This document shows positions 1-64,000 of a stretch of DNA of 64,000 bases, in pieces; positions within the stretch are counted from its first letter, which is position 1, and each line of letters starts with the position of its first letter. Under the pieces are notes generated by a model. That model was not told where the DNA came from. It searched no databases and was given only the letters and a program-made list of their open reading frames with translations. Location of the stretch: contig NIVC01001894.1 in NCBI GenBank assembly GCA_002269645.1, positions 186,001 to 250,000 on the forward strand. The letters run 5' to 3'. The DNA is from Macrostomum lignano. Its lineage: Eukaryota. Made by a program: the position numbers and the translations under genes.

Positions 1-1034
1 GCCAACACCGGACTCGAATTGTCCATCCCGGCTGACAGGCGGTCCAACGCCGACTCAACTGCCAGGCGACAGTCGCGGCCGGGCCGCAGCTCCAGGCACA
101 GCGTGGCGTCGGCATCAGACGAGGCCAACAGGCGAGCGTCGCGATCGATCAGCAGTGTCCGAGTGTCCGGAAACTGGCTGGACAGCAGGCGGCCGAATCG
201 GCCGACTCCGGCGCCAACGTCCAGCAGGATTAGGGATGATGATGATGATGAGGAATCGCCGGAGCCACCAGCCAGGCCGGACTCGCCGATGTAGGCCAGC
301 AGCCTCTCGGCCTCGTGCCGCTTCTTTGGCCGCAGCCGGCGGTACTGGTTTGACGCTGGGCGGGATGGTGGCGGCGGATTAAAGACGGCCGTCTGCTCGG
401 CGATGTCGGACAGGCAGGAGAACAGCTCGTCAAGGTGCAGCTGCGTCCCGATGCTCTCGGCTGGCAGGGGCCTACCGGACACAGCGGCATTCAGACAGGC
501 GTCGATCGCTTCAATCAGGCAGTCGGCGTCCTCCGCGGCCACGCGACCTCGCCAGGGCCGCACCAGCAGCGCGTCTGTCCAAGCGAAATCAACCGACCAC
601 CACAGCTGGTCGAGCAGGCGGTCCAGCCGGTCCAGGAGGCCAGACAGGCGCGGACTGATGCCTGCGAGCGATGACAGGAATGTGTGCGCAGCGGCGGGAT
701 TCGGCTGCTTGTACCTTTTGCTTCTTTGGTATAGCGATGAGCAGCGACTACTGGCTACAAGGCGGAGTGACAGATTCACTCCTGTGCCATCCTCACTGCC
801 ATCTCTGCATTGTGTGCCATCCTCACTGCCATCTCTGTAGTCTGTGCCATCCTCACTGCCATCTCTGCATTGTGTGCCATCCTCACTGCCATCTCTGTAG
901 TCTGTGCCATCCTCACTGCCATCTCTGCATTCTGTGCCATCCTCACTGCCATCTACAAGCATATATGCATGCATTGGTACCTCACCGCCGCGTACACTGA
1001 ATACTCGTACATGCAAGTCTGTCCATTGTTCCAC
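1..1034 (-). CDS. METTL25: METTL25-family putative methyltransferase, copy 1 (5' part only; 3' part runs off the window start)
   Basis: Identical to 5281-6314 of copy 2 (offset 5280). Confidence 0.75.
   Translation of the reverse strand, partial: MEQWTDLHVRVFSVRGGEVPMHAYMLVDGSEDGTECRDGSEDGTDYRDGSEDGTQCRDGSEDGTDYRDGSEDGTQCRDGSEDGTGVNLSLRLVASSRCSSLYQRSKRYKQPNPAAAHTFLSSLAGISPRLSGLLDRLDRLLDQLWWSVDFAWTDALLVRPWRGRVAAEDADCLIEAIDACLNAAVSGRPLPAESIGTQLHLDELFSCLSDIAEQTAVFNPPPPSRPASNQYRRLRPKKRHEAERLLAYIGESGLAGGSGDSSSSSSSLILLDVGAGVGRFGRLLSSQFPDTRTLLIDRDARLLASSDADATLCLELRPGRDCRLAVESALDRLSAGMDNSSPVL
782..955. repeat. 30-bp minisatellite (TGTGCCATCCTCACTGCCATCTCTGCATTG-like, ~6 units)
   Basis: Direct reading; encodes DGSEDGTECR-type decapeptides on the minus strand. 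Confidence 0.95.
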
Positions 1035-1309
1035 TGCCTATTATTGAGGAAAGATTGATCTAAAAAGCTGAGCAATGCACAAAAGCGCAATGTTTCCTGG
1101 TTGATAAGGACAATAAACGGAGTTTGTGGCACAGAGACAAGAGGGTAAGAAATGACAACCTGTCAAAAGAAGTGAGACAAAGAATGCTTCAGTATAATTG
1201 AGTCAGTCTTTACATCAGAGACTGATGGAGGAGCAAACTATTGTGAATCATAGCACTGACTACTGTATCCAGCATTTGAAAGACTTGTAAACAAATGTGT
1301 GAATTGATC

Positions 1310-2405
1310 TTTATGCTCAAGTTAAGCATCTACGATCAAGTTATGCTCAAGTTAAGCATTCATGACCAAGATATGCTCAAATTAAGCATTCATGACCAAG
1401 TTATGCTCAAATTAAGCATTCATGACCAAGTTATGCTCAAATTAAGCATTCATGACCAAGTTATGCTCAAATTAAGCATCTATGACAAATTCATGCTAAG
1501 TTAAGCATCTACATATGACCAATTTATGCTCAAGTTAGGCATCTATGACCAATTTATGCTCAAGTTAGGCATCTATGACCAATTTATGCTCAAGTTAGGC
1601 ATCTATGACCAATTTATGCTCAAGTTAAGCATTAAGACCAATTTATGCTCAAATGAAGCATTCATGACCAAGTTATGCTCAAATTAAGCATTCATGACCA
1701 AGTTATGCTCAAATTAAGCATTCATGACCAAGTTATGCTCAAATTAAGCATCTATGACAAATTCATGCTAAGTTAAGCATCTACATATGACCAATTTATG
1801 CTCAAGTTAGGCATCTATGACCAATTTATGCTCAAGTTAGGCCTCTATGACCAATTTATGCTCAAGTTAGGCATCTATGACCAATTTATGCTCAAGTTAG
1901 GCATCTATGACCAATTTATGCTCAAGTTAGGCATCTATGACCAATTTATGCTCAAGTTAAGCATCTATGACCAATTTATGCTCAAGTTAAGCATCTACAT
2001 ATGACCAATTTATGCTCAAGTTAGGCATCTATGATCAATTTATGCTCAAGTTAAGCATCTATGACCAATTTATGCTCAAGTTAAGCATCTACATATGACC
2101 AATTTATGCTCAAGTTAGGCATCTATGATCAATTTATGCTCAAGTTAGGCATCTATGATCAATTTATGCTCAAGTTAAGCTTTATGACCAACTTCTGATA
2201 AAGCTGAACATCAATAACCAATATATGCGCATGTTAAGCATCTATGACCAATCTCTGATGAAAATGAACCTCTGACCAATTTCTGATCAATCATCAAACT
2301 GAACATCCATGACCAATTTCTGATCAATCATCAAACTGAACATCCATGACCAATTTCTGATCAATCATCAAACTAAACATCCATGACCAATTTCTGATCA
2401 AACTG
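1310..2405. repeat. 30-bp AT-rich satellite (TTATGCTCAAGTTAGGCATCTATGACCAAT) with a 270-bp higher-order repeat, grading into a 37-bp unit
   Basis: Direct reading; the variant block TATGACAAATTCATGCTAAG occurs near 1481 and 1753. Confidence 0.9.
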
Positions 2406-2912
2406 AGAGTTTATGATTAACTCGTGCAAGAACGAGCATCTAAGAGTCTAAGATCAAATAAACTGACAAATCGTTTTCTTATCATTAAGTACGATTATGA
2501 TTGACAACTGTCACTTTAAGAAGAATTATAAAAAAACGTTGCGTTTAAAAATGTACGCTCATATTCAAAATGTTTAGGAAAGCCAAAGGTATTTAAGGCT
2601 TCAAGTTATAAATCAATGAGTTTATTTCGACAAAAACACAATGCTCAGCCGCATATGACGGGTGCAATGCTTTCAATAATGATCTTTGGCTACCCCATAA
2701 ATCACAACATGCAACACGCTAAGCACCAAAACACAGCAATTCACATTTCCACTAATAATTAAGATTTCTAGACAGAGACAGCAGTGAGGTACACAAGTGT
2801 ATTCAAATGGTAGCTAAAAAGTACATTGTTTTTCACAAGGATAAACAACTATGTAAGAATATTTTGGATAAAAAATAAAGTTTAACTAGCCAAAGCATTG
2901 CTGAGTCAGTGC

Positions 2913-3209
2913 TCATCTCCGTTTCTTTTTCTGAGCAGCGGCCAGATGCTGCTTCCTGTTGTTGGACACGTGGCCGGCTGTTGCGGTTGCCGGCCGAGTT
3001 CCGGCTGTCGAGTTGCCGACGCTGCCGCCGTCCTCGGCTTCGTCGGCTTCGCCCATCGAGGCGGTGTCGCTGGAAGCGGCTGGCGGCAGGCAGAACAGAG
3101 CCAGCAGACAGGCCAGCTGGAACAGGGCGCCTATGAGCAGCGCCCGGTCCGACAGCAGCTCGTACCAGGTGGCTGGCGGGATGAACAGCGAGCTGTCCTG
3201 GTCTGGCAT
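2913..3209 (-). CDS. MANBAL: MANBAL/UPF0239-family small single-pass membrane protein, copy 1 (98 aa)
   Basis: P-P-x-T-W-Y-E-L-L then a hydrophobic ALLIGALFQLACLLALFCLP segment (family pattern GLFLGAIFQLICVLAII), polar linker and basic KKKRR C-terminus. A YAG acceptor (TTGCAG|CCATG) lies 2 nt before the ATG. Confidence 0.8.
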   Translation of the reverse strand: MPDQDSSLFIPPATWYELLSDRALLIGALFQLACLLALFCLPPAASSDTASMGEADEAEDGGSVGNSTAGTRPATATAGHVSNNRKQHLAAAQKKKRR

Positions 3210-3267
3210 GGCTGCAACATGCGGCGGCGGATAGGGCTGGACTATCGCTCAGTACTGGGGTGGTGTG

Positions 3268-4110
3268 AGGGGTGTCCTGGATGCCACAGTCAGGGTAGCG
3301 GGAAGGGTGTTCTGGATGCTACAGACAGGGTAGCGGGAAGGGTGTCCTGGATGCCACAGTCAGGGTAGCGGGAAGGGTGTCCTGGATGCTACAGTCAGGG
3401 TAGCGGGAAGGGTGTCCTGGATGCTACAGACAGGGTAGCGGGAAGGGTGTCCTGGATGCTACAGTCAGGGTAGCGGGAAGGGTGTCCTGGATGCTACAGA
3501 CAGGGTAGCGGGAAGGGTGTCCTGGATGCTACAGTCAGGGTAGCGGGAAGGGTGTCCTGGATGCTACAGACAGGGTAGCGGGAAGGGTGTCCTGGATGCT
3601 ACAGTCAGGGTAGCGGGAAGGGTGTCCTGGATGCTACAGACAGAGTAGCGGGAAGGGTGTTCTGGGTGCTACAGACAGGGTAGCGGGAAGGGTGTCCTGG
3701 ATGCTACAGTCAGGGTAGCGGGAAGGGTGTCCTGGATGCTACAGACAGGGTAGCGGGAAGGGTGTCCTGGATGCTACAGACAGGGTAGCGGGAAGGGTGT
3801 CCTGGATGCTACAGACAGAGTAGCGGGAAGGGTGTCCTGGATGCTACAGACAGGGTAGCGGGAAGGGTGTCCTGGATGCTACAGACAGGGTAGCGGGAAG
3901 GATGTCCTGGGTGCTACAGACAGGGTAGCGGGAAGGGTGTCCTGGATGCTACAGACAGGGTAGCGGGAAGGATGTCCTGGATGCTACAGACAGGGTAGCG
4001 GGAAGGGTGTCCTGGATGCTACAGACAGGGTAGCGGGAAGGGTGTCCTGGGTGCTACAGGCAGGGTAGCGGGAAGGGTGTCCTGGATGCCACAGACAGGG
4101 TAGCAGGAAC
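3268..4110. repeat. 35-bp minisatellite (GGGTGTCCTGGATGCTACAGACAGGGTAGCGGGAA)
   Basis: Direct reading, ~24 units. Confidence 0.95.
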
Positions 4111-4610
4111 AGGAAGGGAGAGCCAAGGCTTCAATGCAAGAATCAATTGAAAATAAGACTGGGCCAAGCGGTGCCACCAGACTCATGCGAGCTGCAGAGT
4201 CTACATGTTGAAGAGGAGATAAGAATGGGAAGAAAAATCAATGAAAGCCAGAGAGAAATTTTGCGCATTGAAACTACGAAAGGATTTTCACAGTCCAAGG
4301 CTTTGTTGATAAAAGAATTCTCCCTGTTTGAGGCGGGGGTTGGGTGGGTCAAAAACCCGGAAAATTCAATACTCTGCATTTCTCCGCGGCTCTCAATAGG
4401 GCCTGATTGACAGCTAAGGGTGTATATATAAAGTACAAGCAAGTTTCAGGGCCCATACGCGGTAAGAGTAGTATATTCAAATAGTCAATAATTAATGAAT
4501 ACGACTTCATAAAAGCTTCAGATTACCAAAGAAATTCTGGACTATATTTATTACAAAATGCAATTTGAAATGATAAATTTTGCATGAATCAGGCAGTTCA
4601 CTGCATAATC

Positions 4611-6314
4611 CTAGGACTTCTTGGCTACAATAGCCAAGCATCTGGGCGACAGTTCGGGCGAGAACAGCTGCAACAGCTCCGCAGCTACTCCCCTCTCTTT
4701 AAGGTACAACTGAAGGTCAACTAAAAGTACAAACTCCAAAACCGGCCTCAGCAGAGTCTGCAATCGATAAACCAGTTCAGCAAGGCGAAGGTCCCCAGTT
4801 CGAGTCTCGGTCTCCCAGACAGTCAGAAGGCGACCCCGAATTGTCGGCCAGTCGACTTCGCCGTTGTCATGACGACCGGCTGCCTCGTCCAGAGCGGCCA
4901 GGTAGGCGGCGAAATCTCCATCGGCTGCAGGCGGGCGGATGCGCCGCAGCAGGCGGTCGGCGTCAGGGCGGGCGGCCAGCTGCAGCGCGGCCCGGCGCAG
5001 GCTGGCGTCAATACGAGCCTGCAGCCTCGTCCTGCCCGTTGCTCCTAGGGGCAGCAGCAGCAGAGTCTCCAGACGCTCCTGGCAGGCCAGCCGACGGGCC
5101 GGGACGCTGGCGAATAGGCGGGCCAAGCCGGGCAGGCGCGACACAGCGGCGCTGACTGGCGCTGAGAGCGCGGACTTGTGATAGCAGCAGGGCAGGCAGA
5201 TCAGGCTGCGCAGCCGCTGGCTGGAGGCGAACAAATCCACCAGACTGTTGGACAGGGAGCCGCAGGCGTGCTGGCCCAGCGCCAACACCGGACTCGAATT
5301 GTCCATCCCGGCTGACAGGCGGTCCAACGCCGACTCAACTGCCAGGCGACAGTCGCGGCCGGGCCGCAGCTCCAGGCACAGCGTGGCGTCGGCATCAGAC
5401 GAGGCCAACAGGCGAGCGTCGCGATCGATCAGCAGTGTCCGAGTGTCCGGAAACTGGCTGGACAGCAGGCGGCCGAATCGGCCGACTCCGGCGCCAACGT
5501 CCAGCAGGATTAGGGATGATGATGATGATGAGGAATCGCCGGAGCCACCAGCCAGGCCGGACTCGCCGATGTAGGCCAGCAGCCTCTCGGCCTCGTGCCG
5601 CTTCTTTGGCCGCAGCCGGCGGTACTGGTTTGACGCTGGGCGGGATGGTGGCGGCGGATTAAAGACGGCCGTCTGCTCGGCGATGTCGGACAGGCAGGAG
5701 AACAGCTCGTCAAGGTGCAGCTGCGTCCCGATGCTCTCGGCTGGCAGGGGCCTACCGGACACAGCGGCATTCAGACAGGCGTCGATCGCTTCAATCAGGC
5801 AGTCGGCGTCCTCCGCGGCCACGCGACCTCGCCAGGGCCGCACCAGCAGCGCGTCTGTCCAAGCGAAATCAACCGACCACCACAGCTGGTCGAGCAGGCG
5901 GTCCAGCCGGTCCAGGAGGCCAGACAGGCGCGGACTGATGCCTGCGAGCGATGACAGGAATGTGTGCGCAGCGGCGGGATTCGGCTGCTTGTACCTTTTG
6001 CTTCTTTGGTATAGCGATGAGCAGCGACTACTGGCTACAAGGCGGAGTGACAGATTCACTCCTGTGCCATCCTCACTGCCATCTCTGCATTGTGTGCCAT
6101 CCTCACTGCCATCTCTGTAGTCTGTGCCATCCTCACTGCCATCTCTGCATTGTGTGCCATCCTCACTGCCATCTCTGTAGTCTGTGCCATCCTCACTGCC
6201 ATCTCTGCATTCTGTGCCATCCTCACTGCCATCTACAAGCATATATGCATGCATTGGTACCTCACCGCCGCGTACACTGAATACTCGTACATGCAAGTCT
6301 GTCCATTGTTCCAC
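4611..6314 (-). CDS. METTL25: METTL25-family putative SAM-dependent methyltransferase, copy 2 (567-aa ORF; possible in-frame 204-nt intron 6265-6062)
   Basis: Motif I LLDVGAGVGRFG, LLIDRD, LGQHACGSLS (family H[AT]CGDL), LICLPCCYHK (family PCCY), LRPVLEFVLLVDLQLYL and C-terminal LFSPELSPRCLAIVAKK (family LFDPxxSPRxxAIxA). AATAAA lies ~60 nt after the stop. METTL25 versus METTL25B is not resolved. Confidence 0.8.
   Translation of the reverse strand: MEQWTDLHVRVFSVRGGEVPMHAYMLVDGSEDGTECRDGSEDGTDYRDGSEDGTQCRDGSEDGTDYRDGSEDGTQCRDGSEDGTGVNLSLRLVASSRCSSLYQRSKRYKQPNPAAAHTFLSSLAGISPRLSGLLDRLDRLLDQLWWSVDFAWTDALLVRPWRGRVAAEDADCLIEAIDACLNAAVSGRPLPAESIGTQLHLDELFSCLSDIAEQTAVFNPPPPSRPASNQYRRLRPKKRHEAERLLAYIGESGLAGGSGDSSSSSSSLILLDVGAGVGRFGRLLSSQFPDTRTLLIDRDARLLASSDADATLCLELRPGRDCRLAVESALDRLSAGMDNSSPVLALGQHACGSLSNSLVDLFASSQRLRSLICLPCCYHKSALSAPVSAAVSRLPGLARLFASVPARRLACQERLETLLLLPLGATGRTRLQARIDASLRRAALQLAARPDADRLLRRIRPPAADGDFAAYLAALDEAAGRHDNGEVDWPTIRGRLLTVWETETRTGDLRLAELVYRLQTLLRPVLEFVLLVDLQLYLKERGVAAELLQLFSPELSPRCLAIVAKKS
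6062..6235. repeat. 30-bp minisatellite, copy 2
   Basis: Identical to 782-955. Confidence 0.95.
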
Positions 6315-6589
6315 TGCCTATTATTGAGGAAAGATTGATCTAAAAAGCTGAGCAATGCACAAAAGCGCAATGTTTCCTGGTTGATAAGGACAATAAACGG
6401 AGTTTGTGGCACAGAGACAAGAGGGTAAGAAATGACAACCTGTCAAAAGAAGTGAGACAAAGAATGCTTCAGTATAATTGAGTCAGTCTTTACATCAGAG
6501 ACTGATGGAGGAGCAAACTATTGTGAATCATAGCACTGACTACTGTATCCAGCATTTGAAAGACTTGTAAACAAATGTGTGAATTGATC

Positions 6590-7670
6590 TTTATGCTCAA
6601 GTTAAGCATCTACGATCAAGTTATGCTCAAGTTAAGCATTCATGACCAAGATATGCTCAAATTAAGCATTCATGACCAAGTTATGCTCAAATTAAGCATT
6701 CATGACCAAGTTATGCTCAAATTAAGCATTCATGACCAAGTTATGCTCAAATTAAGCATCTATGACAAATTCATGCTAAGTTAAGCATCTACATATGACC
6801 AATTTATGCTCAAGTTAGGCATCTATGACCAATTTATGCTCAAGTTAGGCATCTATGACCAATTTATGCTCAAGTTAGGCATCTATGACCAATTTATGCT
6901 CAAGTTAAGCATTAAGACCAATTTATGCTCAAATGAAGCATTCATGACCAAGTTATGCTCAAATTAAGCATTCATGACCAAGTTATGCTCAAATTAAGCA
7001 TTCATGACCAAGTTATGCTCAAATTAAGCATCTATGACAAATTCATGCTAAGTTAAGCATCTACATATGACCAATTTATGCTCAAGTTAGGCATCTATGA
7101 CCAATTTATGCTCAAGTTAGGCCTCTATGACCAATTTATGCTCAAGTTAGGCATCTATGACCAATTTATGCTCAAGTTAGGCATCTATGACCAATTTATG
7201 CTCAAGTTAGGCATCTATGACCAATTTATGCTCAAGTTAAGCATCTATGACCAATTTATGCTCAAGTTAAGCATCTACATATGACCAATTTATGCTCAAG
7301 TTAGGCATCTATGATCAATTTATGCTCAAGTTTCTATGCTCAAGTTAAGCATCTACATATGACCAATTTATGCTCAAGTTAGGCATCTATGATCAATTTA
7401 TGCTCAAGTTAGGCATCTATGATCAATTTATGCTCAAGTTAAGCTTTATGACCAACTTCTGATAAAGCTGAACATCAATAACCAATATATGCGCATGTTA
7501 AGCATCTATGACCAATCTCTGATGAAAATGAACCTCTGACCAATTTCTGATCAATCATCAAACTGAACATCCATGACCAATTTCTGATCAATCATCAAAC
7601 TGAACATCCATGACCAATTTCTGATCAATCATCAAACTAAACATCCATGACCAATTTCTGATCAAACTGA
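6590..7670. repeat. 30-bp satellite, copy 2 (16 bp shorter than copy 1)
   Basis: Same units as 1310-2405, with an indel near 7330. Confidence 0.9.
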
Positions 7671-8176
7671 GAGTTTATGATTAACTCGTGCAAGAACGAG
7701 CATCTAAGAGTCTAAGATCAAATAAACTGACAAATCGTTTTCTTATCATTAAGTACGATTATGATTGACAACTGTCACTTTAAGAAGAATTATAAAAAAA
7801 CGTTGCGTTTAAAAATGTACGCTCATATTCAAAATGTTTAGGAAAGCCAAAGGTATTTAAGGCTTCAAGTTATAAATCAATGAGTTTATTTCGACAAAAA
7901 CACAATGCTCAGCCGCATATGACGGGTGCAATGCTTTCAATAATGATCTTTGGCTACCCCATAAATCACAACATGCAACACGCTAAGCACCAAAACACAG
8001 CAATTCACATTTCCACTAATAATTAAGATTTCTAGACAGAGACAGCAGTGAGGTACACAAGTGTATTCAAATGGTAGCTAAAAAGTACATTGTTTTTCAC
8101 AAGGATAAACAACTATGTAAGAATATTTTGGATAAAAAATAAAGTTTAACTAGCCAAAGCATTGCTGAGTCAGTGC

Positions 8177-8473
8177 TCATCTCCGTTTCTTTTTCTGAGC
8201 AGCGGCCAGATGCTGCTTCCTGTTGTTGGACACGTGGCCGGCTGTTGCGGTTGCCGGCCGAGTTCCGGCTGTCGAGTTGCCGACGCTGCCGCCGTCCTCG
8301 GCTTCGTCGGCTTCGCCCATCGAGGCGGTGTCGCTGGAAGCGGCTGGCGGCAGGCAGAACAGAGCCAGCAGACAGGCCAGCTGGAACAGGGCGCCTATGA
8401 GCAGCGCCCGGTCCGACAGCAGCTCGTACCAGGTGGCTGGCGGGATGAACAGCGAGCTGTCCTGGTCTGGCAT
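8177..8473 (-). CDS. MANBAL: MANBAL/UPF0239-family protein, copy 2 (98 aa)
   Basis: Translation identical to 2913-3209. Confidence 0.8.
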   Translation of the reverse strand: MPDQDSSLFIPPATWYELLSDRALLIGALFQLACLLALFCLPPAASSDTASMGEADEAEDGGSVGNSTAGTRPATATAGHVSNNRKQHLAAAQKKKRR

Positions 8474-8531
8474 GGCTGCAACATGCGGCGGCGGATAGGG
8501 CTGGACTATCGCTCAGTACTGGGGTGGTGTG

Positions 8532-9395
8532 AGGGGTGTCCTGGATGCCACAGTCAGGGTAGCGGGAAGGGTGTTCTGGATGCTACAGACAGGGTAGCGG
8601 GAAGGGTGTCCTGGATGCCACAGTCAGGGTAGCGGGAAGGGTGTCTGGATGCTACAGACAGGGTAAGGGTGTCCTGGATGCTACAGTCAGGGTAAAGGGT
8701 GTCCTGGATGCTACAGACAGGGTAGCGGGAAGGGTGTCCTGGATGCTACAGTCAGGGTAGCGGGAAGGGTGTCCTGGATGCTACAGACAGGGTAGCGGGA
8801 AGGGTGTCCTGGATGCTACAGTCAGGGTAGCGGGAAGGGTGTCCTGGATGCTACAGACAGGGTAGCGGGAAGGGTGTCCTGGATGCTACAGTCAGGGTAG
8901 CGGGAAGGGTGTCCTGGATGCTACAGACAGAGTAGCGGGAAGGGTGTTCTGGGTGCTACAGACAGGGTAGCGGGAAGGGTGTCCTGGATGCTACAGTCAG
9001 GGTAGCGGGAAGGGTGTCCTGGATGCTACAGACAGGTAGCGGGAAGGGTGTCCTGGATGCTACAGACAGGGTAGCGGGAAGGGTGTCCTGGATGCTACAG
9101 ACAGAGTAGCGGGAAGGGTGTCCTGGATGCTACAGACAGGGTAGCGGGAAGGGTGTCCTGGATGCTACAGACAGGGTAGCGGGAAGGATGTCCTGGGTGC
9201 TACAGACAGGGTAGCGGGAAGGGTGTCCTGGATGCTACAGACAGGGTAGCGGGAAGGATGTCCTGGATGCTACAGACAGGGTAGCGGGAAGGGTGTCCTG
9301 GATGCTACAGACAGGGTAGCGGGAAGGGTGTCCTGGGTGCTACAGGCAGGGTAGCGGGAAGGGTGTCCTGGATGCCACAGACAGGGTAGCAGGAA
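8532..9395. repeat. 35-bp minisatellite, copy 2
   Basis: Same unit as 3268-4110, with several small indels. Confidence 0.95.
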
Positions 9396-9896
9396 CAGGA
9401 AGGGAGAGCCAAGGCTTCAATGCAAGAATCAATTGAAAATAAGACTGGGCCAAGCGGTGCCACCAGACTCATGCGAGCTGCAGAGTCTACATGTTGAAGA
9501 GGAGATAAGAATGGGAAGAAAAATCAATGAAAGCCAGAGAGAAATTTTGCGCATTGAAACTACGAAAGGATTTTCACAGTCCAAGGCTTTGTTGATAAAA
9601 GAATTCTCCCTGTTTGAGGCGGGGGTTGGGTGGGTCAAAAACCCGGAAAATTCAATACTCTGCATTTCTCCGCGGCTCTCAATAGGGCCTGATTGACAGC
9701 TAAGGGTGTATATATAAAGTACAAGCAAGTTTCAGGGCCCATACGCGGTAAGAGTAGTATATTCAAATAGTCAATAATTAATGAATACGACTTCATAAAA
9801 GCTTCAGATTACCAAAGAAATTCTGGACTATATTTATTACAAAATGCAATTTGAAATGATAAATTTTGCATGAATCAGGCAGTTCACTGCATAATC

Positions 9897-11345
9897 CTAG
9901 GACTTCTTGGCTACAATAGCCAAGCATCTGGGCGACAGTTCGGGCGAGAACAGCTGCAACAGCTCCGCAGCTACTCCCCTCTCTTTAAGGTACAACTGAA
10001 GGTCAACTAAAAGTACAAACTCCAAAACCGGCCTCAGCAGAGTCTGCAATCGATAAACCAGTTCAGCAAGGCGAAGGTCCCCAGTTCGAGTCTCGGTCTC
10101 CCAGACAGTCAGAAGGCGACCCCGAATTGTCGGCCAGTCGACTTCGCCGTTGTCATGACGACCGGCTGCCTCGTCCAGAGCGGCCAGGTAGGCGGCGAAA
10201 TCTCCATCGGCTGCAGGCGGGCGGATGCGCCGCAGCAGGCGGTCGGCGTCAGGGCGGGCGGCCAGCTGCAGCGCGGCCCGGCGCAGGCTGGCGTCAATAC
10301 GAGCCTGCAGCCTCGTCCTGCCCGTTGCTCCTAGGGGCAGCAGCAGCAGAGTCTCCAGACGCTCCTGGCAGGCCAGCCGACGGGCCGGGACGCTGGCGAA
10401 TAGGCGGGCCAAGCCGGGCAGGCGCGACACAGCGGCGCTGACTGGCGCTGAGAGCGCGGACTTGTGATAGCAGCAGGGCAGGCAGATCAGGCTGCGCAGC
10501 CGCTGGCTGGAGGCGAACAAATCCACCAGACTGTTGGACAGGGAGCCGCAGGCGTGCTGGCCCAGCGCCAACACCGGACTCGAATTGTCCATCCCGGCTG
10601 ACAGGCGGTCCAACGCCGACTCAACTGCCAGGCGACAGTCGCGGCCGGGCCGCAGCTCCAGGCACAGCGTGGCGTCGGCATCAGACGAGGCCAACAGGCG
10701 AGCGTCGCGATCGATCAGCAGTGTCCGAGTGTCCGGAAACTGGCTGGACAGCAGGCGGCCGAATCGGCCGACTCCGGCGCCAACGTCCAGCAGGATTAGG
10801 GATGATGATGATGATGAGGAATCGCCGGAGCCACCAGCCAGGCCGGACTCGCCGATGTAGGCCAGCAGCCTCTCGGCCTCGTGCCGCTTCTTTGGCCGCA
10901 GCCGGCGGTACTGGTTTGACGCTGGGCGGGATGGTGGCGGCGGATTAAAGACGGCCGTCTGCTCGGCGATGTCGGACAGGCAGGAGAACAGCTCGTCAAG
11001 GTGCAGCTGCGTCCCGATGCTCTCGGCTGGCAGGGGCCTACCGGACACAGCGGCATTCAGACAGGCGTCGATCGCTTCAATCAGGCAGTCGGCGTCCTCC
11101 GCGGCCACGCGACCTCGCCAGGGCCGCACCAGCAGCGCGTCTGTCCAAGCGAAATCAACCGACCACCACAGCTGGTCGAGCAGGCGGTCCAGCCGGTCCA
11201 GGAGGCCAGACAGGCGCGGACTGATGCCTGCGAGCGATGACAGGAATGTGTGCGCAGCGGCGGGATTCGGCTGCTTGTACCTTTTGCTTCTTTGGTATAG
11301 CGATGAGCAGCGACTACTGGCTACAAGGCGGAGTGACAGATTCAC
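9897..11345 (-). CDS. METTL25: METTL25-family methyltransferase, copy 3 (482-aa open frame with no N-terminal ATG)
   Basis: Body identical to copy 2. The ORF caller starts at GTG, the first in-frame ATG is residue 252 (10592), and an upstream in-frame stop lies at 11394-11396. AATAAA at 9833-9838 (minus strand). Confidence 0.75.
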   Translation of the reverse strand: MNLSLRLVASSRCSSLYQRSKRYKQPNPAAAHTFLSSLAGISPRLSGLLDRLDRLLDQLWWSVDFAWTDALLVRPWRGRVAAEDADCLIEAIDACLNAAVSGRPLPAESIGTQLHLDELFSCLSDIAEQTAVFNPPPPSRPASNQYRRLRPKKRHEAERLLAYIGESGLAGGSGDSSSSSSSLILLDVGAGVGRFGRLLSSQFPDTRTLLIDRDARLLASSDADATLCLELRPGRDCRLAVESALDRLSAGMDNSSPVLALGQHACGSLSNSLVDLFASSQRLRSLICLPCCYHKSALSAPVSAAVSRLPGLARLFASVPARRLACQERLETLLLLPLGATGRTRLQARIDASLRRAALQLAARPDADRLLRRIRPPAADGDFAAYLAALDEAAGRHDNGEVDWPTIRGRLLTVWETETRTGDLRLAELVYRLQTLLRPVLEFVLLVDLQLYLKERGVAAELLQLFSPELSPRCLAIVAKKS

Positions 11346-11988
11346 TCCTGAGACAGGGGACTGAGTCTCACTCCTGAAACACGGGAGTGAGTCTCAATCC
11401 TGAGACAGGGGACTGAGTCTCAATCCTGAGACAGGGGACTGAGTCTCAATCCTGAGACACGGGAGTGAGTCTCAATCCTGAGACAGGGGAGTGAGTCTCA
11501 ATCCTGAGACAGGGGAGTGAGTCTCAATCCTGAGACAGGGGACTGAGTCTCACTCCTGAGACAGGGGAGTCGGGGACTGAGTCTCAATCCTGAGACAGGG
11601 GACTGAGTCTCAATCCTGAGACAGGGGACTGAGTCTCACTCCTGAGACAGGGGAGTCGGGGACTGAGTCTCAATCCTGAGACAGGGGAGTCGGGGACTGA
11701 GTCTCAATCCTGAGACAGGGGACTGAGTCTCAATCCTGAGACAGGGGACTGAGTCTCACTCCTGAGACAGGGGAGTCGGGGACTGAGTCTCAATCCTGAG
11801 ACAGGGGAGTCGGGGACTGAGTCTCAATCCTGAGACAGGGGACTGAGTCTCACTCCTGAGACAGGGGAGTCGGGGACTGAGTCTCAATCCTGAGACAGGG
11901 GACTGAGTCTCAATCCTGAGACAGGGGAGTGACAGCCTCAATCCTGAGACAGGGAGTGACAACTAAACCCGGGACAGGGGAGTGACAG
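11346..11988. repeat. 26/34-bp minisatellite (CCTGAGACAGGGGACTGAGTCTCAAT) with an internal TGAGAC/GTCTCA inverted repeat
   Basis: Direct reading; bounded by the direct 10-mer GGAGTGACAG at 11330-11339 and 11979-11988. Confidence 0.95.
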
Positions 11989-12294
11989 CTAAACCGAACA
12001 AAAAAAACAAGAAAACAAATCAGGACTCAGTAACGCAGCATCGGTAATAACAGATGAAATGCACAATTGACTGTATATTTATAACTTACACAATAGAATT
12101 GAATTTCGCAAGAATGTACTTTAACGAACCAACTGAGCAAATGCCACAATTATACGAGCAACAGACAGACTTGAAAATCGCATATTTGTACCAAGTTGAG
12201 TGCAATTTTTAAAAAGATATGTAAATGAATTGATCAAACATCTGCACTCTTCAACATCACTTAACAAAATAGCAATAATCGTAAGTTCTTCAGA

Positions 12295-12778
12295 GTTCAG
12301 TCTCACCAATAATATTGCGTCACTGATTTCAGTCTCACCAATAATATTGCGTCACTGATTTCAGTCTCACCAATAATATTGCGTCACTGATTTCAGTCTC
12401 ACCAATAATATTGCGTCACTGATTTCAGTCTCACCAATAATATTGCGTCACTGATTTCAGTCTCACCAATAATATTGCGTCAATGATTTCAGTCTCACCA
12501 ATAATATTGCGTCACTGATTTCAGTCTCACCAATAATATTGCTTCACTGATTTCAGTCTCACCAATAATATTGCGTCACTGATTTCAGTCTCACCAATAA
12601 TATTGCTTCACTGATTTCAGTCTCACCAATAATATTGCTTCACTGATTTCAGTCTCACCAATAATATTGCGTCACTGATTTCAGTCTCACCAATAATATT
12701 GCGTCACCAATTGCCTCACCAATAATATTGCTTCACTGATTTCAGTCTCACCAATAATATTGCGTCACTGATTTCAGG
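12295..12778. repeat. 32-bp minisatellite (CAGTCTCACCAATAATATTGCGTCACTGATTT)
   Basis: Direct reading, ~15 units, just downstream of the NSUN4-like stop. Confidence 0.95.
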
Positions 12779-12825
12779 GTCACCCGACAAGCCGACAACA
12801 CAAGCCACAGTCTCAATCGTCATCT

Positions 12826-15800
12826 TCAATCCACCCGTTTCAATTTGCACACAAAGCTCGGTCCATAATTAGCCAGCAGGTGCGGCAGCACCAGCAGCCC
12901 CACTTGGCGGCTCTCCACCCGGCAGCCGGCGCCAACCAGCAGGCTGGCCAGCGGCCGCAGGTCCACCAGCTTGAATGCCGGCTGCAGTTTAGCCAGAGCA
13001 GACAGCACAACAGCCTCATTCTGTGCTGGCGACATTGTGCAGGTTGAGTAGACCAAGCTGGCTCCCGGACGGCAGGCCGCGGCGCCGGCTAGAAGCAGCT
13101 GGAGCTGACTGCAGGTGAATTTGTACATAAATAGATATTGACAACAATATCCCAATAACTCTACTCAAAGTAGTGCAAAACGCAAAATAATAATATTACG
13201 TATTGGGCAGGCCGACTCTTTCTTTGCTGCGACGCCCGCTAAACAGGTCGGCCTCGGGATCGTTCAACGAGTGCCGATCTCCCGAGCAGGTGGGATCAAC
13301 TAGAACGCGATCGAATGAGTTCAGGGGATAAGCGCCACTGTTTAGCGCGTTGGCGTACAGCTGCGAAACTGAGCATCCGGCTAGCACTGACGGCGGCACG
13401 TGCGAGCTTAGCAGGCGGGCGAGGCGGCTGGATCTGGGGATGGCGGGCGCATTAGCTTGAGTAGTGAGATCGGCGTGTGAGCAGATAGCTACTCAGATCA
13501 GTGTGAGCAGATAGCTACTCAGATCAGTGTGTGAGCAGATAGCTACTCAGATCAGTGTGTGAGCAGATAGCTACTCAGATCAGTGTGTGAGTAGATAGCT
13601 ACTCAGATCAATGTGTGAGCAGATAGCTACTCAGATCAATGTGTGAGTAGATAGCTACTCAGATCAGTGTGTGAGTAGATAGCTACTCAGATCAGTGTGT
13701 GAGCAGATAGCTACTCAGATCAATGTGTGAGCAGATAGCTACTCAGATCAATGTGTGAGTAGATAGCTACTCAGATCAGTGTGTGAGCAGATAGCTACTC
13801 AGATCGGTGTGAGCAGATAGCTACTCAGATCAGTGTGTGAGCAGATAGCTACTCAGATCAATGTGTGAGCAGATAGCTACTCAGATCAATGTGTGAGCAG
13901 ATAGCTACTCAGATCAATGTGTGAGTAGATAGCTACTCAGATCAGTGTGTGAGTAGATAGCTACTCAGATCAGTGTGTGAGTAGATAGCTACTCAGATCG
14001 GTGTGAGCAGATAGCTACTCAGATCGGTGTGAGCAGATAGCTACTCAGATCAATGTGTGAGCAGATAGCTACTCAGATCGGTGTGAGCAGATAGCTACTC
14101 AGATCAGTGTGTGAGCAGATAGCTACTCAGATAAGTGTGTGAGCAGATAGCTACTCAGATCAATGTGTGAGCAGATAGCTACTCAGATCAATGTGTGAGC
14201 AGATAGCTACTCAGATCAGTGTGTGAGTAGATAGCTACTCAGATCAGTGTGTGAGCAGATAGCTACTCAGATCAATGTGTGAGCAGATAGCTACTCAGAT
14301 CAATGTGTGAGTAGATAGCTACTCAGATCAGTGTGTGAGCAGATAGCTACTCAGATCGGTGTGAGCAGATAGCTACTCAGATCAGTGTGTGAGCAGATAG
14401 CTACTCAGATCAGTGTGTGAGCAGATAGCTACTCAGATCAATGTGTGAGCAGATAGCTACTCAGATCAATGTGTGAGTAGATAGCTACTCAGATCAGTGT
14501 GTGAGCAGATAGCTACTCAGATCAGTGTGTGAGCAGATAGCTACTCAGATCAATGTGTGAGCAGATAGCTACTCAGATCAATGTGTGAGCAGATAGCTAC
14601 TCAGATCAATGTGTGAGCAGATAGCTACTCAGATCAATGTGTGAGCAGATAGCTACTCAGATCAATGTGTGAGCAGATAGCTACTCAGATCAGTGTGTGA
14701 GCAGATAGCTACTCAGATCAATGTGTGAGCAGATAGCTACTCAGATCAATGTGTGAGCAGATAGCTACTCAGATCAGTGTGTGAGCAGATAGCTACTCAG
14801 ATCAATGTGTGAGCAGATAGCTACTCAGATCAATGTGTGAGCAGATAGCTACTCAGATCAATGTGTGAGCAGATAGCTACTCAGATCAATGTGTGAGCAG
14901 ATAGCTACTCAGATCAATGTGTGAGTAGATAGCTACTCAGATCAGTGTGTGAGCAGATAGCTACTCAGATCAGTGTGTGAGTAGATAGCTACTCAGATCG
15001 GTGTGAGCAGATAGCTACTCAGATCAATGTGTGAGCAGATAGCTACTCAGATCAATGTGTGAGCAGATAGCTACTCAGATCAATGTGTGAGCAGATAGCT
15101 ACTCAGATCAATGTGTGAGCAGATAGCTACTCAGATCAGTGTGTGAGCAGATAGCTACTCAGATCAATGTGTGAGCAGATAGCTACTCAGATCAATGTGT
15201 GAGCAGATAGCTACTCAGATCAATGTGTGAGCAGATAGCTACTCAGATCAATGTGTGAGCAGATAGCTACTCAGATCAATGTGTGAGCAGATAGCTACTC
15301 AGATCAATGTGTGAGCAGATAGCTACTCAGATCAGTGTGTGAGCAGATAGCTACTCAGATCAGTGTGTGAGCAGATAGCTACTCAGATCAGTGTGTGAGC
15401 AGATAGCTACTCAGATCAGTGTGTGAGCATAGCACACTCAATGAGGTTAAGAAAGCAAAACACACAAGGCAGCGCAGACCTAGCGGAGGACTTGTCCAAG
15501 CATAGCATTTGTCCTGGCAGTGCCTGCTGCAGCAGACAATAGGCCTTTGACCCGGGAGCGGAGCACAGGTCTAGCACCGAGTCGCCATCGCCTGGGCAAA
15601 GGGCCAAGGCGGCGGCCACAGAGCCGAGATCCATTGGCAAATAGGGGCACAGGCCGGTGGTTTGATCTGGCTTTGGCCGGGGGAACCACCTGTGTGTGTG
15701 TAAGGTTCTTTAATCATTTGCCTGCCACTGGAATTCTAGCTTGACTAGCAGAGTTTCGGGTATAGCCAAGGTACTTTTTACTCCTAAATTTATTCATTGT

Positions 15801-18390
15801 ACGTGTTAGAACCAACAGAACGGGTTGCTTCTGTTTTTACAGAATGCTTCTGCAGAATGGGTTGCTTCTACAGAATGGGTTGCTTCTACAGAATGGGTTG
15901 TTTCTACAGAATGGGTTGCTTCTGCTTTTACAGAATGCTTCTACAGAATGGGTTGCTTCTACAGAATGGGTTGCTTCTACAGAATGGGTTGCTTCTACAG
16001 AATGGGTTGCTTCTACAGAATGGGTTGCTTCTACAGAATGGGTTGTTTCTACAGAATGGGTTGCTTCTACAGAATGGGTTGCTTCTACAGAATGGGTTGC
16101 TTCTACAGAATGGGTTGCTTCTACAGAATGGGTTGCTTCTACAGAATGGGTTGCTTCTACAGAATGGGTTGCTTCTACAGAATGGGTTGCTTCTACAGAA
16201 TGGGTTGCTTCTACAGAATGGGCTGCATTTTTCAAGACAATTGCTTAATAATATAATTTATTAGATTATTTAAGAACCATTTAGGAGGTTATTCTAAAGC
16301 TAAAATAAGCCTTATACATTTCAAAATTTTTTTAACTTCACCTGTCACTGCCAGCCGGCTTCATCAGCTGATGCTGCACGCTAGATGGGAAGGCGAACAC
16401 CTGCAAAGTGGGCGAAATGGTCAGGTCACTAGGCAGCCACAGCTCGGGATCAGCGGGATCAATCAGACTACACGAGTCATCGGTTGGGCCGCCGTGAACA
16501 GCGCTATCGGACAGGGCCAGGGAGGCCCGGCCGCGAGGGTCCATCTCGGTGATGAACTCGGTGGCAGGCAGAAATTCGTTCAAGTTCGATCGGGAATCCG
16601 CAGCTGCGGCTGAGGAGGCGGCGAATGTGGCCGCTTCGAGGCGATCGTAGCTGAGCACTTTTAACTCGGCTGAACGCTCGGAGAGCTGATGAGGCTGACC
16701 AGCTGCCGGTGATTCGAACGATTCCTCGGCGCTCTCCGGCCAAGCCTGCAAACGGCGCCTCCAATCGGGCGCCAAATCTTCGGCGCCTAAGGTTAGAAGC
16801 CGCGTCTCTGCGGCAGCCTGCAATTGAAATTGGCTATCAATTGTTTTAGGGCTACTTTTAGTAGCAACATGAGAAAATCGAATCAGCAATCAGATCAAAC
16901 TGAATCAGCAATCAGATCAAACTGAATCAGCAATCAGATCAAATTGAATCAGCAATCAGATCAAACTGAATCAGCAATCAGATCAAACTGAATCAGCAAT
17001 CAGATCAAACTGAATCAGCAATCAGATCAAATTGAATCAGCAATCAGATCAAACTGAATCAGCAATCAGATCAAACTGAATCAGCAATCAGATCAAACTG
17101 AATCAGCAATCAGATCAAATTGAATCAGCAATCAGATCAAACTGAATCAGCAATCAGATCAAACTGAATCAGCAATCAGATCAAACTGAATCAGCAATCA
17201 GATCAAACTGAATCAGCAATCAGATCAAACTGAATCAGCAATCAGATCAAACTGAATCAGCAATCAGATCAAACTGAATCAGCAATCAGATCAAACTGAA
17301 TCAGCAATCAGATCAAATTGAATCAGCAATCAGATCAAACTGAATCAGCAATCAGATCAAACTGAATCAGCAATCAGATCAAACTGAATCAGCAATCAGA
17401 TCAAACTGAATCAGCAATCAGATCAAACTGAATCAGCAATCAGATCAAATTGAATCAGCAATCAGATCAAACTGAATCAGCAATCAGATCAAACTGAATC
17501 AGCAATCAGATCAAACTGAATCAGCAATCAGATCAAATTGAATCAGCAATCAGATCAAACTGAATCAGCAATCAGATCAAACTGAATCAGCAAATGAACA
17601 GATTAATTATCTGATTGACACAGAATGCATTCCCTGATTCACATAGAATCGAGTACCTGATTCACACGGAATGCATTCCCTGATTCACATAGAATCGAGT
17701 ACCTGATTCACACGGAATGCAATGCCTGATTCACATAGAACCGAGTACATGATAACCCGATTCACATATAATCATATAATGCATTACCTGATTCACACAG
17801 AATGCATTACCTGATTCACACAGAATGCATTGCCTGATTCACATAGAATCGAGTACCTGATTCACACAGAATGCAATGCCTGATTCACACAGAACCGAGT
17901 ACATGATAACCTGATTCACATAGAATCGAGTACCTGATAACCTGATTCACACAGAATGCATTACCTGATTCACACAGAATGCATTACCTGATTCACACAG
18001 AATGCATTACCTGATTCACACAGAATGCATTACCTGATTCACATAGAACCGGTTCAGCACAGCGACATGCCTAGGCTGGGACAGCAGAGCCAGACGGATT
18101 GATGGCCAGAGCTCAGGCCCAAACTCCGGCCCATAGATCTGGTCAAAGTGGGCCAGAGCTCTACGACCCCACTGGGTCAGGAGGGCGCCAGTGGCTGTGG
18201 GTGGCTGGTCAAACATACGCTGGACAGCCCAACGTGGTTGCAACTCAGCATCCTGATGCTGCTGCTGTTTCTGCTTTCGAGTGCTGGCAGAAGACATTGC
18301 AACAGTGGAGTGCACTGAGCGCCTGGCTGCCATTATGCACAAGTAGCTGCGATGGTGATAATGGCTTGCTAGGGCTGCAGTGCTTGGCAT
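12826..18390 (-). CDS. NSUN4: NSUN4-like (RsmB/NOL1/NOP2/Sun family) m5C RNA methyltransferase, 5 exons, ~519 aa
   Basis: Exons 18390-18034, 16817-16342, 15689-15480, 13433-13200 and 13108-12826 have GT-AG boundaries and consistent phases (total 1560 nt). Motifs: ALAHFDQIYGPEFGPELWPSIRLALLS (NSUN4-type N-terminus), PMDLGSV, VLDLCSAPGSK (I), FDRVLVDPTCSGDRHS (IV), LVYSTCTMSPAQNEAVV (VI), PHLLANYGPSFVCKL. NSUN3 is not fully excluded. Confidence 0.88.
13476..15428. repeat. 28-bp minisatellite (GTGTGAGCAGATAGCTACTCAGATCAAT), ~70 units, filling NSUN4-like intron 3
   Basis: Direct reading. Confidence 0.97.
15812..16222. repeat. 18-bp minisatellite (ACAGAATGGGTTGCTTCT) in NSUN4-like intron 2
   Basis: Direct reading. 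Confidence 0.95.
16878..17592. repeat. 22-bp minisatellite (GAATCAGCAATCAGATCAAACT) in NSUN4-like intron 1
   Basis: Direct reading. Confidence 0.97.
17615..18045. repeat. ~23-bp minisatellite (CACACAGAATGCATTACCTGATT) that contains the exon-1 splice donor
   Basis: The minus-strand unit AATCAG|GTAATGCATTCTGTGTG overlaps the exon 1/intron 1 junction. Confidence 0.9.
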
Positions 18391-20431
18391 TTTCCTGATG
18401 ATAATAGTGATTTAATAACAGAAATAATGTAAAGTATATTATCTTTCTTAGAAATTCAGAAAAAATAATTCAAGAACATTATCTCAAATTACTAACACTT
18501 ATTTGTTTGAAGTCAATTCTAGAATATTGAATAATAAACATTTTATGCTAAGTAAATAATTAAGAATTGGATTGAGTTCAATAAGGTAAATAGAAAGAAG
18601 AAATCATGAATAGGTAAACAAAATATTGGTTAAGAATATAATATAAAAGTTGCAACACTTAGTAAAAATGGTCTTAGCCTAATAATACAGAGAGCTTTTG
18701 ACTTATTTACTTAGACTTAGCAATAGGGCAATCCCAGAATGGGAAAGTATGAAAACCTATTATACTAATCCTTTTATATAGATAGTTCAATAGACCTAGA
18801 TTTTTAAAAAAGCCTATCTAATTAGATGCTATTATAATTATTTATATATGTTATATATTACAATTCTACAATTCTATAGTTGTTCTAGATATAGTTATAG
18901 ATTAGATACCTGTTATAGTTATATAACAATATATAGTTATATTTAGTTATATATCTATTATATCTAGCTATATATCTAGAAACCTTTTAAAAAATCATTT
19001 CTCTTTTTATTTTCAAATTTTAAATGCACTTTCTTTCTTTTGATTTGTTAATTGCTACTTATTTATATAAATTATTATTTCTTTTCTTATGTTTTTAATG
19101 CTTTCTTTTCATTTTATTCATTTAATTTTTATGCTTTATGCTATGTATCCCAATACACTTTTTGGTACTTAGTTGATTGATTTGCAATATATCCACAAAG
19201 GCTGCCTTGTTACCTAATTTGACTGGCTTTTTTAGTTAGGTATTGCACATGTACGACTATGATTATAATTAAGTATATATTAGACTTAATCCTAAAACTA
19301 TATTTAATTGGACTAATATTAATAAAACAACTTCTTTATATAAAAACATTTAATATTATTTTTAAAATATAGTATACTTGATCTTTTTAACACCTTAGAA
19401 CAAAGCCTTTTGGATTTCTAATATTAGGCCTAATATTAGATTTTCTAATATAGTTTAGTTGATCCTTTTGACACTATAGACTAAAGACTATTAGATTTCT
19501 AATGCAATTTTTTAAAATTCCATTATACTCAAAATGGTTTGTAAGTATCTATCTATCTATGGGATCAATTAGAGAAAAATTACTATTAAAGTTGGTATAT
19601 ATTAATATTATAGGGCCTACTATTATATAATATAGTATTTTCATTTGTTTTTTATTCTATGGCATTTGATCTACAAACAAATTTATTTCATAATGTCTTG
19701 GTACATATAGAACATGATCCTGACTAGGCTTATCTGAAGAGAAAGAAACATCACTATCTTATTGCAACTGATCAGTTGCAGCTGCAACCTGCAATGGAGT
19801 TTGAGTGACTGGACCATGCATGAGGACTAAGGGGGGATATTAGAAGTTATATATTCATTCTTTTAGAAAATCAAAAATCAGTCGCTTAGTGCGTTTTTTA
19901 TTTGTAAAACACTGATTTAATTCACCAGAATTAAATATCCCAGTGAGTAAATGTGAATGTCCAGGGTAGGCCAGGCCACCACACCAGTACAGTAGTAGGT
20001 AGAGTCAAGGCTGTTAAAAAAATTCAAGTAAACCTATCCACAAAGAAAGAAAACAACAAGTCGTATAACAGGCTTTAAAATAATGATAATAACGAGAATA
20101 TGAATAAATTATAAATAATATTAATAATAACATCACTATCATCATATATAGATTGCTCTTTAATAAATTTTTTAGCAAGTAAATAATTTTCTTATAAAAT
20201 GCCATGTTAAAAAGGGGAATAAAGGTATTAGTTAGCTAAACAAAATTTACTCTCATCATTTTCTAGACCATTTCCATTATTTTTTTAGCTAAATTTACTT
20301 TAGGTAAACTACTAAATTCATAATTTTTCTTTACTGTAATTATATTTTATTGTCCGAGATTCGTACTCTTAGGTTTTTACTAACAGTAACATAAAAAGAA
20401 ATTTACGTACAAATCTTTATAGTTTATAGAT

Positions 20432-20503
20432 TTCCAGAAATTTCTTGAAAGTTTCTATTGATTCATCGAGTGGAAAGTTCTAGAAATTTTACCGTCTATA
20501 TAA
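20432..20503 (+). promoter_or_regulatory. Heat-shock promoter: two HSEs plus TATA box
   Basis: TTCcaGAAatTTCttGAA (20432-20449, four perfect nGAAn units), GAAagTTCtaGAA (20473-20485) and TATATAA (20497-20503), ~120 nt upstream of the sHSP ATG. Confidence 0.88.
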
Positions 20504-20624
20504 GCAAGAGACCAGAACCCCAGAAATTTCAAGTCTGTGGAAGCTACAAAGAAACCCAATTGCAAGCAAAGCACTCTTTCTCAACCGACTACAAGCAAGC
20601 TTCTGATACTCCATTGCCGACAGC

Positions 20625-21479
20625 ATGTCGCTCTGGATTGCACCAAGCACGTTTTCGCGAACGCTGCCATTGGTCTCCATGACCGGCCTAGACGACTGGC
20701 TGCTGCCACAATACGATCCTTTGGTGCAGCTCCTAAGGAATAGAGGCACGAGGCGGCCGCGAATGTGGAACTATTCGATTGACCTGCACGGGTTCTCGCC
20801 CGAAGAAGTTTCTGTCAAGCGGGAGAAGCAAAAGTTGCGCATTGTGGCTCGGCACGAGAGCGGAGAGGACGTCACCGAGGTGAAGCGCACGGTTGAGCTG
20901 CCGGATGAAGTTGATGCCGAGAAACTGAACAGCCGCTTCTCCAGCGACGGCGTTCTGCTCTTGCATGCGCCGTACAAGGAGCAGAAGCCGAAGCAGAGGC
21001 AGGCGCAGAAGCGCCATCAAGAAACGTCGGTGTGGGACGAGCTGCGCGACCTTCTCCGAGGCCAGGATCTGAAATCGGAGGCCAACGGTCAAATCGTGGA
21101 ATCGAAAGACGGCGCCAAGCGATTCAAAGCTGAGCTGTCTGTCCGCGAGTTCAAGCCGGACGAAATTCGCGTCCGCCAGCAGGACGACTGCATCGTGGTC
21201 GAGGCCGAGCACAAGGAGGAGAGCGGCGGCCAGAAGATGCACAGGCGACTGGAGAGGCTCTACCAGCTGCCCGGGGGCGCCAAGCTGGACCAGGTTGTCA
21301 GCAAGCTCAGCCACGACGGTCGTCTCTGCATCGAAGCCCCGATGGAGGCACCGCCGGCTAGGAAGCAGCCGCAGTTGAAGGACGTCCCGATGGAGATTGA
21401 GCGGCCGCAGCAGCCGCAGGTGGCGAATGGCGACTGCGATAACGGCGCTGGGAAAGACAGCGACAAGGAGAAGAAGTGA
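20625..21479 (+). CDS. Small heat-shock protein (HSP20 family) with two tandem alpha-crystallin domains, intronless, 284 aa
   Basis: ACD1: YSIDLHGFSPEEVSVK...KRTVELPDEVDAEKLNSRFSSDGVLLLHAP. ACD2: FKAELSVREFKPDEIRV...RLYQLPGGAKLDQVVSKLSHDGRLCIEAP. The C-terminal extension has KDVPMEI. The HSE promoter lies directly upstream. Confidence 0.93.
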   Translation: MSLWIAPSTFSRTLPLVSMTGLDDWLLPQYDPLVQLLRNRGTRRPRMWNYSIDLHGFSPEEVSVKREKQKLRIVARHESGEDVTEVKRTVELPDEVDAEKLNSRFSSDGVLLLHAPYKEQKPKQRQAQKRHQETSVWDELRDLLRGQDLKSEANGQIVESKDGAKRFKAELSVREFKPDEIRVRQQDDCIVVEAEHKEESGGQKMHRRLERLYQLPGGAKLDQVVSKLSHDGRLCIEAPMEAPPARKQPQLKDVPMEIERPQQPQVANGDCDNGAGKDSDKEKK

Positions 21480-22143
21480 GGAACTGCAATGGAATTTACT
21501 CCTGACTCAAAGCTGAGTTGAACTTAATAATGCGACCTTTAAATCCAGTCTTGCACTTGTTATTTACGATATTGTACAGCAATTCATGTTTATAGTGTAG
21601 GTATAGGAAGTTGTCTGCGTCATTGTTTAATTATCATTTCCTATTCACATGTACAATTAATCTACTACATATATGTATGTAACTGCATATTTCAAAACTT
21701 ACGGTATTACTCACTGTGTCTGTAATTTTAGTGTTGCACCTACCATCTCTGCTGTGTACCCCGCTCACTAAATTCCAGTCTCAAATATACAGCAGCTTAC
21801 AGATTGTTATAGTGTATATAATTTGTGTACAAAAACTTTTGTTTAACCCTGGTTGTTTTTTAATCTACGAGCGTAAAACAGTTAAGATAGCACTGCTGCT
21901 TCTCAGGAAGTGCTATCATTGCAATACCTCGTAGATATTGAGCTCATATCACTTTAAAATCATGATGTTCAATTGCATGGCTAATGCAAAATGAGGCAAA
22001 GACAACTCAGGCAGCACGATGGTGCAAATGCGGTTCGCAGCTGCAGCAGCAGGTCTCGTGTATTTCTGCTAGTTAACCAGCCATACGCCGGTACTCAGCA
22101 TTGCTGCAGTGGAAAATCCCCAGTCCAAGGTCAGTCCAGCAGT

Positions 22144-22812
22144 TTAGCTGTCGGGGGTCGGCAGGCCCTTGGTCTTCTCGCTGCACGGCTTTCTGCCCTC
22201 TCCGCGCTTCGGCTTGTAGAACTTGGCGCTGGCGCACAGCTCGGGCAGCTCGAAGTACTTGTCCTTGGGCTGGTGGAAGCCGAAGAAGAAGAGAATACCG
22301 CCGGAGCACTGGCCGTTCTTCCTGTACTTCTTCTTGATGAGGATCGGCACGCAGCGGTCATCGATGACGCCGCCCAGCTTGATGGAGAGGTCGCCCTTGG
22401 TCATGCGGCCGCAGTGCACGCTGATGGGCACCTTGCGGCTGGTGACGGTGGAGCGGGCCACCACGCGGTTGTTCGGCCACATCTTGGGGCACAGGGTGAG
22501 GAAGTACTTGGCGTGGCTCACGGGGATCTTCACGCACCGGGCGTTGGCGGCGCTGGTGCCCCAGGCGTAGTAGCCGACGCCGGCCTCGAAGTCGAACATG
22601 GTGTAGTGGTGTCCGGAGTAGTTCTGGGACTTCACCTTGAAGTAGGCGGCCACCTTCTTCTTCTCCTTGGAGCCGGCGATGCCTCCCAGCAGCTTGAGGT
22701 AGGTGCCGTTGTGGTAGCCGAGACCGGCCACTCCGATGGCTCCCTCTCTGGGCGGGTTCTCGCAGGCCAGGGCGGTGGCCACCAGGGCGGTGAGCAGCAG
22801 CAGCAGCTTCAT
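22144..22812 (-). CDS. Secreted, Cys-containing, Lys-rich protein, probably ependymin-related (EPDR-like), intronless, 222 aa
   Basis: Signal peptide MKLLLLLTALVATALA and strong GC3 coding bias. Cys/motif spacing CENPPREG, MFDFEAGVGY, CVK, LCP, RCVP and YFELPELC resembles ependymin-family C-x-x-P, Y/F-D-x-x-x-G, C-x-K, CIP and F-x-x-P-x-x-C patterns. CATAAAAA TATA-like box ~80 nt upstream. The CDS is solid; the family call is moderate. Confidence 0.65.
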   Translation of the reverse strand: MKLLLLLTALVATALACENPPREGAIGVAGLGYHNGTYLKLLGGIAGSKEKKKVAAYFKVKSQNYSGHHYTMFDFEAGVGYYAWGTSAANARCVKIPVSHAKYFLTLCPKMWPNNRVVARSTVTSRKVPISVHCGRMTKGDLSIKLGGVIDDRCVPILIKKKYRKNGQCSGGILFFFGFHQPKDKYFELPELCASAKFYKPKRGEGRKPCSEKTKGLPTPDS

Positions 22813-23539
22813 CTTGAGTCAGAGAGTCTGGATGTCCGGCAGTGAGAAATCGAGTGGACTTGATGGACTCTGGTCGCTGGCCAGGGGTGCTTTTTATGCA
22901 CCTGGACTGCTTGACCACCATGGCAACTCGGCGTTCAAACATTTGGCAACAGAATTTGTTGGCAACCAGCAGGTGCGCAAATTGATGCTCATGGCTGCTG
23001 CCGGTGTTTGCTCGGGGATCGATGGTCAGCTGACTTGAGCACCGCTTTTCTGCTTGCCGATTCCATAGCGCTCTGGACACGGCGCCAGAAAGTTTATGTT
23101 GGATTTTACATTGTGACAATCCGAGCCTTTGTTTGCTTGACTTTGCATGCAGCGTTTCAGCTGGCTCACCCGCGAATACTGCAGGTAAAATTGCTGAGAT
23201 TGCAGGAATTGATTTTTTCAGGTGAATTGAGAATTTTCTGAATTTTTTGGCAACAGGGGTCGCCGACAGCGAAAGGACGGCGATGGGCAAAGGTTTTGAG
23301 TTTTCGATTGGCATTGTCTCGCTTGGCATTGTCTGGATAGCCAGACAAATTGTTTGAAAATGAGACGTCAAGCTTATGCGAAAATCGTAATTATTTGTTA
23401 AATCCCATTATTGGACTGGCAAAAAGTGTAAAATCGTAGGAAATTTCCCATTCTTTTGTCAAAAAAGGAAATTGTGGGAACTGGCCGCTGATACGCTGTT
23501 TCCATTCTGGAGGCTTCACTTTGCATAGACAGACTAGAG

Positions 23540-24195
23540 ACAAATGAGTGACTGTGGCGCTCAAATGAGTGCCTGCAGTGCCAAAATGAGTGCCCGCAGT
23601 GCCAAAGTGAGTGACTGCAGTGTCAAAGTGAGTGCCAAAGTGCCAAAGTGAGTGACTGCAGTGTCAAAGTGAGTGCCAAAGTGCCAAAGTGAGTGACTGC
23701 AGTGTCAAAGTGAGTGCCAAAGTGCCAAAGTGAGTGACTGCAGTGTCAAAGTGAGTGACTGCAGTGTCAAAGTGAGTGCCCTGCAGTGCCAAAGTGAGTG
23801 ACTGCAGTGCCAAAGTGAGTGACTGCAGTGTCAAAGTGAGTGACTGCAGTGTCAAAGTGAGTGACTGCAGTGTCAAAGTGAGTGACTGCAGTGTCAAAGT
23901 GAACGCCTGCAGTGTCAAAGTGAGTGACTGCAGTGTCAAAGTGAGTGCCTGCAGTGTCAAAGTGAGTGACTGCAGTGTCAAAGCGAGTGACTGCAGTGTC
24001 AAAGTGAGTGCCTGCAGTGTCAAAGTGAGTGCCTGCAGTGTCAAAGCGAGTGACTGCAGTGTCAAAGCGAGTGACTGCAGTGTCAAAGCGAGTGACTGCA
24101 GTGTCAAAGTGAGTGACTGCAGTGTCAAAGCGAGTGACTGCAGTGTCAAAGCGAGTGACTGCAGTGTCAAAGTGAGTGACTGCAGTGTCAAAGTC
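23540..24195. repeat. 21-bp minisatellite (GTGAGTGACTGCAGTGTCAAA)
   Basis: Direct reading; abuts the Piwi fragment. Confidence 0.95.
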
Positions 24196-24632
24196 GAGTT
24201 GCAGTGGCGCAGGAACGAGACCATCTGTGGGTAAAGACAAATTGAGGATAACATCGACCATGGGCTGGACTTGGTGTTCTGCCTGCCGCCTGGCAACAAG
24301 AAGCAGTGTTTCGACGCCATCAAGTGCCCAGTCAGCGCGTCTTCACCAAGAACATCGGCAACCCGGCCAAGGTTGATGTCGGTTGCTACGAAGGTGGCCC
24401 TGCAGATCTCCTGCAAGCTGGGCGACGTTGCCTGGGCTGTGAGCATCCCGATGAAGCGCACCATGATCGTCGGGATGGACAGTTACATGTATCATGACAA
24501 GCGGCAGAGCGTCTCTAAGCAGGGCGTGGTGTTCTCGCTGAACGAGACCTTCACGACCAGTCCTACTCGAACTCACCCATCGTGACGGGAGGCAAAGCTG
24601 AGCTGCACAACAGGCTGGAGGTCGGCTTCACT
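24193..24632 (+). pseudogene. piwi: Piwi-clade Argonaute gene fragment (MID to start of PIWI domain), disabled
   Basis: Across frames: LDLVFCLPPGNKKQCFDAIK / VPSQRVFTKNIGNPAKV / MSVATKVALQISCKLGDVAWAVSIPMKRTMIVGMDSY(MY)HD...GVVFSLNETFT / SYSNSPIVTGGKAELHNRLEVGF. These match the Piwi signatures YDAIKK, PSQ, SVATKIAxQxNCKLG and MxVGxDxYHD. In-frame TAA at 24232-24234, at least 3 frameshifts, and no other Piwi exons in the window. Confidence 0.85.
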
Positions 24633-26109
24633 TCAAGACTCCATATATAATTGACTGCTATAATTAAAGCTATACATATACTTTGAATGACAAGCTGATC
24701 CTGACGCTCTTGAGGGCTGGCAGGCATGCATGTATCATAAGCCAAATCATGGGGTTCATCTTCTTCGCTTGTCGTCAACGGTTTTCTAAAAATAACCGCG
24801 AAGCCTCTCTACAGGTACCTTGGGACTTGGGTCCTTTGAAACTTCACAACAGCAATCCGGCCCGCTCCATGTTTGTGTCTCTTCTCGATTCTCAATTCTC
24901 TCATCTATTTCCTCTTATCTCTCCTCTCCCCAGCTCCTTTTCTCTCTCACCTGGCCTGCGGCCATAAGCTTGGATTCTCTTTAGGTTTGCCGACGCCTGG
25001 GACTCTAAATCATCATCCTGAACGCTTACCATATTTGGCACTTCTGCAGATGGGCCACTTAGGCATGGTGCAACAGTTTCTCTACTATCAGCTCAGTAGT
25101 AAGTAGGAATGACTAAGCTATTTTATGAAAAGAAAGGCAGTTGGAGTGACTCGCAGACACAAACAGCTGGCTATTTGGTGCAGCCGTAATGTACATTAGG
25201 CCAGCCAGAGCCTCTGAGAATGTACATGCCGGCTTTATGCAGCACTAGGAAGGGCAATAAAAATGGGGGCAGAGATTTCGTGAGGAAAGGCGCGGTTGGA
25301 GGGGTTCACGGGAGGGGGTTCAGAGGGCCAATAAATGAGTCTTGTCCTTAAAATACGTTAAAATGCTTCTATTTAAACTCACTACTGAGCTGAAAGTAGC
25401 CTACACGCACATGTGCTGAGTGGCCGAAAATGAAATGAATATTTAGCGCAACAACCAATGTCGATTGAATCAGTTTCATTTGAAATTCAACTTTCGGATT
25501 TTATTAATTTTGAATTCCGCATCAGTACAAAGCCAGCAGCTGATGCAGCAGACTAAGAAAACAGAGACTGTGAGGCAGGCGTTCTTCGTAAATTATTAGC
25601 CAAGCGTGGCGTCGGAGTTGAGACAAGAAGCATAGCGATAACAAAATAGAAAATTGCAAACTTGCTGCCATAAGTGATTTTCATTAATAGTCTTGAAGTA
25701 GCGTCGGAGAAGCTGCATTAAAAATCATCAATTTGTCGGTCATTAGGAATGAACTGTAAACGAAGCTGTGCGCAGTAATGGAATTTAGTTGGCGCGGGGA
25801 GGGGGTCGTAAATCACGCATGCTATGTACAATTGTACATACATGTACTGGAAAAGCCAATGAGGACTTGCACTGAATGCATCATACAGAAATAAAAATCT
25901 TCAATCCGGATTAGCAAATCAGCCAATATTGACATATACGGATCAATGAGAACTGTTTATGAAAATTTACAAGTAATGCAAATTGATCGGGCAACAGCGG
26001 AGCTGAACTTTGCATGAGGAGTTCATTCGCTTTACAAGAATTGGTTCGAGTGGAGTCGCACGAGGTGGGTGCGGGTTCTCTCACAGATTGACTCGTCACT
26101 TCACTTTTA

Positions 26110-26480
26110 ATTCGGCTTCCCCGCTTCACTTCTCCGCTTCTCCGCTCCTCCGCTCCCCCACTTCTCCGCTCCCCCACTTCTCCACTCTCCCGCTTCTCCA
26201 CTCTCCCGCTTCTCCGCTCCCCCACTTCTCCACTCTCCCGCTTCTCCGCTCCCCCACTTCTCCACTCTCCCGCTTCTCCGCTCCCCCACTTCTCCACTCT
26301 CCCGCTTCTCCGCTCCCCCACTTCTCCACTCTCCCGCTTCTCCGCTCCCCCACTTCTCCACTCTCCCGCTTCTCCGCTCCCCCACTTCTCCGCTACCCCA
26401 CTTCTCCGCTCCCCCACTTCTCCACTCTCCCGCTTCTCCGCTCCCCCGCTTCTCCGCTCCCCCACTTCTCCGCTCCCCCA
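26110..26480. repeat. CT-rich 16/32-bp minisatellite downstream of the plexin stop
   Basis: CTTCTCCGCTCCCCCA / CTTCTCCACTCTCCCG units. Confidence 0.9.
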
Positions 26481-26581
26481 CTGTGCACCGATGAGCAGGT
26501 TAAACATGAATTGAAGCGAACAGAAATTAGCTAAGAAAAGAGAGTCATCTGTTAGATGAGCTGCACAGAGCCGCAAGAATG

Positions 26582-51863
<25,282 letters not shown>

Positions 51864-54800
51864 TATGCAAGTCGCCGTGCGCTTGGTTGAGTCAGAGTCC
51901 GGCGACTGCCGGATGTGCAGTGAAAAACATTCGGTTTCAAAGTCTGCGGGTAGCGGGATCGGTGTGACGCAGCAGTGGGCTTCCGATGCACTATTATTCA
52001 GTTCAGATTGGCGTTGGGCAATTAGCTTAGCTACTATGCCATTATAAAACTGCATCAATCATATTTTATAATGGGCCAAAAACGCGACGCGCACGCAAGC
52101 AGGCACCCTGTTAGTATTAGTTGTTAAATCAAGTTTTATGAACAGAGTTTATAGCTAGCCAGCTGTGCGCCATCTGATTAGGGAATTTCTTCGTTAAAGA
52201 TTGTTGGACAACGCTAAATAGTTCTTTATCTCCTATCAAAGATTCTATAGGATAACTTGATTCTTGGACAGGCTTTATCAAGAATATGAGCCCATCATGC
52301 GCCCAACGAGCGACAAGAGAAATCCTGAAAAATCTTGTGCATAAGGCCAAGGACCAACAATAAATGTAAGGGAAGTGAACTCAGGATGACTCACGACTCT
52401 TGCTCATTGAGAAAAGCAGCTGAGCTGACCCTTTCGGCCTGGCTAGCTTCACATCGATCGATTATTTAACCCAAGTTAGCTTTTAATTTTCTTTTAAGAC
52501 TGACTATACAGACTGAATACAGCGACCAGCATTTGAACTTCTCTTTAGCCGAAAAAACACAATTCAAGACACGAGACACTTTATTATTCAAGACATTACA
52601 CACCGCAATTTGCTAAATAGTAAGGGGGCTTGCTTTCTCAGATTAAATATCTCTATAAACAGTTAAACCACACTTACCAGACTTGTTCCTTCCTTTTGAT
52701 TTTAGTTTCTACTAGATATTATCTTCTGGCTATAGAAGTATAGACTATAGTTGTGTTTAAGTTGCCTATCGGAAACGACAATTTCTCCGCTGAATGCAGT
52801 ACCAAAATATCAGTCTTGATGGGTAAGCGTGTCTTTCTTTTCAAGCTTTAAGCTGTGCTTGCTTGTGAAACTGAATTAAAATGCAATGAGCATTGAGCAA
52901 TGTGTGGGCGGGAAATACAGCAAAGAACAAAAAGAAGCACTTCGTTTCGTCTCCTAAGCTCGGGGTTTTTAACCAATGAATTGAGGGGACCTCCAAAGCT
53001 CCAGAATTCGGGCCATATGCTCCTCTAGTTTACGCCCTTTCCTTTCCATTTCAATTCACCCCTTTCTAAAAGCTTCTATCTATGACTCCACTCGGGTGGA
53101 CGGCTGCGATGAACGCGGCCTCGTGTGTACATTTGCAATGTACATCTATTTGCAAAGTGCGGGGTGGGTGCAGCGGGGGGCAGTTAGGGCAATAAAAACT
53201 AGAAAAGAGTTTGGTTTGTTCAGTCAGTCTGCGACTGTTAATGTTAAGCTTAATCTTCGACAAATGCAAATGTCGTTTTTTAAATCACGTGACTGAATTT
53301 CAGCAGCAGGCCAATACCAATACTAATAAACCTCCTGATGCAATAATAATCTTTAGTAAACCTCCCTAGTTTAGGCTGTTTAAGAAAAATACAAATCGTT
53401 AACTTAACTGGGCTGATCGGAACAAGTGAACAACAGAGGGTCCACTCCAGTTAGAGTATAATTGTTTAAAATTTAAACTACTACATTCTCATGCTACTGC
53501 AGTAATGCTCATACTATATATTTTGAAAAACAGTAAAAAACTAGGTCAAAAACCGGACTTTTCCAATCCCGAAAAAATCGCTAAAATCGGGATCCCGAAG
53601 GTTAATATTGGGATATCCCAGACATAGATGCCAAATGCCGGGATTGACTTCCCCTAGTGTAGTGCTGGATTGATTTTATTAAAATAATTGTGTCAACAGT
53701 AGTATGCAGGACTGCATGTAGCACAAAGGCCCGTCCCGTCCGTCCTAAGCTTTTGTTCTCATCTCTCATCTCTGAAAAGCTCATAATTTTTTTTGTCTTT
53801 GTATACTTACTTTACATACTGAGCATTAGAAAAAAGAACTCAATCGGCCGTGTTTCATTTTCTCAGCGCGCACGCACGCAGTGACGAGCTCGGAGTTCTA
53901 ACAAAGACGATATGAGTACGAATTCTTAAACAATTCTCGGCCCTCAGTCTAGTGCTTTAGTGTCACCTTCCAGTGAATGAAACGTACAGAATTTAACCTT
54001 TTATTCCTGCTCCGGCTTGCCCATAATTTAAATTCCATGTTGCGATGCATCGTTCACTTAACTTGGTGCTTACTGAGTCATTCTGATGCCAAATATTAAT
54101 TCTTATATAGCCGAGTCATACAAAAGAACAGTCAGGCTTGTTATAGTATGATACTTTTATTGTTATGGTTATAGTCAGAGATTAGCGATTCAAATTCGTG
54201 ACACTCTGTCAGTGGTGAATGTTGATTGACTGAAAATCTATTAGTTGAATTTAAGCCTGTTAGCCTGACACTACACAACATTGCAGTTCAGTAGATAATT
54301 CTGTATAGTATAAAAACTAAGGACTTCATTATTAAACTTACCTTAGCAATCGATTTTAGCAGAGCTGTAGGAGTTATCGGCTTTGCTTCAATATAGTAGG
54401 TAAATATAAATATAAATATACGCTGATATAAGGTTACCAATTTACAACACTTTGAGGGCTTTTTAGGCCGTCGGAATACTTTAAATCTTATATTGTATGG
54501 TTTCCAAGAGCTTACCGAAGTGAAGTATGCAAGCTATGGGGATTAGGGGACGAGAGGAGAGAATGGGTCAAAGCGCCGCGTCGGTGGGTCGGCTTGCGTC
54601 AGCTGTATAGACAGTGGAATCCTTTGCCGGGGGTGAAGGCAGGGATTGGGAGAACTATGCTTAGTTTGGAGGTAAGGGAGGACTATAGCAGTTGCGGATT
54701 GTAAAGTTTCGGCAAGGAGGAGGGCTGTTGTAAGGGATTTCAAAAATGAATGAGGAGCTTGCGCTGTGCGCTGGTGCTGCCTAGGTCTTCTTCCTTCCTT

Positions 54801-55609
54801 CTCCCCTCCAAAGCCCCAGTTAAACTTTCTATATATAAAGCCCTTGCGTGGTCCTCCTCGCGCTTCCCCAGCCAATTGGGTGTGAGCAGTTTGCGGACAG
54901 GCTGAGGCTGTGCATGGAGTGGCTGCAGGGGGAGCCCTCATAACATGGTGAAATGAGTCGTCCACACAATATCCAGATGCTCATGGCTGGCCATTGAATC
55001 AGAGCGTGTTCTGCATCCCATTATTTGCTGATACTAAAATAGCCTTCCCAGCTACAGTGGCAACTCCGTCCACCTGTGTACACGATGAGGTGGATTGTAA
55101 AATGCTAATAAGATAATCCATAGCTGATGATGGAGATTGGGGAACTGGAAGTTTTCCCTTGAATCGCTTGTTCCGTATCGATCGATTCAAAAGCAGTCTT
55201 CAGTCTCACAAGAAAGATCTTAGTGGATATTGAAAGAATTCATTCAGGTCAAATCTTTTGAACTATCTTGCCCATCCGGATTTGCTAGCGCATTTAATCA
55301 AAACGAGTTTAATTGAAAAAAAGAATTTACATTCACAATTTAATTTGAAACTTGGTGCTTGAGCGTGACAAGTCTCAGTATTGGCATTGGGCAAAACAAC
55401 AGCTGCAGTTCACAAAGGCCAAAGTTTACAGCAAAATCGATAATCCAATCTTATCCATCCAGCTGTTTTCTTTCTCCAAACAGACTCGACTCGCTCCACA
55501 GCGCTCCATAAATGCACAGCTCCTCTACGAGCGTACATGTATTATGACTCTCATACACATCATCTGTGAATACCCTTTCAACAATGGTACCCACCAGTTA
55601 AACAACACC

Positions 55610-56512
55610 GGCGTGTTTGACATCAGTTCCCACTAGTTTGACATCAGTTCCCACGTGTTTGACATCAGTTCCCACTTGTTTGACGTCAGTACCCACTATA
55701 GTTTGACATCAGTTGTTAGACATCAGTTCCCACTAGTTTGACATCAGTTCCCACGTGTTTGACATCAGTTCCCACGTGTTTGACGTCAGTACCCACTATA
55801 GTTTGACATCAGTTCCCACGTGTTTGACGTCAGTTCCCACTTGTTAGACATCAGTTCCCACTAGTTTGACATCAGTTCCCACTAGTTTGACATCAGTTCC
55901 CACTAGTTTGACATCAGTTCCCACTAGTTTGACATCAGTTCCCACTAGTTTGACATCAGTTCCCACTTGTTAGACATCAGTTCCCACTAGTTTGACGTCA
56001 GTTCCCACTAGTTTGACATCAGTTCCCACTTTTTAGACATCAGTTCCCACTAGTTTGACATCAGTTCCCACTAGTTTGACATCAGTTCCCACTAGTTTGA
56101 CATCAGTTCCCACTAGTTTGACATCAGTTCCCACTAGTTTGACATCAGTTCCCACTAGTTTGACATCAGTTCCCACTAGTTTGACATCAGTTCCCACTTG
56201 TTAGACATCAGTTCCCACTAGTTTGACATCAGTTCCCACTAGTTTGACATCAGTTCCCACTTTTTAGACATCAGTTCCCACTAGTTTGACATCAGTTCCC
56301 ACTAGTTTGACATCAGTTCCCACTAGTTTGACATCAGTTCCCACTAGTTTGACATCAGTTCCCACTAGTTTGACATCAGTTCCCACTAGTTTGACATCAG
56401 TTCCCACTAGTTTGACATCAGTTCCCACTAGTTTGACATCAGTTCCCACTAGTTTGACATCAGTTCCCACTTGTTAGACATCAGTTCCCACTAGTTTGAC
56501 ATCAGTTCCCAC
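55610..56512. repeat. 21-bp minisatellite (GACATCAGTTCCCACTAGTTT)
   Basis: Direct reading. Confidence 0.97.
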
Positions 56513-59500
56513 CTGTAAAGGCAACAGTTTCAAGACATGTAAATATACAGGTTAAATAAAATAAAATTGTTAGAAGTAGGTATAAATAAGCGCAAACCTG
56601 TTAGACATAGTGCTCCCTGTTAGACAAGCAATGGGTGCTCATCAACTGGTTTTATAGACGTGCAGATCTTATTGCACAATATATGGATTCATAAATTTAT
56701 TACTGAAATACGAAATTATTAGTAAAAAATAACCCTTATAATTATCAGTTAAACGGGCATTCAGCAAGTAAATTAACAAAGCACACGGTTATATAGATTC
56801 GCACACATTCACTATTATGAATAATTCCTGATGATAAATGCAAGGCAAGGCTGGAAGCTTTTATAAAATGCCTGCAGACGAAGCGCAGACGGACACCGCT
56901 GCCGTCAGCTGGCAAATAAATGCATCGCTAGCTGCTGCACCCTCTTTCACTAAGAGTATCTACGCACCGAGCTTTGCATCCCTCTTCCATCGAGGGCAAA
57001 AAACGCGAGAGAGGAAAAAATGGGAGAGTGAACCAACAAGAGGAAGGATGTGACCCAACAGATTGCAATGCAAGGGTCGCTACGAAACTCTTCTTCACCC
57101 ATACAAAGCTCTCTGCATGCATCCTTCACGACTGTTTAGTCTATTTGCATTGGATATAGCTATGGCTGAATCGGAACATTATAAATTCTCGTAATAGTAC
57201 GCTTGAAAAATGTATGCATTTTTTGCATGGTATTCGATAATCTTCTGACACGACCCAGCAGCGCGCTGCAGCCCCGCATACTGTCCCTCGATCCTTCATT
57301 ATATACATAAATAGCCTTACAGGATAAGAGGCGCTTCTTCGACCCGTCGTACACAGTCCTGCGTCTGCCTATTACCCGGTAGCTGCTGTATGGCTGGGAT
57401 GACGGTATACGGCCGCATATTCGAGCAACCGCAGGCCGATCCTGCATGAATAGTTGAAGGATCCCTGATGAGGAAGAATTACCACTACACAGAGAAATTA
57501 GGAGTACTTCGTAATTATCTACTGCAAACAGATCTTTCATCTGCAGCATAATTTGCCTCTAATCTGCCAATTGAATCTGCATAATAAAAACACGATGAAA
57601 AATCGTGCGTGCGTACACATTACATGTACATGGTAGTTGTAAATTCTCTCCGCTTATTTTGACCCCAACAACAGGGGTCAGACTTTAAGGACACTGAGCT
57701 GCAGTCTGCAGCAGCATCCTCTCGATTTTTTGTAAAAATGGCACCACCAAGCCGATCACCGCATTCCATACTGCAACTCTGTATATTGGGCGCATTATTG
57801 AATACATGTATTTAGTATAATGTTAAGTGCAGCGTTGGGCAAATTTCCGGCACTTCCGGCACTAATTAATAGTTACCTTTTTCAAAGTAACAACTTGCCC
57901 ACACTGGTTAAGTGCGAGCTAGCACTATTTGCTTCAAAGAGCAAAATCTGTTACTCTACAGGTCATTTTGGTTTATCTAATCGCGTAGGATGCTTTATAC
58001 AGTGAATACATGTATGCTTAGCATGCTACTAAACGATTTTCTAATCGTGTCGAATTTTGCAACAACTTCTGTATGCTGTATAGAATATACCAGACAAAGA
58101 TACTGTGGATATACAGTATATATTTAATAATTCATGAATAAAAGCTGGAAGAAAAATATAAGCTGCCAATTAACAGCAAAGAAGAACAAGAAGATTATGC
58201 GTTAATATTGATAAGCTGATTTGAAGAAAGAATTAAAGAAAAGAAAGATGGAAAAAAGCCAGAGTGGGAAAGATCGTAAATTAAGCTTGGAAGAAAAATT
58301 CTAATTTTGATAAGCCGATCGAGAGACAGAGGCACCTGCATATATTTTAGAATCTTATGTAGTTTGAGAGCTTCTTGCATGGGCTGCGTTTAATAAAACA
58401 AGAGAAAGGGATAAATAAAAACGCCGTAATATTTTCTGCCGATTGGGAAATAATAATTTTTCCTAATTGCTGGGCCGGTCTTACTAATCTAATTTTTTCC
58501 CAGGGAATACTGAAACAGTGAAACTGCAACACCGCCGACAGAAAGCAGCACTGGCACCACCGATGAGGAGCTAAGAAAGTGACCGAATATTGCTGCACGT
58601 TTCTTACATAACGTAATTTACGCCATGCCTTTCTTTCGCTGGCATTTTTAAATTTCTTGTTTAAATTATTTTTTATTCAAAGAATCGTCGTCGACTTAGT
58701 CTGCGTCGGCTGTCGGGCCGTCTGGCGTCTTACTCTTGGCTGGCTTGCGTTGATAGCGCTTGCCCTTGATCTTTCACTTAGGCCTTCACCTATCTCCTAT
58801 ATATCATGTATGGTGGTTAGATGCTCTTACATGCATAATCATGGACCCTACTGTGTCAAGCACAAGCAGACCAGACAGCAGCAATTACTAATGATTGTCC
58901 ATTGGGCTGGGTATTGGCATTGGGTTGCTAAAGTAAATTGCCAAAAACAATACTTTCACTATAATGAAAATTATATAACTAGAATATTTACTATATATAG
59001 GTAGGCATATTATATAATTGCATAAGGCATATTTTAAATTAAAAGTAGGTTAACAAGAATTTTGTTTTGTTATAACTTTCTTGACTGAAACAACTTGTAC
59101 TTGAGTTTTTAGCCTACCCAACACTTTTACACATATTCTATTACTAAAAATGGTTTGTATCTATTTATAGGGCCTATAGACTATCTATCTAACTTTTAGT
59201 TTCTAACTAGTAGGCCCTTAACTATATATCCTAATCCTATATACTAAAAATGAAAATCTTGCTTGCTTGTAATTTAGATAAGATATGGCTCAAGCTTAAC
59301 TAGTAGGCCTAATTTTCTTCAAAATTGCACCATTCAATTAATTAGAAACTTATCCATGATGGTACATGTTTCTTGGCTAAGAAATTGCACAATGCTAAGG
59401 GGTTCAAAATTAAAAAGTCTTTTTGAAAAGGTCAAATAGACTTTTTGACTTTAAAATGCATTGTAAAAAATGCTAAAAAACTAACTAGCTAAATTCTGAT

Positions 59501-59611
59501 TGCATCATACTAGGCTTCTATAGTCTATTTCATGCTTAAAGTTATGCCAGAGGAAAACTGATACAATTTTATCATTTACTTATACCAGACTTATGCCATG
59601 CTTATGTACCA

Positions 59612-60983
59612 GTCACCAATAACTTTGGCGATAGTTCACTTCGGTGACAGTCACTTTGGTGACAAGTCACTTTGGCAACAATAACAGCTAAAGAATGCAT
59701 TTATAATAATGTATTTTTTGCCAATGAAATTTCATGATTAAAAAAGCAACACAAATTTATATTTATGTATATTTAGGTATTTAGCTAGGTATATTTATTC
59801 TCCTACATGCGCAACTGCTGGCTGACCTGGCCGATCTGGCCACTGTAAATTGTGGTGGACTAGGGGTAAGTTGCAAAAATGCCCAGCCTAAAGAATACAG
59901 ATGTAGTATTAATTAGATGACGAGGCATTTAGCCCTTATTTATAAGACAGTCATAGTTACTCCTGCCATTTACCCAAAATTGCATTAGGGTTTCTTTCAC
60001 AAGTAAGTCACATTTTTGGTCAAAAAGTAAGTCGCATGGCTAGTGTAAATCAGGGGGGTTGTGCATGTATGTTTATTCTCAATTTAATAAGTAGAAGGTG
60101 GGGTTAACACAAGCTCTAGCGGGTTGTAAATATGCATGCATTACTATGTACTTGTACATTAACTGTACATTAACACAATGTATTTGCCACAAGAGATCTC
60201 AGTCTAAAAAAAAGCCACTTGAACTAACAACGACATTGAGGGCTTTCACAACCGCTTGAATAGTCGGGCTCAATGTGGTCAGCTCCAGTTCTACCTCCTG
60301 GTTAAGCTGCTATACGACAAGGGCCACATAGTCTCTATCAACTTGCAATTGGTGTCACAAGGTGCTCTGAGGTGGTTGCAGCAAAAGAAGTACGCCAGTG
60401 ACAGTCCAAATACTTCAAACTTTGGTTGGAGTATCAAGCTGGAGACTGATCAATTCAGTCACTTCTAGAGGCTTGCAGCAAGCTGAATGGACCGTAAACT
60501 GTCTATGGTGCACCTGCATATGCTTAACTTCTGTAATGCTAAGACTTCTTTGCATGCTACATGTAGCATCTTTGCTTTTAATGCTTTTAATGCATGTTTA
60601 TTTCTCTTTCTTTATTTCTGCAATGGAGTGACACAGTGTATGTGCCCATACATCCCAATATGCCAAATAAATTTATAACAATACTTACAGTACTATATAA
60701 TGCAAGTCAATTCATTTTGTACTTTATCATATTTATTGTAAGTTGGCGCCTCTCAATGTCTTTTAGACATGGCACCTCCCAATGTCTTTTAGACATGGCG
60801 GTTCATAACAAAATACTAAAAATTTGTGTTTCTTTTTTAATCCAGAAAAATCACACTTTTTAATTGTGAAGTTTCATTGGCAAAAAAGATGTCTTTTAGC
60901 TGTTAATTGTTGCCAAAGTGATCCAAATGTGTTGCCAAAATGACTGTTGCTGAAGTGACTTGTCACCAAAGTGATTGTAATTC
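59612..60983 (+). mobile_element. Non-autonomous Mutator-like (MULE) DNA transposon, 1372 bp, with a transposase C-terminal relic
   Basis: Perfect 9-bp TSD TATGTACCA (59603-59611 and 60984-60992), G...C termini, and imperfect TIRs built from GTCACTTTGG(T/C)(G/A)ACA sub-repeats. The internal relic 60223-60497 reads TNNDIEGFHNRLNSRAQCGQLQFYLLVKLL...QKKY / QSKYFKLWLEYQAGD*SIQSLLEACSKLNGP, the MULE RTNNxxEGWHNRLN pattern. Confidence 0.88.
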
Positions 60984-63109
60984 TATGTACCACATGCCAA
61001 GCATAATGCCTAGACTAAGGGAAGGTATAGGGCAGTTTGTTTAAACATTTTCATTACAAAAATTAAAAATATAATACACAAATGTTTCTATTTGTATATT
61101 ATATTAAAACTTTATAAATATATAGGTATAAAAAAGAAAATAATGTAAAAAAATTTGTATTATAACATAATTTCTAAATTTTAAACTTTGTTTTACTTTT
61201 TATCAATTTTATTTCCAAGCATTTATGCCAAGGCTTTTTTTGTAAAATTACACTAGATATTTTGGCATAACAGTAATAAAACAGACCATGGCTAAGCTTT
61301 AAATTTATTGACTTTTGTCAGTTTACAATTGATTGGCCTAATGTGAATCCAACTTGAATTGTATTACTATAAAACAGAGTTTGGTAGCATAGGCCCTAGA
61401 ATAAGATTGCATTTACAAATTAGACTTGATTTGCATTCTATAATAGTCATATATGCCCAACCTTAAAATTTCACCCATCTAATGCAACTTACTTTTGTCT
61501 AGATTTGTGATTTAGTTTCTCCCGATTATGACTTAGTTGCCCCAATTGCGACTTAATTTTCACTTTGTATATGATTTTTCTTGCCTTTTTTATTTTTTCT
61601 CTTTTTCTTTTTCTTTCCTCTTCTCTTCTCTCTTTTTCCCTCCTTTCTTTTCCCTTTCTTTTCCTCTCCCTTCTTTCTTCCCAATTTTTTGTTTTTTGCA
61701 TTTTCAATTTTGTGACTTACCTTGGTCGGTGGCCATTTCACCCATCTGGTTTGGATGGGTTAGACAGGTATTAGGCATATATGATAACAGTATATCTATA
61801 ATTGTATATTAAATTATTACAAGCTATTTTGAATAAAATTTAATAATAATTTGTAATGTAGCTCCCAATAAATCAGCCCTATTGGAATAAATGTTAAAAA
61901 CCCGCAGACGCGCGCTTTAGAAAAGAGTCAAACTATTTTACCGCGCTTTAGGATTATTAGAGATGTTCCAAAAGATCTGCAGTTTCATCGAAATCAAAAT
62001 TTGCTAACTTTCCAAAATCAAAATTGAAATTTCCCAAAATCATAATTCAGAAAAACAAAGTTTAGTATGATCAACACTCACTTTTTTACTTTCAATTTAC
62101 TGCTTAAGCAAAAAGTAATACATGTATATGTAGTAGAAAGTAGTTTATTTTTAGCGACTTTTTAGACACTACCAAAATTTTCACTTCTAAATTTTATTTC
62201 GAAATTGAAATTCGCTCTAAAAATTTCAAATTTTGGAAAATTGAAATTGAATTTTCGGAACATCTCTAAGCTTAATAAATTACGAGTGTATAAGCCCCTT
62301 CAACAGAGGTATTATACCCATTTCCATGTATATGTATTTGCTAGAGCAGCAGCCAGTAAGAAAGGGCAGCGCGCGCAAGCGCTGCGCCTGTGCGCGCGCT
62401 GCGCTTTAGAAAAATTTCAAAAGTGCGCCGGACACCGTCCGCGGTTTTACAACTTTTTCCTATAGGGTAAATCAGTATTGTTTGTCACCTAGGATATAGA
62501 AAATATGAATTTATAGTGCAAGAATAGCAATCTAGTGCCTGCTTGGGGGTGCCCAATAAGTAAAGAACAAAAATTATTTAATAAAGACAATTAAAAAGCA
62601 TATTTTAATAAGAACTAATTGGTTCTTCAGTTTTAAAAATCACCTTATTCATATAAAATTGTCATAGACAAAGATCAATAAAGAAATTAACCTAGTGCTT
62701 AAACATTTGTAAATTAAGTTAAAAAATAAAAGAAACACTCAATTGCCTTTGTAAGATAATATTTTTTTCTTTTTACAGAGCAATAATACTTAATTGCTAT
62801 AAAAAGTACTAATGCTAAACATTTTCACATTAAAAAAAATTTGAGTTTGCTTGTGCTTTATTATACTTTATTAGGTATATTCTATAAGTTTCTAAGTTAA
62901 TAATATAGTTTACTAAAGTATCTTTGGTTTATTTTACTTGTATCTAATATTTTTTCAATTTTTTTTAAATTAATAACTATGGCTATGGGAATCTATGGAA
63001 TATAACAGCAACTACCATATTTCTGTAGTTGTAGCCATAAGAGCAGCTAGCTACCATAGGCGTATCTATAGCTGCTATAGGGCACCTATTTTACCATATT
63101 TGCCATAGG

Positions 63110-63820
63110 ATCCCTAGCACACTAATTATTGCACTTGATAAGCCAGGATTATTGGACCTAATAAACCAAGGATTATTGCACTTGATAAGCCAAAGATTAC
63201 TGCACTTGATAAAGAAAGGATTATACCAAGGATTATTACACTTGATAAGCCATGGAGTATTATACTAGCTTAGAAAGGGGCTTATGGCACTATCTGAGAA
63301 AATGAATATTGCACTAGCTAAGAAGCAGACTATTATACTGGCTGAAAAAGCTAAAAAAAGAGAGCTGAGACATGGATTATTGTACAACTTAAGAAAGCAA
63401 TTATTGTATTAGCTTTACTAACTTTAGCTTAGTAACTCATGCTAACTTTATGAAGTATAATAAATATCAACTAAGGACTAATCAAATATTATAATCAAAT
63501 TATAAATACCAATATTACTAGGGCCTAATATATCTTTTTGATTCAAAATATTTTGTTTTCTAGACTTTTCGTTAAAGCTACAGCTACAGCTATGGGAATA
63601 TGGTAACATTGGGGTCCCTCTGGCTACAGAATATGGAGAATTGGGATAAGCCATAGTTTTGCTTATGGCTATGGCTATAGTACATGGACCCTCCTTATGG
63701 CGGAACACTAGCAATAATCCTTGGTTTATCAAGTGCAATAATCCTTGGCTTACCAAGTGCAATAATCCTTGGTTTATCAAATGCAATAATCCTTAACTTA
63801 TCAAGTGCAATAATCCAAGT
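63110..63820. repeat. Inverted pair of ~27-bp sub-repeat arrays (possible foldback/MITE relic)
   Basis: GGATTATTGCACTTGATAAGCC units at ~63120-63260 and their reverse complement GG(C/T)TTATCAAGTGCAATAATCC at ~63710-63820. Confidence 0.55.
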
Positions 63821-64000
63821 CTTTTTATTTAGTCCTTTATTAAAAGCTTTCAATAAAAAAATTACACTATTAAGATTTGAACTCAGGTTGCTGCATTAGT
63901 AGTCTTGTCTGTTCACATCTAGGCTAGCTCTTATTGAATTTATAAATGAATTTCTAGCATTTATAATTCAACACTCACCAAGTCAGTTATGCCACAATCA

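What the first reader, a model, noticed from the sequence alone, without database searches (positions are those of the whole stretch)
11330..12020. ATG-less METTL25-like gene apparently built to take its start codon from a spliced leader, with a minisatellite inserted at the acceptor
Seen: copy 3 has no ATG until residue 252, inside the MTase fold, and its frame is closed upstream at 11394-11396. On the minus strand, a long U-rich tract ends in TTTAG| at 11989 and is followed by CTGTCACTCC. The same 10-mer begins the coding frame at 11339 (CTG TCA CTC CGC). Removing the 649 bp between the two 10-mers gives TTTAG|CTG TCA CTC CGC..., a phase-0 acceptor. Established: flatworm spliced leaders end in AUG, and that AUG can serve as the initiator. 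Inference: SL-AUG would give MLSLRLVASSRCSSLYQRSKRYKQ, an acid-free Arg/Ser/Leu-rich peptide resembling a mitochondrial presequence, next to a gene for the mitochondrial enzyme NSUN4. In the assembled allele, trans-splicing at 11988 runs into a TGA after 16 codons. The minisatellite may therefore have disabled or rerouted the original copy, or a downstream phase-0 AG (AAGCAG|CCG at 11270) may be used instead.
Basis: partly seen in the sequence, partly recalled or inferred. Interest (0 to 1): 0.72.

Follow-up and report, generated by a model that had tools for sequence, protein, structure and literature searches.

The report
Start-codon-less flatworm methyltransferase gene behind minisatellite
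A conserved methyltransferase gene of the flatworm Macrostomum lignano has no start codon of its own and sits just behind another gene, so it most likely borrows the AUG at the end of the spliced leader, a known flatworm trick; which splice site it uses could not be determined.

Summary
The window is Macrostomum lignano contig NIVC01001894.1. The sequence facts hold. A 481-codon Methyltransf_32 ORF (METTL25B/RRNAD1-like, minus strand 11339-9897) has an in-frame TGA at 11396-11394 and no in-frame ATG before codon 250. A U-rich tract ends in TTTAG at 11989. The 26-bp minisatellite between it and the ORF starts and ends with CTGTCACTCC.

New findings:
- The 10-mer is part of the repeat unit and occurs three times here, so the clean 649-bp excision follows from periodicity.
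- A homeologous contig (L003, 98% identical protein, single copy) is also ATG-less. It has the same array with the same edge units, 15 units against 23. The array is therefore old and grew in place.
- The array predates the local 5.28-kb triplication.
- NSUN4 lies upstream on the same strand, about 347 nt away after subtracting repeats. A TATAAA lies 94 nt before TTTAG. This is operon geometry.
- L003 has an exact YTNCAG phase-0 acceptor that the window lacks.

An SL-donated AUG is the best explanation (about 0.5). The acceptor in use, any disabling of the gene, and the mitochondrial presequence remain unproven. No transcript data could be reached. This is a new member of a known kind.

The parts
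9897..11339 (-). ATG-less ORF of the Methyltransf_32 (METTL25B/RRNAD1-like) gene, copy 3. It has 481 codons from CTG (LSLRLVASS...) to TAG at 9899-9897.
   Evidence: Pfam PF13679 at 39.3 bits against a cutoff of 27. All 15 invariant columns of a 12-sequence family alignment are retained.
11394..11396 (-). In-frame TGA that closes the frame 18 codons upstream of LSLRL.
10590..10592 (-). First and only in-frame ATG (codon 250), inside the methyltransferase fold.
11342..11995 (.). 26-bp minisatellite with 34-bp variants. It has 23 units between TTTAG and the ORF. The unit is CT(GT)CA[C/G]TCC-CCTGTCTCAGGATTGAGA. There are stops in all three sense frames and no ATG.
   Evidence: The same array with 15 units is present in L003.
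11989..12024 (-). U-rich tract ending TTTAG (G at 11989). It is the strongest acceptor-like site and the candidate ancestral or current SL trans-splice acceptor. In the assembled allele it is out of frame with the ORF and gives a 17-codon uORF.
   Evidence: pyrimidine fraction 0.80. Conserved in L003 with one T>G change.
12078..12083 (-). TATAAA, a possible poly(A) signal of NSUN4, 94 nt upstream of the TTTAG acceptor.
   Evidence: This is the only canonical or variant hexamer in the unique spacer. Its function is inferred.
12296..12784 (.). 32-bp minisatellite (15 copies) in the NSUN4 3' region. Each unit carries TTG|GTGAGA.
12826..13155 (-). Last coding exon of NSUN4 (stop at 12828-12826), upstream on the same strand.
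   Evidence: Pfam RsmB/F. Gene calls of 519-521 aa. It aligns to the C-terminus of human NSUN4 with E = 2e-16, against 1e-5 or worse for other NSUN families.
11361..11367 (-). Two phase-0 AGs inside the last repeat unit. GAG|ACT has its G at 11367 and gives M-TQSPVSGVNLSLRL. CTCAG|TCC has its G at 11361 and gives M-SPVSGVNLSLRL. Both are downstream of the in-frame stop and both have weak pyrimidine context.
   Evidence: Identical in L003.
11271..11275 (-). Phase-0 AGs AAG|CAG|CCG, with G at 11274 and 11271. They give M-QPNPAAA or M-PNPAAA. The upstream context is purine-rich. In L003 AAG is changed to AAA, so only the CAG survives there.
11340..11350 (-). 5' breakpoint of the 5.28-kb tandem duplication. 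The unit starts at GAGTGAAT (11347-11340) after a 3-nt CAG microhomology (11350-11348), 8 nt upstream of the 10-mer.
4611..6053 (-). Copy 2 of the same ORF, with an identical protein. Copy 1 is cut by the window start and its 5' end is at 773. Both lack the U-tract/TTTAG context.
9833..9838 (-). AATAAA 59 nt after the methyltransferase stop codon.

Best explanation
Copy 3 is the ancestral copy of a METTL25B/RRNAD1-like methyltransferase gene. It lies downstream of NSUN4 in an operon-like same-strand gene string of M. lignano.

It has no initiator codon of its own and is most likely expressed as an SL trans-spliced mRNA whose AUG comes from the 3' end of the 35-nt spliced leader.

The U-tract/TTTAG at 11989, about 94 nt after a TATAAA, has the geometry of the operon-internal trans-splice site. 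If the 26-bp array is collapsed to a single unit, that site joins CTG TCA CTC in phase 0.

The array arose in place by amplification of the acceptor/exon-junction sequence. It is old enough to be shared by both homeologous contigs.

In the present alleles a productive SL-AUG must use a weaker phase-0 AG close to the ORF. The candidates are 11361, 11367, 11274 and 11271 in the window, and TTCCAG|TCA in L003. Otherwise the gene is poorly translated.

Shown: the ATG-less ORF, synteny, array structure, phases and conservation. Inferred: trans-splicing itself, the acceptor used and the operon.
For: - Organism and SL. The SL is ...TTGCATG. 45% of conserved M. lignano genes are trans-spliced. Operon spacers peak near 100 bp after subtracting repeats, with a 1-kb threshold.
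- The ATG-less 481-codon ORF keeps its family motifs.
- The homeolog L003 is equally ATG-less, with an intact ORF.
- NSUN4 lies upstream on the same strand. The spacer from the NSUN4 stop to the acceptor is 836 nt, or about 347 nt after subtracting the 489-nt array.
- TATAAA lies 94 nt before TTTAG, and the 20 nt before the AG are 80% pyrimidine.
- No upstream ATG ORF reaches the one consensus GTAAGT donor.
- The array edges are shared by the window and L003. The last 13 nt of the 5' flank resemble the unit (P = 0.06).
- SL-AUG initiation is established in flatworms: Cheng et al. 2006 as cited in PMC9851317.
Against: - No SL-containing read or cDNA was seen. The protein collection holds no RNA-derived M. 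lignano sequence even for NSUN4.
- In the assembled alleles the strong acceptor is out of frame and gives a 17-codon uORF.
- The only exact YTNCAG in the window spacer (11374) gives M-E-stop.
- The in-frame AGs have poor pyrimidine tracts, 0.20-0.55.
- Phase 0 of the collapsed allele has a 1-in-3 chance expectation.
- dN/dS between the homeologs is 0.49 and not significantly below 1 (P = 0.13), so current function is not demonstrated.
Confidence: 0.5

Rival explanations
1. The gene is decaying or translationally crippled. Growth of the array moved the only good acceptor 650 nt (window) or 390 nt (L003) away from the ORF. The SL-AUG now opens a 2-17-codon uORF and little or no protein is made. 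The ORF is still intact only because the loss is recent.
For: - Every strong acceptor gives an early stop.
- dN/dS is 0.49 and not significantly below 1, with 9 nonsynonymous and 7 synonymous differences.
- The protein is very diverged from all relatives, at most about 30% identity over full-length matches.
Against: - The 481-codon ORF is intact in four copies on two contigs.
- All 15 invariant family residues are kept.
- The array with the same edges is shared by contigs that differ by 1.1%, so the gene has lived with it for some time.
- Phase-0 AGs close to the ORF exist in both contigs.
Confidence: 0.2
2. A cis-spliced upstream exon supplies a normal ATG and the minisatellite lies in an intron. 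One example is the ATG at 12823 with one of the TTG|GTGAGA donors of the 32-bp array.
For: Enumeration finds in-frame ATG-donor-acceptor combinations conserved in both contigs. One is ATG 12823 with donor 12751 and acceptor 11361 or 11367. GTGAG matches the M. lignano donor consensus GT[G/A]AG.
Against: - The ATG at 12823 overlaps the last base of the NSUN4 stop codon and lies inside the NSUN4 3' region.
- The donors are minisatellite units repeated 15 times.
- The natural acceptor TTTAG gives a stop in that frame.
- The only GTAAGT donor (12089) is not reached by any ATG ORF.
- Any spacer this long yields such combinations: 107 in the window and 163 in L003.
Confidence: 0.1
3. Non-AUG initiation occurs at a genomic codon, either the GTG at 11345 or the CTG at 11339, on a transcript whose 5' end lies upstream.
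For: GTG (11345) and CTG (11339) are in frame just downstream of the stop. The CTG has A at position -3.
Against: - Non-AUG starts are rare in animals and normally inefficient.
- An SL-AUG or other upstream reading would interfere.
- There is no supporting data.
Confidence: 0.05
4. An assembly problem in the repetitive spacer of this PacBio-based assembly hides the real 5' structure. The array length, or a missing segment carrying an ATG exon, could be wrong.
For: Tandem arrays are error-prone. Array lengths differ between the contigs and among the three units.
Against: Two independently assembled contigs agree base for base at both array edges, in the 300-nt unique spacer (2 mismatches and 1 indel) and in the first 100 nt of the ORF.
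Confidence: 0.05

Closest known systems
Flatworm mRNAs that take their initiator Met from the 3'-terminal AUG of the spliced leader (Cheng, Cohen, Ndegwa and Davis 2006, J Biol Chem 281:733; summarised in PMC9851317)
   Same: - The SL ends in AUG.
- A conserved ORF has no in-frame genomic AUG ahead of its conserved domain.
- Phase-0 acceptors are available.
- In S. mansoni the SL AUG is in frame in 28% of trans-spliced transcripts, and more than 40 cDNAs need it.
   Different: - Trans-splicing of this gene was not observed here.
- In the assembled alleles the best acceptor is separated from the ORF by a 390-650-nt minisatellite and is out of frame.
- I found no published survey of SL-AUG use in M. 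lignano in the library searched.
M. lignano operons with repeat-inflated spacers (Ustyantsev and Berezikov 2021, PMC8629364)
   Same: - The genes are same-strand neighbours.
- The spacer is under 1 kb once TRF repeats are subtracted.
- Minisatellites make up most of the spacer.
- Both genes are conserved.
   Different: - The paper's criterion also needs SL reads at the downstream gene, which could not be checked.
- Here the repeat sits between the acceptor-like site and the ORF. It is built from the junction sequence itself, so it is more than spacer filler.
METTL25B / RRNAD1 (Pfam Methyltransf_32) seven-beta-strand methyltransferases
   Same: - The Pfam match is above the gathering score.
- The KKxHE, DxGxGxG, HxCG, CCYHK and C-terminal SPR motifs are kept.
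- The length is typical.
- The best named hits are METTL25B/RRNAD1-like.
   Different: - Identity to full-length relatives is only about 30%.
- The protein is extremely GC-driven in composition, with 1 Met in 481 aa.
- No solved structure is detectable by sequence.
- The family's function is itself unclear (PMC8662637).
C. elegans operon internal sites (poly(A) signal, about 100 nt with a U-rich element, then the trans-splice site)
   Same: TATAAA is followed after 94 nt, including a U-rich tract, by a YAG acceptor.
   Different: - This is an analogy from my own knowledge of nematode operons.
- M. lignano has a single SL.
- No functional data exist for a U-rich element in flatworms.

Membership tests
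SL-AUG-initiated flatworm mRNA | The organism's spliced leader ends in AUG. | tested here: met
   The contig is M. lignano. The SL is CGGTCTCTTACTGCGAAGACTCAATTTATTGCATG (PMC8629364).
SL-AUG-initiated flatworm mRNA | There is no in-frame genomic AUG upstream of the conserved domain. | tested here: met
   The frame is closed at 11396-11394 and the first ATG is codon 250. The same holds in L003.
SL-AUG-initiated flatworm mRNA | The mapped SL junction is in phase 0 with the ORF. | not testable with these tools
   No RNA data could be reached. Phase-0 AGs exist at 11367, 11361, 11274 and 11271. The strong site at 11989 is phase 0 only if the array is collapsed.
SL-AUG-initiated flatworm mRNA | Translation starts at the SL AUG. 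| not testable with these tools
   This needs ribosome profiling, reporter assays or N-terminal proteomics.
M. lignano operon (criteria of PMC8629364) | The genes are adjacent, on the same strand, and less than 1 kb apart after repeat adjustment. | tested here: met
   From the NSUN4 stop at 12826 to the acceptor at 11989 is 836 nt. Subtracting the 489-nt array leaves about 347 nt. The order is the same in L003.
M. lignano operon (criteria of PMC8629364) | The downstream gene is SL trans-spliced. | not testable with these tools
   No SL-read track was available.
METTL25B/RRNAD1 (Methyltransf_32) | The Pfam PF13679 match is above the gathering score and the family's invariant residues are present. 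| tested here: met
   39.3 bits against a cutoff of 27. 15 of 15 invariant columns are kept. Named hits are METTL25B/RRNAD1-like.
Mitochondrial presequence | The N-terminus is acid-free and rich in Arg, Ser, Leu and Ala. | tested here: inconclusive
   There are no D/E and 6 K/R in 23 residues. However, 33% of random stop-free 23-codon windows here are acid-free, and 4% also have at least 6 K/R.
Mitochondrial presequence | The segment forms an amphipathic helix, or a dedicated predictor (TargetP, MitoFates) is positive. | not tested
   No predictor was available. A crude Eisenberg moment over 11-residue windows peaks at 0.54 and is mostly 0.2-0.4.
Mitochondrial presequence | Family members are mitochondrial proteins. 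| not tested
   The one review read treats METTL25B function as unclear and does not describe it as mitochondrial. The NSUN4 neighbourhood is the only link.
Minisatellite (tandem array) | Head-to-tail copies of a 10-100-bp unit are detected by TRF. | tested here: met
   Position 11342-11954, period 26, 21.7 copies, score 671. The unit parse gives 23 units in the window and 15 in L003.

The most novel reading that the evidence does not exclude
A trans-splice acceptor/exon junction has itself been amplified into a minisatellite, in two diverged contigs. The result is a 390-650-nt leader full of decoy acceptors, each giving a 2-17-codon SL-AUG uORF. The conserved enzyme has no genomic start codon, so it can only be made from rare use of a phase-0 AG at the array's end. 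Array length would then set the protein output of an SL-AUG-dependent gene. One contig (L003) may be evolving a replacement acceptor, TTCCAG|TCA.
Probability: 0.12. Interest if true: 0.6.

Novelty: new member of a known kind. Interest (0 to 1): 0.4.

Why it matters
If SL reads confirm it, this would be a documented case in the free-living model flatworm M. lignano of a conserved gene that depends entirely on the spliced-leader AUG. So far the phenomenon has been shown mainly in schistosomes.

The case is practical for annotation. Gene callers return a headless protein here (P0001 starts at SSLAG).

It would also show how the abundant minisatellites of this genome interact with trans-splice sites inside operons.

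If transcripts instead show an ordinary upstream exon, or no expression, the finding is an annotation curiosity.

Tried and rejected
- Transcript evidence was sought through the protein collections. The full-length search and the exhaustive HMMER search found only the genomic calls P0001 and P0155.
- Exact look-ups of M+LSLRL..., M+SPVSG..., M+PNP... and M+QPNP... were absent.
- A control search with the NSUN4 last exon also found no M. lignano RNA-derived protein. The absence is therefore uninformative about expression.
- The supplements of three M. lignano papers were searched for RRNAD1, METTL25 and NSUN4 with no hits.
- GC3 step: the first 23 codons have GC3 13/23 against 0.75 downstream (binomial P = 0.04). 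However, 13% of internal 23-codon windows are as low, so this was rejected as evidence.
- ATG depletion of the ORF against dinucleotide shuffles is explained by high GC3 and a Met-poor, GC-driven composition. It is not a signal.
- ORF nt 11-40 show no similarity to the repeat unit (P = 0.72), so the periodicity stops at the 10-mer.
- Synonymous/nonsynonymous comparison of the first 23 codons gave 2 synonymous and 0 nonsynonymous differences, too few to test.
- The best non-self homologs on Logan contigs (L004, L005) gave no useful context.
- No SL-like sequence is present in the window.
- No PDB relative was found by sequence.
Full report
**Where we are.**
- The gene call P0001 maps to NIVC01001894.1 of assembly GCA_002269645.1. 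This is the accession series and assembly used in the Mlig_3_7 papers. Window x equals contig x + 186,000.
- The window is riddled with minisatellites, 74 TRF rows. That fits the 15% tandem-repeat content reported for this genome (PMC5730564).
- M. lignano has one 35-nt spliced leader, CGGTCTCTTACTGCGAAGACTCAATTTATTGCATG. About 30% of its genes are trans-spliced and about 15% lie in operons.
- The top trans-acceptor motif is [T/C]TNCAG. Operon spacers peak near 100 bp once repeats are subtracted, and the working threshold is 1 kb (PMC8629364).

**The observation.**
- TGA lies at 11396-11394. The ORF starts with CTG TCA CTC CGC at 11339 and runs 481 codons to 9897.
- The single in-frame ATG is at 10592. 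It is codon 250 from L and 252 from the GTG at 11345.
- That ATG lies after the DVGAGVG SAM motif and before HACG, inside the Pfam Methyltransf_32 match.
- The tract CCTGATTTGTTTTCTTGTTTTTTTTGTTCGGTTTAG ends at 11989 and is followed by CTGTCACTCC. The same 10-mer sits at 11339.
- ATG joined at 11988 reads MLSLPCPGFSCHSLSQD and then a stop.

Two qualifications apply.
- The 10-mer occurs three times (11988, 11935, 11339). It is simply the first ten bases of the repeat unit, CT(GT)CA[C/G]TCC-CCTGTCTCAGGATTGAGA. A clean 649-bp excision between two 10-mers is what any in-register tandem array gives.
- The named relatives are METTL25B/RRNAD1, not METTL25.

**The gene family.**
- The protein is very diverged, with about 30% identity to its best full-length relatives. 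Only one protein in 1.84 billion representatives scores below 1e-30, and that is the genomic call itself.
- It nevertheless keeps all 15 invariant columns of a 12-member alignment: KK-HE, D-G-G, H-CG, CC-H and others.
- It has 1 Met in 481 residues, with 10% FYMINK and 35% GARP. This is a GC-driven composition.
- That composition also explains the apparent ATG depletion in all frames.
- Relatives begin 25-37 residues before the conserved W-x-x-DF motif. The present ORF would have 58 such residues if it began at M+LSLRL, 35 at M+PNPAAA and 25 at M+SSLAG.

**The triplication.**
- The three copies are units of a 5.28-kb tandem repeat, 99-99.7% identical.
- The unit starts at GAGTGAAT, 8 nt upstream of the 10-mer.
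- Internal junctions read ...GATGGCACAG|GAGTGAAT. After the last unit the sequence continues GGCACAG|TAATATAC. Upstream of copy 3 it reads ...CTGTCTCAG|GAGTGAAT.
- The duplication therefore used a 3-nt CAG microhomology, and the tail of the 26-bp array was already in place when it happened.
- Copy 3 is the ancestral copy. Copies 1 and 2 have lost the U-tract/TTTAG context.

**The homeolog, which is the most informative new result.**
- The 90% cluster of P0001 has one other member, P0155, on contig NIVC01002924.1.
- That locus (L003) has NSUN4, then one methyltransferase copy, then UPF0239, then the next gene. It confirms the single-copy ancestral order. The protein is 98% identical.
- L003 has the same U-tract (one T>G change), the same TTTAG|CTGTCACTCC, the same first three and last four array units and the same ...GGAGTGAAT|CTGTCACTCCGCC end. 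It has 15 units where the window has 23.
- L003 is equally ATG-less.
- The array is therefore not a private insertion that disabled this allele. It grew in place and is length-polymorphic in its middle. Both contigs have carried it while diverging by 1.1%.
- The two ORFs differ at 16 positions, 7 synonymous and 9 nonsynonymous. dN/dS is 0.49, with P = 0.13 against neutrality. This is too little to prove constraint.
- In the first 23 codons there are two differences, both synonymous. That is too few to test.
- The 300-nt unique spacer differs by 2 mismatches and 1 indel.

**Operon geometry.**
- The upstream same-strand gene is genuinely NSUN4. Its last exon aligns end to end with the C-terminus of human NSUN4 at E = 2e-16, against 1e-5 or worse for other NSUN families.
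- From its stop (12826) to TTTAG (11989) is 836 nt, of which 489 are the 32-bp array. That leaves about 347 nt.
- The only poly(A)-signal-like hexamer in the unique part is TATAAA at 12083, 94 nt before the acceptor. The U-rich tract lies between them.
- The methyltransferase has AATAAA 59 nt after its own stop.
- This arrangement fits an internal operon trans-splice site. That reading is an inference from geometry, from published M. lignano statistics and from the nematode analogy.

**Which acceptor?**
- In the assembled alleles, 11989 gives a 17-codon uORF.
- The pyrimidine-rich CTCAG|GA sites in each unit give M-D-stop or M-E-stop. This includes 11374, the only exact YTNCAG in the window spacer.
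- Phase-0 AGs downstream of the in-frame stop are:
  - 11367 (GAG|ACT),
  - 11361 (CTCAG|TCC, giving M-SPVSGVNLSLRL...),
  - 11274 and 11271 (AAG|CAG|CCG).
- All four have weak pyrimidine context.
- In L003, AAG is AAA, and codon 33 is CAG where the window has CTG (L33Q). That change creates CACATTCCAG|TCA, an exact YTNCAG in phase 0 giving M-SSLAGISPRL.... This start fits the family's usual N-terminal length. Without an outgroup I cannot tell whether it is a gained or a lost acceptor.

**The collapsed allele.**
- The last 13 nt of the 5' flank (TGTTCGGTTTAG) resemble the unit's TGTCTCAGGATTGAG (P = 0.06). The ORF matches the unit only over the 10-mer; nt 11-40 do not match (P = 0.72).
- One rotated unit therefore equals TGTTCGGTTTAG+CTGTCACTCC, which is exactly the junction.
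It is a reasonable reconstruction. Its phase-0 property has a 1-in-3 chance expectation, and it cannot be verified here.

**Rivals.**
The ATGs at 12257, 12241 and 12183 all terminate earlier.
- Enumeration does find in-frame combinations. One is ATG 12823 with a TTG|GTGAGA donor of the 32-bp array and acceptors at 11361 or 11367. That ATG overlaps the last base of the NSUN4 stop codon, and the donors are repeat units. Such combinations are plentiful, 107 in the window and 163 in L003.
- Decay of the gene, non-AUG initiation and mis-assembly remain possible. They are scored in the rival list.

**Presequence.**
- LSLRLVASSRCSSLYQRSKRYKQ has no acidic residue and has six K/R. In this window 33% of stop-free 23-codon windows are acid-free, and 4% also have at least 6 K/R.
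- R, S and L are the six-codon amino acids. The hydrophobic moment is modest.
- GC3 of these codons is lower than downstream, but not unusually so.
- The review read on METTL proteins gives no mitochondrial role for METTL25B.
- I rate the presequence idea at roughly 0.15-0.2. TargetP and MitoFates were not available.

**What could not be done.**
- No transcript, SL-read or annotation track was reachable. The protein collections contain only genome-derived calls for this gene. They contain no M. lignano RNA-derived protein even for NSUN4.
- Paper supplements had no entry for these genes.

**Verdict.**
An SL-donated AUG is the best explanation for a conserved, twice-attested ATG-less ORF in operon position (about 0.5).
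- 'Inserted minisatellite that disabled the copy' is replaced by an old array that grew in place from the junction and is shared by both homeologs.
- The used acceptor and the mitochondrial targeting are open.
- SL-AUG initiation is known in flatworms and repeat-inflated operon spacers are known in M. lignano. This is therefore a new member of a known kind, with a modest chance of a more interesting acceptor-amplification story.

Noticed in passing
window 6062-6254 (minus strand), likewise 782-974: In copies 2 and 1 the duplication junction fuses the ORF in frame to a 30-bp (10-codon) minisatellite. ATGs lie at 6254 and 6242. This gives a possible conventional start: MHAYMLVDGSEDGT(E/Q)CR..., about 6 acidic repeats, then GVNLSLRL.... 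Only the derived copies have a genomic in-frame ATG.
   Followed up: partly
L003 9999-10003 (= window 11241-11237): The homeolog carries CAG where the window has CTG at codon 33 (L33Q). The change creates an exact YTNCAG acceptor, TTCCAG|TCA, in phase 0 with the ORF, giving M-SSLAGISPRL. All three window copies lack it.
   Followed up: partly
window 12296-12784, 11342-11995, 8534-9395, 6590-7516, 6062-6234: Every spacer of the same-strand string NSUN4 > methyltransferase > UPF0239 > next copy holds its own unrelated minisatellite. The spacers differ in length between the window contig and L003. Several units contain a pyrimidine run followed by AG, or a GTGAG, so they look like splice sites.
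   Followed up: partly
window 8177-8479 (minus strand): A UPF0239-family ORF of about 100 aa has its own ATG at 8473. It lies downstream of each methyltransferase copy and is immediately preceded by the 35-bp array. It is part of the 5.28-kb duplicated unit and is also present in L003.
   Followed up: no
window 48041-48524: The 10-mer CTGTCACTCC is also the core of an unrelated 20-bp minisatellite (GCTTCTCTCTGTCACTCCCT on the minus strand, 21 exact hits). The arrays in this region share short motifs.
   Followed up: no
window 9897-11339: The methyltransferase has a single Met in 481 residues. Its amino-acid composition is strongly GC-driven: L 18%, A 13%, R 11%, S 10%, and FYMINK only 10%. The + strand ORFs over it (for example 10969-11364 and 10534-10860) are antisense artefacts of that composition.
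   Followed up: partly
window 1-11350; L001 15150-15170: The 5.28-kb tandem triplication is specific to this contig. The homeologous contig is single copy. The breakpoints share a 3-nt CAG microhomology, and the units differ by only 1-6 mismatches plus array-length changes.
   Followed up: yes
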